A DNA stretch of 64,000 bases from Candidatus Bathyarchaeia archaeon. Lineage in GTDB: Archaea > Thermoproteota > Bathyarchaeia > 40CM-2-53-6. A program made the position numbers and the translations under genes. Below the pieces are notes generated by a model. It did no database searches. It had not been told where the DNA came from and saw only the letters and a program-made list of their open reading frames with translations. Numbering within the stretch: the first letter of the stretch is position 1; every line of letters begins with the position of its first letter. Positions 1 to 64,000 of the stretch are shown here, one piece after another. The DNA is taken from positions 832,001 through 896,000 of the forward strand of contig JBEKFP010000001.1 in assembly GCA_050013255.1 (NCBI GenBank), in the 5' to 3' direction.

Positions 1-346
1 CAAAGGGGGCAACCTGGACTCGGCGCGTGCGGGCGTACACTAATGGAAGTTGTCCAAGCAGTTCATGCTCGCGCAAATCGATTCCGACTTCTTCATGTGC
101 TTCCCGGATTGCTGTTTCTAAGAAGTTTCGGTCGCTTGAGGCTTTGTGGCCGCCGGGGAAAGCTATCTGACCTGACCATGGGTCCCCTACCCGTTCAGTT
201 CTCTTGATCAGAAGGATCGAGCCCCCTCGATCCCTCGGATTGATGATGATTGCGACGGCCGCTTCGGGGTGTCCATTATCCGATTTAGGAACAGGTCCCT
301 CTCTTCGGAGACGCCCCTTGAGAGACTCAATATCAAAGGTACCCGT
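1..346 (-). CDS. Nudix hydrolase (CoA pyrophosphatase/NudL-like), runs off window start; not in ORF track
   Basis: Manual minus-strand translation: AAVAIII...LLIKRTERVGDPWSGQIAFPGG...ETAIREAHEEVGI (Nudix box with NudL-type upstream motif). No ATG/GTG/TTG in frame before the domain, so the start is uncertain. Confidence 0.85.
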
Positions 347-719
347 CGAGCAGCCACCTCTTTACTGCATTAGTGCGTATTCTATTTGAACGGTCTCTCG
401 GCGGGCGGGGCCATTTGGGGACCCCCCACAAGGGGTGGGGACACCCGCCCACCTTGCCTCTATTATTGCCTCGGCGTTCGAACAACAGACATGCGTCTTT
501 CATCCGGAAGCAATTGCGAGTAATCTTCGCCCCAGATCTAATCAGTCAACGGCGAAGAATTCTTTCAGAAAGATCCTGCGACCAGCTGATTTTTCAAACA
601 AACCTAAACGAAAACAACTCAGGTCCGGTTTTCGCATGGCTTTCTATGAAAGCTTAACGGGGGAAGAATTTATCAGTCGACACCAACTCACGCTCCCAAT
701 TGCTCTGGAGTTCTTTGAT

Positions 720-1943
720 TTGCATAGTGTCGATGACGCATTAGGTCGCATTGAGAGATCCCGTAATGACATCGAACGTTTCATGGTAGAGATGCTGAAG
801 ATTAAAGCCGTAAATCCGGATGGCGGAGGCAAAGGCGAGTATCAACGGGCACTCTTCGTCAAAAAGTGGCTAGAAGACCTAGGGTTCAAGGTGACGCGCC
901 ATGATGTTCAAGATAAGCGAGTGCCGGAGGGCGTCCGCATAAACTTAACCACAATCCTTGAGGGGCAAGACAAGAGTAGGACTCTCTGGTTGGCCGCACA
1001 CTTAGACACCGTTCCCGAGGGCGCCCGGGAACTATGGGCAACAGACCCCTATGACCCAGTCATAAAGGACGGCAAAATATTCGGGAGAGGTTCTGAGGAT
1101 AACGGCCAAGCCATTGGCTCTACTTTGTTCTCCGTGAAGGTGTTGAAGGAACTGGGCCTTAAACCCAGAATCAACCTCGGAGTTGCATACGTGTCCGACG
1201 AAGAGTCGGGCAGCAAATACGGCGTCATTCCGCTCATAGAAAAGAACGTGTTCAAACCTACAGATGTAGCAATCGTTCCAGATACGGGAAGTCCGGACGG
1301 CTCGCAGATCGAAGTCGCAGAGAAAAGCATACTGTGGTTGAGGATTACCACGAAAGGCCAGCAAGTTCACGGCAGCACCCCCGAAAAAGGGCTTAACGCA
1401 AGCAGAATCGGAATGAAACTAGCTCTCCAAATGGACGAACTGTTGCACAAAAAATATGCTGCAACCGACCCATTGTTCGACCCCCCAGTTTCAACTTTCG
1501 AACCCACGAAACACGAAGCGAATGTAGATAATGTGAACACTGTCCCAGGCCTCGACGTGCAATACTTTGACTGCCGGGTACTTCCTAAATATCCCCTAAA
1601 GGCGGTGATGGAAGACATCGAATCCTTAAAGTCGAAACTGCAAAAAGAAACAGGTGCAACGATTGAGATTTACCAAGTACAACACGAGGATAATACTAAT
1701 CCAACCCCAACCGACAGCGAAATTGTTCAGAAATTGAAGGCGGCACTCAAGGTGCTGCGCGGCATAGACGCAAAACCTATCGGCATTGGCGGTGGAACCG
1801 TGGGACTGTATTTCAGGCGCAAGGGAATCCAAACCGCCGTATGGTCCACACTAGAAGATATGGCCCACCAACCGAATGAATACTGCAAGATCGACAACAT
1901 CGTCAATGACGCGAAAGTCTTCGTCCATGTCGCGATGAACTGA
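720..1943 (+). CDS. M20 family metallo-hydrolase (DapE/ArgE-like)
   Basis: HLDTVP, GRGSEDNG, DEE, HGS and AHQPNE motifs. TTG at 720 follows GGAG and is preferred over the 435 start. Confidence 0.9.
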   Translation: MHSVDDALGRIERSRNDIERFMVEMLKIKAVNPDGGGKGEYQRALFVKKWLEDLGFKVTRHDVQDKRVPEGVRINLTTILEGQDKSRTLWLAAHLDTVPEGARELWATDPYDPVIKDGKIFGRGSEDNGQAIGSTLFSVKVLKELGLKPRINLGVAYVSDEESGSKYGVIPLIEKNVFKPTDVAIVPDTGSPDGSQIEVAEKSILWLRITTKGQQVHGSTPEKGLNASRIGMKLALQMDELLHKKYAATDPLFDPPVSTFEPTKHEANVDNVNTVPGLDVQYFDCRVLPKYPLKAVMEDIESLKSKLQKETGATIEIYQVQHEDNTNPTPTDSEIVQKLKAALKVLRGIDAKPIGIGGGTVGLYFRRKGIQTAVWSTLEDMAHQPNEYCKIDNIVNDAKVFVHVAMN

Positions 1944-1953
1944 CTAAGTAACT

Positions 1954-2841
1954 ATGACCGCGCACAGGCGCGATTGCAAATCGATGAAGCCACCCCATTT
2001 GCAACTCACAGTCAGGATCGCTAAGCCATCCGACTTTCGACTAGTCGCAAAGCTCTGCAGGCGTGCGGCTGGTCCTCGAGACTATGTGCTATCTATTCTA
2101 AGGGAGACAATTGAATATGGAGGGCTCTTTCTTGCATGGAACGATTCTGAACTTGTTGGTATGACAAATTTTGAGAAATGCATAGATCGAAGCGGCTGGT
2201 TAAGCATGGCACGCACAGACCCAGAGTGGCGCAGAAGCGGCGTTGCGATTTTCCTTCAGAAGCAGATAGCTGCTCACGCCAAGAAAAGAGGGATAACAAC
2301 CCTCAGGTTGTGGACTTCCTCCAGAAATACGCCTTCAATAAGAGCCATCATGAAGGGCGAATTCAAACAGGTATGTGAAGCCGCCCACATTTCCTACCAT
2401 TTCAAAACGACCGGTAAGAAGACGGCCATCCCCCCTTGTAGCCGAGTGTCTGAGGCTCAACTTGACACATTTCTAAATTCAGAATACCTATCTCAGATGA
2501 ATGGATATTTGGCCTACAATTGGCACTTCGTCAAAGCAAACAAACGTCTCCTCAAGATGATACAGCGAAGAGGGGAATTATACACGATGAGAGGGTCGGC
2601 GTTTATTCTAACCCAGCCGAGGAAAATCTTCGGCGAGCGTGCAACGAGTTTGAGTCTACTCATCGGCAAAGTAACCGATTCATTTAGGCGCTCTAAAGAT
2701 GCAGCAAAGGCGCTTGGAGTTCAAGTCATGGGAGCGTATATTCCGTATAACCGATACCTGTTGAGAACAGCTAGGGAACTCGGATTCAGGAGAGAACATT
2801 GGGGCCAGCACTGCCTGGTGTTCGAAAGAAACATACCTTAA
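1954..2841 (+). CDS. GNAT family N-acetyltransferase
   Basis: TDPEWRRSGVA acetyl-CoA motif and NTPS motif. Confidence 0.75.
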   Translation: MTAHRRDCKSMKPPHLQLTVRIAKPSDFRLVAKLCRRAAGPRDYVLSILRETIEYGGLFLAWNDSELVGMTNFEKCIDRSGWLSMARTDPEWRRSGVAIFLQKQIAAHAKKRGITTLRLWTSSRNTPSIRAIMKGEFKQVCEAAHISYHFKTTGKKTAIPPCSRVSEAQLDTFLNSEYLSQMNGYLAYNWHFVKANKRLLKMIQRRGELYTMRGSAFILTQPRKIFGERATSLSLLIGKVTDSFRRSKDAAKALGVQVMGAYIPYNRYLLRTARELGFRREHWGQHCLVFERNIP

Positions 2842-2871
2842 GCCAAGTTGACTGAAAGATTGTGAGTCGCA

Positions 2872-3663
2872 ATGCCATTGATCAGTTTGCTCACTGATTT
2901 TGGGTCGTTAGATCCTTTTGTCGGTGAGATGAAGGCAGTTATTCTTTCAATTTGCCCTGAAACTAGAATAATCGACCTCACACATCAAGTACAGAAGTTC
3001 GACGTTCGATTGGGGTCTTTCCTCTTGGCTGGGGCCGCACCCTATTTTCCATCAGGGACGATTCACGTTGGGGTGGTTGACCCTGGTGTGGGGAGCAGTC
3101 GTCGTGCAATCGTGGTGCAGTCACGGCGTGTTGTTTATGTCGGCCCGGATAACGGGTTGCTGGTTCCCGCTGCGCAGCGGGAAGGGATCCTTCACGTTTA
3201 CGAATTAACTAATCGTTCTTTCATGCGGAATGAAATTTCCGCAACATTTCACGGAAGGGATGTTTTCGCTCCAGCTGCCGCGCACTTAGCTTGCGGGAAG
3301 ATGCCAAGGGAATGTGGGCCTGAGATTTCCGATTATATACGACCGTCCTATTCCCAACCCACGTTCGATGGCAAAACAATTACCTGCGAAGTCTTTCACA
3401 TTGATGGTTTCGGAAACATCGTGACCAACCTTTCAAATCACATCGAAAGGTTGGGGTTAAAGTTCGAGGATAAGGTTTCGCTCACATTCAAGAAGAAGCG
3501 GATTCCAGCACGTTTCGTCCGAACCTATTCAGACCTTAAGAGGAAAGAGTTTGGAATCCTTTTCGGAAGTCATGGGTTCCTTGAAATTGCCTGCCGCGAG
3601 GCCAGCGCGGCTGGTAAGGTTCGCGTTAAAATTGGGAGTGTTGTTCATGTCGGTGTCGTTTAG
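2872..3663 (+). CDS. SAM hydroxide adenosyltransferase (DUF62, fluorinase/chlorinase family)
   Basis: LLTDFG, VVDPGVGS, GPDNGLL, TFHGRDVFAP and IDGFGN motifs. Confidence 0.93.
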   Translation: MPLISLLTDFGSLDPFVGEMKAVILSICPETRIIDLTHQVQKFDVRLGSFLLAGAAPYFPSGTIHVGVVDPGVGSSRRAIVVQSRRVVYVGPDNGLLVPAAQREGILHVYELTNRSFMRNEISATFHGRDVFAPAAAHLACGKMPRECGPEISDYIRPSYSQPTFDGKTITCEVFHIDGFGNIVTNLSNHIERLGLKFEDKVSLTFKKKRIPARFVRTYSDLKRKEFGILFGSHGFLEIACREASAAGKVRVKIGSVVHVGVV

Positions 3664-4186
3664 GCTCGTCGCTTAACGCGAGTTCCTTCAATCTTTCATC
3701 GCCAAATATGGTCTTGATGTAGGCTGCGACCGAGGCGGGTACGAGTTTCTCCCAGCTTTCGCCGCGGACTACACGTTCGCGTATTTCAGTTGACGAGTAC
3801 GTTTCCCGGTCGTAGAAGGGTAAAGGTTCGACGCGGAAACCTGCTTCTTTGAAGAGGCGTGAGGTGACAGGTTCGTTTGAGAAAACAACTTCGAAGCGAG
3901 GCGTTTGGGAGACGAGGTGTGAAACCCAGAGGTCGTGTACTCGAAGGTCACGGACTGGGATTAGGTAATACTTGGATGGGTCAATCTTAACCTCATCTAA
4001 GGCAAGGCGGATCATCGTGACCCGTTCCCCAGCTGTGAAGGGATTGTGTAACGTGTGGCTGAACTGGGCGCTGCCTATCGCTATGATAGCTTCGGACATT
4101 TTATTCAGTATATGTTGGACGCAGTGCAGGTGGCCTAAGTGGAAGGGTTGAAAGCGCCCGATCAACAACCCGCGTTCTTTGTCCAA
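3626..4186 (-). CDS. nadM: Nicotinamide-nucleotide adenylyltransferase
   Basis: GRFQPFHLGH, NPFTAGER and SSTEIR motifs. Confidence 0.93.
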   Translation of the reverse strand: MDKERGLLIGRFQPFHLGHLHCVQHILNKMSEAIIAIGSAQFSHTLHNPFTAGERVTMIRLALDEVKIDPSKYYLIPVRDLRVHDLWVSHLVSQTPRFEVVFSNEPVTSRLFKEAGFRVEPLPFYDRETYSSTEIRERVVRGESWEKLVPASVAAYIKTIFGDERLKELALSDEPKRHRHEQHSQF

Positions 4187-4347
4187 GCTTCAGCTATCCT
4201 GGGTTTATTTCGTCCCATGCCTTCAACCGCCTATTAAGAGAACGCTCCCACCCACAGCCGCGTTCGCGAGTCTGTGCTGAGATGGTTGGTCCGGATAGTT
4301 CTGAGTCTAATCGTTTAGTGAAACGTGATTTCTACTCTTATTTTCGT

Positions 4348-4926
4348 TCATTCAGGTTTCCAAAGTGATTCTGCAGAAACTTTTTCGCCGCGAAATACTA
4401 CACCTTCACGTTCAAGCAACCCGCGCTTGACATAGCCACCTTCAGAAGGTTTTCGCCCAGGCATACCGTAGTTTCCAACCTTCAACGAGGCTGGTACGAC
4501 TCTGTGACATGGAATGATTAGTGATAGTGGATTAGTGGCCACAGCAGTGCCAACTGCACGAGCATAACGCTTCCCGCCAACCCTCTTCGCTAAGGCACCA
4601 TATGTTGCCACCTTGCCGCTAGGAATCGCCTGGAGGAGAGAGTAGACCTTTCTCCTGAACTCAGAAACGTTCGACAAATCAAAGGACTTGAGCTGCCCTG
4701 TACCTTTCCCAGAATATGCTCCGTAGATCTCTTCGAACATGCTTGGGTCGACCGTACCGCCGGTTTCAATTTGAGACCGCGGAATCCTACCCATAACGGA
4801 TTCCTCAGCATCATTCTTGCCTCTGTCCGAGAATGCGCACGCCACCAATTGATTCCTCTCATTCATGGCCAAACTGAACCAGACGCCGTCCTTCCGTTGG
4901 GACATGATTCGGATCATGCCGCACAC
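4348..4926 (-). CDS. ogt: Methylated-DNA--protein-cysteine methyltransferase
   Basis: IPCHRVV active site and TYGALA...ARAVG HTH. Confidence 0.92.
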   Translation of the reverse strand: MCGMIRIMSQRKDGVWFSLAMNERNQLVACAFSDRGKNDAEESVMGRIPRSQIETGGTVDPSMFEEIYGAYSGKGTGQLKSFDLSNVSEFRRKVYSLLQAIPSGKVATYGALAKRVGGKRYARAVGTAVATNPLSLIIPCHRVVPASLKVGNYGMPGRKPSEGGYVKRGLLEREGVVFRGEKVSAESLWKPE

Positions 4927-5038
4927 ACCACTATCCCACCGTATGTGGGGTGTGTAGATAAATTGTGGCCCGGCGATGGATGATTAGTTTCATTAGCCTC
5001 TCAGCCTGATTACACAGTCCCATCGGTTTCCCCTGGTA

Positions 5039-6367
5039 TTGATGGGCTTGGGCTCACTGCAAGACCTTGAGTGGATTCAGAAGAGAACGGGCCTAGACCC
5101 AGCGCAGAACCATGATTCCCTTACTTTCGTCACAACAACATCCTCCACGATGTGCATGCAGTGCCGCGGCAGCCGCATGCTTTGCGGAAAGACCTCCTGC
5201 CCAATTCTGTCAAAAGCGGAATTACTGGTTAAGCATCTTCCGAATCTGAGCAAGTTAGAGATTGACGGGTCGAGCCCGCCTGGTGCTTTTGTTGGCCATG
5301 TTGGTTACCCGAGAGTTTACGTTGGCCCATTAATTCCACCCACTAAAGGTGACACGCGTCTTCTTGATACTCCTGAACTTTGGCTCGGAAAAGATATCCA
5401 AACGATTATTGATTTCAGGTTCAGTTTGATTCGCGGCAAATCGTTGCTGGATGTCCACGATGCCGTTGACCCTAACTCGTACTTGCTCGACCTACACGAC
5501 CTAGCGCTTTCATCTGCGTCGGTTGATGTTGATGCGAAGTTTCGTAAGAAACCAAGGATGGCTGTAACTCTAAGTGACGAAACGCAGCCGTTCGGACCGT
5601 CGGCGTTGATTGAGAAATTACAAGTCTCGCCGAGCACCGGTGAGCGGCGGCTTGAGGCTGTGTATTATGATGAGGATGAGTTGGCTGTGGATGGCATGTT
5701 CGATCTTTACAGGGATGGAATTGAAGTTTCACGGATACAGCGCACGCTAAGCCTCGGCATGTTGGGCGTTCAGAAGCAAAGGAAGATTGTTCCAACCCGC
5801 TGGAGCATCACAGCCGTCGACGACACACTCTCAAAACGGTTGCTTCGAGCGGTGAAGAATTATCCCCCCATCGACAAATACCAGGTCTACACCTACCGGT
5901 ACCTCGATAACGTGTACGAAGTCATAATGTCGCCCAGAAATTGGGAGTACGAGTCAATCGAAGCCTGGTTCCCAGGAACGGCGTGGAACGAAAACGGAAC
6001 ATTGCCCGCAATCATGGGGGACCACGAACCCTACGAGGGGAGGACGACCTACGCCTCTATTGGAGGCTGTTACTACTCCTGCAGGTTGGCCGCGGCTGAA
6101 GCACTTGAGAAGGTTCAGCGGCAAGCTGCAGTTCTAGTTCTCCGTGAAGCACGACCGGGCTACATACTTCCCGTCGGCGTTTGGAACGTAAGGGAGAGCG
6201 TCCGCGCGGCCCTTAGAACAGCGCCAGCAATATTCGACACCTTTCAACAAGCGCTGCACTACGCCTGTAGCAATTTTATAATCCCGCGAAAAACCTGGAT
6301 TGGCAATAGTGTGCTCATTCGTAACGAAATGTTCCAGCCTCGCCTCAACCAATACTTTGCTAGTTGA
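5039..6367 (+). CDS. nreA: Nre family DNA repair protein with C-terminal PIP box
   Basis: N-terminal CxxC...C...C, GSSPP...VG..GYP, VPTRWSITAVD, and C-terminal QPRLNQYF PCNA-binding motif. Confidence 0.9.
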   Translation: MMGLGSLQDLEWIQKRTGLDPAQNHDSLTFVTTTSSTMCMQCRGSRMLCGKTSCPILSKAELLVKHLPNLSKLEIDGSSPPGAFVGHVGYPRVYVGPLIPPTKGDTRLLDTPELWLGKDIQTIIDFRFSLIRGKSLLDVHDAVDPNSYLLDLHDLALSSASVDVDAKFRKKPRMAVTLSDETQPFGPSALIEKLQVSPSTGERRLEAVYYDEDELAVDGMFDLYRDGIEVSRIQRTLSLGMLGVQKQRKIVPTRWSITAVDDTLSKRLLRAVKNYPPIDKYQVYTYRYLDNVYEVIMSPRNWEYESIEAWFPGTAWNENGTLPAIMGDHEPYEGRTTYASIGGCYYSCRLAAAEALEKVQRQAAVLVLREARPGYILPVGVWNVRESVRAALRTAPAIFDTFQQALHYACSNFIIPRKTWIGNSVLIRNEMFQPRLNQYFAS

Positions 6368-6451
6368 AGTTCGGGTTCTGAGAGATTAGCATAAGAAAGG
6401 ATACTCTTTTTCCTGAAGTGCTCGTAGTGGACGCATGGAGTCCGCGGGTCG

Positions 6452-7513
6452 TTGATTGAGATAGCCGGTGATATGCTTGAGGGTGGAGGCCAAATTCTTC
6501 GTACCACCATAGCCCTGTCTGCCCTCATGCGGAAGGACGTCAGGATCACGAAGATTCGCAATAACCGGCCTAACCCTGGTTTGCAGGCCCAACATGTCAC
6601 GGCGGTCCGGGCCGTTGCAGTTGTCGCAGGTGCGAAAACCGAAGGCCTCTTGCCGGGTTCCAGGGAGTTAGTGTTCAGACCCGGTGGCCATGTTGCAGGC
6701 CGCTTCAGTTTCAATGTGGGAACTGCCGGCAGCATTCCCTTGATCCTGCAGGCTGTAATGCCCTCGGCCGCCTACGCCCCAGACCAAGTTGAGTTCGAGT
6801 TGACCGGCGGTACCGATGTGCCTTGGAGCCCTACCATCGACTACGTTCGGCTAGTCGAGCTTCCGATACTGCAGATAATGGGTTACCGGGCTGCCTTAGC
6901 GGTCCATCGACGGGGGCACTACCCGAGGGGGGGTGGCCGCGTTACGATAGTGGTCGACCCGCCAAGGGCCTTGAAGGCTGTTAGGTTGCTCGAACAACGT
7001 GGCGGGACAGTTGTGGAGGGCATTAGCCATTGCGTGAAACTTCCCAGCCATGTAGCTGAGAGGCAGGCGGCCGCTGCGAAGGAGAAGTTGGGTGCCAGCG
7101 GCGCTCGAGACGTGAGCATAGCCGTAGAATCCTACCCACCAGCCCAAGATCCGCACCTCGCGCCTGGAAGCGGCATAGCGTTAGCCATGAAGTTCGTAAA
7201 CGGCCTCATTCTCGGCGCCGATAGCATTGGTGAAAGAGGAAAACCAGCTGAACGAGTAGGCCAAGAAGCCGCAAACAGTTTGCTTGCAGAGTTCGATTCA
7301 AAGGCCGCCGTTGACTTGCACATGGGCGACATGCTCATCCCATACATGGCAGTCGCCGAAGGACGATCGGAAATACAAGTCTCAGCAATCACGAACCACA
7401 CATTGACCAACATTAGGGTAGCCGAGATTCTTTCGGGCGTAAAATTTCAGGTTCAAGGATCGCTGCATGAACCTGGAAGAATCAGTGTCGAAGGAATCGG
7501 TTTGAGAACATGA
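6452..7513 (+). CDS. rtcA: RNA 3'-terminal phosphate cyclase
   Basis: EGGGQILR, RPNPGL..QH, GGTDV.WSP, GHYPRGGG and HTLTN motifs. Confidence 0.95.
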   Translation: MIEIAGDMLEGGGQILRTTIALSALMRKDVRITKIRNNRPNPGLQAQHVTAVRAVAVVAGAKTEGLLPGSRELVFRPGGHVAGRFSFNVGTAGSIPLILQAVMPSAAYAPDQVEFELTGGTDVPWSPTIDYVRLVELPILQIMGYRAALAVHRRGHYPRGGGRVTIVVDPPRALKAVRLLEQRGGTVVEGISHCVKLPSHVAERQAAAAKEKLGASGARDVSIAVESYPPAQDPHLAPGSGIALAMKFVNGLILGADSIGERGKPAERVGQEAANSLLAEFDSKAAVDLHMGDMLIPYMAVAEGRSEIQVSAITNHTLTNIRVAEILSGVKFQVQGSLHEPGRISVEGIGLRT

Positions 7514-7588
7514 AATAGATTGAGCACTACAGCACAGGGATAAACTATTAGGATTACGTGCTGCGACAGCTCGCAAGGTGAATTCACG

Positions 7589-8017
7589 ATGTTGGCGAAT
7601 GCCCTCCAAGTCATCATTGTGATTTTGCTCGGCATCCTATTCGCGTACCTGTACGGTTTCATTGAACACGGCTACATTCCCCCGGCCGAGCACCTTCGCC
7701 TGCGGTTTTTCCACCACTTCGCAAATTACCACATCATCATGTTCGGGTTGTTTTCAGCGCTCCCGTTAGTAGTTATAGTTTTCGAGCCGAACAGACTGGG
7801 TGTTCTACTGAGCTTTGGCTTGTGGACTTTCCTACCTGTCGGAGAAGACATTTCCTGGTACCATTTCGCGGGTACTTGGCCTACCCCTGAAGATTGGACC
7901 TCATGGGGAGGCGGCTATCACATCAGAAAAAGATGGATACCAAAATGGTACGTCACCAATTTGGTGTTAACGGCCGTGTTCTTCGGACTGGCCATAGCCC
8001 TTCCCCTCTTGCAATAG
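7589..8017 (+). CDS. Hypothetical membrane protein
   Basis: 142-aa ORF with about four hydrophobic segments; AGGTGA RBS upstream. Confidence 0.7.
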   Translation: MLANALQVIIVILLGILFAYLYGFIEHGYIPPAEHLRLRFFHHFANYHIIMFGLFSALPLVVIVFEPNRLGVLLSFGLWTFLPVGEDISWYHFAGTWPTPEDWTSWGGGYHIRKRWIPKWYVTNLVLTAVFFGLAIALPLLQ

Positions 8018-8108
8018 CTTCGCCCAGCAGATGATTCCATTCGAGAAGAGGGGCAAAGTTACACACGAGTGACTACAAATCATCCGCCAAGTCCGGGAAA
8101 CTGGAGTG

Positions 8109-8170
8109 AAAATGGTATGTCATCAATTTCGGGTTAACGGTCGTATTTTTTCGGCTTAGCCTTAGCTCTT
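8109..8170 (+). pseudogene. Degenerate duplicate of the 3' end of the 7589-8017 gene
   Basis: AAAATGGTATGTCATCAATTTCGGGTTAACGGTCGT resembles 7942 AAAATGGTACGTCACCAATTTGGTGTTAACGGCCGT. Confidence 0.7.
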
Positions 8171-8219
8171 AACCTAGACCGCTGAACCCTTGGACCAGAA
8201 CGTCATTCTACTGGTACTT

Positions 8220-8252
8220 GAAAAAAGAAGAAAAATGCGGGAAACAACCCGC
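8220..8252 (-). terminator. Hairpin plus oligo-T terminator of the 24-aa ORF
   Basis: Minus strand GCGGGTTGTTTCCCGC followed by ATTTTTCTTCTTTTTT. Confidence 0.55.
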
Positions 8253-8266
8253 CTTTATCGAAAGAC

Positions 8267-8341
8267 TTAAGCTACGTATTCAGTTGTGTCCCTTGCCTCA
8301 CGACCTTCTAGCTTCATTTTGACCTTGCGTTTCTTAGCCAA
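8267..8341 (-). CDS. Small basic 24-aa protein MAKKRKVKMKLEGREARDTTEYVA
   Basis: TTG start with GGAGGTGA RBS, upstream TTAAATA box, downstream GCGGG/CCCGC hairpin and T-rich tract. Confidence 0.7.
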   Translation of the reverse strand: MAKKRKVKMKLEGREARDTTEYVA

Positions 8342-8520
8342 CTCAATTCACCTCCAACAATTAACTCAATATAAGGCGCTCTCAGTATTTAACGCGGCTT
8401 GGAGAAGAAATCAAAAAGGACGAATGTTCCACATTTCTACCAAGTAGACGCCTATGTCTTATCTCGTGTTGGGTTACTAGCGCCTGCTAGGTTGTGATTG
8501 CAGAATCAAGGGTGGCGGGT

Positions 8521-8721
8521 CTACAGCTGTTTTATGATTTCGGCGTGTGCGTGGCGTGCTGCGCAGCTTGTTATTCGGGCCTTGATCTTGGTCCCTGGCT
8601 TTGCGTTTTTTACGAAGACGATGCAGCCATTTACGCGGCCTACTCCTTCGCCTAAGCGTGAGGTTTCTTTGATTTCCAGTTCCACTTCATCGCCCGGCTT
8701 CAACTCATGCCAAGTAGCCAA
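8521..8721 (-). CDS. Single TRAM domain RNA-binding protein
   Basis: G.E.ELEI...GEGVGRVNG..VFV..AKPG pattern. Confidence 0.85.
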   Translation of the reverse strand: MATWHELKPGDEVELEIKETSRLGEGVGRVNGCIVFVKNAKPGTKIKARITSCAARHAHAEIIKQL

Positions 8722-8939
8722 TCAGCCACGCCCCTGCGCATGGTGCCACAGGCTTGCACTTGGGTATCAACCTATCCCCAGATTGTGATTCGGGCGGACG
8801 ACTTTAGGGAAGAATCTGGCAGATAGTGGGAGTAGTGAAAGGGTTGACTAGTTTCGGAGTGCACCTGCCCGGGTTGGATGCGATGGTTTGAATAGTTGAT
8901 CCAGTAGTTGATACTGGTGGAGTATTCGTAAACGGAAGG

Positions 8940-11681
8940 TTGGAATCTATGGAACGATCTGGGCCGCCTCCGCGTCTTTTCGGGTTGATTGGCTGGATTA
9001 TTGTAGCGATAGTTTCCATTGGTGTGACCGTTTATGGGTTGTCAGTTTACTTGGACTGGGTCGTTTTCCAGTCCATGTATGCTTCCAAGGCAGGCCTCGA
9101 CTGGTTCGCGATAAACTTCTATCACAATAACACCTTCATCGTCGCCGGTGTTCTCGCACTTCTCTTCATCAACCCGGTCCCTAGAAGGAGCCATCTCTTC
9201 GAGGGGCTTTCTGCGTTGGGAGGGGCCTTCGCACGTGTAAGAGGGGAGGCACAGGCAGTCTCGCTCGGACCTGGCAGGGTTGCGTGGTTGTTTTGGCAGA
9301 TAGCCAAGTGGGCTGTCGCTTTCGGGATTATCGCGACGGTGAACGGGATACCGGGCCTTGGCAACCTCACGATGGTGGCCACGATGCTGCAGAGTGGGCT
9401 GGGTAACTGGGGCCAGGTCCTGAGGGTCTTTCAGCTCCCGTTGGTTCCCGCTTCCGGAACTGAACTTGTTGCGTTGATGCCTACTATGGAGGTGCAGTAT
9501 GCCCTCATCTTCGACATCGTCTCTGCGGTCGTATTCGTGGCAGTCCTTAGACTCATTCTGATGCTCGTCCGCGATTTCGCTCGACTCAAGACGAATGCAT
9601 GGGGGAGAGATCTATTCCTCATTCTCGCCTTAGCTGCGCTGGTGGCGGTCTTCGATGCACCCTACTGGACCATGAACATTGCGACGCCCAACGACTACCT
9701 GATCGCTATCACCGTTTTCTTTAGCTTCTTGGCCATCGCGGCTTCTTTTCAGTTCGGAGTCATTCGACGAACAATAGGCATGGCGCGCCGGAAACGATGG
9801 ATCGTCTACCTCATGGGACTGTTCTTGTTCGCCATACTTATTGTAAACTTGGGTTTCGTGGCAGGCTACTCGCTAAACTGGAACAACAACTGGATTGGCT
9901 ATGAATGGCAGCCTATGACGATGAAGGAAATTCAGGTCACACGATGGGCCGCAGGTTTAGAAAACGTAACGGCGGAGCCTCTCTCAAGTCTCCCCGCCGG
10001 AAACACCAGCACGATCGTATCGCTGGTTCGACAATGGGATCACGATGCATCTTACACGAAAATGAAGAATCAGATAGGCGTCAACTGGATGCAGCTGAGC
10101 GATTCGCAAATAATCTACCTTAACGGACACGAATACTGGGTTGCCCCCACAACAATCAACTATCCTGCCGACGACTGGATCAGCCATCACCTCATCTACA
10201 CTCACGCCGCCAGAATAGTGGTGATCGACAGCCACACGGGCGACTACGTTTCGGTCCAGCAGGCATTCGGCGTTAAGTCGGAACCCTCAATCTACTATGG
10301 TGAGAGTCTCGCCGACGACGTCTACGTGCATGTTAGAGGAGTCGAGGAAATAGGAAACGCGTCTTACACCGGAGGGCCTGACTATGTTCTCTCAGGCTGG
10401 CAGAGGGCCCTATGGTTCCTCGTGAAAGAAGGTCAAGTCGGCTTCGCCCTCACTCCTCCCCAAGACCAAATCATGATGCTTCATAACCGAGATGTTCATC
10501 AGAGAGTCCAAGATTTCCTCATCGATGGGCTGACGACCGACCGTGCAAGCTACCTCGTCACGGACGGAAACCGAATCTACTACCTCGTCCAAGTCTATAC
10601 GAACTACCCGATTCATTCTGGATTCTCCGGTAGCAGCTACCTCCGATTCTTCGGAGTGGTCTTGGTCGATATAGAAGACGGTCGCATGTACCCCTACGTC
10701 ATAGCCAAACCGGATGGCTTTCTGGTCGACTTCTATAGACAATACTATTCGTCATGGAAAGCGCCGCCAGATTGGCTCGTCAACCAACTACGCTATCCTG
10801 AGGACTTACTCGGAACCCACGACCTGCCAGGACAGCTAGATGTCTCTTTCACATATCATGTGAACGACCCATTCATTTGGAGATCAGGTTCTGACTTCTA
10901 CGAGCGGCCAGAAGCTACAGAGGTACTTTACGTGCTATTGAGTTCAGGGAATCGAGCTGACTTCGTAGGACTGCAGCTAGTAGAGTATCAGGCATCCCCT
11001 GGCCGCAACCTCGCTGGCATGTACATAGCCTATGGCACCGATCAGCTTGGAAGGTTGAACCTTTACAGAATATCCAATTCGACAACCCAACTGATTGGGC
11101 CGTCTGCTGCGCTTCAAGCGGTTGAAACCGACGATTATGTACGCCAACAGTTAACGCTGCTGCCGAACTACCGACTTGGAAACATCCTATTGTACCTCAT
11201 CGGAGACCACCTCTACTACTTCATTCCAGTCTACATCAACACGCAAGTCGAAAACGCCGTCATCACAAAGATGGCCTTCGTCACAGTCGTCGACGCGACA
11301 ACCGGAGCCAGGGTTGCGGTTGGAGCAGACTCATCCCAAGCATACTACGCCATATCCGGAGGAATTCCCACCATATTGGGATCGGCGGAACGTGAGAAGA
11401 AGCTCAACTTGCTATTCACGAACAAAGGATACCCACTAGTCAACCCGAGCAGCATAAGCGCGAACGTGGAGATTCGAATCGCAAACATCACCTACACTGA
11501 CGAAACCCAATGGGCCTCTGTCAATGCCACGGTCAACAGTTTCATCACCAGCTATGGCCAGAAATACGGCGTGACAGAAGTCTACTATTGGACCGAGCCG
11601 AACGGTGACCTTAGCTTCGGCGTGCTCGTCTCTAGTGCCGGGGTTGTGAAACTCTACTACATAACCGTCCAGATCAGGTAG
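8940..11681 (+). CDS. UPF0182 family membrane protein
   Basis: N-terminal TM bundle and soluble domain with VRQWD, HLIYTH, IYYGE and LRYPEDL motifs. Confidence 0.85.
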   Translation: MESMERSGPPPRLFGLIGWIIVAIVSIGVTVYGLSVYLDWVVFQSMYASKAGLDWFAINFYHNNTFIVAGVLALLFINPVPRRSHLFEGLSALGGAFARVRGEAQAVSLGPGRVAWLFWQIAKWAVAFGIIATVNGIPGLGNLTMVATMLQSGLGNWGQVLRVFQLPLVPASGTELVALMPTMEVQYALIFDIVSAVVFVAVLRLILMLVRDFARLKTNAWGRDLFLILALAALVAVFDAPYWTMNIATPNDYLIAITVFFSFLAIAASFQFGVIRRTIGMARRKRWIVYLMGLFLFAILIVNLGFVAGYSLNWNNNWIGYEWQPMTMKEIQVTRWAAGLENVTAEPLSSLPAGNTSTIVSLVRQWDHDASYTKMKNQIGVNWMQLSDSQIIYLNGHEYWVAPTTINYPADDWISHHLIYTHAARIVVIDSHTGDYVSVQQAFGVKSEPSIYYGESLADDVYVHVRGVEEIGNASYTGGPDYVLSGWQRALWFLVKEGQVGFALTPPQDQIMMLHNRDVHQRVQDFLIDGLTTDRASYLVTDGNRIYYLVQVYTNYPIHSGFSGSSYLRFFGVVLVDIEDGRMYPYVIAKPDGFLVDFYRQYYSSWKAPPDWLVNQLRYPEDLLGTHDLPGQLDVSFTYHVNDPFIWRSGSDFYERPEATEVLYVLLSSGNRADFVGLQLVEYQASPGRNLAGMYIAYGTDQLGRLNLYRISNSTTQLIGPSAALQAVETDDYVRQQLTLLPNYRLGNILLYLIGDHLYYFIPVYINTQVENAVITKMAFVTVVDATTGARVAVGADSSQAYYAISGGIPTILGSAEREKKLNLLFTNKGYPLVNPSSISANVEIRIANITYTDETQWASVNATVNSFITSYGQKYGVTEVYYWTEPNGDLSFGVLVSSAGVVKLYYITVQIR

Positions 11682-11689
11682 GTGGAAGC

Positions 11690-11983
11690 ATGTCAATGCT
11701 GCAGGAGGAATTCGATTTGTGGCTGAGCAGCAAGTACTCAAATCCCTTCTGGGTCGGGCACCATAGATTCGAAAAGAGCGTGACCGGTGAGATTCGAGTG
11801 GACAATGGAGTGTTCAGGAGAGAAGAGGCTGCTATACTCTTTCGAATGCTCAGGTCACGCGACCCCTTCACGCGGCTTAACGCGAAATTCGTCATATGGG
11901 AGAGAAACCGAAGCCTACTGGTTCTCCTCGTAATTGTCACGGTCATAATGCTCGCATTAGTAATTATAAGAATCCGAGAATGA
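11690..11983 (+). CDS. Hypothetical protein with C-terminal TM helix
   Basis: GGTGG RBS, operon-like spacing after the UPF0182 gene. Confidence 0.7.
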   Translation: MSMLQEEFDLWLSSKYSNPFWVGHHRFEKSVTGEIRVDNGVFRREEAAILFRMLRSRDPFTRLNAKFVIWERNRSLLVLLVIVTVIMLALVIIRIRE

Positions 11984-12046
11984 CCCGTCAGGAAGACTGA
12001 GCGAACCGAAGTAACGGCTTTCGACCCAACGGCTCTAGGTCGGTTA

Positions 12047-12120
12047 GGGGTTCTGTTGACTTGTTAACTCGCCGATTTCATTAACTCGTCCGCATCGACC
12101 GGGCGTCTTTGAACTGGCAA
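12047..12120 (-). repeat. Orphan TnpB right-end/omegaRNA-like remnant
   Basis: Minus strand GTCGATGCGGACGAGTTAA...GAGTTAACAAGTCAACAGAACCC versus TnpB end GTCGATGGAAGCGAGTTAA...GAGCCAACAAGTTAACAGAACCC. Confidence 0.7.
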
Positions 12121-12127
12121 GGGGGGT

Positions 12128-12225
12128 TTGAGAACATTGTTGGCGCTAGTTGGTGGCGCTGCCGAAGTCGCTAAGCAGATTGAAGCGTACAATGCTGCGG
12201 GCGTAAGCTACCATGTACTGAACAC
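12128..12225 (+). pseudogene. Fragment resembling the C-terminus of an LLM-class oxidoreductase
   Basis: LVGGAAEVAKQIEAYNAAGVSYHVL with no upstream body. Confidence 0.45.
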
Positions 12226-12381
12226 CCAGCCGTGTCTTTACCTTCAGGACGGAAGGAGTGTGTGCGCGCCTGCTTGGTTGTTGATTTCAATATGTGGTGT
12301 AGTCTTATGGGGACAACGTGTTACTCGTCTTTGACGGGAGTGAAGAAATATGAGGACCGTCAGGGGGGTTGGGGCGGTGCC

Positions 12382-13212
12382 TTACTTCTTAGGTCCCTTG
12401 TAGGTCAGTACTCTACCCCACAGATCCTTTGTTCCCCAAATCCCCCTACGCAGGGTCTCCAAGTGAACAATCTGGCTGTGGTCAACGAATAAGTTCACCT
12501 CAGGGCCGTAGTTCTTGATGTACCAACCGAATACTTCAGGGTCCGCTGCCTCGAACATTACCTTATCCAACCCTAATGCGTCGATTATCTTTGGTGGCAC
12601 GTCGGTGCGCCAGGTCTTTACATTCTCTGTGATGCCTTCTGATTCAATCATGATCATGTAGGCGCCTGCGTCAAGGAAACGTTTCGCTTCCGAGATTGCC
12701 CAGGCTGGGTCCTTCGTTCCCTCAGCCTCGAGTTCTGCGATTGATGTGGCCCCGCCGGAACCGAACTGAATTCCCACCTCAGGCTTCGGCTTCAACCCGG
12801 CCTTCTTCACTAGCTCCACAAGTTGAACCCAATCGTCGACGGGTAGTGTGATGAAACCGCTGGAGATTTCGATAATGTCGAAGCCCACATCCTTACATTC
12901 CTTCACGTAGTGTTCCACGGCCTCAGGGCCCTGCGTCAGAACGTACTCAATCCACCCACCTGTCGAGACCAGCACGTTGTACCGGTGCGCCGTGTCGATA
13001 ATCTCCTTGAGCACGTCCCGTTTCATGAGGCTGAATGATCCGGCTGCGAACTTCAGGGCGTCCACGTACTCACCCATTGTTTCCAAAACATCTTCGAGGT
13101 ACCGCTTCCCCATCACGGTATAGTAGGGGCCGCGAATCTCAGTAACTCCTTTTGTTCGGGGCTTTCCAGGCCGTTCGTTCATTCTGATAAAGGAAAACGC
13201 TTTGCTACTCAA
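12382..13212 (-). CDS. comA: Phosphosulfolactate synthase (ComA) family protein
   Basis: KPR..G.TEIR, YVD.LKF..GS, IEISSG, MIESEGI, FEA and G.EVNLF motifs. Confidence 0.88.
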   Translation of the reverse strand: MSSKAFSFIRMNERPGKPRTKGVTEIRGPYYTVMGKRYLEDVLETMGEYVDALKFAAGSFSLMKRDVLKEIIDTAHRYNVLVSTGGWIEYVLTQGPEAVEHYVKECKDVGFDIIEISSGFITLPVDDWVQLVELVKKAGLKPKPEVGIQFGSGGATSIAELEAEGTKDPAWAISEAKRFLDAGAYMIMIESEGITENVKTWRTDVPPKIIDALGLDKVMFEAADPEVFGWYIKNYGPEVNLFVDHSQIVHLETLRRGIWGTKDLWGRVLTYKGPKK

Positions 13213-14621
13213 CGATTTGTCCCTCGTTTGGGGTCAGGAATATTTGCGAGCAGCTTCGTGAGATCTGTGACATATAGGTCTTCCATTTGATGCACACAAT
13301 CTACGATTTGTTTTCGCAGATTCTTGTCAACATAACGAGCGCTTAGGCTGTCAAATTTCTCCACCGCTCTCTCCCAGCGCATGGGGCGCGTGAAGAAGCC
13401 CTCGTAGTCCCGTTTCTCCTTCTCCACGATCCGCCCACCTTTCAGATGAACTATCAGGTGGGATGGCATTTCATTCGGAAATCTTTGACTGTAATCCTCT
13501 CTGGGCCTGACGGCGATTTTCTGCAGAAGATTCTGAACATCGCTTCTGGTGATTCTGTCGGGATAATATTGTTCAGGCATTACGGTTCCATCTAGAGTTG
13601 CTACGGCGACAATGTATGGGAGGCTATGGTCGGCCTCTTCCTTCGTTCGCACATGCTTCTTCTCCCCCTCCTCCCCCCCGCCAATTATGTTGTAGGCTAC
13701 GTCGAAGACCTCTATCTCGAGCTTCTCAATCTCCTCCGGCTTGAAGCCCTGTTCTTTCTTAAGCTCTAAGATGCCTTCAATCGAAGATTGGGAATGAACC
13801 TCGGCATTGTACTTCTTCAGTATGGTTCGTGTAACTCGTTCTAGATTCTCCTTCGACCAGTCAATATCGAATTTTCCCGCAATCGATTCCATGAAGCCTT
13901 TGTTTCCCTCAAAAACCTCAGGCGGCCCAGTGATGCCCCGCATGGCCAAGAATCCAGCGTGGGTGGCGCCGAAGCCGGTAAAGGGGTAGGCTAACCCTTT
14001 CCAGTGTGAAAGTTTCCCTGTGCGCGTTACCCTAAGCGCATTGAGCGCCGTGCCGCTGATTGCGATCGCATTCGCCGTCTTCTCAACATCTAAGCCCAAG
14101 GCTTTGGAGACTCCTGCGGCTGCGGCGTAGGATCCCTGTGTTGTGTGGTCGAAGCCTTTGCTTCGGACTGGGGCTACGTCGCTGAGGCGGCATTGCACTT
14201 GGTAGGATACAGCTAGTGCGAGCAGGAAATCGCTTCCCTTCGCTTTCGCGTATTCTGACGCGGCTAGCACGGCGCCAACGTTATCGTTCGGATGGCAGGT
14301 CTCCCCCTTGGCTAGGTAGCTGTCGTTGAAGTCCAAATAGCGGATTAATGCTCCATTGTATAGTGCGGCGAGGTCTGGGGCCGTCTTTCCTCCGCCAATA
14401 AGTGTGCAGTGCGGTTTCCCACCAAAATCATCAAGCTGCGCTTGGAGCATTCGGATTGGTTCGCCTTCGAGGGCGCCTATTGCACAACCGAGCGCGTCCA
14501 GCACTCGAATTTTTAGCTCCTGCTTGGCCGCAGGGGACAATACTTGGAAAGTGGTTCCAACTACGAACTGGGCAAGTTCGTGGACGAGGGTTCTCTGTTC
14601 TGGCAAGTTTCGGGTCGCCAA
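13209..14621 (-). CDS. MmgE/PrpD family protein (2-methylcitrate dehydratase-like)
   Basis: RYLDFNDSY, HPNDN, GFDHTT, WKGLA and ADHSLPY motifs. Confidence 0.92.
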   Translation of the reverse strand: MATRNLPEQRTLVHELAQFVVGTTFQVLSPAAKQELKIRVLDALGCAIGALEGEPIRMLQAQLDDFGGKPHCTLIGGGKTAPDLAALYNGALIRYLDFNDSYLAKGETCHPNDNVGAVLAASEYAKAKGSDFLLALAVSYQVQCRLSDVAPVRSKGFDHTTQGSYAAAAGVSKALGLDVEKTANAIAISGTALNALRVTRTGKLSHWKGLAYPFTGFGATHAGFLAMRGITGPPEVFEGNKGFMESIAGKFDIDWSKENLERVTRTILKKYNAEVHSQSSIEGILELKKEQGFKPEEIEKLEIEVFDVAYNIIGGGEEGEKKHVRTKEEADHSLPYIVAVATLDGTVMPEQYYPDRITRSDVQNLLQKIAVRPREDYSQRFPNEMPSHLIVHLKGGRIVEKEKRDYEGFFTRPMRWERAVEKFDSLSARYVDKNLRKQIVDCVHQMEDLYVTDLTKLLANIPDPKRGTNR

Positions 14622-14744
14622 CAGTTATTTGCCCTCATCTATGTTTGTTACTTTTCGGTTGGGCGGTGTATAACATATGCTAGGCATCAATTCTGCGCGT
14701 TCGCTTTGACTTCAACGGTGGTCTGAACAGGCCTTACTGGTTTG

Positions 14745-14876
14745 CTATGTCTTGCCGCACGTTTTCTCATGCTCTGTTAGGCAGGCTTCGCACATAGTGT
14801 TTCCGCAGCTCTTGCACATTTTGAGCGGGCCTTCTAGTGGTTGGCCGCAGAAGCCACAATAACTACCCGAGAACAA
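14745..14876 (-). CDS. 43-aa zinc-finger microprotein MFSGSYCGFCGQPLEGPLKMCKSCGNTMCEACLTEHEKTCGKT
   Basis: Three CxxC plus HxxxC; AAGGAG RBS; below the ORF-track cutoff. Confidence 0.75.
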   Translation of the reverse strand: MFSGSYCGFCGQPLEGPLKMCKSCGNTMCEACLTEHEKTCGKT

Positions 14877-15126
14877 ATCGCAACTCCTTCGAAAATCAAC
14901 GGTTATGATTTAGGCCTAATAACCTGCCTTTTAGTCGCGGCAAAAACAGCTGAGGTCGATTTTTCGTGTTCTAAACCCCCTGTCTGTTAGGAAACAGGCC
15001 ATTTGTTGCCTTCGTTTGGCACCGTTTGGCACCACCCCTTGATGGGTGGATCCACCCTAGCCTATGCCTCTAGAACGCAACAGAACCGTTGCCAAGGGCC
15101 TGTGGAGAATTGAGGGGTTGAGTTGA

Positions 15127-15399
15127 TTAGGGTCTGGTTTTTCGGCTCACCCAAAGAATCGAATCGTCCCGCATATTTCTTATCTCCAAGATTCTATGAA
15201 ACGGGATCAATGATTCTTCACCCGCAGAATCTTCCTGTATTGTAAAATAGGATTTGCCAAGGGTTCGAATATTGGATGCGTTAACTTGTTTCGTGTCGCC
15301 TGGCGCGCCCCTGTGGCGGTATGTGATGACGTAATCCTCAGGGTTCTCTTTCTCGTCCCAGCGCAGCCTGTTGAGAATATTCCTGAGAGGGTGAACCAT
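15127..15399 (-). CDS. DUF504/MJ1316-type RNA-repair-associated domain protein
   Basis: LNRLRWD, Y.HRGAP and IPFHRI motifs. Confidence 0.85.
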   Translation of the reverse strand: MVHPLRNILNRLRWDEKENPEDYVITYRHRGAPGDTKQVNASNIRTLGKSYFTIQEDSAGEESLIPFHRILEIRNMRDDSILWVSRKTRP

Positions 15400-15526
15400 A
15401 GGCCACGTTCAGCTTTACGTATGGCTAGCTTAGGTGTTGGTGTTGTAGATATTGGTCTCGAAATTGGTTGCTGTCAAGTCAGCTTAAAGCCCCCACTGGC
15501 GCAGGGGTTGTTGGGATTCGAAAACG

Positions 15527-15943
15527 TTGGCTAGCCAGAAACTTCTTGATATGTTGAACAAAGCAATTGCTGGGGAGCTTCAAGCCATAATTCAGTACAT
15601 GTGGCAGCATATCCAGTGGAAAGGAATTGAGCACTACGCGGTCAGCAAGGGATTCGAGGAGACCGCGATGGACGAAATGAAGCATGCCGAGAAGATTGCG
15701 GAGAGGCTCTGGTACTTGGGAGCAAAGCCAACAATCCAACCCGCCCCCATCTTCGTTGGAAACACCCTCGAAGAAATGATTCAATCCGACGTCAAAGCAG
15801 AGCTAGAAACAATTGTGCTGTACAAGGAAATCATGGAACAGGCACAAAAAGAAGGCGACGTGGCCACAAAAGAGATCTTTGAAGAGATAGAAGAGGACGA
15901 AGAAGAACACCACGACTTCTTCTCAAGCCTCCTAGAAAAATAA
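15527..15943 (+). CDS. Bacterioferritin/ferritin-like di-iron protein
   Basis: ELQAIIQY, DEMKHAE and DEEEH ExxH motifs. Confidence 0.9.
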   Translation: MASQKLLDMLNKAIAGELQAIIQYMWQHIQWKGIEHYAVSKGFEETAMDEMKHAEKIAERLWYLGAKPTIQPAPIFVGNTLEEMIQSDVKAELETIVLYKEIMEQAQKEGDVATKEIFEEIEEDEEEHHDFFSSLLEK

Positions 15944-16056
15944 AGCGCTACTTTTCCCGGCAAGCTACCTCTTGAGGTTCCTCCAAACCGGTTCCCGCAA
16001 AGTTTGTCTTGGGACGTCATCGACGATAACCCAACTAGTTTTCGCGTCGCGAGAGT

Positions 16057-16878
16057 TCAATGGCGTCTGAAGAACGCAGCTATCTCTTCGCTGGCGTCAA
16101 GGTTCCGGCTAGTTTTGCCGATTATTCTTTCTGGCAAGTATTGCCAGCCTCCAGGCCACGTATGGCCGCCACCTTCGATAACGTACATGATTACCTCCGT
16201 ATTGCCCGGGCACTGGGTGAAATTCTCAACGCGGACACGGGTTGAGTCCTCGCTTCGAATTGGTAAATGTTGGATAGTTGGAGTGAGGGCGCAACCATTC
16301 AACTGGGCCCACTTAACCGCCGAGTTATGGGCCGACAATATTTCTCTCCTAGCACCCGCTCTGACACGCCCTCCATCAAATGGCACGAGTGGGTCATTTG
16401 TCCCATGAATCATCATAACCGAGACGGGTTTGCTTATCACCCGAGTTTCGGCTAGTGACGCTTGCATTGTGGCAGCAACCGTGGCGATCGCACTTATCCT
16501 CTCGGGGAATTCGATTGCCAGCCGTTGCGAGAAGAAACCGCCGTTCGAAATGCCAACCGCGTAAACCTTGCTCGGATCGATCGCATTCGTATTAGTTAGC
16601 CGTTCGATAAGTACCGAGATGAAGGCGAGGTCGTCAACGCCCTTAGGGCCTGTGTCGGGCGTGTCGGTCCAATGCCTACCATAACCATCAGCGTACGCGA
16701 CCACAAAACCGTCCCGGTCGGCGATATGGTTGAAACGGGTCAAGATAGGCATGCCTTTTGCTCTTCCGCCTCCCCCGTGAAATGCAAGAAGCAGACTGTG
16801 GGGCTGAGTATTGTCGGGGCAGTGTACCAAGTAGGTTCTCCGAATATCTCCGACAAGGAGAGAATCAGCAAAGTCCAT
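16057..16878 (-). CDS. LpqC/PHB-depolymerase-like alpha/beta hydrolase
   Basis: FHGGGG, GISNGG nucleophile, HGTNDPLVP and GGGHTWPGG motifs; ATG at 16878 preferred. Confidence 0.88.
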   Translation of the reverse strand: MDFADSLLVGDIRRTYLVHCPDNTQPHSLLLAFHGGGGRAKGMPILTRFNHIADRDGFVVAYADGYGRHWTDTPDTGPKGVDDLAFISVLIERLTNTNAIDPSKVYAVGISNGGFFSQRLAIEFPERISAIATVAATMQASLAETRVISKPVSVMMIHGTNDPLVPFDGGRVRAGARREILSAHNSAVKWAQLNGCALTPTIQHLPIRSEDSTRVRVENFTQCPGNTEVIMYVIEGGGHTWPGGWQYLPERIIGKTSRNLDASEEIAAFFRRH

Positions 16879-16978
16879 GAATTGTCTGGAACCCTTCACG
16901 TGTAACCCCATCCGAGGTGCCACAAATGAAGAAATACTTACCGCAAGCTTTTCTTCGAGAGGCCCACCTAGAACCGAG

Positions 16979-17095
16979 ATGGCCTTGTATCCTGAATCTT
17001 CCCGTCGCAATTGCCCCAAATGCGCCCGTTGCGGCGGATGCACGCAATGGTCAAACGGTAGATGGTTCTGCCTCTTCTGTAGAATCTACTACTGA
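16979..17095 (+). CDS. 38-aa zinc-ribbon microprotein
   Basis: CARCGG...GRWFCLFCRIYY. Confidence 0.5.
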   Translation: MALYPESSRRNCPKCARCGGCTQWSNGRWFCLFCRIYY

Positions 17096-17225
17096 GCGTT
17101 GGTTTGGTGTTCGGTTCTGTTGGGTTGGGATGTGTTTTGCATCAACCTTTGGGTGTGACTAGGTTTGGGAGTTGCAATACCTTATTAGTCCGCTTGCGGG
17201 GGGTTTCCCGAACTGGTGTTTCTAA

Positions 17226-17831
17226 TTGAGTGAATACTACCTTCCAGGCGCGACAACCGTCGGCATCGTCTGCAAAGACGGCGTAATATTGGCGGCCGAA
17301 CGGCGCGTCACATACGGATATTTCGTTATGAGTAAAAGCGGTAAGAAGGTCTTCAAGATCGCTGACAAGATTGGTGCAGCATGCGCCGGCATCGTTGCCG
17401 ACATGCAAATTCTAACACGCGAGGTAGGCGCCTACCTGAACCTCTACACTTACGAACGTGAACAAAGCGTCATGGTCCATACGGCCGCTAAGCTGATGGG
17501 TAGCATGCTCTTCGAGCGACGCTACTTCCCCTACATAACGCAAACAATCGTTGGCGGAATCGACGAGGGCGGAGCTAGGTTGTTCGTTCTCGACCCGTTG
17601 GGCTCAGTAATCGAGGACAAGTTTACGGCGGTGGGCTCAGGGTCGGAGATTGCCATGGGCCTTCTTGAAACCGAATTCAAGGAGGGCATGTCCATTGAAG
17701 AAGGGAAGGGCCTCGCACGGAAGGCTGTGAAGGCTGCGTCGGCGAGGGATATAGGTAGCGGTGAAGGCCTCGACATGCTCGTAATAACCAATACCGGCAT
17801 CCGCGAAGAACAAGAACTACCCGCCAAGTAA
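17226..17831 (+). CDS. psmB: Proteasome subunit beta
   Basis: GATTVGIV, AAERR, KKVFKI and GSGS motifs. Confidence 0.95.
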   Translation: MSEYYLPGATTVGIVCKDGVILAAERRVTYGYFVMSKSGKKVFKIADKIGAACAGIVADMQILTREVGAYLNLYTYEREQSVMVHTAAKLMGSMLFERRYFPYITQTIVGGIDEGGARLFVLDPLGSVIEDKFTAVGSGSEIAMGLLETEFKEGMSIEEGKGLARKAVKAASARDIGSGEGLDMLVITNTGIREEQELPAK

Positions 17832-17886
17832 CCACCTCGCATCCTAAGTTCACGGGAAGCCTCTTCGCAAACGGCTAGCGAGCTCT

Positions 17887-18537
17887 ATGCTTTCGAAGAG
17901 CGACGTCGAAAGAATCCAAGCCGAGTTGCTTTCCTACGATAAGGCGAGAGAAAAACTTCAAACATTAACTCGAAACGCGACGAGGCTATGCAGTTGGGCG
18001 ATAGTTCAAGTCCATCGCGGAAAGCTCGGTGAAGCCACCAAAACCCTCAACGAAGCAAAACGCTCACTCGACGAACTCCAAAACCTCCTCACAGCCCACA
18101 CTGAACTACCGCAGTTCGGGCAAGTTCTCGTGGCCTTCCAAGAGTATGCGGAAGCCAAGCTTCTCTTTCATTTGAAAAAGAACGGCACCATAGCCTCCAT
18201 GCACGAAGTTGGGACTAGCAGCACAGCCTACCTTCTTGGCATGTTAGATTTCCTCGGCGAAATGCGGCGAATGATCCTAGACGCGCTCAGGCACGGGAAC
18301 GCGGACCTAGCGCAGAACCTACTCACGAAAATGGAGGGTTTATACGAGGAACTCATGTCCCTCGACCGAACATCCATCCTCCCGAACTTTCGAAGAAAAC
18401 TCGACGCGTCCCGCAGGATATTGGAGGCTACACGCGGCGATGTCGCGACTGACCTGCGGCGGATTTCCTTGGAAAAGGCACTGCGCAACGTAGAACGCAA
18501 GCTTGCTTCTGGTGGCAAGGCCACCAAACGCGGTTGA
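17887..18537 (+). CDS. Translin/TRAX family protein
   Basis: QEYAEA, YLLG.LD..GEMRR and RRKLD motifs. Confidence 0.88.
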   Translation: MLSKSDVERIQAELLSYDKAREKLQTLTRNATRLCSWAIVQVHRGKLGEATKTLNEAKRSLDELQNLLTAHTELPQFGQVLVAFQEYAEAKLLFHLKKNGTIASMHEVGTSSTAYLLGMLDFLGEMRRMILDALRHGNADLAQNLLTKMEGLYEELMSLDRTSILPNFRRKLDASRRILEATRGDVATDLRRISLEKALRNVERKLASGGKATKRG

Positions 18538-18538
18538 A

Positions 18539-19201
18539 ATGCCAGTTCGTATTTCAAACAGAATCTCTCCCCGCGCAGCCATCGCCCTTCAGAAGAAACT
18601 CGCGCCACTCGTCAGCGAGGCCAGCGACCTCCCGGAGAGAGTTACCCGCTTGGTGGGTTGTGATGCCGCCTATTTCAATGGAACGACCGTGTCGGCGGCT
18701 ACCCTGGTTGACTACGATGGCCTAGAACTTCTCGCAACCAAATCCCTCAAAGAACGGACCAGGTTCCCCTACATTCCAGGTCTGCTAGCGTTTAGGGAGG
18801 GGCCGGCTGTCCTACGGGCGATTCGCGCGTTGAGGGCTAAGTCGTACGTTTGTCTGGTTGACGCGCATGGGTTAGCTCATCCCCGAAAATTCGGTTTAGC
18901 CTGCCTTGTGGGCGTGGCTTTGAACCGGCCTACGATTGGTGTGGCGAAGAGCCTGCTTTATGGTTGGGTTCAGGGTAGGGAGGTGGTGGATAGGGATGGT
19001 TATCCTATTGCTCAGCTTGTACAATTACCCCAGAGTGGGAAAACAATCTATGTTAGTGTTGGACACAAAGTATCCCTAAAGGATGCTGTGGAAATTGTTA
19101 AGCACTGCCTCACACCTCGCGGCCCCGCACCCATCAACTTCGCCCACGATGAGGTGAGTAAGCAAAGATGGCACTTCAAGAAATCAAACCCAGCCTCCTG
19201 A
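18539..19201 (+). CDS. nfi: Endonuclease V
   Basis: FPYIPGLLAFRE, VDAHG.AHPR.FGLA and IGVAKS motifs. Confidence 0.93.
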   Translation: MPVRISNRISPRAAIALQKKLAPLVSEASDLPERVTRLVGCDAAYFNGTTVSAATLVDYDGLELLATKSLKERTRFPYIPGLLAFREGPAVLRAIRALRAKSYVCLVDAHGLAHPRKFGLACLVGVALNRPTIGVAKSLLYGWVQGREVVDRDGYPIAQLVQLPQSGKTIYVSVGHKVSLKDAVEIVKHCLTPRGPAPINFAHDEVSKQRWHFKKSNPAS

Positions 19202-19872
19202 TTACGCTCTACAAGCTGATTGAGGTGGGCGCTTACCCGGACGAAGTCATATTCACGACAACGGAGCTGGCAAAACTTCTTGGCGCGTCCCAGCAAACAG
19301 CCTCCCGGCATTTGATTGAGCTTGAAAAGATGGGGTTGATTCACCGCGTCCGACTGGGCAGGCGGGAATCGATTAAGATTACTGCTGGCGGCGTAAAACA
19401 TCTCGACAATATGTTCCTCACCTTGAAACGGGCTTTCGAGATGAAGAAAACCGAAATCGTATTCGAAGGCGTCGTTTTTTCCGGTTTAGGCGAAGGAGCC
19501 TATTACATGAACCAGGAAGGTTATGTGAAACAGTTCATAGAGAAGCTGGGTTTTGAACCATACCCTGGAACGCTGAACCTTCGAGTGCGGAAAGAGGACC
19601 AAGAAGAGGTGCGTATGCTTGAGGCTTCACCATTCGTACTCATTGAAGGTTTCACCGACGGGAAGCGCAGTTTCGGTCCAGCAAAATGTTTCCACGGAAA
19701 AGCCGCCGACAAAATAGATTGCGCGCTAATCTCCCCCGTTAGAACCCATTATTCAGGCGATGTGGTTGAACTCATCGCACCCGAATACTTGCGAAAGGCA
19801 TTGCACGTAAAAGACGGCGACCCAGTCAAAATCAGGGCGTTTACCTCAGTTCCGCGAACAGCTTCTACCTGA
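19168..19872 (+). CDS. ribK: CTP-dependent riboflavin kinase with N-terminal wHTH (RbkR-type)
   Basis: SQQTASRHL HTH, SGLGEGAYY and YPGTLN motifs. Confidence 0.93.
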   Translation: MALQEIKPSLLITLYKLIEVGAYPDEVIFTTTELAKLLGASQQTASRHLIELEKMGLIHRVRLGRRESIKITAGGVKHLDNMFLTLKRAFEMKKTEIVFEGVVFSGLGEGAYYMNQEGYVKQFIEKLGFEPYPGTLNLRVRKEDQEEVRMLEASPFVLIEGFTDGKRSFGPAKCFHGKAADKIDCALISPVRTHYSGDVVELIAPEYLRKALHVKDGDPVKIRAFTSVPRTAST

Positions 19873-20215
19873 CTTCAACGTACTCTTATTGGAAACGATG
19901 GACCTCTTCGAACCCGAATGTATTGGCCAGCATACACATTCGATGAGTAAATGTCATCACCCGTACACCATAGGCGCTAAGGTTGAACGTCAAGGCATTG
20001 CGTGCACAGGATGGGGACATGGTCAAGGTCAGCGCGTTTACGTCAGTCCCTAAGAGATTTGCTAGCTGAGCTCAATTCGTGAAGAGATTCCTCTTAGGCG
20101 GCGAATGTATTCACCGGGATACACATTCAAGGGATTTTTGGCGGACAGCCCAACACGCTAAGAGGTTATTGTGTCCAGAATCAGGCTAGAGTCGATTGAA
20201 GCCGACAAGCTCTTA

Positions 20216-20848
20216 CTACCGAAGTTCTTCAGACAGCTTCCTTCTGAGCGATGTTGAACTCGCATATTTCTCGTGGTCGAACTTGGAAAGTTTCACTATC
20301 TGAACTTTCAGGTTGCGCTTTTCAATGATCTCGCGTACTGTCTTCTCCAGGTTTTCCTGGTCATACCCGAAGGCAACTATGTCTGGCATGACCTCCGTCA
20401 AGACTTGCTCAAAACCGAACCCCACGTCCTCGTACCCTAAGATCGCCTTATCAACGGGCTTCAGGCCTTCGACCAGCGCCTGTCTATCCTTTTCCGGAAA
20501 CAGGGGTTTGCGGCCCTTCAACATCTCAACCGTAATGTCCGTCGCAACAACGGCGACCAACAGGTCGCCAAGGGACTTGGCTTCGTTAAGGGCCGCTAAG
20601 TGGCCCAGGTGAAGCACATCGTAAACACCACCAGCAAGAACTACCTTGATTTGGCCGCGGCCCTTCTCTGTCAACGAATAGCGGAGTTCGCCGTTGTTAT
20701 GCTTCGCCAAAGACCCTAGGATGAGGAGATCTTGAAGCTTAGTTGCATCAGCCGATGTTTCGAACTCTTCTTGGGTGAAGGGTCCATGCCTGAGCTGCAA
20801 GAGGTAGGCCATTTTGATGCACTCCTTCAGACTCTCTGAGTTCATCAT
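20216..20848 (-). CDS. ribL: FAD synthase (cytidylyltransferase family) with N-terminal extension
   Basis: GGVYDVLHLGH, PDIVAFGYDQ and SST motifs; adjacent to ribK. Confidence 0.85.
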   Translation of the reverse strand: MMNSESLKECIKMAYLLQLRHGPFTQEEFETSADATKLQDLLILGSLAKHNNGELRYSLTEKGRGQIKVVLAGGVYDVLHLGHLAALNEAKSLGDLLVAVVATDITVEMLKGRKPLFPEKDRQALVEGLKPVDKAILGYEDVGFGFEQVLTEVMPDIVAFGYDQENLEKTVREIIEKRNLKVQIVKLSKFDHEKYASSTSLRRKLSEELR

Positions 20849-20914
20849 GTCACAGCCGCCACGAGTATCTTCACGGTTGAAACAAACCCTTGACTAAAGG
20901 GCTTATTGGGTTTC

Positions 20915-21187
20915 TTAGTCAATTGTCTTGGTGAGGTTTAGGAATTTCAATGCGTCGAGTAGGCCTTCAGCATATGCGATTGATGCCAGAGATGTTGTAG
21001 GTTTACCGTTGTCGAAGTAGAATCGTGCGTCCTGCAAGTAGCGATGTATGGCGTCTGAGACCTTCATGATGCTAGCTTCTCCGACCATCTTGCTTTCTTT
21101 CAGTGGGCTATGTTGCCGGAGAGCCTTCTCTAGGGTTGTGATGTATCTGAGTGCGCGTTCCGAAGGGTCTTCGCTCATGTTGCTCAT
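20915..21187 (-). CDS. DUF357 domain protein
   Basis: YL.DA.FY...LAS..YAEGLLDAL. Confidence 0.88.
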   Translation of the reverse strand: MSNMSEDPSERALRYITTLEKALRQHSPLKESKMVGEASIMKVSDAIHRYLQDARFYFDNGKPTTSLASIAYAEGLLDALKFLNLTKTID

Positions 21188-21987
21188 GCTTTTCCAGCCA
21201 CCAGTTCTTTGCGAGCGCCGCAGAAAAGTTCGAGGGCTTCTACTTCAACAAAATGGAGTTGACCTGGGAATATGATGGCATACGGTGGCTGCCCGAAGTC
21301 GATCTGGATTAGTTCTGAGACGGTGCCGGCCTTGACCTGCATGTCTGGTGCTTCGAGACGGGACATTCCCACAACCAACGTTTCAGGTACTATTGCGGTT
21401 TCTGATTTTCGCTTTGAGACGGCGAGGAGTTGTTTCAAGCCTTCGGGGATGCTTATGTGGCGCTTGTTTTCAACATCCACTTCCAAGAGTACAAGCGAAT
21501 GAAGCCCTGAAGATAAGTTGCGTCTTATGGCTAGGTAGACGCTTTCAGGAAATTCCCCCTGCCAAGAAGCAGGGATTGTTGCAGTTCTCCCAAACTTGTA
21601 CGATTGCAACCCTGTTACACCTGCCGCCGCTGACCCAACCGACGCCGCGTTGATTACGCTGGTTCGAATCCCAGCCTTGTGGACGCGTAGCCGGAGGTCT
21701 ACATGTGTGGTCGCAATCATAGGGTCCCCTGGAACCAGGAACCCAACCTTTTCAGCTTTAGCCCTGGGCAGTATCACCTGCTCGGCCCTTTCTTCAACCT
21801 CAAGGCGCGAGAGTACCTGCACAGGTTTGCCAACGATCTTCTTCAGGTTCTCTAGGTTTAGGCCAGGCATTACACTGGTATAGAATTCCGCAAAGAGATG
21901 GGCGCACGATTTCGCCTCCGATTGGCCTCGAAGTGACATGCCATATTCGTCATGAAGCCCCAAACCGATGAAGACTAACTCCGCCAA
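21184..21987 (-). CDS. dph5: Diphthine synthase
   Basis: FIGLGL, EFYTS, GDPMIATTH, GLQSYKFG and GLHSL.LL motifs. Confidence 0.95.
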   Translation of the reverse strand: MAELVFIGLGLHDEYGMSLRGQSEAKSCAHLFAEFYTSVMPGLNLENLKKIVGKPVQVLSRLEVEERAEQVILPRAKAEKVGFLVPGDPMIATTHVDLRLRVHKAGIRTSVINAASVGSAAAGVTGLQSYKFGRTATIPASWQGEFPESVYLAIRRNLSSGLHSLVLLEVDVENKRHISIPEGLKQLLAVSKRKSETAIVPETLVVGMSRLEAPDMQVKAGTVSELIQIDFGQPPYAIIFPGQLHFVEVEALELFCGARKELVAGKA

Positions 21988-22023
21988 CACAAACCCCTCT
22001 GAGCTGGTCATTATGCGAACGAG

Positions 22024-23281
22024 GGCACTGTTAACTTGTCGGCCTCATTGCTTTCAGCGACCTCTCATGCCTAAAAGAGGATGAAAGTTTAGGCTAAGTT
22101 ATGCGGGCTGTCAAGACAGTTCAACAACACTACAAACTCAACCCTGAGATTCTACGAATGCTTGACGAGTTCCGCCAGATGATGAACACCTGCACACGGA
22201 TCGGTTTGGCTGAGAATGTTACGAGCCTCAAGGCTTTGTCCCTGAAAGCATACAGGCAACTCGCAACCTACGACGCGATGAGCTACTACAAGTTATGCGC
22301 CATCAGCAGTGCGACCGGCATCCTGCGAAATTATCGGAGGACCGCTCGACATGGAGAGAATCCAACAACCCCTTATGTTCGGCGTTTGAGGTTGACCACA
22401 TGCTACGGATTCAAAATTAAGGATGGCTGCTTGCTGCTCCCGTATCATCCCAGGAAAGCAATCGGAATCCCTCTAACACCCCATGTTCAAGCAACCATTC
22501 GAAAGCACCCGGTTCGTTCGGTCACGTTGACCAAGGATAAGTTATCGCTGACATATGCGAAGCAGGTCGCGGAGGTCAAGCCGAATGGCTTCATCGGCAT
22601 CGATAGGAACCTAAACAATGTCACGTTGGCCGGCACGGACGGTTCGATCATGAAACATGACCTCTCCGACGCGACGCGGGTAAAGGCTACTTACCGTCAG
22701 GTTCGCTCCCGTATGAGGAGGAACGATGTACGCATCCGCCGCGAAATCACGGGCAAGTATGGCTGGAAGCAACAGGAGAAGGTGAATCGAATTCTCCATC
22801 AAGCATCCAAAATGATCGTGCAACAAGCCAAGCAGGGGGGCTTCGGCATCGTGATGGAGCAGCTCACGGGCCTTCGGAAGCTGTATCAACGTGGAAACGG
22901 CCAAGGAGGATGGTATCGCGGCCGGATGAACTCTTGGTCGTATGCGGAGTTACAACGTCAAATCGAGTATAAAGCCCGCTGGGAAGGTTTACCGGTTATC
23001 TATGTTCATCCGCATGGGACAACAGCGAAGTGTTCGATATGTGGGTCTCGCATGGCGAGAATACCCGAAGAGAACCGAACGCTGAAATGTCCGTCGTGCC
23101 GGGTGAGCGTAGACCGCGACGTAAATGCCGCCAGAAACATTCTGGAGAGAGGCGTGAGGTTCGCGCCAATCGCGCTTCCAGTTGAAGCGATGGTACAGGA
23201 ACCCTCCAGCAAGGTAATCCTGAAAGTCGATGGAAGCGAGTTAACGAGTTGAAGCCCATGAGCCAACAAGTTAACAGAACC
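22024..23281 (+). mobile_element. TnpB-only element with imperfect inverted ends
   Basis: 22024-22056 is an imperfect inverted copy of 23250-23281; flanks are CGAACGAG and CGAACAAG. Confidence 0.6.
22101..23252 (+). CDS. tnpB: RNA-guided endonuclease TnpB (IS200/IS605-IS1341 type)
   Basis: RuvC D (GIDRN), E (VMEQL), D (DRDVNAARNI) and CxxC...CxxC zinc ribbon are all present; no TnpA nearby. Confidence 0.95.
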   Translation: MRAVKTVQQHYKLNPEILRMLDEFRQMMNTCTRIGLAENVTSLKALSLKAYRQLATYDAMSYYKLCAISSATGILRNYRRTARHGENPTTPYVRRLRLTTCYGFKIKDGCLLLPYHPRKAIGIPLTPHVQATIRKHPVRSVTLTKDKLSLTYAKQVAEVKPNGFIGIDRNLNNVTLAGTDGSIMKHDLSDATRVKATYRQVRSRMRRNDVRIRREITGKYGWKQQEKVNRILHQASKMIVQQAKQGGFGIVMEQLTGLRKLYQRGNGQGGWYRGRMNSWSYAELQRQIEYKARWEGLPVIYVHPHGTTAKCSICGSRMARIPEENRTLKCPSCRVSVDRDVNAARNILERGVRFAPIALPVEAMVQEPSSKVILKVDGSELTS

Positions 23282-23290
23282 CGAACAAGG

Positions 23291-23298
23291 CTTTAATT
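23291..23298 (+). promoter_or_regulatory. TATA box of tRNA-Lys
   Basis: CTTTAATT about 30 nt upstream of the tRNA 5' end. Confidence 0.55.
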
Positions 23299-23327
23299 CG
23301 TGGGGAAACTTTCTGAAGCTTCCGGGT

Positions 23328-23465
23328 GGGTCCGTAGCTCAGCCAGGTAGAGCGGCGGATTGGGCATGTGTTTGCCAGGCCGAAGCTCTTAACAGCCTGA
23401 GGGAGACCCGAAGGTCGAGAACCACAACAGTGGCCGACAAGGTTCAAATCCCTCCGGACCCGCCA
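23328..23465 (+). tRNA. tRNA-Lys(CTT) with three introns (23359-23384, 23392-23405, 23420-23440)
   Basis: Spliced: GGGTCCGTAGCTCAGCCAGGTAGAGCGGCGGGCTCTTAACCCGAAGGTCGAGGGTTCAAATCCCTCCGGACCCGCCA, a full cloverleaf with encoded CCA. Each intron has a bulge-helix-bulge-like motif. Confidence 0.9.
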
Positions 23466-23471
23466 CTCCAA

Positions 23472-23495
23472 CGGTTCCAGACCAGGGTCTGGCAA
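23472..23495 (+). repeat. 24-bp palindromic repeat copy 1 (CGGTTCCAGACCAGGGTCTGGCAA)
   Basis: Identical to 27558-27581; core CCAGACC-AG-GGTCTGG is a perfect inverted repeat. Confidence 0.9.
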
Positions 23496-23629
23496 ATATC
23501 GAAAAGGCAGCCTCTCAGACTAACGCCGTTTACATATGCAGTGTGCGTGCACCGCTATTAGTGGAGTTCAAATCTGAATGCCCGCACATTGTGTCCCCCA
23601 CAACTTCCAGAAAAGCTAGCAAGCTAAGA

Positions 23630-23668
23630 GTTCAATTTGTGATGCCCGCACGGCTATACCACACACAC
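23630..23668 (+). repeat. tRNA-3'-end-like repeat, inverted relative to 36643-36682
   Basis: 32/40 identity to the reverse complement of 36643-36682; related copies at 23566-23587 and 27645-27670. Confidence 0.75.
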
Positions 23669-23716
23669 AAAGTGTGACTATTACGGCCCTGTCTCGGTTT
23701 CAGGTGACTCACAACT

Positions 23717-25309
23717 TCAGAATATCTTGAAAAGGCCTCCAAGATCCCCATGGTTGTCCAAGTACTGGAACAGAGCTGCTACTCGAGGGATGATCAGAAC
23801 CTCGATTATTGTGGATACACCTGCCACGTATAGAACCAGCGAGTTCATGTTTTGGATGACCTCCTCCAAGCCGTGCCACTCGGATGCCCACTCAGACGAT
23901 CCGTATCCGGCCAAGATTACAAGACCTACGGTTCCCATCGCCAGTATCAAGTAGAACCACAAGACCTCATCTTTGATTTTCTCGGCGAGGATCTTGAGAT
24001 AACTATTGAGTTTCAGATGTGTTCCGGTTCGCAATACTAAGAGCCAATACGCCGCAAGGAATAGTATTGAGGGCAACAAGTAGGAGAACGCTGACGAAGC
24101 GGCCTCTTTGCCGAGGAAAATCGAAGCCAACTCAGGTGCTGTGAAATACACCGCGAACATGCCTCCTCGCAACAATGCAAAGTAAGTTACGAACGTTAGA
24201 ACCGACTGCCTTTTCACAAACGCCCTGTATCTTGTAGGGTTCTCGCGCCAATCCTCGAGAATTTGAGGGATTTTGACCATGCAGATTACGTAGGTTATCG
24301 CGATTGTGCAAGCAACTGGGAACATGGCCACTTTTGGATCGATCCTGATTGGGCTGGTCATCGCGATCAGGAGGAAGAATCCCGGCAATAGTAGCCAGAC
24401 GTCCGGAAGCATCGCAAAGAAGACCATTTCGACGAAACGCTCCGTGTATTCCTTCTCGAGTATTCTGGCCATGCTGAGCGCAAGGACGATTACGAAAATA
24501 CCGTTAACCAGTATGAAGCTGACGCCGAAAAGCGCGATGTATCCAAACATTGTCCCGTTCACACCGGTAATCAGCTCTACCGGAACAGATTGGGCGACTA
24601 TCCATGCCCCTACAAGAGCAAGTGTGGCCCGCATTTCGAGAATGGAAACGTGTTTCTTGGAAAGCACCGATAGAAGATGAGCCAGGAAAATCAAGGGCAT
24701 TAGATGATAGAGAATCGAGAATGACATCACCATCTGTGGCGGCGTGCCCAGTTGGTATTCATTAGGCCCGGAATTCACGGTAAGTCTAGGGAATGATAGC
24801 CACAAGATCCCTGTCGTGATTGGTTTCCAAGTTTCTTTGATGAACAACGATTCTCCAGGCATCAGCGTAGCGTTAATGCCAGTGTAGCTCGAGGAAGGTA
24901 GTGGTGATGGGAAACGGCTCCCAACCGCAGGTCCTAGATACGTCAGCGGCTCTCCGCCGACGGTTATCAGCAGGGACGCTTCTGGGTTGTCTACCCCAGC
25001 CCCTGATGGGTTCAATGCCATATGAACGATCGTGGGTGCGGATCCCCGATTGGTCACATTAACGCGGAATGATACGGGTGTTCCGAGTTCAATGATAACG
25101 ACGGGTGAATAATCGCAGTAGTACTCCACTTTCGCTCCTTGAGACAGGTCGTGAAGACGCACCGTGGTTCCGGTATTAGCGTCCGCACGGACCTCAATGG
25201 TTACTGTGAGAAATGCGGCAATCACGATCGCTATCACTACGAAGGTCAGCCATTGATGGCGTCTATCTACGGACGTGGCGGCAGGCGAGGTTGTCACTGT
25301 TTGAGCCAT
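23717..25309 (-). CDS. Hypothetical polytopic membrane protein with N-terminal extracellular beta-rich domain
   Basis: 530-aa ORF with signal anchor and many TM segments. Confidence 0.7.
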   Translation of the reverse strand: MAQTVTTSPAATSVDRRHQWLTFVVIAIVIAAFLTVTIEVRADANTGTTVRLHDLSQGAKVEYYCDYSPVVIIELGTPVSFRVNVTNRGSAPTIVHMALNPSGAGVDNPEASLLITVGGEPLTYLGPAVGSRFPSPLPSSSYTGINATLMPGESLFIKETWKPITTGILWLSFPRLTVNSGPNEYQLGTPPQMVMSFSILYHLMPLIFLAHLLSVLSKKHVSILEMRATLALVGAWIVAQSVPVELITGVNGTMFGYIALFGVSFILVNGIFVIVLALSMARILEKEYTERFVEMVFFAMLPDVWLLLPGFFLLIAMTSPIRIDPKVAMFPVACTIAITYVICMVKIPQILEDWRENPTRYRAFVKRQSVLTFVTYFALLRGGMFAVYFTAPELASIFLGKEAASSAFSYLLPSILFLAAYWLLVLRTGTHLKLNSYLKILAEKIKDEVLWFYLILAMGTVGLVILAGYGSSEWASEWHGLEEVIQNMNSLVLYVAGVSTIIEVLIIPRVAALFQYLDNHGDLGGLFKIF

Positions 25310-25763
25310 CCCAGGTGCTCAGGATTGTTGCACAATCTGTAGGCTTGCTCCATAGACCTCTGGCTCCCGGTGTTGCTGCGTTACGCGCTCCTTATTCAGA
25401 GAACCAGTAAAGCCAGGATCCTTTGCAGTTTTGCTACGCGCGATTTTTTGTAGCTGCCCATTGTTAACAGGAGGTCTAGCTCATCAAACCGTGATTCCGA
25501 ATCAACTTGCCTGGATCTCAACTCCTTCACGTCCATCTACCTCCTGTTAGCAAGGTTCCGCCTTGGCTAAGAAGGGGCTCTGAGACAAGAAGCCGATTAC
25601 AAAACAGTCTCAGATTCTATGAGAGGCAACGATCTCACTGAATCATCTGACTGACTTGGCAGAGATTCAACCGCGAGTCGCAATGAAAGAAGTTATTTAC
25701 GAAAAAGACAGACTCCTATAACATAGACGGGCTTCACATAATGACGGGCCGGTAGCATACTGC

Positions 25764-26600
25764 TTGACCAATCATACTTCGCTGACCATGGAAGACGAAG
25801 TTGAGCTGTACCGTTGGCTTTGCAAATACTTCAAGTTGACAGAGATTCAGTGCCTCACAATCATGTTAGTTTTAGCGAAATCAAGCAGGAATGTGTATCA
25901 GGTCCACCAAGACTTGAAGGAAGCTATGGAACTAGGAGATAAAGGAGCTGGGGCGTTGATCCTCAAACTTGGCGGCAAAATACCAAAAGAGCCCCCAGTC
26001 TATGCTTCGGTACACAACTGGCTCACTGGTCCTTTTGTTCGCTACGGTTTTGTCTCCATTGAGAAGCAGGTCTCGAAGAAGGAAGTAGCGATCGGCTACC
26101 GTGACATAGTCCAACCCTCCAACGGGATTTCTTCGCTTGTTCAATCATACGAAAGAAGTCACAAGTTGCAGGAAGGGGCGGACACACTTTGCCATGCGAT
26201 TGTGACGGACAAAGAAATACCGCGAGTTTTCTTAGCCCAAAATCCGAGCCACCCCATTGAATTTAAGAAAACGCTGTATCAGATGCCCATGAGGTATTGG
26301 GCCAAGGGAGACGGGAAACTGGTGTACCAATTCGAACAACAAGCTGCTGAAGCAGCTGTTGAAGAGGTGAGTGAGGGGCGCATAAAGTGGAGCGCTTACC
26401 ACGAAATGGCAGGCAGCCCGCTGAAGCACATTTGGGCAAACGGAAGAATTACTGTTCATAGAGTATGGGCTGGGCTCGTTAAAGAAAAGAATCGATTGAA
26501 ACCGCACTCACCTTTCGCGGGACAGTGGTTTGACATGGATCAGGTGAAGACGAACCCGAAAATAGACCCGGAAGCAAGAGATTGGTTGTCCCGAATTTGA
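25764..26600 (+). CDS. Hypothetical protein, possible N-terminal wHTH
   Basis: 278-aa ORF; LTEIQ...NVYQVHQDL...YASVH...GFVS resembles a TrmB/PadR-like wHTH. Confidence 0.6.
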   Translation: MTNHTSLTMEDEVELYRWLCKYFKLTEIQCLTIMLVLAKSSRNVYQVHQDLKEAMELGDKGAGALILKLGGKIPKEPPVYASVHNWLTGPFVRYGFVSIEKQVSKKEVAIGYRDIVQPSNGISSLVQSYERSHKLQEGADTLCHAIVTDKEIPRVFLAQNPSHPIEFKKTLYQMPMRYWAKGDGKLVYQFEQQAAEAAVEEVSEGRIKWSAYHEMAGSPLKHIWANGRITVHRVWAGLVKEKNRLKPHSPFAGQWFDMDQVKTNPKIDPEARDWLSRI

Positions 26601-26671
26601 AATCACTAAACTCGGCGACATGGGTGTGGAACAACGGCAAATATCAACCGTACAGATACAGAAGAAAAGCG

Positions 26672-27412
26672 ATGAGAATTCGTAGGATCAAGTTTGTCGT
26701 ACTTGATGGGGACGGAGTCATCTACGACTTACCCATAAAGCAGGAAGATAGTCCGAAGGTTGCAGCAAGCACTTGGAATGTCTTGTTCAGCAGGCTCGGA
26801 ATCTACGAGGAGCATGAACGTCTCAAAAGGAAATTCATAGCGGGAGAGTTCAAGTCATACGTCGAATGGACAAACGCCGCCTGCAAAGTGCTCAAAGATT
26901 TCGGTCTCAAGAAGAAGATTTTCGAAGACGTCATGGAAACTCGTCAGATTGCGGCCGGAGTTTCAGAAACAGTGAGTGAACTCCGCAAACACGGCATCAT
27001 TGTCGCTACAATAAGCGGTAGTTTCGAAGGTCTGTCTCAACGAGCCAAGAGTACTCTTCCACTGGACGCATATGCCGGACACTGCAGGCTCATATTTGAT
27101 CGCAAGGGTTCACTGAGTGATTGGAGATTAAGAAGGTGTGACTACGAGGACAAAGTGTCCGTCATGCGCAGAATGGGCAGGAAATTCGGAGTCGGAGTGG
27201 ATGAATGCTCATTCGTCGGACATGAGGTGAATGATATTCCCGCACTCAAAGCAAGTGGCCTAGGGATAGCGCTGAACGCCCACAAAGAGAAGGTGAGAAG
27301 AGCAGCGGATATTTCTGTCAAAGGAGACGTGACAGCCATCCTAAAGCTGATTCTAGTAGCGCAGGCCCCTGAACTTGAACCTGTAACTGCGCCACTAGAA
27401 CTGAGTCTGTAA
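26672..27412 (+). CDS. HAD-superfamily hydrolase (phosphoserine phosphatase-like)
   Basis: LDGDGVI motif I, ISGS motif II, K, and atypical VGHEVND motif IV. Confidence 0.85.
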   Translation: MRIRRIKFVVLDGDGVIYDLPIKQEDSPKVAASTWNVLFSRLGIYEEHERLKRKFIAGEFKSYVEWTNAACKVLKDFGLKKKIFEDVMETRQIAAGVSETVSELRKHGIIVATISGSFEGLSQRAKSTLPLDAYAGHCRLIFDRKGSLSDWRLRRCDYEDKVSVMRRMGRKFGVGVDECSFVGHEVNDIPALKASGLGIALNAHKEKVRRAADISVKGDVTAILKLILVAQAPELEPVTAPLELSL

Positions 27413-27557
27413 CTGTTCTCGAAGTGTGCTTGTTTTTGGTTCGGGGAACTACTCATGATCTATTGCGTACCCGAAGCGTTCAACACGACCGCAACTGGAA
27501 AGTTCTAAATGCTCTCTCGGATAAACGGACAGACTGTCCGCGGGTCCGCCGCACTAT

Positions 27558-27581
27558 CGGTTCCAGACCAGGGTCTGGCAA
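27558..27581 (+). repeat. 24-bp palindromic repeat copy 2
   Basis: Identical to 23472-23495 and preceded by a degenerate tRNA 3' end CGGGTCCGCC. Confidence 0.9.
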
Positions 27582-27720
27582 TTTCCAAAAAATCGTATGG
27601 TAGAAGATCAATGACAACAGTTCGCGCGCAGGCGCGCGACTACAACTCAGATTTCGTCGTTCGCACTACCGTAACCCACCAGGGCGACTTGAAAAGAACC
27701 TTTGACTCCTCGGCGTGAAG

Positions 27721-29862
27721 TTACACTTGGTCCACAACTTTTATGCGGCCTCTAGCCTGGCCAAGCAACTCACGGGCAAGCCGCTCTAGAACCACATCTT
27801 GTTTCCATGGATATCTCTCCACATGGACGAGAGCTCCCTGCCTGGTTGTCTGGAGAATACAAACGGCGTTGTCGCTTTTCATCGAATATTTCGCTGCCTT
27901 AGTGTATTCCTTCAGAAGCTTATGGGACCTGGAATAGCAAAGAACCGAGCCAGTTTCAAGTCTGGTTCGAAATGCTAGATCCTTGTGCTTCTTCGTATAG
28001 GACCAAAGCTTGTCAACCGATTTAGCGAAGATGGCTCGTTCTCCATCAGTCTGTTCTAGCAATATCGCAATTCCATCTATGAACCCTGTGGCGCCATTCT
28101 TCTCAAGAATTTCTACTAGTGACTGCATCGTCTTGGGCATTTTCTGTCTTGGTTTAGGAGTCGGCGTCGAGCGTACGCCGAGGACATGATGATAATAGTC
28201 TTGGATTGGACCTGTAACGTCTGGAAAAATTATGACATTGTTACTGGCTCTGATTCGTTCGGTAAGGAGTTGGTTATCTAAAAACAGACCGAACCAATCT
28301 AATTCCTCAGTGGCAAATGCTTCTAGATCTTGTACTGCTATCCTTCGTTCAAGATAACTTACGAACTCCCCCACCCCGTTGACCAATTCAACTATCACTT
28401 GTAAGTCAAGGTCGAAGACTGACCACGCAGCCTCGTTTCCGCTTACGATTCCGGCCCTAGATAGCCAAGACATGTTTGTTGTGAAGGCGGTCAACGAGTC
28501 TAACGTCACGGAGATAAGATACATGCGTATTATGTTCTTACTTCTGAGACGCACATCGCCCTTAGGACTCTCGAAGTAGACTTCTTCCGAAGATCGAATA
28601 TACCGCGCCGCTCGCGCGTTTTGTTTTTGAGCGTCATCAACCAATCGTTTCAACTGGTCAATTGCACTTCGTGATCCTCTTCGAGCTGCCGTGGACATCG
28701 AGCCAGCTTTCGCTTCAATCAGAAACGCGGTTCTATCCACCAACACAAGCCCGTCAAGTTCGAAGTCTCGAACACCTTGCCCGTCATCATAAGAGTAATG
28801 CAGGTTCACCCACGCGTCGGCGTGGCGCGTAGTTGATTTGATCAGGGCTACTGCGTGGTTTTCTAAGTAATCCGATCTGTGACTTTCGTAGCGCCTCCAT
28901 AGCCCATCATTCTGTTCTAGTATGTTTTCAATAGCTGCTCTGAACCTAAAAATCGATTGTCCTACCAAGTGTACTAACCATAATTCATCAGATAACTTGA
29001 GAAAAGGAGCACGATCAAGGGCGTCGTAAACGCTCGGCCATCCTGCTCCTATCTCCTCCTGTCCAAATTCGGGTGTAAAGAGGTCTAGGAATTTTCTAAT
29101 GACGCGTTGATCGATTTCTGTAACCTTCGTGAGCTCTTCACAAGTCACCAAGAATATTCTGTGCGCCACCGGTCTCATGGTCTTTATCAGGTAACGATTA
29201 ACCTCCTCGCTCTGCTTGCGAAGTTCGCCAGGACCGGGTGTCTTGTGCAAATCAGGACGTTCTGACTTAGATTCTCGGTATATGATTGATTCACACTTCA
29301 AAATCCTACTATTCACCACCTTATCCAGGCCATCAAAAATCCCAAGAGCGTCGGTAATATCGAAACCGATGAGCTCCTGCAGTTCTTTGCTAAACGGATC
29401 AAAGAGTGCGTGCAATTGTGCAGTCATATGATGTCGAAAAGCTTCGCCACGCATGAGAAGGTTCAATATTCTAGTGTGTACGAGGATGTCTTCAGGGTTA
29501 TCACCCAATCGCCCCTTGCCTCTAACCCTAGCATGAGAATAATCCTCAACTAACTTCACAGCTTTCATCGAAAGAGCAAATACTTTTTCGAGATCGTCTT
29601 CTGAAGTCACCTCATCAATTGCGAGTGGATTCGGTGCCGAATCGAAATTACACAGGTACAACCAGGTGACATATTCAGCGTAAATCGGACTAATGTCCTG
29701 CAACTCAACTTCTGGGCTCGTTAGGAATATTCTCATCGCAATGTTCGAAAGAGTCGAAGCGATTGGAAGTTTGCGCACCAGCTCACGGAGTTCTTGAATT
29801 GCTTCCGAAATTTCCTGCTCTAGCACTGCTAAGTCTTTGCGTTCTGCGCCTGATCTCTCCAA
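27721..29862 (-). CDS. Large hypothetical protein with NERD/PD-(D/E)XK-like nuclease domain
   Basis: YLE...ELDGLVLVDRTAFLIEAKAG...AQKQ motif. Confidence 0.7.
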   Translation of the reverse strand: MERSGAERKDLAVLEQEISEAIQELRELVRKLPIASTLSNIAMRIFLTSPEVELQDISPIYAEYVTWLYLCNFDSAPNPLAIDEVTSEDDLEKVFALSMKAVKLVEDYSHARVRGKGRLGDNPEDILVHTRILNLLMRGEAFRHHMTAQLHALFDPFSKELQELIGFDITDALGIFDGLDKVVNSRILKCESIIYRESKSERPDLHKTPGPGELRKQSEEVNRYLIKTMRPVAHRIFLVTCEELTKVTEIDQRVIRKFLDLFTPEFGQEEIGAGWPSVYDALDRAPFLKLSDELWLVHLVGQSIFRFRAAIENILEQNDGLWRRYESHRSDYLENHAVALIKSTTRHADAWVNLHYSYDDGQGVRDFELDGLVLVDRTAFLIEAKAGSMSTAARRGSRSAIDQLKRLVDDAQKQNARAARYIRSSEEVYFESPKGDVRLRSKNIIRMYLISVTLDSLTAFTTNMSWLSRAGIVSGNEAAWSVFDLDLQVIVELVNGVGEFVSYLERRIAVQDLEAFATEELDWFGLFLDNQLLTERIRASNNVIIFPDVTGPIQDYYHHVLGVRSTPTPKPRQKMPKTMQSLVEILEKNGATGFIDGIAILLEQTDGERAIFAKSVDKLWSYTKKHKDLAFRTRLETGSVLCYSRSHKLLKEYTKAAKYSMKSDNAVCILQTTRQGALVHVERYPWKQDVVLERLARELLGQARGRIKVVDQV

Positions 29863-29892
29863 TTCACAGCCTCTCCCTCAAGCTATCGCAAT

Positions 29893-30009
29893 TCAAGCTT
29901 TGATTCGAACTGAACCTGGGTTCAGGCTTGTATAGTAAGAGGTGCCCCAGAGGCCGTCCTCTTCGTCATATGTAACGTCCCTTGGACCTAGGAGTTTTCC
30001 CGCCGACAT
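29893..30009 (-). CDS. 38-aa ORF duplicating the C-terminus of the 30011-30613 protein
   Basis: LLGPRDVTYDEEDGLWGTSYYTSLNPGSVRIKA versus LIGPRDVTYSEEDDLWGISYYRSLNPGHVGLKA (25/33). Confidence 0.6.
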   Translation of the reverse strand: MSAGKLLGPRDVTYDEEDGLWGTSYYTSLNPGSVRIKA

Positions 30010-30010
30010 T

Positions 30011-30613
30011 TTATGCTTTTAGTCCAACGTGACCCGGGTTCAAACTTCGATAATAGGAGATTCCCCAAAGGTCATCCTCCTCACTATACGTGACATCACG
30101 TGGGCCTATGAGGTCTCGCTCAACACCATGAGGCAGCTGCACGACTATATCTTTGTTCATCCACTCACGAATGAAATCTCGCCGAATTCTCGACACGCCA
30201 TGGAAACCATCAAACGGTTTCACGTGAAAATCATTGTTCCATTCCAAGTCTGTCTTGATCGAATTAGTGAGAGAGAAAGCAAGCCGCATTTTGAAGTCAA
30301 GCGGAATGAACTGCCCTGAGAATGACCCTTCAGCGACTTTCACCTTGATGTGGCATGATGTCTTTGATCCCCTTAAGCGCAATTTACTGGGACGCAGATG
30401 AGTGGTTCCAGACTTCAATGTAATTTCGCGTATTCCTTCCATGTCGGTGAGGGAAACGAAGACTTCTACCTCTTCATTAGGAAGGACGAGGCCGCAGTTC
30501 GAGGTCATAAACGGGCATTCATTTAACCCGTCGAAAGTCTGGTCTTCTCTTTCGAATTGGTTCCACTCTTCAGGGTTCTTGCTGTTCTGGACAAGATACT
30601 CTAGACCCGCCAC
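30011..30613 (-). CDS. Hypothetical protein
   Basis: 200-aa ORF; coding status supported by mainly synonymous divergence from the downstream duplicate. Confidence 0.65.
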   Translation of the reverse strand: MAGLEYLVQNSKNPEEWNQFEREDQTFDGLNECPFMTSNCGLVLPNEEVEVFVSLTDMEGIREITLKSGTTHLRPSKLRLRGSKTSCHIKVKVAEGSFSGQFIPLDFKMRLAFSLTNSIKTDLEWNNDFHVKPFDGFHGVSRIRRDFIREWMNKDIVVQLPHGVERDLIGPRDVTYSEEDDLWGISYYRSLNPGHVGLKA

Positions 30614-30841
30614 ACCAACGGTGCCATACCAGGATCCGGCAAATACTGGAAAACGGTCTCGACTGAACTTGCCTCGATCGATTGAATCCTGCCCTTCTTA
30701 GGCGAACCATCTCGTCAACCGTGATGAATCCGGTCCCCTCTTGCTTATGCTGTATCGATCTCATTTCTCTCATGTCGAAGTCAGGCAAAAAGTCTTCAGA
30801 GGAGAACAGACGACTCAGGAGTCTGCAACTCATAGCACGCT

Positions 30842-32710
30842 TTGACTTCTATGATAAACGATAAACACGCAGGTTACGAAATTACCGAAGTCTTCTGGAG
30901 TTTACCGCTACTAACTGAACTTCTTGATCTCAACAAGCTTAACCGATATTGGTCTTCGAAGCATCACGGAAAGCCGGCCCCTTCGAATCTCTCTCGGGGT
31001 TATGGTTTCTGTATTGTTTCTCTATTGTGGTCTCTGGCTGACGCAATCATCCAATTCCCTCGAGTCCTAGACATCAAAGACGCTGAACTTCTCGTGAGGG
31101 CCTGGCAAGGCAATGTTCCCTTTCACCGCATGCCGACCAAAACGCAGGCAGGTCAACTAGTTCGCAAGATCGTAGATCTGTACCGACCCTTGATGGGAGC
31201 AGATACTTTTGCTGATATTGAGCAAAATGCACCGATTCTATTGCAGGCACTAGTGAAGCCACTTTCTCAAATTTTCCTATCAAGTTTTGGGTTATCATCG
31301 GAGTTCAAGAAAAAGACAAGGCTGGATGTTCTCGAGGCACTCAAAGCCGGAGCCATCTTCAAACTCCTTTTCGAACTACAAAATCGCAAATCAATCAAGA
31401 TTGCCTATAATTACACTTATGATAAAGGCAAGCGATTTTTTGTTCAATCAACCGTTTTGCCCCTGACTGTCTCAAACCAGAGATTCTTTGACGGGTATAA
31501 GCTAGGAATAGTCTACCTTTGGGAATCGCTTCTCGAAGCGAATCAAGACTCAATTCGGAAGATCAAGAGATGCAGGACATGGGATCAACTAGAAACGCTC
31601 CGTAACGTCACTTCTACAACTATAACTCAACCATTTGCTGAACGAATCGGGCTGGAATCTCCCACGGACGAGATTGATTTCAAAAAGAGGCGTAAAATTC
31701 CAGATGAACTGATGACTCCACTTATTCGAAGTCAACACACAGTCCCATTACAACCCGCGTCGACTCAGGAAATTCTAGATGAAGCCTTTCTCTGGTATCC
31801 TCTTGTAATAGCAGGGACAGACGCCACCGCCATTTCTTCTGTGGGCTTCGCGACAGCGTTGCTCGGGACAGCAAAATTGAGACGTGGCCCGATACATGTA
31901 CTGAAATTCATTCACCGGCAGACAGAAGGCAACACGTTCAGCTTTGCTATCTTAATTCATGCGGCGAGCAATGTTGCGGACTACTCCTATTGGTGGGTTT
32001 TCCCAGACTTTGCTACAGATTTCTCTGGTATGGGGGGAGCAGGCTACGCGTTTGTAACGCAGCAGATCAACGGACTTGAAGAGAGGATAATCCTCGATGA
32101 AATCCCTGTGGCGGGGGAGGAGTTTCACCGATACGTGAAAAGGTCGAAAGAACAACGTCTGGAAGATGAAATTTCGGTCCTGCGACAAGCCCTTGACGCA
32201 GGCAGTGGAGCAATTCTGGAGCTAGTTTATGCGACAATTGCTCAAGCAAGAGGGGATCTAGTTCGCTGGCGATACAAAAATCCGGCTATTCTCGGTGACC
32301 GCGAAATTGACGTTCTAAGTATAGGAAACAATGCGACACCTGCTACTATCGAGATCGCTGAGTGCACCAGAACGGCATCGAAAGATGATGTATCTAGACT
32401 CAAGGAAAAGTTAGAACTATGCCGTCATAATTCTGCTGAACTCCTAAGAAGCATAAACGGTGGAAACAGCGCAAAGGTAGTTGAGGTTCGAGGTAGGCTT
32501 GTTTGCGCCGTACCAAGTAGATCCAAGTTTCGTGGCATCAGCACAATATCTCAAAAAGAACTCAGAGAAGCATGCACCAAGTATGGCTTGAACTGGTATG
32601 AAATTCAGCGACTCCTCGGCTTACCATCAGAGCCAGCAAAGTACAGACGGCCCAGCCCGGACGATATGCTGAGAACTCTTATGCAAGAGGATTTCGACAA
32701 AGTCAAATGA
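30842..32710 (+). CDS. Hypothetical protein with C-terminal restriction-endonuclease-like motif
   Basis: GAILE...REIDVL...IEIAECT (PD-(D/E)XK-like with atypical Lys position). Confidence 0.65.
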   Translation: MTSMINDKHAGYEITEVFWSLPLLTELLDLNKLNRYWSSKHHGKPAPSNLSRGYGFCIVSLLWSLADAIIQFPRVLDIKDAELLVRAWQGNVPFHRMPTKTQAGQLVRKIVDLYRPLMGADTFADIEQNAPILLQALVKPLSQIFLSSFGLSSEFKKKTRLDVLEALKAGAIFKLLFELQNRKSIKIAYNYTYDKGKRFFVQSTVLPLTVSNQRFFDGYKLGIVYLWESLLEANQDSIRKIKRCRTWDQLETLRNVTSTTITQPFAERIGLESPTDEIDFKKRRKIPDELMTPLIRSQHTVPLQPASTQEILDEAFLWYPLVIAGTDATAISSVGFATALLGTAKLRRGPIHVLKFIHRQTEGNTFSFAILIHAASNVADYSYWWVFPDFATDFSGMGGAGYAFVTQQINGLEERIILDEIPVAGEEFHRYVKRSKEQRLEDEISVLRQALDAGSGAILELVYATIAQARGDLVRWRYKNPAILGDREIDVLSIGNNATPATIEIAECTRTASKDDVSRLKEKLELCRHNSAELLRSINGGNSAKVVEVRGRLVCAVPSRSKFRGISTISQKELREACTKYGLNWYEIQRLLGLPSEPAKYRRPSPDDMLRTLMQEDFDKVK

Positions 32711-32756
32711 GTCCTAGTCTATTGATTGTTACTTGACGCCGTGGTAACAAGTAGAC

Positions 32757-33602
32757 TCATAGGGATTCAAAAGTCGAACGAATGCTCTCAGTGAATTTCA
32801 GAAGCTTACGAGAAAAATCCAAAGCAATACTCAAGGACCAAGCTTTGACCGCATCTCTTTGAAATGTGGATGGTCTCTCCTCTCCGCTAAGGAGAGATGA
32901 CATTCGGGGAGCCACCGCGACGTAAAACAGCGATGGATGAACGAATAAAGAAAGGATACCATAATCGAAATCGTAATATTCTCCCATTCCAAATTGTGTA
33001 GCAAGATCTCTGAAGTTAAGATCTGGCCGTGTAATAGTCGGAGTCGGACCGAACATCGTCGCCCATATCGTCTTCCTATGCTCCAACCTAACCAACTCCG
33101 ATTGCATAAATTTTACCAAGTTGCTATTTCCTTGAATTGTCACTTCATCTAGAACCTTCTCGTTGAATCTGATGACAGAAGCCTCCGATCTGCCGACAAA
33201 TTCACGAAACTTCTCCGGACTAGAAAAGGCATCTCTCGTGGCGAGGAATAACTCGAATGTGCACCTTGCCAGAGTTGCTAAAATAACGGGTTCTCCTGAG
33301 TCGTAATGGTCGATTATGCCAGTCAAGAATTCTCTATTCACAAAGAGTATCTTGATCAGAACGGCCACTTGATTATATCTAAACACTTTGGACCGAATTT
33401 CTGCGACTTGTTCTGAGCGCCATTTAGCGAAGATGCCTTCCAGTTCTTCCTGTGTCTTTCCCACAATTTGTTTTGGTTCCCATTTAGCGAGGAATTTTTC
33501 AAGTTCTTTTTGTATTTGAGATATCTGTCGCTCAGTCTCCATCAGGTCTTCTTTCGTGACGAAAGCCTGCCAAAGTGGTGGCTCTTTCGCGTCCGATTTC
33601 AT
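32757..33602 (-). CDS. DUF5677-like (HEPN-related) helical protein
   Basis: LARCTFE and Y..LSLFVHPS signature. Confidence 0.6.
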   Translation of the reverse strand: MKSDAKEPPLWQAFVTKEDLMETERQISQIQKELEKFLAKWEPKQIVGKTQEELEGIFAKWRSEQVAEIRSKVFRYNQVAVLIKILFVNREFLTGIIDHYDSGEPVILATLARCTFELFLATRDAFSSPEKFREFVGRSEASVIRFNEKVLDEVTIQGNSNLVKFMQSELVRLEHRKTIWATMFGPTPTITRPDLNFRDLATQFGMGEYYDFDYGILSLFVHPSLFYVAVAPRMSSLLSGEERPSTFQRDAVKAWSLSIALDFSRKLLKFTESIRSTFESL

Positions 33603-33814
33603 CTTTCGTCGCTTATCGGCTAATATGCAAGGAAAAGAAAAACGAATCGACATGGCTCTGGCCGTGTACATCCTGAATAGGTGCACGGCATATGTCAGCG
33701 CGCGAAATCGTCAGCAATCAGAACACACGAGAGTCCTCTGTTCTAGCAGATTCATAGTTTTCGTGCGTGGGTCTAATGATGCGCACGCACACATAACTAA
33801 TGAGGCCCGCAGGA

Positions 33815-34384
33815 CTAATCTGCCAAGTCTCTGGCGAGACTGGCCATTTCGGCGCATGTAACTCTTGATTCGCGCACGACAACCGTAGCGTAGTCTAGTG
33901 CTCCATTCCTCGTTTTCCAGTCGTTGCAACCGAAGAGTATTGCTCTGTCGCAGAGTCTACGACTATTCAGCGTCGTCTCCAACAGCGAAAAGTACGGCAG
34001 GTCAAATTTGTCGAGTTTCCATCGTTTCAACCGATTTGGCACAATGAACGAATGCTCTCCAGAGAGAATTGTTGGAATGGCAAAAAATCGTCCTCTCTGA
34101 GATTCAATTGGTATCTTGGTTCCATGATACCTCGTGAAAAAGAAGCGAACGGCGGTACCAAGATTCGGCTTCTTTGCTCTCACTAAGCCAGTCGAATAGT
34201 CGTTTAGAATTCGGTTCGAAACCGCAAGTGTAATCGTCTTTCCAGACACGTCGCAATTCGCGGTCTCGATGGCGCTTCTTAGCCACTCCTGCAATGTCGT
34301 TACGACGTCAGTGGCGCTGTTCGCAAGAAGTCTAATCAGGATATTGGCATCCAATACGAGGATGACGTTTCGGTGGCAAATCAA
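33815..34384 (-). CDS. PIN-like domain protein
   Basis: ILVLDANIL N-terminal strand, D..D (DKFD) and terminal ND acidic positions. Confidence 0.55.
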   Translation of the reverse strand: MICHRNVILVLDANILIRLLANSATDVVTTLQEWLRSAIETANCDVSGKTITLAVSNRILNDYSTGLVRAKKPNLGTAVRFFFTRYHGTKIPIESQRGRFFAIPTILSGEHSFIVPNRLKRWKLDKFDLPYFSLLETTLNSRRLCDRAILFGCNDWKTRNGALDYATVVVRESRVTCAEMASLARDLAD

Positions 34385-34394
34385 CTGAGCTTAC

Positions 34395-35591
34395 CTAGGC
34401 GCTAAAATCTGAGATTAGAGATCGAATAGCCTGGTCAAATGCCGGTTGCTCGGCTTCCCCTGCCTTAGACACGTCAATGTGGCGGATCTTCGTGAAACGT
34501 CCCGTTCTGTCAAAGTAATGAAGTCCCAAGTTTGAGTTCTTCAAGCCACCCTTGGCGACGAGACCTAAAGTCTTCTTGACTATGTAATCACTGTGAGTAG
34601 TTAGCACCAGTGTAAGTTTCCGTCTGATGGCCTCTCGACATAAGAGCGTTAGAACGAGAATTTGTCTGTAAGGCTCAAGGTGTGCTTCAGGTTCTTCAAT
34701 AACCAGCATTCCGCCCTTGTTCACTTCTCTCAGACCTATTGCAATCGGAAGCGATGCAACCACCCCGGAACCAGCTGCTTCAATCTCGGTCGTATACCCG
34801 GATTTGTCGACGAAAATCACCGTGGGAAACTCTCTTCTCTTCTCAAGCTGTATTTGTCCCTCATGAAAAGATCGAAAGGTATCGGCAATATTCTCAGTAT
34901 CGCCGCTCGACAGAAACCTAAGGTAGAGATCGTAGAAATCTTCAAGGTACAGGGGTAACCTGCCCACTGACCCAAGCAATTCCCTAAGTGCAGCAGTTCC
35001 TTCCCTCCTGAGAAGTTGAGAATTTTCTTTGTACTCTTGTATGCCTCCGAATGTTCTGACGAATCTCGAAAACATTTGATTTCTGTAACTCAGAATGTTG
35101 GTGAAGAACTGAATTGTGCCCAATCTTGCGGCTGGGATGTAGACGGCATCTCTTCCAGATATAAGACCGGGTCTGTCACGCCTCTTCCTTTCAAGCGCCT
35201 GAAGCCCTCGGTTTGTGATAATGGGAGTGGGGAACGGTCCCTTACTTCTGCTCAGCCTTATGGTGGCATTGCCCAAGTCGGTCCTGATTCTTGCCCTACA
35301 CTCCAAATTACCTTTAGTAACAATTCCTCCTACTGGTTCGTTTACCATACGCATGATTGTGCCTTCGTGCGAATATCTGCGGGGCCGTAACATCAATGTA
35401 CGAGTGTACTCATGGAAACTGCGTTCGCGTCCGCGCATGAGGGCAGATGATCGAAGGAACCCGTACAACAGACGGCCCGTCATCGACTTCCCGGAATTGT
35501 TGGGGCCAAAGAATATGTTGATCGGCGCAAGGCTGAGATCACCTTCTTTGATAGGTCCAAAATTGGAGAGATTGATCTTCTCTATCCGCAC
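34395..35591 (-). CDS. ABC/AAA ATPase (AAA_15/AAA_21 type)
   Basis: NFGPI, GPNNSGKS Walker A, YIPAAR, GSG signature, IEEPEAHLEP Walker B and TTHS motifs. Confidence 0.9.
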   Translation of the reverse strand: MRIEKINLSNFGPIKEGDLSLAPINIFFGPNNSGKSMTGRLLYGFLRSSALMRGRERSFHEYTRTLMLRPRRYSHEGTIMRMVNEPVGGIVTKGNLECRARIRTDLGNATIRLSRSKGPFPTPIITNRGLQALERKRRDRPGLISGRDAVYIPAARLGTIQFFTNILSYRNQMFSRFVRTFGGIQEYKENSQLLRREGTAALRELLGSVGRLPLYLEDFYDLYLRFLSSGDTENIADTFRSFHEGQIQLEKRREFPTVIFVDKSGYTTEIEAAGSGVVASLPIAIGLREVNKGGMLVIEEPEAHLEPYRQILVLTLLCREAIRRKLTLVLTTHSDYIVKKTLGLVAKGGLKNSNLGLHYFDRTGRFTKIRHIDVSKAGEAEQPAFDQAIRSLISDFSA

Positions 35592-36355
35592 CCTCTCACC
35601 CCGAATCTCCTCACTTTCTGAGGCGTCGGTCTCTCTTGTTTCTTCCGCTTCCCGAGAAGTGTAGAGGTCCCCGTTATCGCTTGGTTATTTCGCATGGTTC
35701 CGATGACAAGCCCTCCTCTATTGTTCGGGTACTCGTCCCAGATCCGACCATCTAAGGAGCGGCCTCCTGATTTTGGTTTGAACCCGCCATATTGCTTGAA
35801 AAAGAAAGCTACATTCTGACTGAGACATTCGTCTCGTATTTCGCGAATCCATTCCATTTTGATGGGCCTGTAGTTCGGCCCTGATTCACCGCCCACAATC
35901 GCCCATGATATGCCTGACAAGTCAAGTGGTGGTCGTGTGCTTTCGATTAGTGGTTCAAAGCTAACGAACCTAGTTCTGGCGGGGACTTCCCTCAGTATGT
36001 CTATTCGGGGTTTGAATGGCCAGCTTTCCACGGAAGTTCCCATCCAAATATGGTCTGGGACTCGACCATAACTCTTCGAGAAATCTAGCATTCGATCTGG
36101 CCGTTTTGTCAATATTTGGTAGGTATGCCAGTGGGCTCGTTCCATTACAGCGAAACACTTACGGAGATATTGGTCAGGCATGTCTTCATGAAATAAATCC
36201 GACATCGAGTCCACAAAGATCCTTCTGGGCTCGCGCCAGTGCAACGGGAGTTCGAGGTCCTTCTCATGAAACGTGAACTTGAATCCGTTTCGATACTTAG
36301 TCATCCCTCGATTCCGTAAGCTGAGCGCTAGCCTCTCTGCGTAGCAGTTCTTGCG
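35582..36355 (-). pseudogene. DUF5131 (phage Gp37/Gp68) protein, 5'-truncated
   Basis: NCYAE, FVDSMSDLFH, QILTKR, SFEPL, GGESG and FFFKQ motifs present, but WNP..GC and two of three Cys are absent. Confidence 0.8.
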
Positions 36356-36642
36356 GCGACTAGGCGGATATCGAGTGGAGAGACTGCTAGGGGGAGTACT
36401 TACGGTGAGCCTACTCGGCGGAGTAGCAGCACTCTCGATAGGTGAAGTCTTCAACTCGGCAACCCTTCTTATGCTATCGTCAGCTGAGGTTGTTCTCTCG
36501 ACTCTCTTCCTATCCGCAACCAAGACTTCAGAAATAATCACTAAGATACTCCAGCGGCACTGAGTGCTAGAATGCAGAAAGCTTCGTTCATCTCGGCCCA
36601 TAGTGTGTTCTTGGCGTTGGAATTTTCATCTCCGTCAAGAAA

Positions 36643-36682
36643 GTGTGTGTGCGTATAGTGGTGCGGGCGTCGAGATTTGAAC
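36643..36682 (-). repeat. 3' end of a second tRNA type (GTTCAAATCTCGACGCCCGCACCA) plus flank
   Basis: T-loop, acceptor strand and ACCA on the minus strand with no 5' half. Confidence 0.75.
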
Positions 36683-36845
36683 TGTTATAATGGCACGCCT
36701 TCGATCGTTGTATGAGCTTTGCCAAATCAATCGTTTTCTCCGCTGGCGGTTCAATTACCTCCGGACCCGCCACTTTAGACTCAAATCTCATTCTGTTGGA
36801 GAATTATCCTCGTCAAATCCGTCTGGGCAGCGGTTCGGCGCCGCA

Positions 36846-38000
36846 TCATTTTAGTGCTTCTTTTTTCGCGTAGAAATCTCTCAGCGGTGATAATGCGTCG
36901 AACAGGTAAGTGTCGAGGTAGGGTTTCCCTCGTGCAATGTAATGTGCCATGTTTCTGGCGATGGCGGGTCCCATCATGAAACCTTGGCCGCAGAGCCCGG
37001 CTGCAAGGTAGAACCCGCTTACGTTCGGGGCTTCTCCGATTATTGGCAGCCCGTCCGGCGTCATGGGGTAGAGTCCTCGCCACAGCCTGCGGATGACCAA
37101 ATGCTTGAGCCTAGGAATCAAGTCAACCAGCCTTCTCGCAATAATGGGAAGAAACTCGGATGTGCATCGCCGATCCTCGCCTAGAATTATGGGAGATGGA
37201 GTGTAACAGAAGATAATTGACCCGTCATGCGTCTGCCCGAAATAGAAGTTGGCAGTTTTCCCTTCGGGTCCAGGTCTTATATCGACCACCAGCGGGTCTA
37301 GAAATCGATCCACTGGCATGGATATTCCGGCCTCATGCGAATCAGGAGAGACAGGAAGGCGCACGTTGACGGTCGCAGCGATTTGACTCGCCCAGGCTCC
37401 AGCTGCATTCAGCACGTAATCCGCTGAAATAATCTCCTTATCCGTCTTCACACCGGCCACTCGGCCGCTCTTCACGAGTACTTGTTCTGCGCTTTCCTCT
37501 AGCCGGAATTCTACTCCCAGCTTCTTGCATTCCTTGGTCAGCGAGGACGCGAATAGCAACGGTGACACTTGGCCGTCTTCAATTGAGAGTGTTCCACCTC
37601 TGAGCCCCTCAACATTTATTCCCGGAACGATTTTTTCAATGCCGTCGCGGTCAAGCCAATCAATTTTCAAACCGTACTTGTGTTGGATGGGAAACATGTC
37701 TTTCAGGAGTTTCTCGTCTTGTTCGCGGTAGGTTGGAAAGCAGTATCCGCCCATCTTCCAACCAATCTCGGTCCCCGTCTTCTCCTTCCATGTAGAGAAT
37801 ACTCGTAGGCTGTCTTGGCAGAGGGCTATCTTGGCTGGTTCTGAGTGTGTGGCCCTAACTCCGCCGATCGCTGCCTTGAAACTTCCTTGCGCCGGTGCCG
37901 GTTCCCTGTCGACCACTGTAACCTGCATGCCTTCTTGGGCGAGGTAGTAGGCGGACGGGAGCCCTACTGCTCCTGCTCCGATCACTACTATGTCCGTCAT
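36846..38000 (-). CDS. FAD-dependent oxidoreductase (proline dehydrogenase/sarcosine oxidase beta-like)
   Basis: VIGAGAVG, GLYPMTPDG.PIIG and G.GFM.GP motifs; ATG at 38000 overlaps the upstream stop. Confidence 0.9.
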   Translation of the reverse strand: MTDIVVIGAGAVGLPSAYYLAQEGMQVTVVDREPAPAQGSFKAAIGGVRATHSEPAKIALCQDSLRVFSTWKEKTGTEIGWKMGGYCFPTYREQDEKLLKDMFPIQHKYGLKIDWLDRDGIEKIVPGINVEGLRGGTLSIEDGQVSPLLFASSLTKECKKLGVEFRLEESAEQVLVKSGRVAGVKTDKEIISADYVLNAAGAWASQIAATVNVRLPVSPDSHEAGISMPVDRFLDPLVVDIRPGPEGKTANFYFGQTHDGSIIFCYTPSPIILGEDRRCTSEFLPIIARRLVDLIPRLKHLVIRRLWRGLYPMTPDGLPIIGEAPNVSGFYLAAGLCGQGFMMGPAIARNMAHYIARGKPYLDTYLFDALSPLRDFYAKKEALK

Positions 38001-40084
38001 TTTCGGTCCTCCCGGAATAATGCTGTTAGTGGGACTTCCATGGTGAACGGTCGCTTCACGTACCCAGTCACAGAATCTAGCGGGATGCCTTGTTCCTGGA
38101 AGACTTGCTTGACGAGGCTCTCGCAGGTCTTGCCGTTGCACGCGCCCATGCCACATCGGGTGGCGGCCTTGATGGCGTTCAGGTCCCTGACGCCCATCTG
38201 TACTAGTTCAGCGATTTGCTTCTTGCTTACTCGTTCGCAAAGGCACACCATCACCTCATCATTCTCCACACCGTATTCAAATGCGGCAGGTGATCCCTGC
38301 TCCGGAGTTTGGACTCTAATGCCCGCAACTTTTGTTGCAAGCTTCGAATCCACCTCTACCTGTACCATCTTCCGTTTGTCCATCCATTTGAGAGATCGAA
38401 TATGAAGCACCGTTCCAGCGCCGACGTCTTCACCCTCGAACCCGGTGAGCGCGACTTCCTTACCTATTCTCACGGTGTTCTCGTCAAGCTCCCATGGGAG
38501 CCACACCTGCACCTTTTTCCCTGTTGAATCAAACCTTCTATCCACGACGGCAATCGCTAAACCCGGGCAAACGACCGCGCATTTCAGGCAGCCAACACAT
38601 TCCTTGTCCCAGCGTGGAAGCGACATGATGCTTTCGCCTTCCAATGTAACCCAACCCTTCGGGCAGGCTTCGACGCAGGGGTTGCAAGGAATCTCCTGCA
38701 CGCACCGAATTACCGGGAAAACCTTTGCCGTTGAATAGTCAGGTTCTTTGAATTCATGAATTGGGCCAGGCTTACCACGTAGGATCTCAAGCATACCCAA
38801 CCATTCTGCTGGGATGGCGACGTCCCGGCCCATGTCTTGGAGCATTCTTCTCGCAATCACTTTTCCAGAGAACATGGCCGCCGAGGCTTCAGCGATCAGC
38901 TCAGCGTCGCCAGCCTCATATGTTGGAATCCCCATCCGTCGAGCTTCTTGCGCTAGTTCGTTGACAGGGTTTAAGCCAACCGCGATTAGCACGGTATCAA
39001 CTTGGTAGCTTCGCTCGGTTCCATGGATCGGTTTGAATCTCTCATCAATCTGTGCTACCACAACTCCTTCGACGTGGCCGTTTCCGTACGCTTTGACTAC
39101 AGTGTGCGAGGTGAAGACGGGGACTCCGAGCCTCTTGATCTTGTCTAAATGTACCTTGTATCCGCCAACTTTCGGGAGAGCTTCTACTAAGCCAATAACT
39201 TGAATGCCTGCTTGCATCGCGTGGTAAGCTGCTATCAGGCCGACGTTGCCGCCGCCAACGATGAATACTCGGCTTGAAGGTTTCACTAAGTCCCTGTTCA
39301 CCAATGTCTGGAAGGCGCCGGCGCCGAATACTCCTGGTAGGTCGTGGCCTGGAAAAGCTAGAACTTTTTCTCTCGCTCCGGTTGCAACTAGAAATTGCTT
39401 TGGTTTAATGAGGCAGTACTTTCCGTTTCGAACTACAGCGATTTTACCGTCGGAGAAAACTCCGACTACTGGAGAGTCAGTCCAGATTTGCACGTTCTTG
39501 AGTTCCGCTAATTCCTGTGCAAACTGTTTGGCTATGTTGATGCCTCTTGTTCCGGCACGGCATTCACGTACAGACCCGAAGAAGTTGTGAGTTTGGAGGG
39601 TGAGTTTTCCGCCTATCTCATGTTTGTCGTCACATACGATTACGTTCACCTTGCTCTCGGCAAGCTCGAGGGCTGCGTTAAGTCCAGCGGGGCCTGCTCC
39701 CGCAATCAGAACATCCACCGATACTTCTGGAACTTCGATAGGTCCAGCTGGCATATCGTCCTCTAGTAGTTTGGGTAATCCGTTGACTGTGCGAATGTTC
39801 ATTCCTTCGTGGACAGGAGTGATGCACGCTTTCACGGGGATGCCGTCTGCTATGACTAGGCAGTGTGAACATTGGCCATTGGCGCAGAAAAGTCCCTGCG
39901 GTGCCCCATCCTTGTGATGATGGCCAAAACAATCTATCCCACGGGCAATCAGCGCTGAAGAGATCATTTCCCCGTCCGCGGCTGGAATTGACTCCCCTTG
40001 CCAGCTGAAACAGATCTCTCGCTTCTGTGTCACATCCAATATAGGGTGTGAATAGATCCTCCGGGCAGGGGGATGAGAGGTCAT
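37997..40084 (-). CDS. Alpha-subunit-like fusion: 2Fe-2S, FAD/NAD oxidoreductase, 4Fe-4S dicluster and BFD-like 2Fe-2S
   Basis: FCANGQCSHC, GAGPAG, GGGNVG, CNPCVEACP, CVGCLKCAVVCP and CLCE...RCGMGACNGKTC motifs. Confidence 0.9.
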   Translation of the reverse strand: MTSHPPARRIYSHPILDVTQKREICFSWQGESIPAADGEMISSALIARGIDCFGHHHKDGAPQGLFCANGQCSHCLVIADGIPVKACITPVHEGMNIRTVNGLPKLLEDDMPAGPIEVPEVSVDVLIAGAGPAGLNAALELAESKVNVIVCDDKHEIGGKLTLQTHNFFGSVRECRAGTRGINIAKQFAQELAELKNVQIWTDSPVVGVFSDGKIAVVRNGKYCLIKPKQFLVATGAREKVLAFPGHDLPGVFGAGAFQTLVNRDLVKPSSRVFIVGGGNVGLIAAYHAMQAGIQVIGLVEALPKVGGYKVHLDKIKRLGVPVFTSHTVVKAYGNGHVEGVVVAQIDERFKPIHGTERSYQVDTVLIAVGLNPVNELAQEARRMGIPTYEAGDAELIAEASAAMFSGKVIARRMLQDMGRDVAIPAEWLGMLEILRGKPGPIHEFKEPDYSTAKVFPVIRCVQEIPCNPCVEACPKGWVTLEGESIMSLPRWDKECVGCLKCAVVCPGLAIAVVDRRFDSTGKKVQVWLPWELDENTVRIGKEVALTGFEGEDVGAGTVLHIRSLKWMDKRKMVQVEVDSKLATKVAGIRVQTPEQGSPAAFEYGVENDEVMVCLCERVSKKQIAELVQMGVRDLNAIKAATRCGMGACNGKTCESLVKQVFQEQGIPLDSVTGYVKRPFTMEVPLTALFREDRK

Positions 40085-40115
40085 TTGCCTATCCCGATAT
40101 CGCCAGATGAAACTC

Positions 40116-40337
40116 CTACGAGACGGACCAGTCAGCGATCTGTGTTTTGTCTTCCTTGATTTGGAATTTCACTTCGAACCTTCTTTCGCGGCCTTCAGCG
40201 TCTTGAAATGTTTCATGGACTGTAATCTGATTTTGTGAACTCGGGCTACGTTCGGCAGAAAGGGTGGTTATGTTTCCGTTCTGAAGCCGGCTCCTCAGGA
40301 GCTCTACGGCCCTCGTTTCCAGGGCGTCCAGTTCCAA
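40116..40337 (-). CDS. Hypothetical protein
   Basis: 73-aa ORF upstream of the dehydrogenase pair. Confidence 0.5.
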   Translation of the reverse strand: MELDALETRAVELLRSRLQNGNITTLSAERSPSSQNQITVHETFQDAEGRERRFEVKFQIKEDKTQIADWSVS

Positions 40338-40478
40338 TCAAAGGCACCATGGGAAATGCCTACGATTCTGCTAAGTAAATGTCTGGAACCTATTCTATAG
40401 AGAATTACGCAGAAGATTCCAGGGAAAAAAAGCGGGTGTTGGACCCGCGTTTATTGGAAGGCTATTCGGGAATGAAGC

Positions 40479-41330
40479 CTATTTGGTCTTCGTCGCTTCA
40501 GTCTTCTTGCCTCTTCGCGACTGGTAGACGGCCAGGGCGGCTAGGGCAGCGGCTAGGATGCCGAAGACTAGCGCGAGCGTCTGGTATCTCTGTGTCATGG
40601 TACCGGCGGAGGCAAGCTGTTGGTTCAGTTGGTTTATCGTGGCGCTTTGCTGTGAGATTGTGTTTTGCAGTTGTTGGTTTTGGGCTTGGCCCTGGCTGAC
40701 TTGTTGTTGAAGGATTTGGTATTCAGATTGAAGGGCGACATATTCCGGCGTGGTCGCATTGATGTAGGATAATGGTGCTATTTCTTGGTCTGTTGACGAG
40801 CTGTAGTAGTAGGATGGGTAGTAGACGTAGAAGAAAGTCCGGGAATGTTTCATGCCCATGGAATAAGTCGAGGGGTAGTAGTAGGAGCTATAGTCATAGT
40901 AGTTTGCCTGCACAGTCTCCGAGAAGAGTGCGATCAGTGAAGTCCTGGGAGCATCTTGAGGCACGGTCACGCTGAAGCTTTTGCTGAAACTCGCGGAAGG
41001 CGTTGAATATCCACCGTACCCATAGTATCCAGCATTGCTTGCTGAATTACTGATGAGTTTCTGCGTTGAGAGTTGATGGAGGCCTGCCGCGTCGGCGTAG
41101 TATATTGTTACAGTCAAAGATTGGAGGTACGCGCTGTTAGCTTTGGGAGTTCCTTGCACGTTAACCGTAACAGTATCGCTTGGCATGGCTTCGGAGGGGA
41201 AAGAAACCTGTAGACTGAATGAGTTTAGGGTGACGGTGTACGAGGTCTGCGTTGGTTGAGCGAATGCAGGACTGAGAAGGGACAAGAGGACAAGTGCGGG
41301 AACTAGCCATATTGTTTTCATACTAATCAT
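40479..41330 (-). CDS. Secreted/membrane-anchored protein with Tyr-rich region and coiled coil
   Basis: Signal peptide, Gln-rich heptads, C-terminal TM and basic tail. Confidence 0.75.
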   Translation of the reverse strand: MISMKTIWLVPALVLLSLLSPAFAQPTQTSYTVTLNSFSLQVSFPSEAMPSDTVTVNVQGTPKANSAYLQSLTVTIYYADAAGLHQLSTQKLISNSASNAGYYGYGGYSTPSASFSKSFSVTVPQDAPRTSLIALFSETVQANYYDYSSYYYPSTYSMGMKHSRTFFYVYYPSYYYSSSTDQEIAPLSYINATTPEYVALQSEYQILQQQVSQGQAQNQQLQNTISQQSATINQLNQQLASAGTMTQRYQTLALVFGILAAALAALAVYQSRRGKKTEATKTK

Positions 41331-41407
41331 ACCTACGACGAGCGTAGTAACTAAAAAGCATTATCTCGAACCGTTCGCTACTACTCACGTTAAGGTCCGT
41401 TTACAAC

Positions 41408-43237
41408 CTAGGGGGCCTTTCTGCGTCGCCTAACAATCGCCAAAAACGTCAAACCGAGAATTATGCCCGTAATGATCGACTCCAAGGGGAACCCTGGGAC
41501 TGGTGGCAATGTCATAGGCATCGTGACGGAAATCGAGCTAGAAGTTCTCAAGGCTGTTGTCGTAGGCGAGCTCACGACCGTAGTTACCACGGAAGTGATG
41601 ACCACAATCGTCGGCTGCGCAACAGTTGTCGTTGAACTCCGTGAAGTCATCGTGGTACTAATACTAGTTGAACTCGTTGTTTGAGTTGAGGATGCGTCAA
41701 CTGTGAAGTCGGCGGAGACAGAGTCACCAGCTTGATTGCCAGTCACCGAGATCGTGTATACCGCAGCCGCCACATTAGCAACAATAAAGGAACCAGTAAC
41801 GGCACCGGCGGAAATCGAACAGGATGGTGATGAGATCGAGCCTCCAGAACCAGTTATCGTGCAGGTCGAGTCACCTGGGGCGAAACCGGAACCGGACACC
41901 GTAACGCTGGCTCCAACTTCCGCAGAATTGGGGTTGATCGTCATGGATGGAATAGGGAGTATCAATTGGAAATTAGTTGTCGCGGAATCACCCGCGGGAC
42001 CACCGATAGCAGCAACCGTGTAAGAGCCTACTGCCACAGTACTGACAACAAAAGACCCTTTCACGGTACCGCCGGAAATCACACAGCTGGAAGCACTCAC
42101 CGAGCTGCCTGAGATCAAGCAACCTGTGTCGCTCATTGAGAAGCCTGAACCGGTCACGTTAACAGTTGATCCAGCGGGGGCGGAAGTAGGATTCAACGCG
42201 ATAGACGGACTACTGGCAGCTATGGTTGAGCTCGGCGTTGTCTGAGTAGAACTAGTGGCCACCTCGCTTGAAGTAGTCCTTGTTTGTAGCGGTGTTGTTG
42301 TTTGTAGCGATGTTGAGCTGCTACTAACTTGGGCTGAAACAAAGTCCAATTTGACGTTTACGCCGGTAAGGGTCAATGTCTTAGTGATCGGACCAAAACC
42401 TGGACCCGAAGCCGTAACCGTGATGGTTCCAGAAGTACCGATCGGGATCGCGTAGCCGCCCGAGGACGATGAGACGGCATAGTAACCGCCGCTACTTGGC
42501 GTGATCGTTACGCCACCGACGCCTTCGCCGATGTCGTAGAAATTGTTGTGATTCACATCATTGTACACCACGCCCAACAGGAACGGCCCAGCGCTGGGCG
42601 CGGCACCAAAATCCTCCGTGATGAAATCGCTACCAATACTGTTCGAGGTGGCTCCCGCATAGTATCCGATTCCGACTTCGTAGTACACGCAGGGAGTAGC
42701 GCTGCAGGGGTAAGCGTTGAGGAGATCAAGGAGGTTCACGCGGTGTAGACGCCCCGAGGTGCCTGAATCAACCATCATAAAGTCCTCCAATTCCGCAGCA
42801 GTCGAACCCGTACTCGCGGCCATGTTTTCACCTGCCCGCACGTAATCGTAGCCCACATTTGTAATGCGGTTGAAGGCAGTTGTGCCGTTTGGGTCTGTGT
42901 GGGAGAAATAATTCCCATTGTACATGTCCTTGCTGTGAGCCTCCGCAATGCTAAGCAGAAGTTTATTCATGGCCAACGGCGGCCGAGGGCCCACGAAGCT
43001 TGGATCCTGTAACCCTTCATGAATATCAATTCCCAAACGCTGCCCCTCGGCGATGGGATTTGCACGAGCCCGGTTAACGTACTCCAAAACGAGTTGCTCG
43101 TCGGGGGTCGGATTGCCAGAATCATACCTCACAAGACCCGTGACCGTGGGCGTAACCGCCCGCAGAGAAAGCAATGATGCAACTAGCACGACGGCAATGA
43201 AAGCAAAAGAAGTGATCCTTTTGCGTTTCAAAGGCAT
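41408..43237 (-). CDS. CAP/SCP-domain surface protein with Ig-like repeats and PGF-type sorting signal
   Basis: VNRAR, AEAHSKDM...YFSH, GENMA, HRVNLL; Ser/Thr linker; VPGFP-TM-RRRR tail. Confidence 0.85.
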   Translation of the reverse strand: MPLKRKRITSFAFIAVVLVASLLSLRAVTPTVTGLVRYDSGNPTPDEQLVLEYVNRARANPIAEGQRLGIDIHEGLQDPSFVGPRPPLAMNKLLLSIAEAHSKDMYNGNYFSHTDPNGTTAFNRITNVGYDYVRAGENMAASTGSTAAELEDFMMVDSGTSGRLHRVNLLDLLNAYPCSATPCVYYEVGIGYYAGATSNSIGSDFITEDFGAAPSAGPFLLGVVYNDVNHNNFYDIGEGVGGVTITPSSGGYYAVSSSSGGYAIPIGTSGTITVTASGPGFGPITKTLTLTGVNVKLDFVSAQVSSSSTSLQTTTPLQTRTTSSEVATSSTQTTPSSTIAASSPSIALNPTSAPAGSTVNVTGSGFSMSDTGCLISGSSVSASSCVISGGTVKGSFVVSTVAVGSYTVAAIGGPAGDSATTNFQLILPIPSMTINPNSAEVGASVTVSGSGFAPGDSTCTITGSGGSISSPSCSISAGAVTGSFIVANVAAAVYTISVTGNQAGDSVSADFTVDASSTQTTSSTSISTTMTSRSSTTTVAQPTIVVITSVVTTVVSSPTTTALRTSSSISVTMPMTLPPVPGFPLESIITGIILGLTFLAIVRRRRKAP

Positions 43238-43544
43238 GATTCTAGTTCAACTCTCCTCGGTTCTTACACTGCTAGAGCGCAATCATCACGTGTCAGCACT
43301 CATCTCTAAAAAAAGGACGTATTCGCGCCATCAAGCAGAATGGAACGGTCGTTGCCCCGATTGTTAGAAAAGTGACACAATCTTGTGCAAATCTTTGACT
43401 GCGTGTTGCAGACTTTCCACCCACTATCAATGTCTACGTGTGTGCGCGCACAGTTGCCATCGTCGTATAATTCTGGTTTATTTCACGCAACGCGAGAAGT
43501 ATGGAAAGGTTGACGTTCAAAGGGGAAAACAACCGGTGAGTTGA

Positions 43545-43766
43545 ATGGCAAACACAAAGGGGCACATGATAAGTCTCGTTACTCGATTGCTTATCGTGGC
43601 CGCCGTTACAGTATCTATTTCAGTGGTGACGACGATTCTCCTGATACAGAAATTCGGGGCGACGTGGAATGTTGTTCCCATAACGGTTTTTGCAATCATT
43701 GTCCCCGCAACACTCGCAATAGCAATCAACTATCTGTATTGGCGTCCACGATACAGGGTGCTCTGA
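43545..43766 (+). CDS. Small two-TM membrane protein
   Basis: Two hydrophobic helices; GGTGA upstream. Confidence 0.45.
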   Translation: MANTKGHMISLVTRLLIVAAVTVSISVVTTILLIQKFGATWNVVPITVFAIIVPATLAIAINYLYWRPRYRVL

Positions 43767-43887
43767 ATTGACATCCGCTTATGCCGAACAGCTGTACAGA
43801 ACAGCCATAAACTGAACAAAGCCTCAATTTCATCCTTCTCTGGCGTCGATTCCGAATATTAATTTCCAAGGCTTATATGCCGTTAAA

Positions 43888-43915
43888 TTATTAAGTAAAA
43901 TAAAAGTCTTAATAA
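43888..43915. promoter_or_regulatory. Candidate NikR-family operator TTATTAAG-N12-CTTAATAA
   Basis: Perfect 8-bp inverted repeat between a CTTATAT box (~43872) and the metal ABC operon start. Confidence 0.7.
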
Positions 43916-43939
43916 CTTAGTTTTCGCTTACTGTCAGCC

Positions 43940-44932
43940 ATGCAATCAGTTAAGAGCACTCGTAAGCCTTGGGTAGTTGCCATTGCGCTCTTTTTCATAG
44001 GCCTCGTTGTCGGCGGCGTCATTGTCAGCTCTAGCAGCGGATCGAGTTCAACCTCCACAAACACGGTCACCGTGACCTCGCGGAGTGGTGGCACACCGGT
44101 GTTGAGCGTCTTGGCGACGTTCTTTCCACTTCAGGATTGGGCTGCAGCAGTAGGAGGGGACAAGGCGAACGTATCACTCCTGGTGCCAGCAAGCATCGAT
44201 GTGCACGAGTTTGAGCCCAGTCCCGCTGCAATTCAAGCCATCGCGCAAGCTAATATTCTGGTCCTAAACGGGGCGGGCCTCGAAACATGGGCCTCAGGAG
44301 CAATAGCTGCAGCGAACAATCCAAATCTCGTAGTTGTCGACTGCAGTTCAGGTATCAATTTGATCAATCTTCCTCCACAGTTTCAAGTTGGGAATAGAAC
44401 GATTGACCCCCACATATGGAATGACCCTGTAAACGCCATCGCCATGGTCAAGAACATCCTGGCCGGTTTCATTCAGGCGGACCCATCGGACGCATCTTAC
44501 TTTACGGCTAACGCAAACAGGTACGAGAACGCCCTTGAGGTTCTCAACCAACAGTTTGTCGATCTAACTAGTTCGAAGGTTGCCACCAGAGACTTTGTCA
44601 CTTTCCACACAGCCTGGGCCTATTTGGCGCAGCAGTACAACCTAAATCAAATTCCAGTGTTCGGCCCCTTTGAGGAGGAACCGACGCCATCAGACCTACA
44701 AAACGTAGTTAACGCAATCAACCAGAACAAGCTTTGCTACGTAGGCTACGAATCTCTCGAGAACCCAGCGATTTCCCAAACTATCGCAACCGAGACACAC
44801 GCCACGCTTGTACCCATGGATCCGAACGAAGGTCTCTCGCCACAGCAGCAAGCGGCCGGCGAAACCTACCTAACAATGATGCAGATGATGCTCTTCATCC
44901 TGACGTTAGCACTTACGCACACGGGTTGCTAG
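43940..44932 (+). CDS. znuA: Zn/Mn ABC transporter substrate-binding protein
   Basis: DVHEFEP, NGAGLE, DPHIW and FHTAW.Y motifs. Confidence 0.9.
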   Translation: MQSVKSTRKPWVVAIALFFIGLVVGGVIVSSSSGSSSTSTNTVTVTSRSGGTPVLSVLATFFPLQDWAAAVGGDKANVSLLVPASIDVHEFEPSPAAIQAIAQANILVLNGAGLETWASGAIAAANNPNLVVVDCSSGINLINLPPQFQVGNRTIDPHIWNDPVNAIAMVKNILAGFIQADPSDASYFTANANRYENALEVLNQQFVDLTSSKVATRDFVTFHTAWAYLAQQYNLNQIPVFGPFEEEPTPSDLQNVVNAINQNKLCYVGYESLENPAISQTIATETHATLVPMDPNEGLSPQQQAAGETYLTMMQMMLFILTLALTHTGC

Positions 44933-44986
44933 CAACATATTATCTTGGAGCTTGCCGTAATATGTTGAATAAACTAGGGGATTGAT

Positions 44987-45760
44987 CTGCAAGTCTCAGC
45001 TCCTATCGAAGGTCCGATAGTCGAGCTCAATGACGTCGGAGTGAGATATCCAGGCGGTGTTCAAGCTCTTGACCACATTACTCTCAAGATAAGTAAGGGC
45101 GATTTTGTAGGCCTGATCGGCCCAAACGGGGCTGGAAAATCAACGCTCCTTAACGTGATCCTTGGCATCGTGAAACCCAATACGGGCTACGTTCGGCTCT
45201 TCGGCGAACCAATATCCCCAAGAAACCTAAGAAAAATAGGGTACGTTCCTCAGATACCATATTCTAAGGACACCAACTTTCCGTCTACTGTCTACGAAGC
45301 TGTCCTAATGGGGCGAATTCCTCATTCTTCACGGTTCCCTTGGTTCTCGGCAGACGATCACCATAAGGTCGAACATGCGCTGAAACGCCTTGAAATCGAG
45401 GACCTCAAGAACAGGGGGATTGGTGAACTCTCGGGCGGAGAAACTCAGAGAGTTTTCACGGCGAAAGCACTGGTGGGGGAACCACAGTTGTTGATGTTCG
45501 ATGAACCGACTAGCGGTGTGGACGTTGAAGCGAAGAGAGAGTTCTACAGTGTACTAGAACAGCTTAACAGAGATCTCGGTATCACGACAGTCCTTTCAAT
45601 CCACGACCTGGCTGTTGTCACACAGCTCGCCAAGACGATCATATGCATAAATCGCAGGCTCTATTTCGACGGTCTTACAACGCGGTTCGACGCGAAAGCC
45701 ATTCTCCCAAGGGCGTACAATTATCCAGTGGAAGTGATCGAGCACGGAGAGCATCCTTAA
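44987..45760 (+). CDS. znuC: Zn/Mn ABC transporter ATPase
   Basis: GPNGAGKST, LSGGE.QR and DEPT motifs; probable CTG/ATT start upstream of the GTG at 45041. Confidence 0.9.
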   Translation: MQVSAPIEGPIVELNDVGVRYPGGVQALDHITLKISKGDFVGLIGPNGAGKSTLLNVILGIVKPNTGYVRLFGEPISPRNLRKIGYVPQIPYSKDTNFPSTVYEAVLMGRIPHSSRFPWFSADDHHKVEHALKRLEIEDLKNRGIGELSGGETQRVFTAKALVGEPQLLMFDEPTSGVDVEAKREFYSVLEQLNRDLGITTVLSIHDLAVVTQLAKTIICINRRLYFDGLTTRFDAKAILPRAYNYPVEVIEHGEHP

Positions 45761-46601
45761 CTCCATACTTACCTACCTTAGCGCTGGGTTCATTCAGCGC
45801 GCCTTCATCATAGGGATACTCATCGCCGTGCTCAGCTCAATCTTGAGCGTCTACATTGTGCTCAAGAGGCTCTCTCTCATCGGAGATGGGTTAGCCCATA
45901 CCGCCTACGGAGGTATCGCCATCGGTCTCGCCGTAGGTGCTCTTCAACCCAGACTGGTCAACATTAATCCATACTTGATCGGGGGAGCAATAGTCGTACT
46001 TGGTTCAATAATGATCACAAAGACGATTCGCTCTGCGCGGCTTAGTGGAGACGCAGCTGTGGCGGTTTTTCTAGAGCTCGGCTTAGCTACAGGGATCTTT
46101 GTCACCAGCGTCACACTCAATTACGGCTTTCAACTTGACGCTCTTCTCTTCGGAAGCATACTGCTAGTTGAGTGGAGTCAGATTTACGCCGCTGCGCTTG
46201 TCCTCGTCTTGGCAATTGGGGCAATCATAGTTTTCTATAAGCAACTGCTCTACACAATTTTCGATGAGGTTCAAGCTAGAGCATCAGGCATAGAAACATG
46301 GAAGTTTGACTACCTGCTCGCCATCCTTGCCGGAATAGCCGTAGTCGTTTCAATCCCCATCGTAGGCATTCTGCTCATATCGGCGCTTCTTGTGCTTCCG
46401 GCTCTCAGCAGTATGCAAATCGCTCGGTCCTTCAAACAAACCATCTTAATGGCACCCATGTTCGGTTTAGCCTCTGTAGTTCTAGGAATGTTTCTGTCCA
46501 TAATCCAACCACATGCTGCTCCTGGGGGGTCAATTGTTCTCGTGGGTCTGGCTCTACTTCTCGCTGCCATGGTCATAAAGAAAGTAAAATCCGTGTTCTA
46601 G
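45744..46601 (+). CDS. znuB: Zn/Mn ABC transporter permease
   Basis: GDGLAH, LFGSIL and VGILLISALL motifs; the conserved FIQRA segment lies upstream of the first canonical start (45828). Confidence 0.88.
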   Translation, partial: TESILNSILTYLSAGFIQRAFIIGILIAVLSSILSVYIVLKRLSLIGDGLAHTAYGGIAIGLAVGALQPRLVNINPYLIGGAIVVLGSIMITKTIRSARLSGDAAVAVFLELGLATGIFVTSVTLNYGFQLDALLFGSILLVEWSQIYAAALVLVLAIGAIIVFYKQLLYTIFDEVQARASGIETWKFDYLLAILAGIAVVVSIPIVGILLISALLVLPALSSMQIARSFKQTILMAPMFGLASVVLGMFLSIIQPHAAPGGSIVLVGLALLLAAMVIKKVKSVF

Positions 46602-46668
46602 TTGAACCGCACTTGCGTCGAAGGTTAAATAACAACCGTTTGGCACGCAGTCAACTCAGTGGCCTGCC

Positions 46669-47052
46669 ATGACCATTGTGAGCTTGTCGTTTCCTGATCA
46701 AATGATAAAGGACATGGACAGGATTCAGAAATCTCGAGGCTTCTCGGGCCGTTCGGAGCTAGTTCGGGCCGCCATCAGGTTGATGTTGGAAGATACGAAA
46801 GAAAAGGACTCAATGGCAGGCAGAATCAGCGCGATCGTAACGGTAACCCACAGCCAAGAGGATGAGGAGCCCATAACTCGGCTGAAACATTTATTCCAAG
46901 ATATCGTGAAGACCCACATTCACAGCAAGATCAGTCACGGGAACTGCATAGAACTATTCCTTTTGGAAGGGGATGGAAAGAAAGTGGCTTCTATGACGAA
47001 GTCATTCCAGAAGGAAGAGAACATGAAAAGTGTCCGATTGATTGTGCTTTAA
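46669..47052 (+). CDS. NikR-like ribbon-helix-helix metalloregulator
   Basis: IVSLS...RSELVRAAIR and THIH...CIE motifs. Confidence 0.88.
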   Translation: MTIVSLSFPDQMIKDMDRIQKSRGFSGRSELVRAAIRLMLEDTKEKDSMAGRISAIVTVTHSQEDEEPITRLKHLFQDIVKTHIHSKISHGNCIELFLLEGDGKKVASMTKSFQKEENMKSVRLIVL

Positions 47053-47090
47053 GGTCAAGTTAACTTCTGTTTCGTTTGATGAGCGCCGAA

Positions 47091-47630
47091 TTACATCTGT
47101 TCTTGGATAGTTGAAATGACTCTGGGTGCTAAGATTGTGAATAACATGGTGTTGTTCACCAACGCTGTGATCAAACTTGGAATCCCTGAGATCATCGAAG
47201 CCAGTAAGGGAATGCCATAGAATACCGTAACCCACCAGTTCTGAAGAAATTCACTAATGACCGTTAGGATTACAGCTGACGCGGCGAACCAAAGGCTGTT
47301 GGGTCTACTTCTGACGAAAAGCCGTAGAATGCCGCCTCCGATACCGAACACGCCTCCGATGATTCCACCGATAAAAGGTGTCCATGGTCCCGGTTGAACT
47401 GGGAGATCAGAAATCACTATAATTGATGATCCGCCTAGGAAGCCAACTACTGGTCCGTAAATGATGCCCATGATGAAGGTCAGCGTCTCCGACAAGCCGA
47501 CTTTGATCACGACACCGTAAAATGGCGTAGGCGTGATCATGGCCACTTCTCCTATACCGAACCTCACCACGCTGCCGACGGCTACGAGCGTTGCCACTAG
47601 TGCGACTTTTTTCGATAGGGAGGCGGTCAT
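47091..47630 (-). CDS. ECF transporter S component
   Basis: Six-TM pattern with YGP..G...G...ISD...GPWTPF. Confidence 0.7.
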   Translation of the reverse strand: MTASLSKKVALVATLVAVGSVVRFGIGEVAMITPTPFYGVVIKVGLSETLTFIMGIIYGPVVGFLGGSSIIVISDLPVQPGPWTPFIGGIIGGVFGIGGGILRLFVRSRPNSLWFAASAVILTVISEFLQNWWVTVFYGIPLLASMISGIPSLITALVNNTMLFTILAPRVISTIQEQM

Positions 47631-47717
47631 ACGTGGTCTTCTGGATGGATTATCCAGCCAGAGATTATAAAAGCTAATTCACAATATTAGCCGTAAGCTA
47701 CTCAGAACGAGAATGAG

Positions 47718-48194
47718 ATGAAACGGTACTTGGATACGCTACAGAGCTATTTGGAGCAGTACGGCATTAAGATTGAAGATTTGATCGCTACGGCCCTGGA
47801 GCTTTTCGTGCCCCACCCAGGCGTTGAGGACAAAGAAAAGGCAACTAGGATACTCACCGATGAGTTTCGGGATGCCTTCACTGACGTGAATGTCTCCTGT
47901 CTAATTGTTGCGTGTTACAGGGCTGAGGAGGACGCGAAGGAGGGCAGGATTCCAAACCTAACTGTGGAACGATTCATGGGTCGGCCGGGTCTTGTTGCTG
48001 ATGAACTTCTCGGCATGACAATCGCGAGTTACATCGCAGGCGCTAGGGGCGTTTTCGAGTTTATTCGGTTCGACCAACAGAAGCCAGGTATACTCGCGAA
48101 ACTAGGGCCAATAACCAATGATGCGATCGGTGGGTTGATCGCTGGTTGTTCCTCGAATATGTACTCCCTGGCGACGAGGCAGAGTAAGGGCTGA
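47718..48194 (+). CDS. cobZ: Alpha-ribazole phosphatase CobZ
   Basis: DVNV, LVADELLG..IA.YIAG..G.FEF.RFD..KPGIL..LGP motifs. Confidence 0.9.
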   Translation: MKRYLDTLQSYLEQYGIKIEDLIATALELFVPHPGVEDKEKATRILTDEFRDAFTDVNVSCLIVACYRAEEDAKEGRIPNLTVERFMGRPGLVADELLGMTIASYIAGARGVFEFIRFDQQKPGILAKLGPITNDAIGGLIAGCSSNMYSLATRQSKG

Positions 48195-48199
48195 CTTGA

Positions 48200-48958
48200 T
48201 TGGGTGTCCTTCGTGGGCTGAGGAATTGCGTCGCCTTTCTCACAATTATCCCGGTAGGAATGGATGACGATGCAATTCAGCAAGCAGCATACTACATGCC
48301 GATTTTTCCCCTAATCGGCGCGCTCATCGGTCTTCTGGCCGGCATGTTTGTCTGGTTGCTCGAATTCGCTTTGCAAGCACTCATTGTCGGGTTCCTAGGC
48401 GTAGGCTTCCTGCTACTATTGAACGGAATCCAGCACTTTGACGGGTTACTTGACTTCGGGGATGGGCTGATGTGTCATGGACCGCGAAAACGGAAACTCC
48501 GTGCGATGCAGGACCCGAGAACTGGTGCCGGTGGGCTAGGCCTGGGAGTAGTTGTTTTGGCGACTACCGCAGTAAGCATTGCCGCCCTGGGGCGGCCGGT
48601 TGCCATTCAGGGGATTTTGGTCTCTGAGGCTATTGGGAAATTCTCTATGGTGCTCGAAGCCTGGGCCGGAAAGGCCGCACAACAGGGCTTGGGGTCCATG
48701 TTCGTTGAGTCGATGAATGGGAAGCATCGAAACATGCGGTTAACTGCAGCTTTCCTTAGCCTTCTGCTCGTTGCTGTACTGAGTCTTCGCGGAATCGGAT
48801 TATTGGCCGTCATAGCTGGCACGGCAGCTTCAATGCTTCTTCTGTCGATCTCCAGGAAAGCCTTCGGGGGCATAACTGGCGACACTATGGGTGCGACAAA
48901 TGAACTGTCGAGGCTCGTCTCTCTGCTCATAATTGTAGGTGCGACGCAATGGGTGTGA
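48200..48958 (+). CDS. cobS: Adenosylcobinamide-GDP ribazoletransferase
   Basis: HFDGLLDFGDG, MQDP..GAGG and GGITGD..GA.NE motifs. Confidence 0.93.
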   Translation: MGVLRGLRNCVAFLTIIPVGMDDDAIQQAAYYMPIFPLIGALIGLLAGMFVWLLEFALQALIVGFLGVGFLLLLNGIQHFDGLLDFGDGLMCHGPRKRKLRAMQDPRTGAGGLGLGVVVLATTAVSIAALGRPVAIQGILVSEAIGKFSMVLEAWAGKAAQQGLGSMFVESMNGKHRNMRLTAAFLSLLLVAVLSLRGIGLLAVIAGTAASMLLLSISRKAFGGITGDTMGATNELSRLVSLLIIVGATQWV

Positions 48959-49581
48959 CAGCTCTTGTCATGGCGGGTGGCAAGGCAACTAGAATGGCTT
49001 CCGAGTTTGAAAAGCCGTTAGCTGAAGTCGGCGGTAAGTCCATGCTCCTACTCGTAGTTGAGGCGTTGAAGAAATCAAAGAACATAGATTGTATCGTAGT
49101 TGCCGTCAGTCCACACACACCCAAAACCGCTCTGGCGGCAAGGGAAATCGGCGTCGAAGTAGTGGAGACACGAGGCTTAGGATATGAAGAAGATATGAAA
49201 TTCGCGATAAAGCAGCGAAAACTGCGTGACGTGATGGTTGTTTCTGCAGACCTTCCCCTACTAACTCCTGTACTCGTAGATAGGGCAATTGAATCTTACA
49301 AGAGGGAAATGAAACCTTCGTTGAGCGTAATGGCCCCGGCAGAAATCGTGGAAAAGCAGGGAGCAAAACCATCATTTGTATTCCAAGTCGGTGGGAAACG
49401 AATGGTCCCAATTGGAATTAACTTGATCGATGGAACCAGAATCGACGAACCCGAATTAGAGGAGACCATTCTGATCGCAGAACCTGATGATTCAATCTTG
49501 AACGTTAACACAATCGAAGAGCTCAAGGTAGCTCGGGAGTTGAAAGCAAGTGAACAAAAGTCCCGAAACAAGGAAAGGTAA
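48949..49581 (+). CDS. cobY: Adenosylcobinamide-phosphate guanylyltransferase
   Basis: MAGGKATRM...EKPL, SADLPL and NVNT motifs; cob context. Confidence 0.9.
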   Translation: MGVTALVMAGGKATRMASEFEKPLAEVGGKSMLLLVVEALKKSKNIDCIVVAVSPHTPKTALAAREIGVEVVETRGLGYEEDMKFAIKQRKLRDVMVVSADLPLLTPVLVDRAIESYKREMKPSLSVMAPAEIVEKQGAKPSFVFQVGGKRMVPIGINLIDGTRIDEPELEETILIAEPDDSILNVNTIEELKVARELKASEQKSRNKER

Positions 49582-50065
49582 CGGAACGAACAGAAAAGCA
49601 AACCGGACTTACCGCGCTGCTAGAATTCCGGTGTTCTGCGCACTCTCTGTCATCGGGTCGTTCATTCATCTCCCAGGCCCAATTCAAACGGTGGCCTTTG
49701 ATTCAGCACCAGGTTTCTTCGCGGCCCTATACTTTGGCCCTATTGATGGCGCTGCAGTTAGCGGAATAGGGCATCTTGCCACATCGATCATTAACGGCTT
49801 CCCGCTTGGAATACTACACTTCCCAATCGCATTGGGTCTAGCCTGCGCTGGCGCCGCAATCGGATTAGTGAAAGCAAAATTGAACGCTGGTCTTGGTTTG
49901 GGCGTTGGAATAGTCATCAACACCGCGCTGGTAGTTCTCGCAGTTCCCGCAATCGGTTGGGCGGCAACGATCAGTTTCATACCTTTCTTGTTTCTAGCGG
50001 CGTGCGCAAACGGGGTCGCGGCGGGAGTGGCATACATTGGCGTACGCAAGAGACTAGGACATTGA
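49550..50065 (+). CDS. ECF S component, CblT-like alpha-ribazole transporter
   Basis: TVAFDSAPGFFAAL, GHL.TS...GFPLG..H motifs. Confidence 0.75.
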   Translation: MNKSPETRKGNGTNRKANRTYRAARIPVFCALSVIGSFIHLPGPIQTVAFDSAPGFFAALYFGPIDGAAVSGIGHLATSIINGFPLGILHFPIALGLACAGAAIGLVKAKLNAGLGLGVGIVINTALVVLAVPAIGWAATISFIPFLFLAACANGVAAGVAYIGVRKRLGH

Positions 50066-50895
50066 ATGCTGTAATTGGGACAGCGAGAGACGTCCAGATT
50101 ATCCCGCTGGATCCCAAAAGAGTCATGGTTGTTAGCTGCGATTCTGCTGGCGGCGTAGGCTCGAAGCCTCTAGATAGGGTTAGAGCTAGCCCATTTGTGG
50201 TTGGAAAGTTCACGGCCAGAGTAGCTCTGATGGAGATACTCTCGACGGGTGCAGAGCCGGTTTGTGTAGCAAGTGCACTTGCTGTCGAGCCGAAACCCAC
50301 TGGGAATCAAATCCTTCTGGGGGTTAGGGCTGAAATGAGACACGCTCTGCTTAGTCCAATTACCCCGATTGTCAACAGCACTGAGAAGAACGTCGAAGTG
50401 AAGTCCACTGGTGTAGGCGTAATGGCTGTAGGTATCGCGATTCGGAATCGGCTGCGCGTCGGACGGTGTGAAGCAGGTGACGAGATTCTTGCAATAGGTT
50501 TGCCGCATGTCGGCGGCGAAGTTTTGCGGGCGGAGCAGAGAGGCGTCATCACGAATTCACGGGATGTACGCAGGCTCCTGCGAACAAACATGGTTCACGA
50601 ACTGGTTCCCGCAGGGTCCAGGGGCGTTTTGCACGAGGCACATGTCTTAGCAGCGGATTCGCAGCTTTTCTTAAAGCGTGAGAGAGGCTTGAAGCTTGAC
50701 GTGAGGAAATCCGCTGGCCCGGCGACAGCCATCGTGAGCGCTTGCAAGAGGGGTAGCTTACAGCGAATCGCCGTTTTGACTCACAAGCCAGTTACGAAGA
50801 TCGGGTATCTAGTGCCTGACCAAAACCATCCATACAAGAAACGAAATCGGTCATCCCGAAACCTACTGAGGATGGTGAAACTTCAAATTCAATGA
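50062..50895 (+). CDS. AIR-synthase-related kinase, CblS-like alpha-ribazole kinase
   Basis: RDV, CDSAGGVG.K..D, RVALME, STEKN, P.GSRG and KSAGPAT motifs. Confidence 0.8.
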   Translation: MNAVIGTARDVQIIPLDPKRVMVVSCDSAGGVGSKPLDRVRASPFVVGKFTARVALMEILSTGAEPVCVASALAVEPKPTGNQILLGVRAEMRHALLSPITPIVNSTEKNVEVKSTGVGVMAVGIAIRNRLRVGRCEAGDEILAIGLPHVGGEVLRAEQRGVITNSRDVRRLLRTNMVHELVPAGSRGVLHEAHVLAADSQLFLKRERGLKLDVRKSAGPATAIVSACKRGSLQRIAVLTHKPVTKIGYLVPDQNHPYKKRNRSSRNLLRMVKLQIQ

Positions 50896-50919
50896 ATTAC
50901 ATGGATTAAACGAAGCGTC

Positions 50920-51567
50920 ATGAGAGCCTGTCGTAATTGTGGCACGGAACTAGAAGACCGCTCAGCCTTCTGTCAAGTCTGTGGCGCATCACAACCCCCT
51001 CATGAAGACTCTAGGGCTTCAAAAATGAATCAGCAGGCTGTAATGCCGAAGACCATATTTTACGTCATGATGGTCGCGCTCGCCCTGATGGGCATTCTCG
51101 CAGTTGGACTAGCGGTTCGAGGTCCTGGGACAGTAACACAGACTAATTACGTCACGCAGATGCAGCTCACAACCATCAGCTTCACGTCCAGCACAACAAC
51201 GACTCAGTCATCTACCATCATCGTGGCATCATTTTCGACATTACTCGCTGGGCCACCGGCTAATTGGTTCAACCAGCAATATTGCGGATACCCTTTCAAT
51301 CCGTACCTTTGTAACGAGGGCCCGCCAGTGACAGTGACTGGATATTTGACAAACGACACGTCATGCGTGGATCTATACGTTGGCTCGGGAGAAACTTACG
51401 TGGTGTGGAATCTACCTAAGTCCTATCCTACGGGGGCCTATCAGGTGTATGGATTCCTTTACCCTAACTGGCCACCCACCCAGCCGTTTCCACCCTACCC
51501 GTTCCAGAAGACAATATGTGTTGGAATTCCAATGTGGACAGTTCCACCATACATCCAGAATGCTTGA
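50920..51567 (+). CDS. Zinc-ribbon membrane protein
   Basis: CRNCG...FCQVCG, one TM helix, Thr-rich linker. Confidence 0.75.
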   Translation: MRACRNCGTELEDRSAFCQVCGASQPPHEDSRASKMNQQAVMPKTIFYVMMVALALMGILAVGLAVRGPGTVTQTNYVTQMQLTTISFTSSTTTTQSSTIIVASFSTLLAGPPANWFNQQYCGYPFNPYLCNEGPPVTVTGYLTNDTSCVDLYVGSGETYVVWNLPKSYPTGAYQVYGFLYPNWPPTQPFPPYPFQKTICVGIPMWTVPPYIQNA

Positions 51568-51615
51568 GTATGTGTGAGCTGTCGTACTGACTAGAGCACT
51601 AGACAGAGTACCAGA

Positions 51616-52542
51616 CTATTGCATGGGTTGTCCTGTACCCACGATGCGTGTCTTCTTGGCATTGAGGTTCAATAAGAGGAAATTATCTTCAGGTGTGTAG
51701 ACGACTGGTTTCTCCGATTCGATGACGATGGTAGTTGCGCCTATTTCGGCGATGCTGACTGGAACCGCCTGCATTCCGACTGTAGCGTGGAAAGTACCTT
51801 GACTGAAATCATCCGAATAGAAGCGGCTTTTCTTGAAAGAGAGCTTAAACGACGTCTCCGTTGTGGCGCTATCTGGGGCGCATAGGATAGACCCCCTCGC
51901 CATTTCGTCAACGGTCGCACCCTTCATGGCTAGGCCGACTCTTGACCCTGCTTCAGCTTGGTCGTAGTCTTCGTCTTGCATTTGTATGGAGCGTACGATT
52001 ACTTCCTTGTTGGCCGGTAGAAGCGTGAGCTCGTCATACTTTTTGACAACGCCTTTTTTCACAAATCCGAGTATGACTTCGCCTACTCCCTTGACGCTGA
52101 AAGAATGGTCTACTACAACTTGGGCGGATGAGGTTGTATCCCTTTCAGGATTAAAGGTCTTGAGAACTTCAAGTAATTTGATTGGATCTCTGCTCTCGGC
52201 AGTGAATGATTTGATGGACGTATCCTTGGTTACCGCTGATATTTGGTCAGGGGTTGCGTATGGTGATGTGACCGCTATTCCTTTAGAAACGCCGAGTAAG
52301 TCAAGCATTACTAGGGTCTCCCCCAATTCCCTAGTCATTCCTGTGAACACCACGATTGCGGCGTCGATGCTGGAGATTATTTGGCTCTTCGCTGTCAGCT
52401 TGTCCCCAACAGGAGATATGAAAGTGAAAATTGCCTCGCTGGTCTTTCGGTTGAACATGGCGAAATCGGATTCGGTGCCTTTCTTTCCCAATTCCGGACC
52501 AAGTGTATCGTCATGGAATAGGCCGACGGTAAGGTGCTTCAT
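51616..52542 (-). CDS. SelB/EF-Tu-like protein with degenerate G domain
   Basis: LGKKGTESD, VDHSF.VKGVG.V.LG, RSIQM.D and GSRVGLA motifs; no P-loop. Confidence 0.85.
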   Translation of the reverse strand: MKHLTVGLFHDDTLGPELGKKGTESDFAMFNRKTSEAIFTFISPVGDKLTAKSQIISSIDAAIVVFTGMTRELGETLVMLDLLGVSKGIAVTSPYATPDQISAVTKDTSIKSFTAESRDPIKLLEVLKTFNPERDTTSSAQVVVDHSFSVKGVGEVILGFVKKGVVKKYDELTLLPANKEVIVRSIQMQDEDYDQAEAGSRVGLAMKGATVDEMARGSILCAPDSATTETSFKLSFKKSRFYSDDFSQGTFHATVGMQAVPVSIAEIGATTIVIESEKPVVYTPEDNFLLLNLNAKKTRIVGTGQPMQ

Positions 52543-52667
52543 GCCGCTTCGAACAGGAATGGTGGCATATCAACTCTCATGTAAGTGGATTTTGTTTTCC
52601 GAAGTTGAGTCGGAAAGATTACCTAGCCATAGCGGCATAGTCGGTTCGACGATCGAGGGGGACATAA

Positions 52668-52994
52668 GTGGAGGAAGAGCATGAGATTACGGTGAAGGAT
52701 CTGAAACGTCTCCTCGACAGCGGGGTTCATGTCAACCTCATAGATGTGAGAGAACCGCACGAATATGACTTCTGCCACATAGCAGACAGCAGGCTAGTGC
52801 CCGTACGCCAAATTCCGGACCACGTCAATGAATTCAACCTTAACGAAGAGTACGTCTTCTACTGCCACGTGGGGGAGCGAAGCGGATGGGCGGTCAACTT
52901 CCTTCGGCAACTCGGATTTAAGAAAGTCAGGAATTTGCTGGGCGGCGTTGATGCGTGGGCAATCGAAATAGACCCAACAATGCCGCGATATTGA
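52668..52994 (+). CDS. Rhodanese-like sulfurtransferase (MoeZ C-terminal type)
   Basis: IDVREP.E, YCH.G.RS, NL.GG..AW and DP.MPRY motifs. Confidence 0.9.
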   Translation: MEEEHEITVKDLKRLLDSGVHVNLIDVREPHEYDFCHIADSRLVPVRQIPDHVNEFNLNEEYVFYCHVGERSGWAVNFLRQLGFKKVRNLLGGVDAWAIEIDPTMPRY

Positions 52995-53011
52995 TTTCGA
53001 CTCATCTGTTC

Positions 53012-53299
53012 TTAGCCGACTTCTTGAAATTGCCGAACGATTGGAGGAACAAGGCTTATGCTGCTCTTCGATGGCGAGGTACTCAACTTCGCCATTCCGG
53101 CTTCGAATGATTCCTTGTCTCGCCAAATAGAGATTCCAACGAGGTTCTTCGTTCCTTCTTCACGAAGAACGAAAACGTTTACGAGTCCAGGCTGTGCAGC
53201 AAGCGCTTTGGCGAAGGATTTCATTCGTTCCTTAAGTTCGTGTTCCTTTCCAGGTTGCGGTTCGGCTGTTGCCATATTGATGAATGCCATATTTCCCAT
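53012..53299 (-). CDS. Antibiotic biosynthesis monooxygenase (ABM) domain protein
   Basis: PGKE, QPG and W...E.F pattern. Confidence 0.75.
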   Translation of the reverse strand: MGNMAFINMATAEPQPGKEHELKERMKSFAKALAAQPGLVNVFVLREEGTKNLVGISIWRDKESFEAGMAKLSTSPSKSSISLVPPIVRQFQEVG

Positions 53300-53536
53300 C
53301 TTTGTTCGTTGATAAGTAATCGGATATTTCAGTTAACGTGCTCACTGAAGATTTTCTCGAGGGTCCTAAAGGCCGCGCTCCAAGCATGCATGAAGTATTT
53401 CCTAGCCTTATGCCACTCAGGTGAGTTACCCCAACCAGAATGAATCAAAAGTACTGCAGTAGACGCGGTCGGACCATTACTAATAGGAATGAAGGACATC
53501 ACGCGGCTCCGTTATCGAGCTATTGAGTTGAGTGGC

Positions 53537-54034
53537 TCACAGTTCGCGCTTCATTTCCCACGTGCGTTTGAATTCTTGTCGGATGTAAATTCCTCTCCCC
53601 ATGGAGCTCGCATGGAGCCTGATCTCTCCGTAACCGTTGCTCTTCGCCCACTTCATCGCTTCGGTAACGATCCGAGAGGCTAGACCTAGCCTGCGCCACT
53701 TGGGCTCTGTGTACATTGATAGAAGATAGGGTTGAACTAGGTGCCGCACTCCAGGTTCCGAGACGGCGGGCCGCAACCACACAATTGCGCCAGCTACCAC
53801 ATCTCCCACGTCTGTTTCTACAACCCATCCCACAACTGTCTTACTCTTCAGACGTAGCTGAACCCATCGCCGAAAAGTTCTATCATGCTCGTCGAGTTTG
53901 ATCCGGTTTCGTTCACCCATACCGAACCACATACCTCGGCGTTGTCGAACTAGCACGTCGAGGTCACGGCGCGTCGCACGGCGCAGCTTCACACGAGCTC
54001 CCTTGCGGTTTTGGCGTCGCTGTGTTTCAGGCAT
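53537..54034 (-). CDS. GNAT family N-acetyltransferase
   Basis: MYTEPKWRRLGLA and LHAS..GR.IY motifs. Confidence 0.88.
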   Translation of the reverse strand: MPETQRRQNRKGARVKLRRATRRDLDVLVRQRRGMWFGMGERNRIKLDEHDRTFRRWVQLRLKSKTVVGWVVETDVGDVVAGAIVWLRPAVSEPGVRHLVQPYLLSMYTEPKWRRLGLASRIVTEAMKWAKSNGYGEIRLHASSMGRGIYIRQEFKRTWEMKREL

Positions 54035-54106
54035 GTGCTTGAACCCGGCTTGCAAAGAGGGCAGAAGTGGAGATAGTGATTGTGTGCCTTTGTAAATCAA
54101 ATCTAT

Positions 54107-55501
54107 TCAGTAATTTTCGGAGGGGGTTGCAGACATTCCAATCAGGTAGGCTCCGAACGTGATGAACCAGATTGACTCGGGCAGCACAATAATTCTCTCT
54201 GCGAAGCCTTTCCCTAAAGCGAAGAAAATAGATGCGACTGGAGCAACAAAGAGGCCAGCGTATAGTATGACCATTCCGATTAGCATCATTACGCCGAAGA
54301 TTAGGGAGAAGTACCTGAACAGGCCTTTGACGAGCCTTATGGAAACGAGTAGCGATGAGATTGCGCCAAAGGCGAATGCCAGCAACGACAACACGAGATG
54401 CGCATCGTAGAACGTATTCTCATTCAATGCTGCTATGCCCAATAGGCCCACGCCCGTTAGGGCGAAGGTGACGAGTAGCTCTCTATGTCCCCTGCCAAAA
54501 TCGGATAGGGCAAGACCAGCTATGATCACTAGTACTCCTGTGACGAGCACACTCGCAGTCCATACGATTGCGGATTGCGGTTGGACGCCTAAGTCGCTTA
54601 CGAAATTCAGTCGCAAGTTGTAGTTCGGGTACAGGCCTTCCGCTATCGAAGTGAAGAAGATTGATTGTATCCAAGCAAGAAGGAAGAGGGCGCCTGCCAG
54701 CTTACGGTTTCTATTCTGGCTGCCAATCGTTCCTTTCTTCGAGATCCTCTTCGACTCCCGAGTTGGGGTGGTTTCGGGATGAATGGCTTGGTCATATTCG
54801 GAGTACGGCGCAGCGGCTACCGCTTCACTTCCTGCGGGAGCGGCGCCCTTCCCAAAGTAGGATTTCACCCTTCCCCTAGTCAAGTAGAAGATGAAGACTG
54901 CGTAGATTACAATCCCTACCAATCCGAACCCAATAATCAGGCCTGCAGCGGATACTATGAGGCCAATGATTGAGGAAATGAGTGTCCAAGTCCAAGCCCA
55001 GCGACGGCCCTTCCAGAGTCCAAAGCCGAGCACGAATGAAATTATCGCAAATATCAGAGGTATAATTGAGAGAAGCAAGAGGAAAGTCCCTGCCAATTGT
55101 AGACTGGGCAGGAAAGCCAGCATAGGGAGCGTGACTGCCCCAAGAAAGAGGAATAAAGCTGCTGTGCCAATATCCACGGCCCCTCCGAGAAACATTAGAA
55201 TCGAAAGTACCGCAACGCCAGTGGGCCTTTGGGTGCCCCGCTCTGGCGGCATTGGCTGTGGCATCACAGGTTCTACAGGCGGTGCGAACGCAGGTTGTGG
55301 TTCTGGAAGTGGAACCTCACGAGATTCACTACGAGTGGGATAAGAAGCGGGGGCAACAGGAGGAGCTATAACAGTTCGCGTTGGCTGAGGGCGCAGCGAA
55401 GGTTGTATGTAAACCGGTTGAAGTGTTCGTCCACAGTTAATGCAGAAATTCTGGTTTGCCGAGATCGGTTTTCCGCAACCGTCGCAAAAAGGCGTAATCA
55501 T
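54107..55501 (-). CDS. Zinc-ribbon, Pro-rich, four-TM and DUF998-like fusion membrane protein
   Basis: CDGCG/CINCG, RPTGVAVL, Y...NFVSDLG, H and G..ER motifs. Confidence 0.75.
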   Translation of the reverse strand: MITPFCDGCGKPISANQNFCINCGRTLQPVYIQPSLRPQPTRTVIAPPVAPASYPTRSESREVPLPEPQPAFAPPVEPVMPQPMPPERGTQRPTGVAVLSILMFLGGAVDIGTAALFLFLGAVTLPMLAFLPSLQLAGTFLLLLSIIPLIFAIISFVLGFGLWKGRRWAWTWTLISSIIGLIVSAAGLIIGFGLVGIVIYAVFIFYLTRGRVKSYFGKGAAPAGSEAVAAAPYSEYDQAIHPETTPTRESKRISKKGTIGSQNRNRKLAGALFLLAWIQSIFFTSIAEGLYPNYNLRLNFVSDLGVQPQSAIVWTASVLVTGVLVIIAGLALSDFGRGHRELLVTFALTGVGLLGIAALNENTFYDAHLVLSLLAFAFGAISSLLVSIRLVKGLFRYFSLIFGVMMLIGMVILYAGLFVAPVASIFFALGKGFAERIIVLPESIWFITFGAYLIGMSATPSENY

Positions 55502-55557
55502 CCCTTCCAGAACATCACCGCAGGGCCCAGAATAAAACCATGGCCCTATGCATACGC

Positions 55558-56682
55558 CTAGTTATTCATCCGGCGTCTCGCCATTGCGAGGACCGTCAGG
55601 CCTATGATAAGACCTGCTACGATTGATTCCCACGGAAATCCCGGGATCGCTGGAACCACGAGCGGTGTTGTGTTAGATGATGTGACTATCGTGGAGGTTT
55701 GGACTTGTATTGAAGTAGCAATAGATGAGCTGCTCGTAGCACTGTTACTGACTGTAGTGCTTGAGGTCGTTGACGCAATGTTTGATGAGGGCGTTGCAGA
55801 TGTGGTTGACGTTGAACTCGAACCGGAATTCTCTGAAGCAAGTTGGGGTTCTTGTGTCCACATCCAAGTCTGTGGGGGTGTCGTGCGTGTCACATTGCTA
55901 CCGGCATCAGCTTGGTAGGCACCACCGCCGAGATATTGTACGTTTGAATCTTGGCAGACATTGCCGCCGTAGGTAGCTTCTGCTTTGGTGGGGGCGTGGT
56001 TCCCTCCAGCGTTCAAGGCGTAGGGGTGCGAGAAAATCACGCTCGTAGGCGTCGTATTGCAAGACGCTGCCGTTGAATATTCATCCCAAGTAGAAGAATT
56101 CGTGCTCAGCTGGTTGTAAGCGGGGGAGACGAGTATGTCTCCGATAGTTGTGCTGGAATTTGCGGAATAATCGTAGATGCGACCCTGCCACTGTTCATTT
56201 CCGCCGCTGTCCGGCAGCCTTGAAAATTGAAGTTGGTAGTTCGACCCTAGATTCCAATCATAGATTATGAAACATTGATATCCATTGCCCGATCTCAGGA
56301 ATGAAATGCCCGCCGTGCATCCACCAGTTGGGTTACTGGTAGTTGCGTTCGTTGCGTCAAACACGCCCATTGTGGCAACCTTAGGCATCCCACCAATTCC
56401 GAACGCAACGAATCCTCTCTCCCCATTCATGAATGTGAATTGATATCCCCAAAATATGGAAGCGCCCGACTCAGGGGCCCGAATAACCTTGAGGTCAACG
56501 CTCATCGAATAACTATCGTTTAGGGGCCATAAGAGTTGAACGTCCGTATCTGGAGCCAGCGTATTGAAGTGGCCATAAGCTGGGTGCGCCCCAACCTGGA
56601 GTAGCACTCCTACCAGAAGCAGAGACACTACAACTGCGAAGGTCGCCCGTCTGTTCAAGCAAATCCTCTCATCAAGGCCCAT
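55558..56682 (-). CDS. Secreted beta-rich protein with PGF-type sorting signal
   Basis: Signal peptide, Ser/Thr linker, IPGFPWESI-TM-RRR tail. Confidence 0.75.
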   Translation of the reverse strand: MGLDERICLNRRATFAVVVSLLLVGVLLQVGAHPAYGHFNTLAPDTDVQLLWPLNDSYSMSVDLKVIRAPESGASIFWGYQFTFMNGERGFVAFGIGGMPKVATMGVFDATNATTSNPTGGCTAGISFLRSGNGYQCFIIYDWNLGSNYQLQFSRLPDSGGNEQWQGRIYDYSANSSTTIGDILVSPAYNQLSTNSSTWDEYSTAASCNTTPTSVIFSHPYALNAGGNHAPTKAEATYGGNVCQDSNVQYLGGGAYQADAGSNVTRTTPPQTWMWTQEPQLASENSGSSSTSTTSATPSSNIASTTSSTTVSNSATSSSSIATSIQVQTSTIVTSSNTTPLVVPAIPGFPWESIVAGLIIGLTVLAMARRRMNN

Positions 56683-56877
56683 GAGAGCATGGCAGATGAT
56701 GGCTGTGAGTTGGACATTGGGGGTGGTCGACCGTGGACACTACGGCAACTCAAACGCATATTTCTGAAATCTTGACGCGCTGCATGCCATAGAGTCTACG
56801 ATTTTTTAGGCGTTTAGACATACAGACTCAAGAGGCTGGCATTAGGTTGCAGGTCGGGGGAGGAGCAGATAGGGTAC

Positions 56878-59673
56878 CTAGCGTGATGCGGCTCTCTTTT
56901 TCATCCTTCGCTGACCCAAGAAGAGGACAACTGGGACGGTGACGATGATCATTGCAGCTGCGACCAAGACGAGTTGAGTTAATGTATCGGAAGATGAATT
57001 TGATTGTAGTTGCAGTCCAGACGTTGTTGGGGTCAGGACGCCGAGCACTCCGATGGCGGGTAACGTGAACCAGACGTTGCCTTTACTGTCCACTGCGAGC
57101 AGCTGCACGTCTGAGGAGGGGTTTGGTATGGGGAATGTGTCAACTCTGCCGTTGGTTAGGTCTAGGGTGGCTATGGCGTTTCCAATGTGCTCTACGAACC
57201 AGACTCTATTTCGTTGGTAGAATGCCAACCCAAACGGGAAGGCTTGGTTGTTCGACAATTGATAGGTCTTGAAGGTTTGATTTGCGGGGTCGAACATTGT
57301 TAGGCGATTTCCGCCATGCTCCGTGATCCATACTTCTCCGTCGGGGCCAATCGCAATGCCAGTTGGGCCAAGGAGGGTGGAATTCGAAACTGGGAATTCA
57401 TTTATAGAATCAGTTAAGGGATTGAGCCTGCCTATTTTCCCGCCCTTCGATTCCGTAAACCAAACGTTTCCATGTTGGTCAACGGCCACTTGGATAGGGA
57501 TTGAGTCGTTCGTCGGAATCGGGAATTCTGTTATCACTCCTGTACTGGAAATTAGGCGTCCAATCTTTCCTGCGATTTCTTCCGTAAACCAAACGTTTCC
57601 ATTTGCGTCAGCGACAATCCCTCCGGGAACGGCCCCAGTTGTGGGTATGTTGTATTCATTAAAAGTGCTAGACTTCGTATCGAATCGTACGATAAGGTCG
57701 TATTGAGTGTCCGAAATCCATATGGAGCCATTTTGGTCGGCAGTCAGGTAAAATGGTCTTGAACCTGCCCGGGTAAGCGCATGCTGTCTTAGTGTCCCCG
57801 TGGCAGGGTCGTAGCTTGCTATCTGGCCTGTTCCTGATTCAGCAAACCAGACTAGGCCGCGATTGTCGACTGTTATGCCGTACGGTTCCGAACTACTCGA
57901 CAAGGGCAGTTCGGAAAATCTAACCGAAAGCGCGGGGACGTCTATCTGGAACGGAACAATTACGTCGTACCCTTCCGTTCTTTGTGCCCATACCTCCAGC
58001 CGCCAATTACCGGCAAAACTCAGGTAAGTGCCGTCGAAAGAGTATGCTCCTTGGTTTGGCTGAGCTGTCGCGGTTGACACGCCGAGATTCCTATCGAGAT
58101 AGTTGAATTTCATCGAGACGGATTTAACGTTCGTTACTGGCGTGCCTTGTGGATTAGTGAAATCCACTTCGAAATGGTTATCCCCCACTTGGAAGGGGTA
58201 GATCTTAACAGTCACGTTGACTCCTTCAATTGAGTAGCCTCGGAGAACCATCGAGCCTGCTTGGTACTGCGGCGCGGTTGAAGTCTGCCGCACAGGGGAA
58301 CTAGCGGTGAGAACTCCCACTACTAGGAGCAAAATTATACCAAGTGTAATCTCCGACCGAACAGAGATTCTGAATAGGTTAAACAGACGCCCAACTTGTC
58401 GCTTACCCGCTCGTGATTTAGAAGTGGCGCCAGCGATATGGTCGTATAATGCAAATTGGTTGATGGCGCCGAATGTGATCATTGGGGCAAATATGCAGAG
58501 CTTGACGAGAAGAATTTGGCCGTACGTCGTCGAAAATAGTGCGGACAAACTTCCCACCTCCAACAATAGGTTGTAAAGTCCAGTTAGCCCGATCACGCCC
58601 ACGCTGACTAATGCCACTGATGAGAATCGTCTGATTAGCTCGGCCAGAAGCCTTCCTTTCATGTCCTTGAGCGCCGTAAGGGCAAGGGCCAGGTAGGCCA
58701 ATCCTCCTACCCAAGCGCCAACCGCAACGAGATGAATCCAATCAGAAAGAAGATTCAGCAACGGGAAATAGGTTGATGCTGCAGCATTATGGCTTGTCAG
58801 GCTAGTGGAAAGTGAAAGAAGCAACCCAATTGACAGAATTAGACTCCAACTTGCCCTCGACTGCTTGGTTCTTAGGATGACAGTTGACGCACAAATCGCG
58901 GCAAGTACTGTTGCCATTCGAAACGTCCAGTATGCTCCAAGTCGAGTCGAGGAGAGGATCGTAAACGCCTCACCCGCAATATCAGTCAGTGAGCTGGACC
59001 CGGCGACTGCGAAGGCTTGGATGATTAAGGATAAGATTGTCGCAATTAAGGCGATAACGGTGGCTCCCGCAATCATTCGCCCCGAGCGAGGCATCATTTT
59101 GCGATTAAGAGAATCTGTGATTTTGTCTCGTGAGTTCGTAACCGTAGGAATCCATACGATGAGAGCGAAGATGCTTCCTCCGAGGAAGACTGCGTCGGCG
59201 AGAAGGTTTAGCCAACGGTCGACAACTTCGAGGAGTGAAGGAAAGGAATACGCAGGGGTGCTATTCGGTTGGACGTTTATTGTTACGTTGCCGACGCCAA
59301 AAGGAAATGAACCATTGGTATGATGCCCGTCGACCGCAGAAATTGCATGCCAAGTGACAGTATACACGCCAGGCGGCAAAGTCGCTAGACTTATGGTAAG
59401 CACAGTTGGGTCCGTTGGGTCAACATGATAACCAGTGTCTACTTCTTTCCCACTTGAATCGTAAACTGCCGCCCCAGTGAATTTCGGTTCAACTTGCTCG
59501 CTGAAGACGAGAGTGATTTGGTGAGGAGCTGTAGGGAGGACGCTGTTAGCAGGCGGGTCTGATCTTATCAGGTTGGCGTGCGCATAAACGGGAGCAAAGA
59601 GTCCTGCTAACAGTAGGAGAATGGCTGCTGCGATGAGGATAACGGGCTTACTGCTCATAGTGGCTCGCGACAT
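56878..59673 (-). CDS. CopC-CopD-YtkA-like and Vgb-type beta-propeller fusion
   Basis: HANL..SDP and DGH CopC motifs, SH/HL...W.GG CopD motifs, repeated P.GI..D..GN.WFTE blades. Confidence 0.88.
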   Translation of the reverse strand: MSRATMSSKPVILIAAAILLLLAGLFAPVYAHANLIRSDPPANSVLPTAPHQITLVFSEQVEPKFTGAAVYDSSGKEVDTGYHVDPTDPTVLTISLATLPPGVYTVTWHAISAVDGHHTNGSFPFGVGNVTINVQPNSTPAYSFPSLLEVVDRWLNLLADAVFLGGSIFALIVWIPTVTNSRDKITDSLNRKMMPRSGRMIAGATVIALIATILSLIIQAFAVAGSSSLTDIAGEAFTILSSTRLGAYWTFRMATVLAAICASTVILRTKQSRASWSLILSIGLLLSLSTSLTSHNAAASTYFPLLNLLSDWIHLVAVGAWVGGLAYLALALTALKDMKGRLLAELIRRFSSVALVSVGVIGLTGLYNLLLEVGSLSALFSTTYGQILLVKLCIFAPMITFGAINQFALYDHIAGATSKSRAGKRQVGRLFNLFRISVRSEITLGIILLLVVGVLTASSPVRQTSTAPQYQAGSMVLRGYSIEGVNVTVKIYPFQVGDNHFEVDFTNPQGTPVTNVKSVSMKFNYLDRNLGVSTATAQPNQGAYSFDGTYLSFAGNWRLEVWAQRTEGYDVIVPFQIDVPALSVRFSELPLSSSSEPYGITVDNRGLVWFAESGTGQIASYDPATGTLRQHALTRAGSRPFYLTADQNGSIWISDTQYDLIVRFDTKSSTFNEYNIPTTGAVPGGIVADANGNVWFTEEIAGKIGRLISSTGVITEFPIPTNDSIPIQVAVDQHGNVWFTESKGGKIGRLNPLTDSINEFPVSNSTLLGPTGIAIGPDGEVWITEHGGNRLTMFDPANQTFKTYQLSNNQAFPFGLAFYQRNRVWFVEHIGNAIATLDLTNGRVDTFPIPNPSSDVQLLAVDSKGNVWFTLPAIGVLGVLTPTTSGLQLQSNSSSDTLTQLVLVAAAMIIVTVPVVLFLGQRRMKKRAASR

Positions 59674-59685
59674 CTGAGTTGGGAC

Positions 59686-60366
59686 TTATCTCCTCTTCTT
59701 GGATCGCGTTAAGGCTGCGGCCCCGACGGCTATCCCAATAATCCCAACAACAACGCCGACCCCTGCGACTGTGTAAGCGGTTCGAGCATCACTCTGCAAT
59801 TGTGTAACTTGCGATTGCAAATTTGCAAGCCCGACCTGAAGGTCGTGTCCTGCAGGAATCTGTTGCGGGAATTGAACTTCGGACGGAGGGTCGACGCATT
59901 CAAACGTAGTTGGGCCACACGTGAACGTTTCGTTGACCGGAACATTGTTCACGTTTCCGAAAATCCGGAATGAGTAAGATCCTGCAACAGTAGGCTCAAT
60001 GTTAGCGGTATACTCACCATTGAATACGGGAGGCACATCGTTCGATAAGTTGGGCGCGAATGTTAGGACTTGTGACTGCCCGCCGGTTATGACCTGGACC
60101 TGCAGGCTTTGGTCAAGGCCGTAGACTGGACAACTTGTACTTACTGTGCCCTGTGGGCACGTTGCGTTGACATAATGTGCCCAGAAATCAATGGCGTTCA
60201 CTTCATCCACATAGGGCGGCTCGATGACCCAACCTACGACAAACTCGACCTGTTGTCCGTTGATTGTCAACACTCTATGTGTATGAGCGAAAGCTTGAGG
60301 AGCGCTAACGAGAATTATCACACCGATCAGCAACAGTGACCCAAGCGTAACCAGTCTAAATCTCAG
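59686..60366 (-). CDS. Secreted membrane-anchored protein with N-terminal His, copper-associated by context
   Basis: AFA/HTH mature start, VGW..EP motif; probable CTG start. Confidence 0.7.
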   Translation of the reverse strand: MRFRLVTLGSLLLIGVIILVSAPQAFAHTHRVLTINGQQVEFVVGWVIEPPYVDEVNAIDFWAHYVNATCPQGTVSTSCPVYGLDQSLQVQVITGGQSQVLTFAPNLSNDVPPVFNGEYTANIEPTVAGSYSFRIFGNVNNVPVNETFTCGPTTFECVDPPSEVQFPQQIPAGHDLQVGLANLQSQVTQLQSDARTAYTVAGVGVVVGIIGIAVGAAALTRSKKRR

Positions 60367-60459
60367 TCTAAGCCACCCCTTGTTGCGTTAACCTAATCGC
60401 TTGTTAAGTTCATTGGTACAAATTAAACTTCAAAACTCGCGTTACGTGTGATTGAACAG

Positions 60460-61239
60460 TTATCCATGAAATAAGCCTGCGAGATACATTGAGTAGAACC
60501 CAATTAGCGAAGCTATGACATAGATCGGGGCGCTTTCTTGATCAACAAAATTGGGTATTAGTTTGTACTCGACGTAGACGGCCGCTGCGCCTCCTAACGC
60601 AAAGAAATATGCTGAATTTATCGGCGTCAAGAGTGCAAGGATCGACCCAATAATGGTTGGTATTCCGGAAACCAAACCTAGAATGAGAATGCGCGGGGTC
60701 TTTGACTTCGCAAAGGCTGCTACCACACCAATAACGAATCCCTCCAGAAACTTGTGCAGAACATACGCAACACCAGCCGAGAACCCTCCGATGGCGTCGA
60801 GTATGTTCGTTGTCGTTGGTATTAACGAACCAATCTCTATGCCTTCTCCTAAAGCATGAAATCCTATTCCCAGCGCTACCAGTACAGCTATCGCGTAAGA
60901 AATCTCCGTCGTGCTAATGCGTTTTTCTCTACGGGCTTTGTTAGCAGATGATTTTGAATAAGCTTGCTCGAGGCCAAAGAGGGACAACAAACCTATGGCG
61001 AACAGTGCAGCCAAGATGGCGTGGTCTAAACCGCCCCCGAAGCCTTGGTTCACATCAAGTAGAACAGCGTCGTTCATAACATCGAGAAAGAACCAGAAGA
61101 TAATGCCCGCGGAAACAGCCATCAGCATTTTCAATCGTCGAATCGAGTTGCCGGAAATCACAGGGGGCAAGAAAAGCCCGACAAGGAGAGGGACGAAGGT
61201 AGCGACAACACCAGCAACGAAACTTGTTGGGTCTACCAA
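60460..61239 (-). CDS. ZIP-family metal transporter
   Basis: GFHALGEG and LHKFLEG motifs. Confidence 0.8.
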   Translation of the reverse strand: MVDPTSFVAGVVATFVPLLVGLFLPPVISGNSIRRLKMLMAVSAGIIFWFFLDVMNDAVLLDVNQGFGGGLDHAILAALFAIGLLSLFGLEQAYSKSSANKARREKRISTTEISYAIAVLVALGIGFHALGEGIEIGSLIPTTTNILDAIGGFSAGVAYVLHKFLEGFVIGVVAAFAKSKTPRILILGLVSGIPTIIGSILALLTPINSAYFFALGGAAAVYVEYKLIPNFVDQESAPIYVIASLIGFYSMYLAGLFHG

Positions 61240-61293
61240 TGAAACACCCAGGCCTGTAATGAGGCGTAGAACATGAGTCTTTCCCGTCAGCTT

Positions 61294-62382
61294 TCAATTC
61301 TTCGGCTGCTTAGCTCTCTGCTCGCAAATGCTTTGGTTGTATTTCTCGTCGAATCGCCTATATTTCCAATAGCCTAGAGAAACGAGCCAAGAGAATACAA
61401 AGATGATTATTATCAGAAACCCGATCGTTTCAAAGTCGAGGGCACCAAGCCAATTCCAGAACACACCTGTGAAATTCAGTTCGCTTGCCACAACTTGGAG
61501 AAGTTCAACGGTGCCGATTGCAAGTGCCACAAGGACGGAAATGACTGTTACCGTTAGGTTGTAGTAGATTTTGCGAATGGGGTTGATGAAAGCCCAACCG
61601 TAGGCGAGACGCATTGCCACGCCGTCGGTCGTATCGATCAAGACCATTCCACACGTGAACATGAAAGGTAAAACAAGAATCATCCAGATTGGTAGGGCAG
61701 ATGAGACTCCGATTCCGACACTAATCGCAATTAATGCGATCTCGGTAGCGGTATCAAAACCTAGCCCGAATAGGACTCCGATTGGGTATATGTGCCAAGG
61801 CCGCTTAACGAGTTTGAATAGAGGCCGAAAGTAACGGTTCAAGAAACCTCGCTTTTCTAAGAGGTTCTCAAGTTCAGATTGGTCTAACGTGCCTTGCTTC
61901 ATGACTTTGTAGATGCGGTAAATGCCGAGAACGATAACCAAGTTAACGATACCCATCAGCCACAGAAAGACTCCAGAAACCGTGGTGCCAATTATTGCGC
62001 CGCCACTCGCTAAGGCAGGTATATGGCCGATTACAGTTCGAGTTGCAAAGACCAGTGCCACGATGAGCGCAACAACAATAGTCGAATGACCCAGCGAGAA
62101 CCACAGGCCAACGGTGAAGGGGCGTTGGTTATCCTGTATCAGTTTCCGTGTAGTGTTATCAATCGTCGCGATATGGTCCGCATCCACGCCGTGTCGCAAT
62201 CCAAAAACGTAAGTTATGACTCCGAGTCCTGCGAGCAGAACAGAAAATCTGCCTATGATTGCTGAGGCTGTAAATCCCAGTAACGTTGCAACGCCAATCA
62301 ACAAATAGACAATGCAGATCCTGAGTTTTTCATTGAGCGATAGCCCCGCCTTGTGGTCTACGACGCCTTTGTCTCCAGACAC
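61294..62382 (-). CDS. HoxN/HupN/NixA Ni/Co transporter
   Basis: GLRHGVDADHI, FSLGHS and GLGFDTATE motifs. Confidence 0.95.
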   Translation of the reverse strand: MSGDKGVVDHKAGLSLNEKLRICIVYLLIGVATLLGFTASAIIGRFSVLLAGLGVITYVFGLRHGVDADHIATIDNTTRKLIQDNQRPFTVGLWFSLGHSTIVVALIVALVFATRTVIGHIPALASGGAIIGTTVSGVFLWLMGIVNLVIVLGIYRIYKVMKQGTLDQSELENLLEKRGFLNRYFRPLFKLVKRPWHIYPIGVLFGLGFDTATEIALIAISVGIGVSSALPIWMILVLPFMFTCGMVLIDTTDGVAMRLAYGWAFINPIRKIYYNLTVTVISVLVALAIGTVELLQVVASELNFTGVFWNWLGALDFETIGFLIIIIFVFSWLVSLGYWKYRRFDEKYNQSICEQRAKQPKN

Positions 62383-62508
62383 CTTTCGGGGGACCTCCTA
62401 TTCACGATTCGAGGGAGCAACGCCTTCATGACTCTTGTAATTTTCTGTTTCGGCTCGCATTCTTATTAGATTCTGGTTCTTGGAGAGTAGTCGTGGAGAA
62501 GCCGCCAT

Positions 62509-63054
62509 TTGAAAATCAAGAAAGTAATCGCGACGGTTGTCGTTGTTCTAATCTCGCTCGTTCTCACGGCCGCATTCTACGAATTGTACCTGTACAACGT
62601 ATATCTAACGAATCGCTACCTTAGCAATAATCTCATAGGCGGTCAACAAATCCAAATTGTTGTGGTAATCATTCCGCCTGGTGCTGGCTCAGATCCGCGT
62701 CTGGGGTTCGAGCCGGCCGTTATCAGCATTGTTATCGGCGTGAACAATACCGTAACTTGGAAGAATGAGGACTCGACTTGGCATACCGCACATAGCAACA
62801 TCCCCGAATTCTATTCCAACTATATCGAACCGGGAGGAAACTTCACCCATAACTTTCAACAGCCCGGAATCTATCCTTACCATTGTGATCCACACCCCTG
62901 GATGACTGGTAAGATTACGGTCTTTCCACCTTCTACGAATGGGACAACAGTAGTGCTCTGGACATCAACTTCCATGCCTCAAATGCTCAGTGCGACTCTC
63001 GTATTCTCCAATCTGCCAAACAAATCGAGAGCAGCATGTCCAATTAAATCGTGA
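62509..63054 (+). CDS. Membrane-anchored cupredoxin (plastocyanin-like)
   Basis: V.W.N.D...H and YHCDPHPWM.G motifs. Confidence 0.9.
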   Translation: MKIKKVIATVVVVLISLVLTAAFYELYLYNVYLTNRYLSNNLIGGQQIQIVVVIIPPGAGSDPRLGFEPAVISIVIGVNNTVTWKNEDSTWHTAHSNIPEFYSNYIEPGGNFTHNFQQPGIYPYHCDPHPWMTGKITVFPPSTNGTTVVLWTSTSMPQMLSATLVFSNLPNKSRAACPIKS

Positions 63055-63118
63055 AGGCAGCTTCGGCTCGCGAAAGGCTGCCATTGAGTAATGTATGCTC
63101 TGGCGGATAGGCTGTGTA

Positions 63119-64000
63119 TCACGTACGGCGTCTTCGAGCGCCAGTTTTTCTTCTTCGTTGGCGTGCTCTGGTGCTAGGTCTGCGAACGCCTCTTTTTACT
63201 AGCAGCCATGCAAGGGCGACACCTACGAGTATGCCAAGAGAAGCTGCGAGGATCAAGTAAGTAGTGCTGACGTTGTTCGGCATCTGTTGAAACATTCCTT
63301 GTGAAGAGCTGCTCATCATATTGTTAGCCGTAGACTCGGCTTGTAGAACTGATCCCAACGCCGATTGATAGTCCATTTGATTGTATTTTGCGTCAGCGTC
63401 CATCAACTGGATGAATATCAAGCTGACGTCTGCTCCTCTTTGTGCCAATTGATTCATGGTTGATTGGACTTGGAGGTAGATGCTGTCGACCTGGGCCCGG
63501 CGCAGAGAATCCTTGTCCTCTTGCCCGAATGAATAATCCCACGTATAGTAACTCATAGGAGTCAGAATGAAGTTTCCTATTGGTCCAAAGTCGAAAGGAT
63601 GTGGTAATCCAAGCATGTGGCCCGATTCATGAATCACGTCATGCGTGAAACCCAAACCTTTGTCCGGTTGAGGTGGTGTTATCAGGTTGCCTCTTGCGAA
63701 TTCGTTCTGGCTGAAGGATACGAAGGCCATGTCTCCTAGTGCTACACCGCCTATCGGTGTAAGGAGCCATTTGTACGTGAAAGCCAGAGCTGTATCATTA
63801 CTGAAGGCGAACGCATAGACTGGAACCGTGTATTCAGTTCTATCGCGGCGGTAGTTTCGCTCGAAGATGTTGGTGTTGTCCTGGAAATACTTGTAAACTG
63901 GTCTTGCGTCGACTACGCCATACTGTTGCGGCTGAGCAAACTCAACTCCGAACGTGAATGAATTTTCATATTTGTAACTCGAATGGAGCATCGCCTGGAG
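63119..64000 (-). CDS. Membrane-anchored zinc metalloprotease (metzincin-like), 5' end outside the window
   Basis: HESGHMLGLPH, Met-turn PMSY and C-terminal TM. Confidence 0.8.
   Translation of the reverse strand, partial: LQAMLHSSYKYENSFTFGVEFAQPQQYGVVDARPVYKYFQDNTNIFERNYRRDRTEYTVPVYAFAFSNDTALAFTYKWLLTPIGGVALGDMAFVSFSQNEFARGNLITPPQPDKGLGFTHDVIHESGHMLGLPHPFDFGPIGNFILTPMSYYTWDYSFGQEDKDSLRRAQVDSIYLQVQSTMNQLAQRGADVSLIFIQLMDADAKYNQMDYQSALGSVLQAESTANNMMSSSSQGMFQQMPNNVSTTYLILAASLGILVGVALAWLLVKRGVRRPSTRARQRRRKTGARRRRT

What the first reader, a model, noticed from the sequence alone, without database searches (positions are those of the whole stretch)
12047..17145. Dispersed orphan omegaRNA-like ends (G(T/C)GATG...AACAGAACC) in housekeeping intergenic gaps
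Seen: the TnpB right-end signature recurs without any tnpB. The copy at 12047-12120 (-) is the best, with GTCGATG, CGAGTTAA and AACAAGTCAACAGAACCC. Others are ~15038-15087 (+; TTGATGGGTGGA...CAACAGAACC) and ~17113-17140 (-; GTTGATG...CAACAGAACC). Each is followed by a different flank that would serve as a different guide. With the two ends at 22.0 and 23.3 kb this makes five copies in about 11 kb. Inference: a distributed set of trans-acting guide RNAs or non-autonomous derivatives served by one TnpB; alternatively simple decay scars. The 15.0 and 17.1 kb copies are weaker matches.
Basis: partly seen in the sequence, partly recalled or inferred. Interest (0 to 1): 0.72.

Follow-up and report, generated by a model that had tools for sequence, protein, structure and literature searches.

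The report
Transposon-end scars, not orphan guide RNAs
The repeated motif is the tip of an IS6-type transposon end; in this stretch it marks one broken-off tail of a TnpB element, one old miniature-transposon end and one chance match, and none of them looks able to make a working guide RNA.

Summary
The motif recurrence is real: the exact 10-mer CAACAGAACC occurs three times in 5 kb, against 0.18 expected. But it is not an omegaRNA signature. It is the outer tip of an IS6-family-type terminal inverted repeat (GG..CTGTT when read inward).

In this Bathyarchaeia genome such repeats, with 8-bp target duplications, box several kinds of element:
- the two TnpB genes;
- six omegaRNA-only miniature elements, all outside the window;
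- two 3.1-3.7 kb elements that encode IS6-like DDE transposases.

An omegaRNA covariance model gives 81-152 bits for the eight real scaffolds. The three copies in the finding fare as follows:
- **12049-12116(-), 16 bits.** A 68-nt right-end stump of a TnpB lineage with no intact copy in this genome. It lies in a synteny breakpoint.
- **15005-15087(+), 6.7 bits.** The right end of an old IS6-type miniature element with no omegaRNA homology. A sister species keeps both ends, and the tip is mutating in one strain.
- **17113-17122(-), no hit.** Not conserved at the orthologous site, so most likely chance.

The scan had already recorded the TnpB/IS6-like element and the 12-kb stump elsewhere. Ordinary; low interest.

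The parts
12049..12116 (-). 68-nt stump of the right end of a TnpB element (last omegaRNA hairpin region plus the inverted-repeat tip). A very degenerate extension may reach about 12174.
   Evidence: 34/36 and 15/16 identity to the right end of the intact TnpB element in locus L017, from another Bathyarchaeota genome. Alignment to this genome's right ends holds only from GTCGATG onward. CM R1 gives 16 bits, E 0.016 in the window and 0.64 genome-wide. Weak tblastn matches to TnpB C-terminal residues about 357-388 reach up to 12159. No partner repeat or matching 8-bp duplication was found downstream.
15005..15087 (+). Right part of an old IS6-type miniature element. It carries the dispersed 'TTGGCACC-box plus hairpin' repeat (core 15016-15060) and ends in the repeat tip at 15078-15087. 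The left end is missing here.
   Evidence: At the orthologous site in relative G004 there is a 169-bp unit whose 28-nt ends are inverted repeats, 23/28 matched. Similarity to the paralogue at C1:32755 stops exactly at the tip. CM R1 gives only 6.7 bits, E 4.2. In strain contig L051 three of the ten tip bases differ while the core is identical.
17113..17122 (-). Lone 10-mer in the divergent promoter gap between a hydrolase gene and the proteasome beta-subunit gene. Most likely a chance match.
   Evidence: No paralogue by blastn and no CM hit at E<=10. The orthologous G004 sequence aligns colinearly but has substitutions and a 2-nt indel inside the 10-mer and in the 'GTTGATG'.
22016..23289 (+). 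Reference copy: the intact 1258-bp TnpB/omegaRNA element. Left repeat 22024-22043, tnpB 22101-23252, omegaRNA scaffold 23142-23281. The 8-bp duplications at 22016-22023 and 23282-23289 match 7/8.
   Evidence: Pfam PF07282 at 77 bits and NCBIfam guided_TnpB at 127 bits. CM R1 gives 148.7 bits.

Best explanation
The shared 9-10 nt is the outer tip of an IS6-family-type terminal inverted repeat, not a mark of the TnpB guide RNA. In this Bathyarchaeia genome every TnpB/omegaRNA unit is boxed by such repeats, and most show 8-bp target duplications. Two larger elements that encode IS6-like DDE transposases have the same ends, and these enzymes presumably move all of the units in trans (inferred). 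The tip therefore turns up wherever any member of this element superfamily has landed or decayed.

Within the finding's span:
(i) 12049-12116(-) is the broken-off last 68 nt of a TnpB element. Its lineage has no intact copy in this genome. The clearly homologous 68 nt stop short of the 5' halves of the conserved omegaRNA helices, and the diverged sequence upstream offers only a weak candidate for one of them. There is no tnpB and no partner end. It sits in an intergenic patch that is a rearrangement junction relative to sister genomes.
(ii) 15005-15087(+) is the right end of an old IS6-type miniature element of about 170 bp. It never carried omegaRNA homology. Its left end has been deleted here and its tip is drifting.
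(iii) 17113-17122(-) is a chance match.

All three are inert scars. Shown: the homologies, the model scores, the duplications and the cross-genome comparisons. Inferred: mobilisation by the IS6-like enzymes and the absence of any RNA product.
For: - **Tip identity.** The ends read GG[T/C][T/A]CTGTT. This matches the IS6-family consensus (GG tips, cTGTt) and the family's 8-bp duplication as described in PMC7986276.
- **Duplications.** 13 of 16 omegaRNA-bearing elements in this and other Bathyarchaeia genomes have 8-bp duplications with at most one mismatch.
- **Transposases.** Two PF13610 DDE transposases lie in elements with the same tips and perfect 8-bp duplications, at C1:182371-185509 and C2:559197-562918. 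Their best NCBIfam hit is IS6. No Y1 TnpA was found in a genome scored 100% complete.
- **omegaRNA model.** 19 of 36 predicted pairs covary. The eight full scaffolds score 81-152 bits; the three copies score 16 bits, 6.7 bits and no hit.
- **12-kb copy.** Homologous to the L017 right end. No partner end was found. The region 11994-12380 has no counterpart next to either flank in G004, and the flanks lie on different contigs in G004 and G011.
- **15-kb copy.** The G004 orthologue has both inverted ends. The tip is mutated in L051.
- **17-kb copy.** Not conserved in G004.
- **Guides.** The 16-nt flanks have no second perfect match in the genome, only about the number of 2-mismatch hits expected by chance.
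Against: - Three exact 10-mers in 5 kb is far above chance, so calling one of them chance leans on a single sister-genome comparison.
- The CM's local alignment of the 12-kb copy finds a possible 5' strand for the main helix with 6 of 8 pairs. A crippled partial scaffold therefore cannot be excluded.
- The stump is identical in eight strain-level contigs. Those contigs are 99-100% identical throughout, so this says nothing about selection.
- There are no expression data.
- The IS6-like transposases score 115 and 102 bits, under NCBIfam's 125-bit cut-off, and no transposition was tested.
Confidence: 0.85

Rival explanations
1. One reading: the three copies are orphan omegaRNA genes or mini-derivatives whose different flanks act as guides for the resident TnpB in trans.
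For: The 12-kb copy keeps the last hairpin region and the exact scaffold-to-guide junction. omegaRNA-only elements served in trans are a known idea (PMC10055086), and six exist in this genome.
Against: CM scores are 16 bits, 6.7 bits and none, against 81-152 for real scaffolds. The 68-nt stump does not fold better than shuffles, z -0.31. The stump comes from a different TnpB lineage (L017-like, 62% protein identity) from either resident TnpB. No second-site targets were found. The 15-kb tip is mutating and the 17-kb string is not conserved.
Confidence: 0.04
2. The 12-kb and 15-kb solo ends are still live DNA sites. They would be single IS6-type ends that the IS6-like transposase can bind, driving one-ended events, deletions or inversions around the comA-prpD block.
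For: The two tips face each other across comA-prpD: inward-reading at 12049, outward-ending at 15087. The 12-kb gap is a synteny breakpoint. IS6-family members are known for rearrangements (PMC7986276).
Against: The flanking 8-mers do not match, so the block was not inserted as one unit. The 15-kb end is at the same site in G004, so it predates the breakpoint, and its tip decays in L051. The inner repeat sequences of the two ends differ.
Confidence: 0.06
3. All three matches are chance recurrences of a short A/C-rich word.
For: Genome-wide enrichment of the 10-mer is modest, 15 against about 5-6, and most copies lie inside genes.
Against: The 12-kb copy has 68 nt of homology to a real TnpB right end. 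The 15-kb copy has a 28-nt inverted partner in G004, and paralogue similarity ends exactly at the tip. None of 100 shuffles reached three copies.
Confidence: 0.03

Closest known systems
IS6/IS26-family insertion sequences and their MITEs (Varani et al. 2021, PMC7986276)
   Same: GG tips with the CTGTT motif in short terminal inverted repeats. 8-bp target duplications. A DDE transposase with the PF13610 domain. Protein-less miniature derivatives exist.
   Different: The transposases here carry an N-terminal zinc-binding region and fall just under NCBIfam's IS6 cut-off, at 115 and 102 against 125 bits. Their elements are 3.1-3.7 kb and carry extra ORFs, whereas typical family members are about 0.8 kb. 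The same ends also box TnpB/omegaRNA units, which that review does not report.
DDE-transposase-associated TnpB branches and solo TnpBs with symmetric ends (Altae-Tran et al. 2023, PMC10691335)
   Same: TnpB within 250 bp of an inverted-repeat transposon end. Solo TnpBs surrounded by the ends of a transposase-bearing element.
   Different: The DDE partners named there and in a 2026 review are IS630, ISL2 and IS1031, not IS6. This concerns the intact element at 22-23 kb, not the three orphan copies.
PATE-like omegaRNA-only non-autonomous IS200/IS605 derivatives (Meers et al. 2023 preprint, PMC10055086)
   Same: Protein-less elements that keep both ends and an omegaRNA and need TnpB in trans. The six miniature elements elsewhere in this genome fit that description.
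   Different: The three window copies lack the scaffold. The ends here are inverted repeats with target duplications rather than IS200/IS605 hairpin ends, and the genome has no Y1 TnpA.

Membership tests
TnpB omegaRNA / right-end module | Matches the sequence-and-structure model of the lineage's omegaRNA scaffold | tested here: not met
   CM R1 (139 positions, 30 pairs): 12049-12174(-) 16 bits, 15046-15087 6.7 bits, 17113 no hit at E<=10. True scaffolds score 81-152 bits.
TnpB omegaRNA / right-end module | Sequence homology to a right end that is attached to an intact tnpB | tested here: inconclusive
   Met for the 12-kb copy only, and only over its last 68 nt (34/36 plus 15/16 to L017). Not met for the 15-kb and 17-kb copies.
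TnpB omegaRNA / right-end module | Lies at the 3' end of tnpB, or in an element that keeps a left end as well | tested here: not met
   No TnpB coding remnant beyond a weak C-terminal trace. No partner end or matching duplication within 6 kb.
TnpB omegaRNA / right-end module | The guide (3' flank) has a TAM-adjacent target | tested here: not met
   Only the flank itself matches perfectly in the host genome; the 2-mismatch hits are at the chance level. Viruses and plasmids of this host were not searched.
IS6-family-type element end | GG tip and CTGTT motif in the terminal repeat | tested here: met
   All three copies read GGTTCTGTTG inward. The consensus is taken from PMC7986276.
IS6-family-type element end | Inverted partner end and 8-bp target duplication | tested here: not met
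   None for the three window copies. The G004 orthologue of the 15-kb copy has the inverted partner (23/28) but no matching 8-mer. Met for the resident TnpB element and 12 other elements.
IS6-family-type element end | A cognate IS6-family DDE transposase in the genome | tested here: inconclusive
   Two PF13610 proteins are over the Pfam cut-off. Their best NCBIfam hit is IS6 but below the curated cut-off, at 115 and 102 against 125 bits. Activity on these ends is not testable here.

The most novel reading that the evidence does not exclude
The six omegaRNA-only, IS6-type-ended miniature elements elsewhere in this genome, together with the two TnpB elements, would form a distributed guide set served in trans by TnpB. 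TnpB would then act as a homing partner of a DDE (IS6-like) transposon rather than of an IS200/IS605 element. The one-sided T-T-R just before the left-hand duplication (T at -2 in 12/13, purine at -1 in 13/13, no mirror on the right) would be its TAM. The window's stumps would be dead members of that set.
Probability: 0.4. Interest if true: 0.6.

Novelty: new member of a known kind. Interest (0 to 1): 0.22.

Why it matters
For this finding, little: two transposon-end scars and a chance match in housekeeping gaps are ordinary. There are two practical lessons.

First, in these archaea the string at the omegaRNA/guide junction doubles as a transposase-type inverted-repeat tip. Motif hunting for 'orphan guides' will therefore pick up any debris of the whole element superfamily, and a structure-aware model is needed.

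Second, the check re-derives independently that Bathyarchaeia TnpB/omegaRNA units ride in IS6-like inverted-repeat elements with target duplications. That partnership is not among the DDE associations listed in the literature read here. It bears on what TnpB does for a transposon that may not excise.

Tried and rejected
- **Known RNA and tRNA scans.** Rfam at gathering thresholds found nothing in the window, so even the true omegaRNA is not a curated family. ARAGORN found no tRNA, although an intron-bearing tRNA is visible at 23.3 kb.
- **Partner ends.** I searched for partner ends with 8-bp duplications within 6 kb of every tip-like site. None was found for the three copies.
- **Left ends of the 15-kb type.** I searched for an inverted 28-mer upstream of the three genome copies of the 15-kb type. 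It was found only in the G004 orthologue.
- **Coding remnants.** tblastn of 120 TnpB homologues against the three gaps gave only a weak C-terminal trace at 12067-12159. Cys-motif noise at 14793-14870 turned out to be a separate 43-aa zinc-ribbon ORF.
- **Guide targets.** No second-site perfect matches in the host genome.
- **Folding.** The 68-nt pieces folded alone showed no excess stability for any orphan, z -0.31 to -1.29.
- **Strain contigs.** Eight contigs were too similar, 99-100%, to read selection on the stump.
- **Composite transposon.** I considered 12049...15087 as one unit around comA-prpD and rejected it. The flanking 8-mers differ and the 15-kb end predates the 12-kb junction.
- **Not pursued.** Whether the TTGGCACC-box repeat is a casposon-related site, as earlier scan notes propose. 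I only confirmed that two Cas1 genes exist in the genome.
Full report
**Setting**

The window is G000:C1:832001-896000 of a 2.46-Mb, three-contig archaeal genome. Homologues of its TnpB are annotated as Candidatus Bathyarchaeia/Bathyarchaeota. The finding's span holds ordinary genes:
- comA and a prpD/mmgE-family gene at 12382-14621(-);
- a ferritin-like gene;
- an alpha/beta hydrolase;
- the proteasome beta subunit at 17226.

An intact tnpB lies at 22101-23252(+) (PF07282; NCBIfam guided_TnpB at 127 bits).

Yes as strings. The exact 10-mer lies at 12049(-), 15078(+) and 17113(-). Three copies compare with 0.18 expected, and none of 100 shuffles reached three. With one mismatch the excess disappears. 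Genome-wide the enrichment is modest, 15 against about 5-6.

**What the motif is**

Listing every genomic copy with its context and searching for the 20-nt end of the TnpB element showed that the left and right ends of the element are inverted repeats of each other. A scan for 'tip, 8-mer ... same 8-mer, inverted tip' then found 8-bp direct duplications around several kinds of element:
- both TnpB elements;
- five TnpB-less elements of 350-725 bp;
- two large elements of 3.1 and 3.7 kb.

The large elements each encode a DDE transposase with the IS240/IS6 Pfam domain. Their best NCBIfam match is IS6, though at 115 and 102 bits against a 125-bit cut-off. GG tips, a CTGTT motif and 8-bp duplications are the hallmarks of the IS6 family (PMC7986276). 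The genome has no Y1 TnpA.

TnpB elements from five other Bathyarchaeia genome assemblies show the same ends. Six of the eight carry 8-bp duplications with different 8-mers, which means independent insertions. So the 'signature' is an IS6-type repeat tip that happens to coincide with the omegaRNA/guide junction.

Fifteen right ends were aligned: ten attached to tnpB and five from miniature elements. RNAalifold predicted 36 pairs, 19 of them with compensatory changes. The last stem's 3' strand lies inside the inverted repeat. It changes together with its 5' partner, and in the two variant miniature elements the left-end repeat changes as well.

A covariance model of the last 139 positions was run with filters off over the window and then over the whole genome, with these results:
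- Eight full scaffolds score 81-152 bits: two with tnpB and six without.
- The 12-kb copy scores 16 bits, E 0.016 in the window and 0.64 genome-wide. That is no better than bare left-end repeats.
- The 15-kb copy scores 6.7 bits, E 4.2.
- The 17-kb copy is not reported.

**The 12-kb copy**

Only the last 68 nt (12049-12116, minus strand) are clearly homologous. They are nearest to the right end of the intact element in L017, at 34/36 plus 15/16. The L017 TnpB is 62% identical to the window's, and no TnpB copy beyond the two residents was detected here by tblastn with the window's TnpB or by the Pfam TnpB-domain scan. So the stump is not a copy of the neighbour at 22 kb.

A weak protein-level trace of the TnpB C-terminus reaches about 12159. 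The 5' strands of the conserved helices lie outside the clearly homologous 68 nt. The CM's best attempt, in the diverged stretch upstream, pairs 6 of 8 positions of the main helix. There is no partner end.

The 388-bp gap that holds the stump has no counterpart next to either flank in the closest relative G004. The two flanks lie on different contigs in G004 and G011. The gap also holds another dispersed repeat at about 12264-12350. It is a rearrangement junction paved with mobile-element debris.

**The 15-kb copy**

It belongs to a different family. This is a core of about 45 nt with two 10-bp-phased TTGGCACC boxes and a hairpin with a variable loop. The family has 17 copies in the genome, several of them just after tRNA-like 3' ends. 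Three copies extend to the IS6-type tip, and similarity to the C1:32755 paralogue, the only one whose BLAST match covers the tip, ends exactly there.

G004 has the element at the same site with an upstream inverted 28-mer (23/28), which gives a 169-bp miniature element. The window copy has lost that left part. In strain contig L051 the core is identical but three of the ten tip bases differ. It is an old IS6-type miniature-element end, without omegaRNA homology, and its tip is decaying.

**The 17-kb copy**

It has no paralogue and no model hit. The orthologous G004 sequence aligns base for base but with substitutions and a 2-nt indel inside the motif. It sits in the 180-bp divergent promoter gap of the hydrolase and proteasome genes. 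Chance is the simplest reading.

**Guides**

The 16 nt after each tip match only themselves perfectly in the genome. Two-mismatch hits occur at about the expected rate of 1.3 per guide.

**How the live elements probably work (inference)**

The IS6-like transposases would move any unit with these ends. TnpB with the omegaRNA of an inserted copy would recognise the uninterrupted allele, because the guide begins with the duplicated 8-mer. In the 13 elements with duplications, the base at -2 before the left duplication is T in 12 and the base at -1 is a purine in all 13. There is no mirrored pattern on the right. That one-sidedness is what a TAM would give and what a symmetric transposase preference would not. 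The miniature elements' scaffolds are slightly closer to the C2 TnpB's than to the window's.

**Comparison with the literature and earlier scan notes**

Known DDE-associated TnpBs have symmetric ends, but the families named are IS630, ISL2 and IS1031. omegaRNA-only elements served in trans are known for IS200/IS605.

Earlier notes of this scan had already described the TnpB/IS6-like element (e1-5579074), the 12-kb stump (e1-5579076) and the TTGGCACC repeat family (e1-5579082). I reached the first two independently before reading them, and my tests agree.

**Verdict**

The guide-set interpretation is not supported for these three sites, while the decay-scar alternative is. The finding is ordinary.

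Noticed in passing
window 15016-15060 (and 16 other genome sites, e.g. C1:1165558, C2:423865, C3:103103): A dispersed repeat of about 45 nt with two TTGGCACC boxes 10 bp apart, then a CCACCCC/GGGTGG hairpin whose loop varies between copies. Several copies directly follow a tRNA-like 3' end plus a 30-nt hairpin. In strain contig L051 the core is identical while the flanks are about 88% identical. Earlier scan notes tie such repeats to casposon sites. I only confirmed that two Cas1 genes exist in the genome.
   Followed up: partly
window 14745-14876 (-): A 43-aa ORF with four CxxC motifs (a zinc-ribbon-like microprotein) in the gap after the prpD-family gene. It produced spurious weak tblastn hits to the TnpB zinc finger.
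   Followed up: no
window 12264-12350: Another short dispersed repeat, with copies in G000 (C1:948213), G004 and G011 at 81-93% identity. It lies in the same rearrangement-junction gap as the TnpB stump.
   Followed up: no
G000 C1:182371-185509 and C2:559197-562918 (loci L001, L046): The two IS6-like elements are unusually long, at 3139 and 3722 bp. Besides the transposase they carry several ORFs with no significant family match (Pfam run only on the C1 element). The C2 element also has extra internal repeat-tip-like sites (about L046 148-167 and 3157-3170), which suggests nesting or alternative ends.
   Followed up: partly
G000 C2:479453-479506 (-): A second short right-end stump of about 54 nt, scoring 22 bits with the omegaRNA model. 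It lies 1.6 kb from the miniature element at C2:477462-477819.
   Followed up: no
window 23328-23467: A tRNA gene with long intervening sequences lies immediately after the TnpB element. ARAGORN did not call it. The TnpB guide flank (23282-23297) matches a repeat found at C1:107366 and C1:830070 at 14 of 16 bases.
   Followed up: no
13 omegaRNA-bearing elements (window 22016-23289; loci L005, L008, L010, L013-L017, L023-L025, L029): A one-sided motif lies before the left-hand 8-bp duplication: T at -2 in 12/13, G or A at -1 in 13/13, T or A at -3 in 12/13. There is no mirrored pattern after the right-hand duplication. This is a candidate TAM.
   Followed up: partly

What the first reader, a model, noticed from the sequence alone, without database searches (positions are those of the whole stretch)
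22016..23290. Stand-alone TnpB bracketed by an inverted copy of its own omegaRNA end and a TSD-like direct repeat
Seen: 22024-22056 (GGCACTGTTAACTTGTCGGCCTCATTGCTTTCA) is an imperfect reverse complement of the right end 23250-23281 (TGAAGCCCATGAGCCAACAAGTTAACAGAACC), sharing an exact 12-nt core (ACAAGTTAACAG). Just outside lie CGAACGAG (22016-22023) and CGAACAAG (23282-23289). Established: IS200/IS605 elements have subterminal hairpins and make neither terminal inverted repeats nor target duplications. Inference, three options: (1) TnpB is cargo of a TIR/TSD non-autonomous element moved by another transposase class; (2) the upstream copy is an antisense or second scaffold; (3) the guide (CGAACAAGG...) partially matches the tnpB/dph5 promoter region and gives autoregulation.
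Basis: partly seen in the sequence, partly recalled or inferred. Interest (0 to 1): 0.8.

Follow-up and report, generated by a model that had tools for sequence, protein, structure and literature searches.

The report
TnpB nuclease riding an IS6-type transposon
A 1,258-bp jumping element in a peat archaeon (Bathyarchaeia) carries only the RNA-guided DNA cutter TnpB and its guide-RNA scaffold, yet it has the inverted ends and 8-bp target duplication of an unrelated IS6-type transposon; this variant of a published kind of element is probably moved by a transposase encoded elsewhere in the genome.

Summary
Window 22024-23281 is a discrete element with imperfect 33-nt terminal inverted repeats (26/33). 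It is flanked by CGAACGAG and CGAACAAG.

- **Empty sites:** four same-genus genomes have dph5 and the tRNA gene adjacent, with one CGAACAAG (CGAACAAT in one). The duplication is therefore a real 8-bp target-site duplication.
- **Other copies:** the genome holds a second tnpB copy and about six gene-less miniatures of ~356 bp. They share the ends and carry different 8-bp duplications.
- **Likely mover:** GGTTCTGT ends plus 8-bp duplications are IS6/IS26 hallmarks. IS6-like DDE transposases with similar ends are present; no Y1 TnpA was detected.
- **Cargo:** TnpB keeps its catalytic D/E/D residues. The last ~130 nt form a covarying guide-RNA scaffold whose final hairpin includes the right repeat.
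- **One-sided motif:** across 24 independent insertions, W-T-R lies just 5' of the left duplication (T 23/24, purine 24/24). It is absent beside 12 transposase-carrying IS6-like elements. This suggests, but does not prove, a TnpB target-adjacent motif, so that each copy's guide would aim at its own empty site.

Reader option 1 holds; options 2 and 3 do not.

TnpB inside DDE-type inverted ends is in print (PNAS 2023). This scan found the same family before, on other DNA and elsewhere in this genome.

The parts
22012..22015 (+). TATG directly 5' of the left target duplication; ATG (22013-22015) fits the one-sided W-T-R motif (candidate TnpB target-adjacent motif, TAM)
   Evidence: In 24 independent insertions, position -2 is T in 23, position -1 is a purine in 24 and position -3 is A/T in 22. 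The motif is on 1 of 24 sides of 12 autonomous-size IS6-like elements.
22016..22023 (.). Left copy of the 8-bp target-site duplication (CGAACGAG; one A-to-G change)
   Evidence: Empty sites in four same-genus genomes carry one CGAACAAG, or CGAACAAT in one of them.
22024..22056 (+). Left terminal inverted repeat, IS6-type tip GGCACTGTT
   Evidence: shared by the other copies.
22070..22077 (+). TATA-like box CCTAAAAG about 27 nt before the tnpB ATG; probable archaeal promoter for a leaderless tnpB / guide-RNA transcript (inference)
   Evidence: Sequence. The same CCTAAAGG box is kept in the gene-less miniatures. Not tested.
22101..23252 (+). tnpB, 383 codons plus stop, intact
   Evidence: Pfam PF07282 at 77 bits. 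NCBIfam guided_TnpB at 127 bits against a cut-off of 100. D168, E253, D340, C311, C314 and C330 are invariant in 16 homologues. PDB relatives are TnpB and Cas12f.
23021..23281 (+). Guide-RNA (omega RNA) scaffold region overlapping the 3' end of tnpB. Helices supported by covariation lie at 23151-23167, 23173-23238 (with inner helices 23196-23222 and 23203-23214) and 23240-23275.
   Evidence: The miniature-element profile aligns to this stretch. RNAalifold gives 32 pairs, 21 with compensatory changes. 96% of cells pair, 0 of 500 shuffles reach this, and slid controls give 25-40%.
23250..23281 (+). Right terminal inverted repeat. Its core GTTAAC (23270-23275) is the 3' arm of the last scaffold hairpin; AGAACC (23276-23281) stays single-stranded before the predicted guide.
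   Evidence: Conservation stops exactly at ...CAGAACC in 22 aligned copies.
23282..23289 (.). Right copy of the 8-bp target-site duplication (CGAACAAG); these would be the first 8 nt of the predicted guide (about 23282-23301)
   Evidence: The guide position is inferred from the general TnpB layout, not measured.
21184..22011 (-). dph5 (diphthine synthase), left neighbour; its start codon lies 12 bp from the element
   Evidence: TIGR00522 at 259.9 bits against a cut-off of 114.3.
23328..23462 (+). Intron-containing tRNA gene, right neighbour
   Evidence: Rfam tRNA at 26.8 bits, below the gathering score of 29. ARAGORN finds it only when introns are allowed. The isotype was not settled.

Best explanation
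Window 22024-23281 is a non-autonomous transposon of the IS6/IS26 kind. Its only cargo is an OMEGA module: an intact, probably active tnpB and its guide-RNA scaffold.

Shown:
- It inserted between dph5 and a tRNA gene and duplicated the 8 bp CGAACAAG.
- It belongs to a family that has jumped repeatedly in this genus, both as full-length tnpB elements and as ~356-bp gene-less miniatures. The miniatures keep both ends, a promoter-like box and the scaffold.
- The scaffold's last hairpin is built from the right inverted repeat.

Inferred:
- It is moved in trans by IS6-like DDE transposases (zinc-finger N-terminus plus IS240-type DDE domain) encoded elsewhere, such as G000:C1:182371-185509. These have the same GGTTCTGT tips and make 8-bp duplications.
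- The guide is read from the DNA just past the right end, so it starts with the duplication.

More tentative (about 40-45%): the one-sided W-T-R motif 5' of the left duplication is TnpB's target-adjacent motif. If so, TAM + duplication + right flank, which is the empty site, is exactly what each copy's guide RNA would cut. That would favour copying of the element into empty chromosome copies and retention of TAM-adjacent insertions.
For: - **Ends and duplication:**
- **Empty sites:** G014, G004, G021 and G018 have contiguous flanks and one copy of the 8-mer.
- **Copies in the same genome with different exact 8-bp duplications:** CAGGATCT, AAAGCAAT, GGAATGTG, CTTAATGC, GGGCTAGG.
- **Further insertions in relatives:** seventeen more, including Asgard (Atabeyarchaeia) records.
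- **IS6 hallmarks:** 8-bp direct repeats, GG tips and cTGTt in the inverted repeats, per the IS6 review PMC7986276.
- **Partner transposases in this genome:** two PF13610 genes over the cut-off. Their best NCBIfam family is IS6, at 114.6 and 102 bits against a cut-off of 125. One sits in a 3,139-bp element with tips GGTTCTGTCAAA and the exact duplication CGCATCAG.
- **Closely matching ends:** a same-genus transposase-carrying element has ends matching 17-18 of 20 (L138).
- **Parallel end variants:** variants of the miniatures (TACC, CAAG, CAAA) mirror variants of IS6-like elements.
- **No rival mover or hidden cargo:** no Y1 TnpA (PF01797) match in this genome, which is 100% complete by markers. 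There is no tnpB or scaffold inside the IS6-like loci.
- **TnpB:** catalytic residues are invariant.
- **Scaffold covariation:**
- **One-sided motif:**; control on IS6-like elements.
- **Self-cutting avoided:** the left junction matches the predicted guide for only about 9 nt.
Against: - No transposition, RNA or cleavage data exist.
- The transposases in this genome score just under NCBIfam's IS6 cut-off, and their ends match this element's in only about 13 of 20 positions. The closest end match is in another genome of the genus.
- Co-occurrence of the scaffold and PF13610 across 23 genomes of the genus is only suggestive (12 both, 3 and 3 singly, 5 neither).
- For the TAM reading:
  - A weak mirrored signal (Y-A-W in 7 of 24) exists 3' of the right duplication, so part of the motif could be a transposase target preference.
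  - The control set is small, and 8 of its 12 elements abut another IS6-type end.
  - An earlier scan check priced the same TAM reading on another genome at 30/100.
  - IS6-type copy-in transposition leaves no emptied donor site, so the published retention role of TnpB does not transfer directly.
Confidence: 0.8

Rival explanations
1. The anatomy is as above, but the W-T-R motif is a target-site preference of the mobilising transposase or its transpososome, possibly asymmetric because the two ends differ. It would then have nothing to do with TnpB, and TnpB-omega RNA would be mere cargo with some other role or none.
For: A weak mirrored Y-A-W is seen on the right side: 7 of 24 strict matches, A at +2 in 12 of 24, A/T at +3 in 19 of 24. 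DDE transposases often show palindromic target preferences (general knowledge).
Against: The left side is far stronger than the right (21 of 24 against 7 of 24 strict matches). Twelve transposase-carrying IS6-like elements of the same genus show the motif on 1 of 24 sides. A/T content is only mildly raised just right of the duplication, which may explain the weak right-hand signal.
Confidence: 0.3
2. It is an ordinary IS200/IS605 (IS1341-group) tnpB-only element moved by a Y1 TnpA through single-strand peel-and-paste. The inverted repeat and flanking repeat would be incidental.
For: TnpB is usually found in such elements, and a short conserved motif lies 5' of the left side, as for IS200/IS605 targets (PMC13565253).
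Against: IS200/IS605 elements have no terminal inverted repeats and make no target duplications. Here 24 insertions have both, with variable 8-mers, and the empty site holds one copy. No Y1 TnpA was found in the genome. The conserved motif is separated from the element end by the duplication.
Confidence: 0.02
3. The left repeat is a second or antisense guide scaffold, or the guide's partial match to the left flank gives TnpB-mediated autoregulation of tnpB or dph5.
For: The first 8 nt of the predicted guide match 22016-23 at 7 of 8 positions, next to a TAM-like TATG.
Against: Only the ~33-nt terminal repeat is shared between the ends; the scaffold helices are not duplicated. The match is the target duplication and occurs with a different 8-mer at every copy. 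Identity ends after about 9 nt, well short of the longer guide match that TnpB cleavage is generally reported to need (general knowledge, not tested).
Confidence: 0.03

Closest known systems
DDE-transposase-associated TnpB branches and solo TnpBs with the same ends (Altae-Tran et al., PNAS 2023, PMC10691335)
   Same: TnpB lies between symmetrical inverted terminal repeats. The tnpB 3' end is within 250 bp of the transposon end (here the stop codon ends 29 bp before it). Solo tnpB elements are presumed to be mobilised in trans by a transposase encoded elsewhere.
   Different: The paper's main text names only IS630. A 2026 review lists ISL2, IS630 and IS1031 as the DDE partners. An IS6-type partner, the 8-bp variable duplication, the scaffold-bearing miniatures and the one-sided motif upstream of the duplication are not described in the texts I could read. 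I could not place this TnpB in that paper's tree because its supplements are not held.
IS6/IS26 family insertion sequences and their MITEs (review PMC7986276)
   Same: 8-bp direct target repeats; short terminal inverted repeats with a GG tip and cTGTt; gene-less miniatures exist; widespread in archaea.
   Different: No transposase gene is present; the cargo is tnpB plus a guide-RNA scaffold. The review records only one passenger-carrying member, and its passenger is a hypothetical protein. The internal 'caaa' motif is replaced by TAAC in this subfamily. The likely partner transposases are long (379-437 aa), have extra zinc-finger regions, and fall just under NCBIfam's IS6 cut-off.
IS200/IS605 tnpB-only elements (IS1341 group) and their gene-less derivatives that keep the omega RNA (PATE-like)
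   Same: Single tnpB gene; guide-RNA scaffold overlapping the gene's 3' end and running to the right end; the guide is expected from the right flank; deletion derivatives keep the ends and the scaffold.
   Different: These elements have terminal inverted repeats and 8-bp target duplications instead of subterminal hairpins and no duplication. No Y1 transposase is in the genome.
Eukaryotic Fanzor genes inside TIR/TSD DNA transposons
   Same: A TnpB-type nuclease rides in DDE transposons with inverted repeats and duplications. That the guide RNA ends in or beside the inverted repeat in Fanzor elements is reported only by an earlier scan note, not by a text I read.
   Different: For Fanzor the 5' duplication itself (for example TA) is described as part of the TAM. 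Here the duplication is variable and the conserved motif lies upstream of it. The host is an archaeon.

Membership tests
TnpB (OMEGA RNA-guided nuclease) | Sequence membership over a curated threshold | tested here: met
   NCBIfam NF040570 guided_TnpB at 127.2 bits against a cut-off of 100. Pfam PF07282 at 77.3 bits against 26.3.
TnpB (OMEGA RNA-guided nuclease) | RuvC catalytic D-E-D and zinc-finger cysteines | tested here: met
   D168, E253, D340, C311, C314 and C330 are invariant in 16 homologues of 41-86% identity. RuvC-II and RuvC-III align to solved Cas12f and transposase chains.
TnpB (OMEGA RNA-guided nuclease) | Structured guide-RNA scaffold at the 3' end of the gene, reaching the element's right end | tested here: met
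   32 pairs, 21 with compensatory changes; 96% paired; 0 of 500 shuffles.
TnpB (OMEGA RNA-guided nuclease) | RNA-guided, TAM-dependent DNA cleavage | not testable with these tools
   Needs biochemical or cell-based assays.
IS200/IS605 (IS1341 group) | No terminal inverted repeats; subterminal hairpins instead | tested here: not met
   33-nt inverted repeats at the very tips, conserved in all copies.
IS200/IS605 (IS1341 group) | No target-site duplication | tested here: not met
   8-bp duplications at 24 insertions; one copy of the 8-mer in the empty sites.
IS200/IS605 (IS1341 group) | Y1 (HUH) TnpA available to move it | tested here: not met
   No PF01797 match in the genome; the control genomes gave matches.
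IS6/IS26 family (as a non-autonomous derivative) | 8-bp direct target repeats | tested here: met
   the family trait is stated in PMC7986276.
IS6/IS26 family (as a non-autonomous derivative) | 15-20 bp inverted repeats with a GG tip and cTGTt, then caaa | tested here: inconclusive
   GG tip and CTGTT are present (GGCACTGTT / GGTTCTGTT). 'caaa' is replaced by TAAC here, but CAAA and CAAG occur in sister subfamilies.
IS6/IS26 family (as a non-autonomous derivative) | Encodes an IS6 DDE transposase | tested here: not met
   The only gene is tnpB, so this is at most a non-autonomous derivative.
IS6/IS26 family (as a non-autonomous derivative) | A cognate IS6-family transposase with matching ends in the same genome or lineage | tested here: inconclusive
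   Two PF13610 genes are over the cut-off. NF033587 is the best family but scores 114.6 and 102 bits against 125. Ends in this genome match about 13 of 20; a same-genus element matches 17-18 of 20.
IS6/IS26 family (as a non-autonomous derivative) | Copy-in (cointegrate) transposition | not testable with these tools
   Needs a transposition assay.
DDE-associated / solo TnpB with DDE-type ends (PNAS 2023) | Inverted terminal repeats around tnpB, with the tnpB 3' end within 250 bp of the end | tested here: met
   The stop codon ends at 23252 and the element ends at 23281.
DDE-associated / solo TnpB with DDE-type ends (PNAS 2023) | Placement in one of the branches DDE-1 to DDE-6 | not tested
   The paper's tree and supplements are not held.

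The most novel reading that the evidence does not exclude
The one-sided W-T-R motif is TnpB's TAM. If so, TnpB-omega RNA acts as a homing or drive module for a copy-in (IS6-type) transposon. Each new insertion's guide (duplication plus right flank) would cut the still-empty allele on other chromosome copies. Insertions that land beside a TAM in the right orientation would then be copied and fixed, while the rest are lost. This would extend TnpB-assisted spread from scarless-excision transposons (IS605/IS607) to a DDE family that never vacates its donor site. It would also explain why the gene-less miniatures keep the guide-RNA scaffold. A bolder variant is that TnpB's TAM binding helps choose the insertion site.
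Probability: 0.4. Interest if true: 0.75.

Novelty: new variant of a known kind. Interest (0 to 1): 0.55.

Why it matters
TnpB is the ancestor of Cas12, and its accepted role is tied to IS200/IS605 and IS607 transposons, which excise without a scar. Here the same nuclease-plus-guide module has been captured by an unrelated DDE (IS6-type) transposon system in archaea. It has spread as full-length and miniature elements across Bathyarchaeia, and relatives occur in Asgard and Nitrososphaeria (Thaumarchaeota)-type records. It also shows an insertion-site signature that fits guide-directed cutting of the empty site. If that signature is a TAM, the family offers a natural test of whether RNA-guided homing benefits copy-in transposons. 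It would also give a compact archaeal parallel to eukaryotic Fanzor elements, and a set of small TnpBs with a simple predicted TAM. If it is not a TAM, the finding is still a clean, well-bounded example of a published class.

Tried and rejected
- **Promoter targeting** as the source of the left motif. A/T content of the reconstructed empty sites is near 50%, except for a mild rise (about 65%) in the 8 nt right of the duplication, and several sites look coding. Rejected as a general explanation.
- **RNA-guided choice of new sites by a donor copy's guide.** The 16-nt guides of the eight copies have no near-matches (2 mismatches or fewer) at or near other copies' insertion sites; only their own flank and scattered 2-3-mismatch hits appear. 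No support.
- **tnpB or the scaffold hidden inside the transposase-carrying IS6-like elements.** None found by tblastn or nhmmer in 42 loci.
- **Literature.** TnpB with IS6 as whole words gave 22 papers, none about such an element. The PNAS 2023 main text has no IS6, IS26 or IS240, and its supplements are not held.
- **tRNA and Rfam.** ARAGORN in default mode finds no tRNA in the window. Rfam has no model for this scaffold; the tRNA was the only hit in the 6-kb scan (window 20000-26000).
- **Unresolved left ends.** Several relatives' copies (L017, L018, L023 and others) could not be resolved by my script and were left out of the motif count. Two loci with disrupted tnpB (L016, L029) were left out of the residue-conservation count.
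- **Left end of the second IS6-like element of this genome (C2).** The first pairing, ending at 562269, showed no matching duplication. A later pairing gives 3,722 bp with GCTGGGCC on both sides. I did not examine which is right.

Full report
**The observation**

- Window 22024-22056 and 23250-23281 are imperfect inverted copies: 26 of 33 positions match with one gap. They share the exact core CTGTTAACTTGT / ACAAGTTAACAG.
- The repeat finder lists this pair as the strongest inverted pair in the region: 21 nt, 86%.
- No shuffle out of 2000 reached the observed 18/21 ungapped match.
- CGAACGAG and CGAACAAG sit directly outside the repeats.
- Between them lies a single intact ORF (22101-23252, 383 aa). 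It is a TnpB: Pfam PF07282, and NCBIfam guided_TnpB at 127 bits against a cut-off of 100.
- The left neighbour is dph5 (TIGR00522, 260 bits).
- The right neighbour is an intron-containing tRNA gene.

**It is a mobile element with real boundaries**

A DNA search of the window's own genome (2.46 Mb, 3 contigs) found these copies:
- a second tnpB copy (61% amino-acid identity);
- several short tnpB-less copies that join the left ~60 nt to the last ~270 nt.

All resolvable copies start with (G/A)G(T/C)(T/A)CTGT and end with ACAGAACC. Each is flanked by its own 8-bp direct repeat:

| Copy (G000 coordinates) | Length | Flanking 8-mer |
|---|---|---|
| C2:62149-63427 | 1279 bp, tnpB | CAGGATCT |
| C1:668604-668959 | 356 bp | AAAGCAAT |
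| C2:477462-477819 | 358 bp | GGAATGTG |
| C1:262180-262529 | 350 bp | CTTAATGC |
| C2:82803-83527 | 725 bp | GGGCTAGG |
| C2:426183-426560 | 378 bp | AATCGAT(T/G) |

In an alignment of 22 copies, similarity stops exactly at ...CAGAACC.

**The empty site**

Four genomes of the same genus (G014, G004, G021, G018) have the dph5 flank and the tRNA flank contiguous. The two BLAST pieces overlap by 5-12 nt (9 nt in G014 and G004). The sequences read ...TTTGTG CGAACAAG GCTTTAAT... and similar, with a single CGAACAAG (CGAACAAT in G021). The flanking repeat is therefore a true 8-bp target-site duplication.

**Which transposition system**

Terminal inverted repeats plus duplications exclude the IS200/IS605 and IS607 mechanisms (stated in PMC13565253). 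No Y1 TnpA (PF01797) match was found in this genome.

GG-tipped repeats containing cTGTt, together with 8-bp duplications, are the hallmarks of the IS6/IS26 family (PMC7986276). The evidence for an IS6-like partner is as follows.
- The genome has two PF13610 (IS240-type DDE) genes over Pfam's cut-off, each with N-terminal zinc-finger regions.
- Their best NCBIfam family is IS6, just under the equivalog cut-off: 114.6 and 102 bits against 125.
- One sits in a 3,139-bp element (C1:182371-185509) with tips GGTTCTGTCAAA and the exact duplication CGCATCAG.
- In the genus, 14 of 22 other genomes have such genes.
- I found 12 transposase-carrying elements of 2.0-3.7 kb with 8-bp duplications.
- One of them (L138, G021:C26) has ends identical to this element's consensus end at 17-18 of 20 positions.
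- End variants of the miniature subfamilies (…GTTACC…, …GTCAAG…, …GTCAAA…) mirror variants of the IS6-like elements.
- None of the IS6-like loci contains tnpB or the scaffold, so the tnpB elements are non-autonomous.

Trans-mobilisation is an inference, not a demonstration. Co-occurrence across the 23 genomes of the genus is only suggestive: 12 have both, 3 and 3 have one alone, and 5 have neither.

**The cargo**

TnpB keeps D168, E253, D340 and the zinc-finger cysteines. These are invariant in 16 homologues down to 41% identity. Solved relatives are TnpB and Cas12f.

The last ~130 nt of the element form a conserved RNA structure:
- 32 consensus pairs, 21 with compensatory changes;
- 96% of cells paired, against 25-40% when the partners are slid, and 0 of 500 shuffles as good.

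The helices map to 23151-23275. The last hairpin pairs the core of the right inverted repeat (GTTAAC, 23270-23275) with 23240-23245. It covaries (GTCAAG/CTTGAC, GTTACC/GGTAAC) together with the left repeat. AGAACC remains single-stranded before the flank.

By analogy with characterised TnpB systems, the guide would be the ~16-20 nt after 23281, beginning with the duplication (inference).

The miniatures keep a TATA-like box (CCTAAAGG; in the window CCTAAAAG at 22070-22077, about 27 nt before the ATG) together with the whole scaffold. This fits guide-RNA-only derivatives served by TnpB in trans.

**A one-sided motif**

I reconstructed 24 independent insertions: 7 in this genome and 17 in relatives, including two Atabeyarchaeia records.

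| Position 5' of the left duplication | Count out of 24 |
|---|---|
| -2 is T | 23 |
| -1 is a purine (17 G, 7 A) | 24 |
| -3 is A or T | 22 |
| -4 is G | 0 |

- The duplication itself shows only a weak A bias at positions 3-4 (relative entropy 0.40 bits or less), against 1.76 bits at position -2.
- The mirrored positions on the right show only a weak Y-A-W: 7 of 24 strict matches, against 21 of 24 on the left.
- The 12 transposase-carrying IS6-like elements show W-T-R on 1 of 24 sides. However, 8 of them abut another IS6-type end, so this control is imperfect.
- Promoter context does not explain the motif.

The reading I favour, at about 40-45%, is that W-T-R is TnpB's target-adjacent motif. 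The pre-insertion site is then TAM + 8-mer + right flank, which is exactly the target of that copy's guide. The occupied left junction matches the guide for only about 9 nt and is spared.

Because IS6-type transposition is copy-in, the benefit would be homing into empty chromosome copies rather than repair of an emptied donor. The main rival, at about 30%, is an asymmetric target preference of the transposase.

- Option 1 is supported.
- Option 2 fails because only the terminal repeat is shared between the ends, not the scaffold.
- Option 3 is unnecessary because the guide-to-left-flank match is the duplication, which differs at every copy.

**Novelty**

TnpB between inverted repeats with DDE transposases, and solo TnpBs with the same ends presumably moved in trans, were reported by Altae-Tran et al. 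2023.
- That paper's main text names only IS630, and a 2026 review lists ISL2, IS630 and IS1031.
- I found no text pairing TnpB with IS6-type ends.
- The IS6 review records one passenger-carrying member only.

This is therefore a new variant of a known kind.

The scan has reported the same family before, in other genomes and for other copies in this genome, including the T-T-purine motif. I reached the IS6 reading before those look-ups.

Noticed in passing
window 12049-12114 (minus strand) = G000:C1:844049-844114: A ~50-65-nt relic of the same right end (GGTTCTGTTGACTTG... then a match to the last scaffold hairpin), with no tnpB and no recognisable left end. A similar solo right-end piece lies at G000:C2:479453-479516, 1.6 kb from the miniature at C2:477462.
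   Followed up: partly
G000:C2:82803-83527: A 725-bp copy of the miniature element whose profile match is split (model 2-184 and 173-362) by an extra ~370 bp. An earlier scan note says the insert is a small HNH nuclease gene; I did not check that.
   Followed up: no
G000:C1:182371-185509; L109-L148 (same-genus loci): The IS6-like elements are unusually long (2.0-3.7 kb against ~0.8 kb for classical IS6). They carry extra ORFs, and their transposases (379-437 aa) have SWIM-type and IS1/IS256-type zinc-binding N-termini. Eight of 12 abut another IS6-type end. In G017:C5 two different elements share one 8-mer, arranged as GTGAAGGA, then 3000 bp, GTGAAGGA, then 2581 bp, GTGAAGGA.
   Followed up: partly
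window 22009-22043: The insertion lies 12 bp upstream of the dph5 start codon. It separates dph5 from the AT-rich box (GCTTTAAT, 23290-23297) that it probably shared with the divergent tRNA promoter. The left repeat now places its own A/T-rich GTTAAC about 23 nt upstream of the dph5 ATG and could act as a replacement TATA box (speculation from the sequence).
   Followed up: no
window 23328-23462: The tRNA gene is missed by default ARAGORN. It scores 26.8 bits in Rfam, below the gathering score of 29. It probably has more than one intron, and the isotype is unresolved.
   Followed up: partly
L016 (3001-4180) and L029 (3001-4179): The tnpB frames of these two relatives are interrupted: the longest open pieces are 244 and 203 aa. 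L016 is also the only insertion of the 24 without T at position -2 (AAGG).
   Followed up: no

Follow-up and report, generated by a model that had tools for sequence, protein, structure and literature searches.

A three-intron tRNA-Lys(CUU) gene in a peat/soil Bathyarchaeia archaeon and the predicted order of its intron removal

Multi-intron tRNA genes with 'nested' introns are known from the Thermoproteales genera Pyrobaculum, Thermofilum and Caldivirga (Sugahara et al. 2007/2008, as cited in PMC4033280, PMC3728597 and PMC8450103), and reviews give a maximum of three introns per tRNA gene in Thermoproteales (PMC4033280). Precedent for nested bulge-helix-bulge (BHB) motifs and for the 37/38 intron leaving last is found in PMC8450103 and PMC3728597, and the latter cites Sugahara 2008 for the principle of order-dependent intron removal. 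In the tRNA-Ile(UAU) of the red alga Cyanidioschyzon merolae, RT-PCR has shown the 37/38 intron to be the last to leave, with no fixed sequence for the two others, and free energies calculated for the motifs correlated with the order of removal (Soma et al. 2013, PMC3728597). In some Asgard families, according to a 2026 preprint, a tRNA gene can hold as many as five intervening sequences. As for the enzyme, it has been established that (alpha-beta)2 endonucleases with a Crenarchaea-specific loop cleave relaxed motifs (PMC3241643, PMC5829648), and that Lys44 of the Aeropyrum pernix enzyme allows it to cut bulge-helix-loop (BHL) motifs and introns at non-standard positions; the published relaxed substrates retain one flanking helix, and the BHL mini-helix mimics the anticodon arm (PMC3241643). 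Order-dependent splicing of closely spaced introns is already built into tRNAscan-SE 2.0. Our literature searches combining Bathyarchaeia with tRNA introns returned no description of such genes in that lineage.

In this study, a stretch of 64 kb (the window, G000:C1:832001-896000) was analysed from the genome of a Bathyarchaeia archaeon of 2.46 Mb, 50% G+C and three contigs. A pre-tRNA-Lys(CUU) gene was located on the forward strand at window positions 23328-23465, with three introns of 26, 14 and 21 nt at positions 30/31, 37/38 and 51/52 of the standard tRNA numbering (Table 1). Read directly, the 5' end of this segment is an acceptor/D-arm sequence and the 3' end comprises a T arm, the complementary acceptor strand, a discriminator G and CCA. 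In-silico removal of the three introns leaves 77 nt, which ARAGORN calls as tRNA-Lys(ctt) and draws as a complete cloverleaf (acceptor, D and T stems of 7, 4 and 5 bp, encoded CCA); at its top end the anticodon stem has a G27.A43 mismatch, the sole irregularity. A purpose-written cloverleaf scorer counted 7 acceptor, 4 D-stem, 4 anticodon-stem and 5 T-stem pairs in the spliced product, so that by both programs intron removal restores a canonical cloverleaf tRNA, and a SPLITS-style recursive BHB remover of our own, run without prior information, returned the identical three introns. In the single-intron orthologues L022-L024, GCTCTTA is contiguous with ACCCGAAGG, and this uninterrupted run fixes the anticodon as CTT. 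The ARAGORN call on the spliced 77-mer bears out the initial annotation, which had read the locus as tRNA-Lys(CTT) with introns at the same three positions.

Table 1. Features of the tRNA-Lys(CTT) locus and of related loci. Positions are those of the window unless another sequence is named; a hyphen inside a bulge marks the cut.
Feature	Position	Strand	Description
TATA-like box	23291-23297	+	CTTTAAT, 31-37 nt upstream of tRNA position 1
Exon 1	23328-23358	+	Positions 1-30: acceptor 5' strand, D arm, anticodon stem 5' strand to G30
Intron 1	23359-23384	+	26 nt, 30/31, full hBHBh' motif
Exon 2	23385-23391	+	7-nt micro-exon GCTCTTA, positions 31-37, carries anticodon CTT
Intron 2	23392-23405	+	14 nt, canonical 37/38, mini-intron, hBH / bulge-helix-loop type
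Exon 3	23406-23419	+	Positions 38-51: anticodon stem 3' strand, variable loop, first 3 nt of T stem
Intron 3	23420-23440	+	21 nt, 51/52, HBh' type
Exon 4	23441-23465	+	Positions 52-76: remaining T arm, acceptor 3' strand, discriminator G, CCA (23463-23465)
Intron 1 motif	23353-23356 with 23379-23382	+	Central helix CGGC/GCCG; bulges GG-A, AA-G
Intron 1 inner flank	23360-23363 with 23375-23378	+	4 bp
Intron 1 outer flank	23349-23352 with 23386-23389	+	AGAG with CTCT
Intron 2 motif	23386-23389 with 23400-23403	+	Central helix CTCT/AGGG; bulges TA-A, AG-A
Intron 3 motif	23414-23417 with 23435-23438	+	Central helix GTCG/CGAC; bulges AG-A, AA-G
Intron 3 flanks	23422-23425 with 23430-23433	+	Inner 4 bp after A.C mismatch; no contiguous outer helix
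Degenerate exon 4 copy	36748-36772	+	13.3 kb downstream; 23/25 identical, with a disrupted T stem
3' end of a different tRNA-like sequence	36643-36682	-	Adjoins the degenerate exon 4 copy
tRNA-Lys(TTT)	G000:C1:291268-291457	-	190 nt; D-loop, 30/31 and 37/38 introns of 27, 24 and 30 nt
Endonuclease alpha subunit	L065:1213-1785		190 aa
Endonuclease beta paralogue	L066:1204-1767		187 aa, 12-residue gap at the loop
RtcB ligase	C1:110968-113778	-	Profile match in two pieces

The warning that standard scans may miss this gene proved justified. ARAGORN in default mode called no tRNA anywhere in the 64-kb window, and Rfam at gathering thresholds gave no match in it; at a permissive threshold the Rfam tRNA model covers 23328-23462 end to end with large insertions, scoring 26.8 bits against a gathering score of 29. 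With introns allowed (-i), ARAGORN names the wrong tRNA, a tRNA-Ser(gga) with a 40-nt intron, i(35,40). This call raises a different parse, in which the locus would be tRNA-Ser(GGA) with one long intron or would carry a GGA anticodon with a shifted second intron, and our own BHB remover also yields a GGA solution with a cloverleaf score equal to that of the CTT parse. However, the tRNA body is class I with a 5-nt variable loop and not of the serine-type class II, the shifted intron of the GGA parse is without an outer helix whereas the CTT parse gives four outer pairs, and the same mature sequence is obtained across all species under the CTT parse only. Moreover, orthologues without intron 2 (L022-L024, from other families) carry GCTCTTAACCCGAAGG, the anticodon loop and the next stem strand, uninterrupted. 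On the class I body, the absent outer helix and the L022-L024 sequence we rejected the tRNA-Ser(GGA) call, and we regard another tRNA at this locus, such as a serine tRNA, as very improbable.

Read as tRNA-Lys(CTT), the gene has introns that fit the archaeal splicing endonuclease closely. This enzyme acts on a 4-bp helix set between two 3-nt bulges and cleaves each bulge behind its second base. All three introns present two such bulges around a 4-bp central helix with the cuts in this register, and every splice motif listed in the initial annotation is present in it. The chance of a 4-bp helix (G-U allowed) at a fixed register is about 0.02, and that of three together about 8e-6. At least one flanking helix accompanies each motif: intron 1 has both (4 + 4 bp), intron 3 the inner one only, and intron 2 the outer one only, and that only with intron 1 gone. 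Within intron 2 there are at most two possible inner pairs, closing a 3-nt loop, and a single outer pair (G31-C39) while intron 1 is present; its outer helix, CGGG/CCCG, is the anticodon stem itself and becomes contiguous only after intron 1 is removed.

Orthologues were parsed from 21 congeners, from other genera of the order and from at least 117 metagenome contigs, and gave at least 105 distinct variants of the three- or four-intron form (78 and 27, respectively, among the matches listed). While the parsing pattern fixes most exon letters and cannot by itself show exon invariance, the exon positions that it leaves free are identical in all 105 variants among the matches listed. The introns have diverged in these variants: among the matches listed there are at least 83 distinct sequences of intron 1 (15-28 nt), 55 of intron 2 (13-17 nt) and 84 of intron 3 (19-31 nt). 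The splice helices are kept nonetheless, with four of four central pairs in 105/105, 105/105 and 102/105 variants for introns 1, 2 and 3, respectively, among the matches listed, which speaks for the motifs far more strongly than the chance estimate above. As a control, the partner strand was slid by one to three positions. The inner helix of intron 1 is paired at 77%, compared with 17-59% after sliding, and shows as many as six pair types at a single position; that of intron 3 reaches 81% against 22-43%, and its pairs have changed in a compensatory manner (G-C/A-T and A-T/C-G/G-C). In congeners the inner helix of the D-loop intron has likewise been kept by compensatory changes. For intron 2 an inner-helix signal is absent (48% paired against 42-69% in slid controls, over at least 55 sequence versions), and its central helix is formed by four pairing-compatible intron strands across groups, AGGG, GGGG, AGAG and GGAG. 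In other genera, exon G26 is replaced by A26 and the facing intron C by T, turning CGGC/GCCG into CAGC/GCTG, which is a two-sided exon-intron compensatory change. The first inner pair of intron 3 in our genome is an A.C mismatch, shared with the closest relative L002, where 65 variants among the matches listed have G-C and 16 have A-T; it looks like a half-completed compensatory substitution.

Among species-representative genomes the pattern scan gave 34 matches, of which 30 are titled Candidatus Bathyarchaeota or Bathyarchaeia, one is titled 'uncultured archaeon' and three have bacterial MAG titles, and many of the 34 come from peat or soil projects. The organism is on this basis placed outside the Thermoproteales. 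Among the matches listed, nearly every one of the 111 distinct sequences upstream of orthologues has the CTTTAAT box at -37 to -31, and this box probably acts as a promoter. A second tRNA-Lys(CTT) gene was looked for in the genome and none was found; apart from this locus, a lysine anticodon together with a similar 5' end occurs only in the tRNA-Lys(TTT) gene.

It might be argued that the locus is a decayed, non-functional tRNA relic whose insertions merely resemble introns, given that standard scans make no call there, that the anticodon stem carries the G27.A43 mismatch, and that the locus adjoins a mobile element at the edge of an island. Against such decay stand the constancy of the free exon positions in the 105 variants while introns diverge and splice helices are kept by compensation, the conserved TATA-like box upstream, and the fact that this is the only CTT gene found in the genome; the G27.A43 mismatch itself is kept in every orthologue, other families included. 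A pseudogene is therefore highly improbable. The locus is probably a functional gene, through which this Bathyarchaeia archaeon of peat or soil encodes tRNA-Lys(CUU) in a single copy, a claim that forms part of the explanation graded as a whole below.

Further tRNA-like sequences were observed in the window and in relatives. In the degenerate exon 4 copy, similarity sets in with the very first base of exon 4, precisely where intron 3 ends. A split tRNA completed by this copy was considered and rejected, there being no 5' half nearby and the T stem being broken. On the metagenome contig Ga0187886_1002732 (L071) the gene occurs twice, with about 10 kb between the copies (1877-1940 and 11845-11908 (-)); they span at least the promoter-proximal region through exon 3, and the promoter-proximal sequence is identical while the sequence farther upstream differs. 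This pair may represent a whole-gene duplication bracketing an island.

Intron number also varies among relatives. A fourth intron of 22-26 nt was found in the tRNA-Lys(CTT) gene of 8 of the 21 congeners (L013, L014 and L016-L021; e.g. L013, minus strand from 1436) and in 27 of the 105 variants among the matches listed; it lies in the D loop after linear position 17, with the helix TCAG/CTGA and a well-kept inner helix of 5-6 bp. In a third genus the tRNA-Lys(CTT) gene has D-loop, 30/31 and 37/38 introns and is without the one at 51/52.

The question of whether intron 1 has to leave before intron 2 follows from the bases that the two motifs share. Bases 32-35 (CTCT) pair in the outer helix of motif 1 or in the central helix of motif 2, but not in both at once, a conflict that the initial annotation had noticed for CTC and that a direct reading of the sequence confirms; G31 is a bulge base in motif 1 and part of the first outer-helix pair in motif 2; G27 and C28 belong to the central helix of motif 1 and also to the anticodon stem that motif 2 needs. 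Because of these shared bases the motifs at 30/31 and 37/38 cannot coexist, and the BHB of intron 2 is predicted to be blocked until intron 1 is gone. The dependence runs one way, as removal of intron 2 changes nothing for intron 1, and removal of intron 1 provides intron 2 with its canonical stem. Since intron 2 has no conserved inner helix, the anticodon stem is the sole flanking helix open to it.

The cost of forming each motif was computed from constrained partition functions with nearest-neighbour energies. These energies are rough, in that the mature tRNA is not folded as a cloverleaf, for which reason only differences between states and no absolute folding energies are used, and in that the intron 1 hairpin lies one register step off the BHB; read in this way, the motif of intron 1 costs about 5.8 and that of intron 3 about 3 kcal/mol regardless of the other introns, and the motif of intron 2 costs 15.7 kcal/mol in the full precursor, 10.5 without intron 1 and 8.5 alone. 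In the full precursor, intron 2 is predicted to cost about 10 kcal/mol more than introns 1 and 3. If the anticodon stem is made to close over intron 1, the cost is 23.4 kcal/mol. All 21 congeners give the same ranking, with intron 2 last. The cost of intron 2 drops upon removal of intron 1 in 16 of the 21, and when intron 2 stands alone in 21 of 21 (mean -5.0 kcal/mol), while the costs of the other introns in these congeners are indifferent to their neighbours. The proposal that intron 2 depends structurally on the removal of intron 1 thus agrees with the geometry, the comparative data and the folding energies of 21 congeners.

Two genes with endonuclease domains were found in the genome, both with N- and C-terminal Pfam domains. 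The alpha subunit is closest to the catalytic alpha chains of A. pernix, Sulfolobus tokodaii and Pyrobaculum aerophilum, and keeps the Tyr/His/Lys catalytic contexts as well as a Lys aligned to A. pernix K44 in the Crenarchaea-specific loop. The paralogue has a gap at this loop and lacks the catalytic His, by which it is classed, from its sequence, as the structural beta subunit, and we infer that the host enzyme is of the broad-specificity (alpha-beta)2 type. An RtcB ligase is present as well, so that at the level of encoded proteins the genome possesses both an endonuclease for non-canonical intron positions and a ligase. The RtcB match falls into two pieces (profile 1-60 and 49-426) about 1.4 kb apart within one stop-free frame of 1039 aa, which suggests that RtcB contains an intein.

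A permissive enzyme is also central to the main alternative, namely that the three introns are real and are removed without obligatory order, a relaxed (alpha-beta)2 endonuclease catching transient conformers so that removal is stochastic and independent. The host alpha subunit has the specificity loop and the Lys that enable the A. pernix enzyme to cut BHL motifs, the competing motifs are alternative folds of one RNA and could interconvert, the energy model is crude, and a helix-poor intron 2 might still be cut before intron 1 at a low rate by an enzyme of relaxed specificity. On the other hand, intron 2 in the full precursor is without either flanking helix (1 bp outside, no conserved helix inside among the 105 variants), whereas the published relaxed substrates still have one; its cost lies well above that of the other two and falls in the congeners as given above; and in C. 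merolae, the sole multi-intron system tested by RT-PCR, the 37/38 intron is always last. With a pattern allowing either intron to be absent, the metagenome matches listed (at least 117) span 62-78 nt, that is, with both introns, in DNA contigs; no spliced form or intermediate was among them, and they have no bearing on the order. Unordered removal seems unlikely, if well short of negligible. That intron 1 leaves before intron 2 is well supported in silico, with a host enzyme that is permissive, and the likely pathway, at odds of roughly two in three, has introns 1 and 3 removed in either order and intron 2 afterwards.

We therefore propose an ordered maturation of this tRNA with intron 2 last, and put the probability of this explanation as a whole, in which transcription, splicing and order are predicted and the layout of the gene, its motifs with their conservation and covariation, and the presence of the enzymes are observed, at about 0.7. 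Transcription from a TATA-box promoter about 30 nt upstream would give a precursor of about 140 nt with three bulge-helix-bulge introns, in which the heterotetrameric (alpha-beta)2 endonuclease would cleave every 3-nt bulge behind its second base, leaving the exons to be rejoined by RtcB. Introns 1 and 3, each with an inner helix of its own, would be recognised in the primary transcript in either order; opening of the D stem would be needed for intron 1, whose motif takes up AGAG and C25. The 14-nt, helix-less intron 2 would be supported only by the anticodon stem from C28-G42 to G31-C39, which is split by intron 1, and would become a proper substrate only after excision of intron 1 and ligation of the exons. 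Because the anticodon stem is split in this way and CTCT is shared with the outer helix of intron 1, intron 2 would be removed last.

Rather than a regulatory device, this order is most likely a by-product of the geometry that arises when 30/31 and 37/38 are both occupied by introns. The same pair occurs in at least three other genes of the genome, namely those for Tyr(GTA), CAT and Lys(TTT), and mini-introns of 14-23 nt at 37/38 are the norm among its resolved tRNA genes, so that the lack of a helix in intron 2 is no special adaptation to ordering. These observations come from a whole-genome census with our own BHB remover under strict filters, which resolved 13 of 28 other loci and serves as context only. 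In the lysine series, the CUU gene has 3-4 introns and the UUU gene apparently four, and a self-sufficient intron at 30/31 always goes with a helix-less mini-intron at 37/38. It is conceivable, but in our view unlikely, that this Bathyarchaeia tRNA-Lys series is more than a by-product and enforces a sequence of maturation steps, the anticodon loop being finished only once the tRNA body has been repaired, as a built-in checkpoint or timing device; were this true, tRNA genes with at least four introns would have in Bathyarchaeia a second major reservoir, one unreported so far.

As regards the remaining tRNA genes, the tRNA-Lys(TTT) gene has about 32 extra nt in the variable region, which by eye hold a fourth intron at 43/44 with three of four central-helix pairs; our BHB remover resolved no intron in this stretch. 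CCA is encoded in every tRNA gene resolved in the genome. The Rfam tRNA model finds 18 genes above threshold and 25 at E<=1 in a genome rated 100% complete, and nearly all matches are 90-190 nt long, from which it follows that interruption affects most of the tRNA genes and that standard scans overlook about half of them; such interruption explains why a genome rated complete shows a mere 18 tRNA genes above threshold.

The present locus is of a kind already known and changes no principle; the lineage is new, with no published report found. The initial annotation's statement that triple-intron tRNAs are rare and known mostly from Thermoproteales is out of date here, given the Bathyarchaeia host, the other genes of its genome with introns at 30/31 and 37/38, and the Asgard genes with up to five introns. 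What our results add is an extension of heavily interrupted, nested-intron tRNA genes to mesophilic peat/soil Bathyarchaeia, and a ready mutational series of 105 natural variants (among the matches listed), with fixed exons, drifting introns and one helix-less intron, which may be used to test the substrate needs of the (alpha-beta)2 splicing endonuclease. The Asgard genes of the preprint resemble ours in that most tRNA genes are interrupted (mean above two intervening sequences), by BHB motifs, with D-arm introns missed by annotators, but they belong to a different phylum, and Bathyarchaeia and splicing order lie outside the scope of that preprint. The nuclear tRNA-Ile(UAU) of C. merolae likewise has three BHB introns, located in the D arm, at 37/38 and in the T arm, and its order of removal is the same ranking as that computed for our gene. 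However, C. merolae is a eukaryote with a different endonuclease, its order is experimental where ours is predicted, and its motifs fold independently (not nested, according to the authors) whereas introns 1 and 2 of our gene share nucleotides. The Thermoproteales share with our case the (alpha-beta)2 endonuclease, close introns of which one must be out before the next BHB forms, and genes that simple scanners miss. They are hyperthermophilic crenarchaeotes in contrast to a mesophilic peat/soil Bathyarchaeia archaeon, and congeners of the latter carry four introns in tRNA-Lys(CTT), one more than the maximum of three stated for Thermoproteales (PMC4033280).

Follow-up and report, generated by a model that had tools for sequence, protein, structure and literature searches.

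The window analyzed herein, the whole stretch of 64,000 nucleotides, is derived from the genome of a peat archaeon (G000) and contains a 13.3-kb island bounded by a direct repeat of the 3' end of a tRNA-Lys(CUU) gene. This gene, which is the anchor of the island, is located at 23327..23467 on the forward strand, carries introns, and has an anticodon loop that was read in the sequence as CTCTTAA. The proximal copy of the 27-nt repeat, which may be regarded as attL or as a target duplication, lies at 23441..23467 (forward strand, repeat family D8), and the distal copy, attR, at 36748..36774 (forward strand). As originally noted, 25 of the 27 positions are identical, and both mismatches are also found in the sister species G014. 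The tRNA-Lys gene was missed in the window by ARAGORN without the intron mode and by Rfam at the gathering score, and the intron mode of ARAGORN called the locus (C1:855328-855465) with the wrong identity. The gene was identified as tRNA-Lys(CUU) by eye, and this was confirmed by its conservation in the genus, with the intron-bearing gene being kept in all 22 of the 22 genomes.

The 3' end of tRNA-Lys(CUU) is an insertion hot spot across the genus. In ten relatives, the approximately 18-33 kb that follow tRNA-Lys contained no homologues of the genes on the right flank, and a clean empty site was found only for a module-bearing insertion at a second tRNA (C1:1151616), not for the tRNA-Lys island. 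The island was present in 20 DNA sequencing runs from peat or wetland, with no RNA run being listed as a holder. No excision or circle joint was observed in the contigs of four metagenomes, which cannot show rare forms, and the island was at the depth of its flanks. The sole joint listed, 33769 -> 36657, was rejected as an excision product and derives from a dispersed repeat.

Arms, segments, and seams of the island

Two arms lie inside the 27-nt repeats and form imperfect inverted repeats of approximately 105-200 nt (inverted repeat families I1 and I3), and the right arm, when reverse-complemented, has blocks in common with the left arm at an equal distance from the repeat. The left arm (23468..23668, forward strand) consists of a conserved 14-mer, a palindrome at 23477-23492 with the GGTCTGGCAAAT block, and two tandem units resembling tRNA 3' ends at 23566-23596 and 23630-23668, the second of which ends in a (CA)n run. 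The right arm (36642..36747, reverse strand) comprises a (GT)n run, a 14-mer (36652-36665), an inverted tRNA-like unit, and a final 65 nt that hold inverted TTGGCAAA and CCAGCGG blocks.

A module of an att sequence followed by a palindrome is present in the island in three copies, at 23452, 27538, and 30599. The first two share an identical 23-nt stretch (23473-23495 and 27559-27581), for which two matches were found in the real sequence versus none in 100 shuffles; the identical palindrome at both modules had been noted correctly, and it is 16 nt long. A second motif resembling a tRNA 3' end follows each of these two modules, as had been noted, at 23566-23587 and, in a degenerate form, at approximately 27640-27670. 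The third copy (30599-30652) is degenerate, with 81% identity within the island (family D1) and 84-90% identity to copies elsewhere. The island had been divided into two units of approximately 4.1 and 9.2 kb; however, it contains at least four segments, of about 4.1, 3.1, 3.1, and 2.9 kb, because of this third copy and of a further seam of another kind at 33763-33792.

The cargo of the first segment (23717..27412, both strands) encodes a 530-aa membrane protein on the reverse strand and a 278-aa protein and a HAD-family hydrolase on the forward strand. It is followed by seam J1 (27538..27690, forward strand), a further copy of the left arm (D1, 78%) with a Val-type pseudo-tRNA end, the identical palindrome, and a degenerate tRNA-like unit; as counted by eye, its att part matches the 3' end of another tRNA (Val according to ARAGORN) at 20 of 23 positions and that of tRNA-Lys at only 15 of 23. 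The second cargo (27721..30613, reverse strand) encodes a 200-aa protein and a 713-aa protein that weakly matches PD-(D/E)xK, and seam J2 (30599..30652, forward strand) combines a degenerate Lys-type att with a broken palindrome. The third cargo (30842..33686, both strands) contains genes for a 622-aa protein (forward) and a DUF5677 protein (reverse).

Regarding seam J3 (33703..33792, forward strand), a conserved casposon-end repeat comes first, and behind it a 14-mer (33770-33783) lies between a GT-rich run and a CA-rich run; metagenome contig breaks and a bump in repeat depth coincide with the seam. This seam is 87% identical to C1:1330188-1330282, a junction between two bounded casposon-type units, and has copies in five relatives. 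The fourth segment (33784..36651, reverse strand) is a 2.9-kb cassette with CA/GT-rich ends, which encodes a 189-aa protein, an AAA_15/AAA_21 ATPase, and a DUF5131 protein and has defence-type matches (NsnB/AriA-like, 9e-28; PDC-M41B, 8e-82). It is the only segment in the island with the full layout of direct flanking 14-mers, which are identical at 10 of 14 positions, about half of these positions being conserved family-wide anyway. At the two ends of the remaining 10 kb, the 14-mers face in opposite directions; this part, therefore, must be a chimera. The segments hold two to three genes, on both strands, and the view is supported that the island is composite, with unrelated cargo segments located at tRNA-derived sites.

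A comparison with G014 separated the frame of the island from its cargo. The left flank, the tRNA, and the left arm (23282-23587, 88%) are common to both, as are the right arm and attR (36643-36772, 87%), while none of the G000 island cargo is present in G014. The homology of the left arm ends at 23587, and the change-over between the two genomes falls exactly at the (CA)n runs adjoining the second tRNA-like motif, itself a match to a casposase target; the expectation that the att-plus-palindrome module delimits variable cargo was not borne out. Homologues of the island proteins were absent from the islands of ten relatives, and an all-against-all comparison of the ORFs in eleven tRNA-Lys islands or downstream regions revealed no common core gene; the only ORF family in common was that of G008 and G011, which resembles ABC-transporter ATPases by its N-terminal sequence.

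tRNA-like target sites and casposases

The second tRNA-like motif is a dispersed repeat with about 50 copies per genome and the geometry TCAAAT-N8-CGCA. A search with nhmmer gave 53 matches in the G000 genome, and the spacer between TCAAAT and CGCAC was 8 nt in 41 of 45 cases, with a control word yielding 0 at that spacing. Both arms contain TCAAAT(C/T)-N8-CGCA sites (the units at 23566, 23630, and, on the reverse strand, 36682), and the cargo starts exactly behind tRNA-like sites, with (CA)n runs. The casposase of A. boonei requires TCAAATC 8 bp upstream of a 14-15-bp duplication (PMC6614799), and, judged by their sequence, the sites in the island arms share the geometry of this experimentally mapped target. 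The casposons of M. mazei have 14-bp duplications in which four 5'-terminal positions are invariant; solo TIRs also occur there and adjoin a conserved CGCA motif, and tandem arrays share the duplication (PMC4779613). The (CA)n run after each tRNA-like unit was considered as a part of the target and rejected because bounded elements show that it is the element end. Since the commonest variant of the 14-mer makes up 9 of the 55 junctions, identical 14-mers elsewhere are weaker evidence than they appear.

Two casposase genes are present in G000, both outside the island at two other loci (C1:1333418-1334641 and C3:231180-232394), and the solved structure that matches them best is that of the M. 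mazei casposase, 6OPM (262 bits, versus 83 bits or less for CRISPR Cas1). Full-length casposases are encoded in the tRNA-Lys islands of G004, G014, and G017, and copies or fragments occur in 12 of 22 other genomes of the genus. Bounded elements include a casposon in G004 with identical 14-mers on both sides and a tRNA-like leader on one side only, a G000 element (C1:1330274-1346556) with a casposase, TIRs of approximately 100 nt, and identical 14-mers, and two units in G014 delimited by three identical direct 14-mers. Units with the same ends and identical 14-mers that have no casposase are located at C1:1324038-1330259 and C1:1352983-1357163. The TIRs of most units consist of little beyond (CA)n. 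An apparent degenerate module at C1:1330340-1330430 sits in the long TIR of a casposon and probably arose by chance.

A PolB gene was reported in all casposons in the literature examined, from 2014 to 2023, which contained no report of casposons in Bathyarchaeia or of casposons without PolB. The three PolB genes of G000 are all on contig C2, away from the casposases; the bounded elements had no PolB-sized ORFs, and there was no PolB match among the larger ORFs scanned. The PF03175 search, the control of which was silent, carries no weight for this absence. Since these elements, unlike published casposons, have no PolB in them or nearby, the units may be immobile or rely on a different route of movement.

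Casposons are transposons that are driven by Cas1 and related to CRISPR. Their landing sites and end marks occur at the ends and seams of the island, which is, therefore, probably a stack of cassettes inserted by a Cas1 enzyme encoded elsewhere. On balance, we lean slightly towards the interpretation that it represents a tRNA-anchored landing pad filled with casposon-type cassettes that lack a casposase and are mobilized in trans, a form of cassette capture driven by Cas1 and unlike that of integrons; as no casposase (Cas1) gene was found in the island or elsewhere in the window, we infer the action in trans. The outer frame is the 27-nt tRNA-end repeat with the inverted arms inside it, common to G014, and the left arm comprises the att-plus-palindrome module and the units resembling tRNA 3' ends. 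A Cas1-family casposase may have inserted the cargo segments at the tRNA-like sites, for which the two casposases at other G000 loci are candidate helpers; casposase genes also lie in the same frame in G014 and in the homologous islands of G004 and G017. The inner copies at 27538 and 30599 may be additional or residual left arms from the same arm-bearing element family, and one is of the type found at a second tRNA. Against the casposon interpretation, the outer repeat is 27 nt long and includes a T-loop 'leader', versus the 14-nt duplications of casposons in the genus.

Alternative origins of the att-plus-palindrome module

A further observation that opposes a casposon origin concerns the pseudo-tRNA ends that precede the module in J1 and in the metagenome contigs L052 and L056, which are most alike near the core and diverge outward, the pattern expected of the attP of a tyrosine integrase. 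It points to an unlikely, albeit possible, origin as a decayed tandem array of tyrosine-recombinase elements at the tRNA ('gene capture'), in which the integrases have been deleted, the module is the attP-proximal arm, and the casposon seams are later and incidental. Such elements are classically recognized by a repeat of the tRNA 3' end, arrays that re-use a site are known in archaea and bacteria (PMC6563490), and G000 has another such array, with an integrase, at C3:122448-138192. On L052, part of a 38-kb contig, a PF00589 tyrosine integrase is located 4.3 kb from the module; however, it has no homologue in G000, and the only recombinases found linked to the motifs in homologous islands are Cas1-family casposases, not the tyrosine recombinases originally proposed. 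In agreement with the absence of a recombinase noted originally, the window contains no PF00589 integrase, and searches with Pfam, PHROGs, and PADLOC revealed no recombinase among the island proteins. When the three G000 integrases, both casposases, and the L052 integrase were compared with the island by tblastn, only chance matches (E>0.3) and no integrase or casposase remnant were found. Ten relatives likewise had no integrase in the tRNA-Lys island or downstream region; in five of them, the repeat has 0-1 mismatch. In the three G000 integrases, the reading frame continues upstream without a stop through a tRNA 3' end, a hint that the integrase genes are split by integration. This also argues against the origin as an integrase array, as do the inverted arms abutting the repeat, which integrase elements lack, and the exact switch of cargo at casposon-type seams.

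The model originally proposed for this island is an integron-like platform, where cassettes enter at the tRNA-derived att-plus-palindrome site through a tyrosine recombinase supplied in trans; it accounts for the module at three seams, the absence of a recombinase, and the unrelated cargo. We consider it highly improbable because no IntI-like gene was found, the seams, which are tRNA-end-like or GT/CA-rich sequences, include no evident attC-like sites, and the cassettes are multi-gene on both strands. Moreover, the inner copies are degenerate, one being of another tRNA type, and the cargo boundary common to G014 lies at a different motif. What stands of the predicted cassette capture is the composite nature of the island and the complete difference in cargo between sister genomes; the integron analogy and the tyrosine recombinase are not supported.

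The module is borne on inserted DNA and is not a chromosomal tRNA trailer, and the cargo of sister genomes with the same ends differs completely; the refuting condition set originally, a mere trailer found also at empty loci and a cargo order that does not vary, therefore does not hold. It is absent after tRNA-Lys in 20 of the 22 genus genomes, G014 being the only relative to have one there, and in G000 it also directly follows, with the left arm, the second tRNA at C1:1151616, the orthologous site of which is empty in G004. The predicted association with tRNA ends holds for three tRNAs, two in G000 and one in G012, but not for two metagenome contigs that carry the module in other contexts. 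Metagenome contigs with the G014-type module belong to the same strain as G014 and show no variation. A 14-mer after the island of the second tRNA was rejected as a degenerate att and is chromosomal according to the empty site in G004.

Of the palindrome, the right arm and the G012 copy retain only the right half, together with GCAAAT, and this pattern fits a putative protein-binding block better than a hairpin. RNAalifold on six copies of the module found the palindrome stem to be invariant with no useful covariation, and no T-run was read after it. A trailer, terminator, or processing signal within a vertically inherited variable region would fit a hairpin-containing module directly 3' of tRNA ends, but has a negligible probability because the module is element-borne, missing from orthologous tRNAs and an empty site, and found away from tRNAs, and because it shows neither a T-run nor covariation.

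Relationship to known mobile systems

Similar to integrons, the island arrays unrelated cargo units at one anchored site; it differs from them in having no IntI, attI, or evident attC and in consisting of multi-gene units instead of promoterless single ORFs. CIMEs and IMEXs are integrated elements without their own recombinase that are moved by an ICE integrase or the host XerCD. They resemble the island in the sites at both ends, the absence of a recombinase, tandem accretion, and, putatively, an enzyme provided in trans. In contrast to it, they are bacterial and depend on tyrosine recombinases, and inverted arms and casposon sites are lacking in them. The SSV-type and pNOB8-type integrase elements and their 'gene capture' arrays have in common with it the repeat of a tRNA 3' end, the re-use of the site, and trapped elements without a working integrase; however, neither an integrase nor a split integrase is present here, and the repeat is flanked by inverted arms.

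Among casposons, those of Family 2 (A. boonei AciBoo-C1 and Methanosarcina mazei) are similar in their Cas1-family casposase with a C-terminal HTH, their targets at tRNA 3' ends with a T-loop motif 8 bp before a 14-nt duplication starting with CGCA or CC, and their tandem arrays sharing the duplication, solo ends, and variable TIRs, possibly with palindromes. The bounded elements described here differ in having no PolB, many units have no casposase, and, instead of a single tRNA gene, the targets are mostly dispersed tRNA-like decoys (approximately 50 per genome). The island itself also has no casposase and an outer repeat of 27, not 14, nt. In these genomes, casposases are found without PolB and units with casposon ends without a casposase, and the targets are multiplied tRNA-like decoys in the arms of tRNA-anchored islands. 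If casposases fill such pads in trans, the origin of hypervariable, defence-rich islands without a recombinase in these archaea would be explained, the definition of casposons would become wider, and a natural example would be available for testing how a Cas1 enzyme inserts whole genes in a leader-directed manner with duplication of a repeat.

The adaptation module of CRISPR is regarded as descended from casposons. We tentatively propose, as a broader and more doubtful extension of the casposon interpretation, that small arm-bearing elements at tRNA genes in this genus act as landing pads with decoy tRNA 3' ends, to which casposases without PolB may add cassettes, many of them defence-like and without a casposase, serially on the leader-proximal side. 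Such a Cas1-driven array of gene cassettes would work like a greatly enlarged CRISPR array; it would be a living link between casposons and CRISPR adaptation and, in function, an analogue of integrons.

Structure and seams of the tRNA-Lys island

The original observation of an island at tRNA-Lys(CUU) (23441-36774) is real, and the island is richer than was first reported. The window corresponds to C1:832001-896000 of a 2.46-Mb genome in three contigs (G000), and the island stretch was found in 20 sequencing runs from peat or wetland; the sister species and closest relative, G014, was also sampled from peat. The intron-containing tRNA-Lys(CUU) gene (23327-23467), which is adjacent to dph5 and conserved in 22 of 22 genomes of the genus, was identified by reading the sequence and was undetected by ARAGORN without intron mode and by Rfam. 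In intron mode, ARAGORN reported only 30 tRNAs in G000, several of them misidentified (tRNA-Lys as Ser), and the detection of multi-intron tRNAs in this lineage is poor. A TnpB insertion with a Cas12f1-like TNB domain (22016-23289) between dph5 and the tRNA is missing from G014, in which its flanks are contiguous.

As proposed, the tRNA 3' end is repeated at the island borders, its last 27 nt recurring at 36748-36774 (attR, 25/27 identity), and the palindrome is repeated inside, with an identical 23-nt stretch at 23473 and 27559 where none is expected by chance. The division of the island by an inner junction stood for the 27559 copy, but this junction is not the only one because two further seams are present: a degenerate third copy of the module (the tRNA-end-like att site plus palindrome) at 30599-30652, and a seam of a different kind, J3 (33763-33792), detected through contig breaks and a bump in repeat depth. 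Of the four cargo blocks, the first combines a membrane protein with a HAD hydrolase and a protein of 278 aa; the second has a protein of 713 aa that weakly matches PD-(D/E)xK, along with one of 200 aa; the third pairs a 622-aa protein with a DUF5677 protein; and in the fourth, a 189-aa protein is joined by an NsnB/AriA-like AAA_15/21 ATPase and by a DUF5131 protein that has a match to a candidate defence family. The reported lack of a recombinase was borne out, with tyrosine integrase, split integrase, and Cas1 all absent from the island.

Each arm carries a tRNA-3'-end-like unit (the second motif, TCAAAT-N8-CGCA). Cargo begins with (CA)n directly behind the left-arm unit at 23660 and stops with (GT)n at 36651, before the right-arm unit. 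In the last cassette (33784-36651), the ends are rich in CA/GT and the direct 14-mers that flank it match at 10/14 positions; J3 shows 87% identity to the junction of two units in an array on C1. In the other 10 kb of the island, the terminal 14-mers are in opposite orientation and both inner module copies lie inside, so this part must be a chimera produced by several events. Contigs, in which rare forms are invisible, contained no excised form of the island; its depth equaled that of the flanks and both borders were bridged.

The frame shared with the sister species

The left flanks of G000 and G014 are about 92% identical, and the two genomes have in common the tRNA, the left arm (up to 23587), and the right arm with attR (from 36643), including both attR mismatches, with zero shared sequence between the arms. 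Blocks equidistant from the 27-nt repeat are common to the left arm and the reverse-complemented right arm. We conclude that the frame is probably an old landing pad common to both genomes. Their cargo would have been filled in independently at two casposase targets in the frame arms, in G000 by units without a casposase. The tRNA-Lys site is occupied throughout the genus, for example in G003, G004, G008, G011, and G021, where repeats with at most one mismatch enclose 7-30 kb (a tandem pair of units in G021); no PF00589 integrase was found in these islands, and the tRNA-Lys islands compared have no gene family in common.

Origin of the module and of the outer repeat

Among the 22 genus genomes, the module follows tRNA-Lys beyond the tRNA end in G014 only. 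The same module, about 190 nt long, is also located behind a second tRNA in G000 (C1:1151491-1151613), whereas in G004 this tRNA directly adjoins sequence that in G000 lies 5.7 kb beyond it. The site in G004 is thus empty, which places the module on inserted DNA and contradicts a chromosomal tRNA trailer; the module is mobile DNA. It also lies behind a third tRNA in G012 and, on two metagenome contigs (L052 and L056) without any nearby tRNA, follows pseudo-tRNA ends that have decayed. In six aligned copies, the 6-bp stem of the palindrome is invariant and its loop varies (CAGG, CACG, CAAC, TAGT). In the right arm, the palindrome is represented in inverted form by its right half plus GCAAAT alone, and in the G012 copy other sequence replaces the left half; this pattern points to a putative protein-binding block more than a hairpin.

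The outer frame may have been made by either a casposase or a tyrosine integrase. The outer repeat is 27 nt long and includes the T-loop, unlike 14-nt casposon duplications, and the pseudo-tRNA ends at the 27538-27690 seam, L052, and L056 keep identity near the core only, a pattern like attP. L052 has a tyrosine integrase 4.3 kb away from its module, but this integrase has no homologue in G000. All three G000 tyrosine integrases (C3:28267-29800, C3:131052-132600, and C2:259200-260077) lie directly behind tRNA 3' ends, and their reading frames extend backwards without a stop through the tRNA end, suggesting SSV-type-like integrases that were split by their integration. Integrated elements also form a distinct tandem array at C3:122448-138192, in which a tRNA 3' end occurs four times (122448, 131052, 137329, and 138166) and the second copy is followed by an integrase. 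Counting against an integrase origin of the outer frame, the tRNA-Lys end fits both determinants of the A. boonei casposase (TCAAATC-N8-CC), and the conserved arm starts exactly 14 nt after that point.

Casposases, bounded elements, and their target

The integron-like, tyrosine-recombinase reading is unsupported. Cassette capture by an enzyme acting in trans is still plausible, and the best candidate for this role is a Cas1-family casposase. A Cas1 was detected in a Pfam scan of one repeat-rich G000 region; G000 has two casposase-type Cas1 genes (60% mutual identity), which score 262 bits against the solved M. mazei casposase vs 83 bits or less against CRISPR Cas1. In G004, G014, and G017, full-length casposase homologues are located within the tRNA-Lys islands, and at least a fragment of the gene is present in 12 of 22 other genomes of the genus. 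Copy number is uneven (11 matches in G017, 4 in G014, 3 in G002), and many copies are truncated or stop-interrupted.

Bounded elements were found in three genomes. A 7.1-kb casposon of G004 (contig C45, from L070:16603 to L071:1727) sits inside the inverted tRNA-like unit, some 130 nt short of attR; the 14-mers on its two sides are identical, and the leader is present on one side only. In G000, casposase-bearing elements occupy C1:1330274-1346556 (bounded by roughly 100-nt TIRs and identical 14-mers) and C3:228076-237126. Two units of G014 (C3, about 143150-151760), one with a whole and one with a partial casposase gene, are delimited by a 14-mer that occurs three times, identical and in direct orientation, with (GT)n on one side and (CA)n on the other. 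The cargo of casposase-bearing elements includes AIPR, DndB-like, HATPase, and TIR-domain proteins. G000 also has two candidate non-autonomous casposons, C1:1324038-1330259 and C1:1352983-1357163, which lack a casposase but end in (CA)n/(GT)n and are flanked by identical 14-mers; an SBP_bac_5 protein is encoded in one of them, KaiC-like/TPR proteins in the other. Since a single variant accounts for 9/55 junctions, identity between 14-mers is to some extent expected.

The second motif is a dispersed family with 53 nhmmer hits in G000, concentrated in regions not present in G014, and 8-13 copies at 3 mismatches or fewer in each relative (control, zero). The tRNA-3'-end-like units of G000, about 50 in number, often repeat in tandem every 60 nt or so (e.g., C1:37854-38001, C1:630711-630840, and C3:221441-222459). 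A true tRNA-Pro (C1 complement 1237017-1237264), followed by the same 14-mer and (CA)n, may be the original target.

Published casposons all carry PolB (PMC4046053), whereas no PolB-sized ORF was found in the bounded elements, with or without a casposase; the three PolB genes of G000 are on a different contig. M. mazei casposons have 14-bp duplications in which the 5'-terminal four positions are invariant, and solo TIRs adjoining a conserved CGCA motif and arrays sharing a duplication also occur (PMC4779613). The A. boonei casposase requires TCAAATC 8 bp upstream of a 14-15-bp duplication (PMC6614799). In the second motif, the spacer between the T-loop-like TCAAAT(C/T) and CGCAC is exactly 8 nt in 41/45 cases; with the same T-loop motif and the same 8-nt gap as the A. 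boonei target, it is a predicted casposase target.
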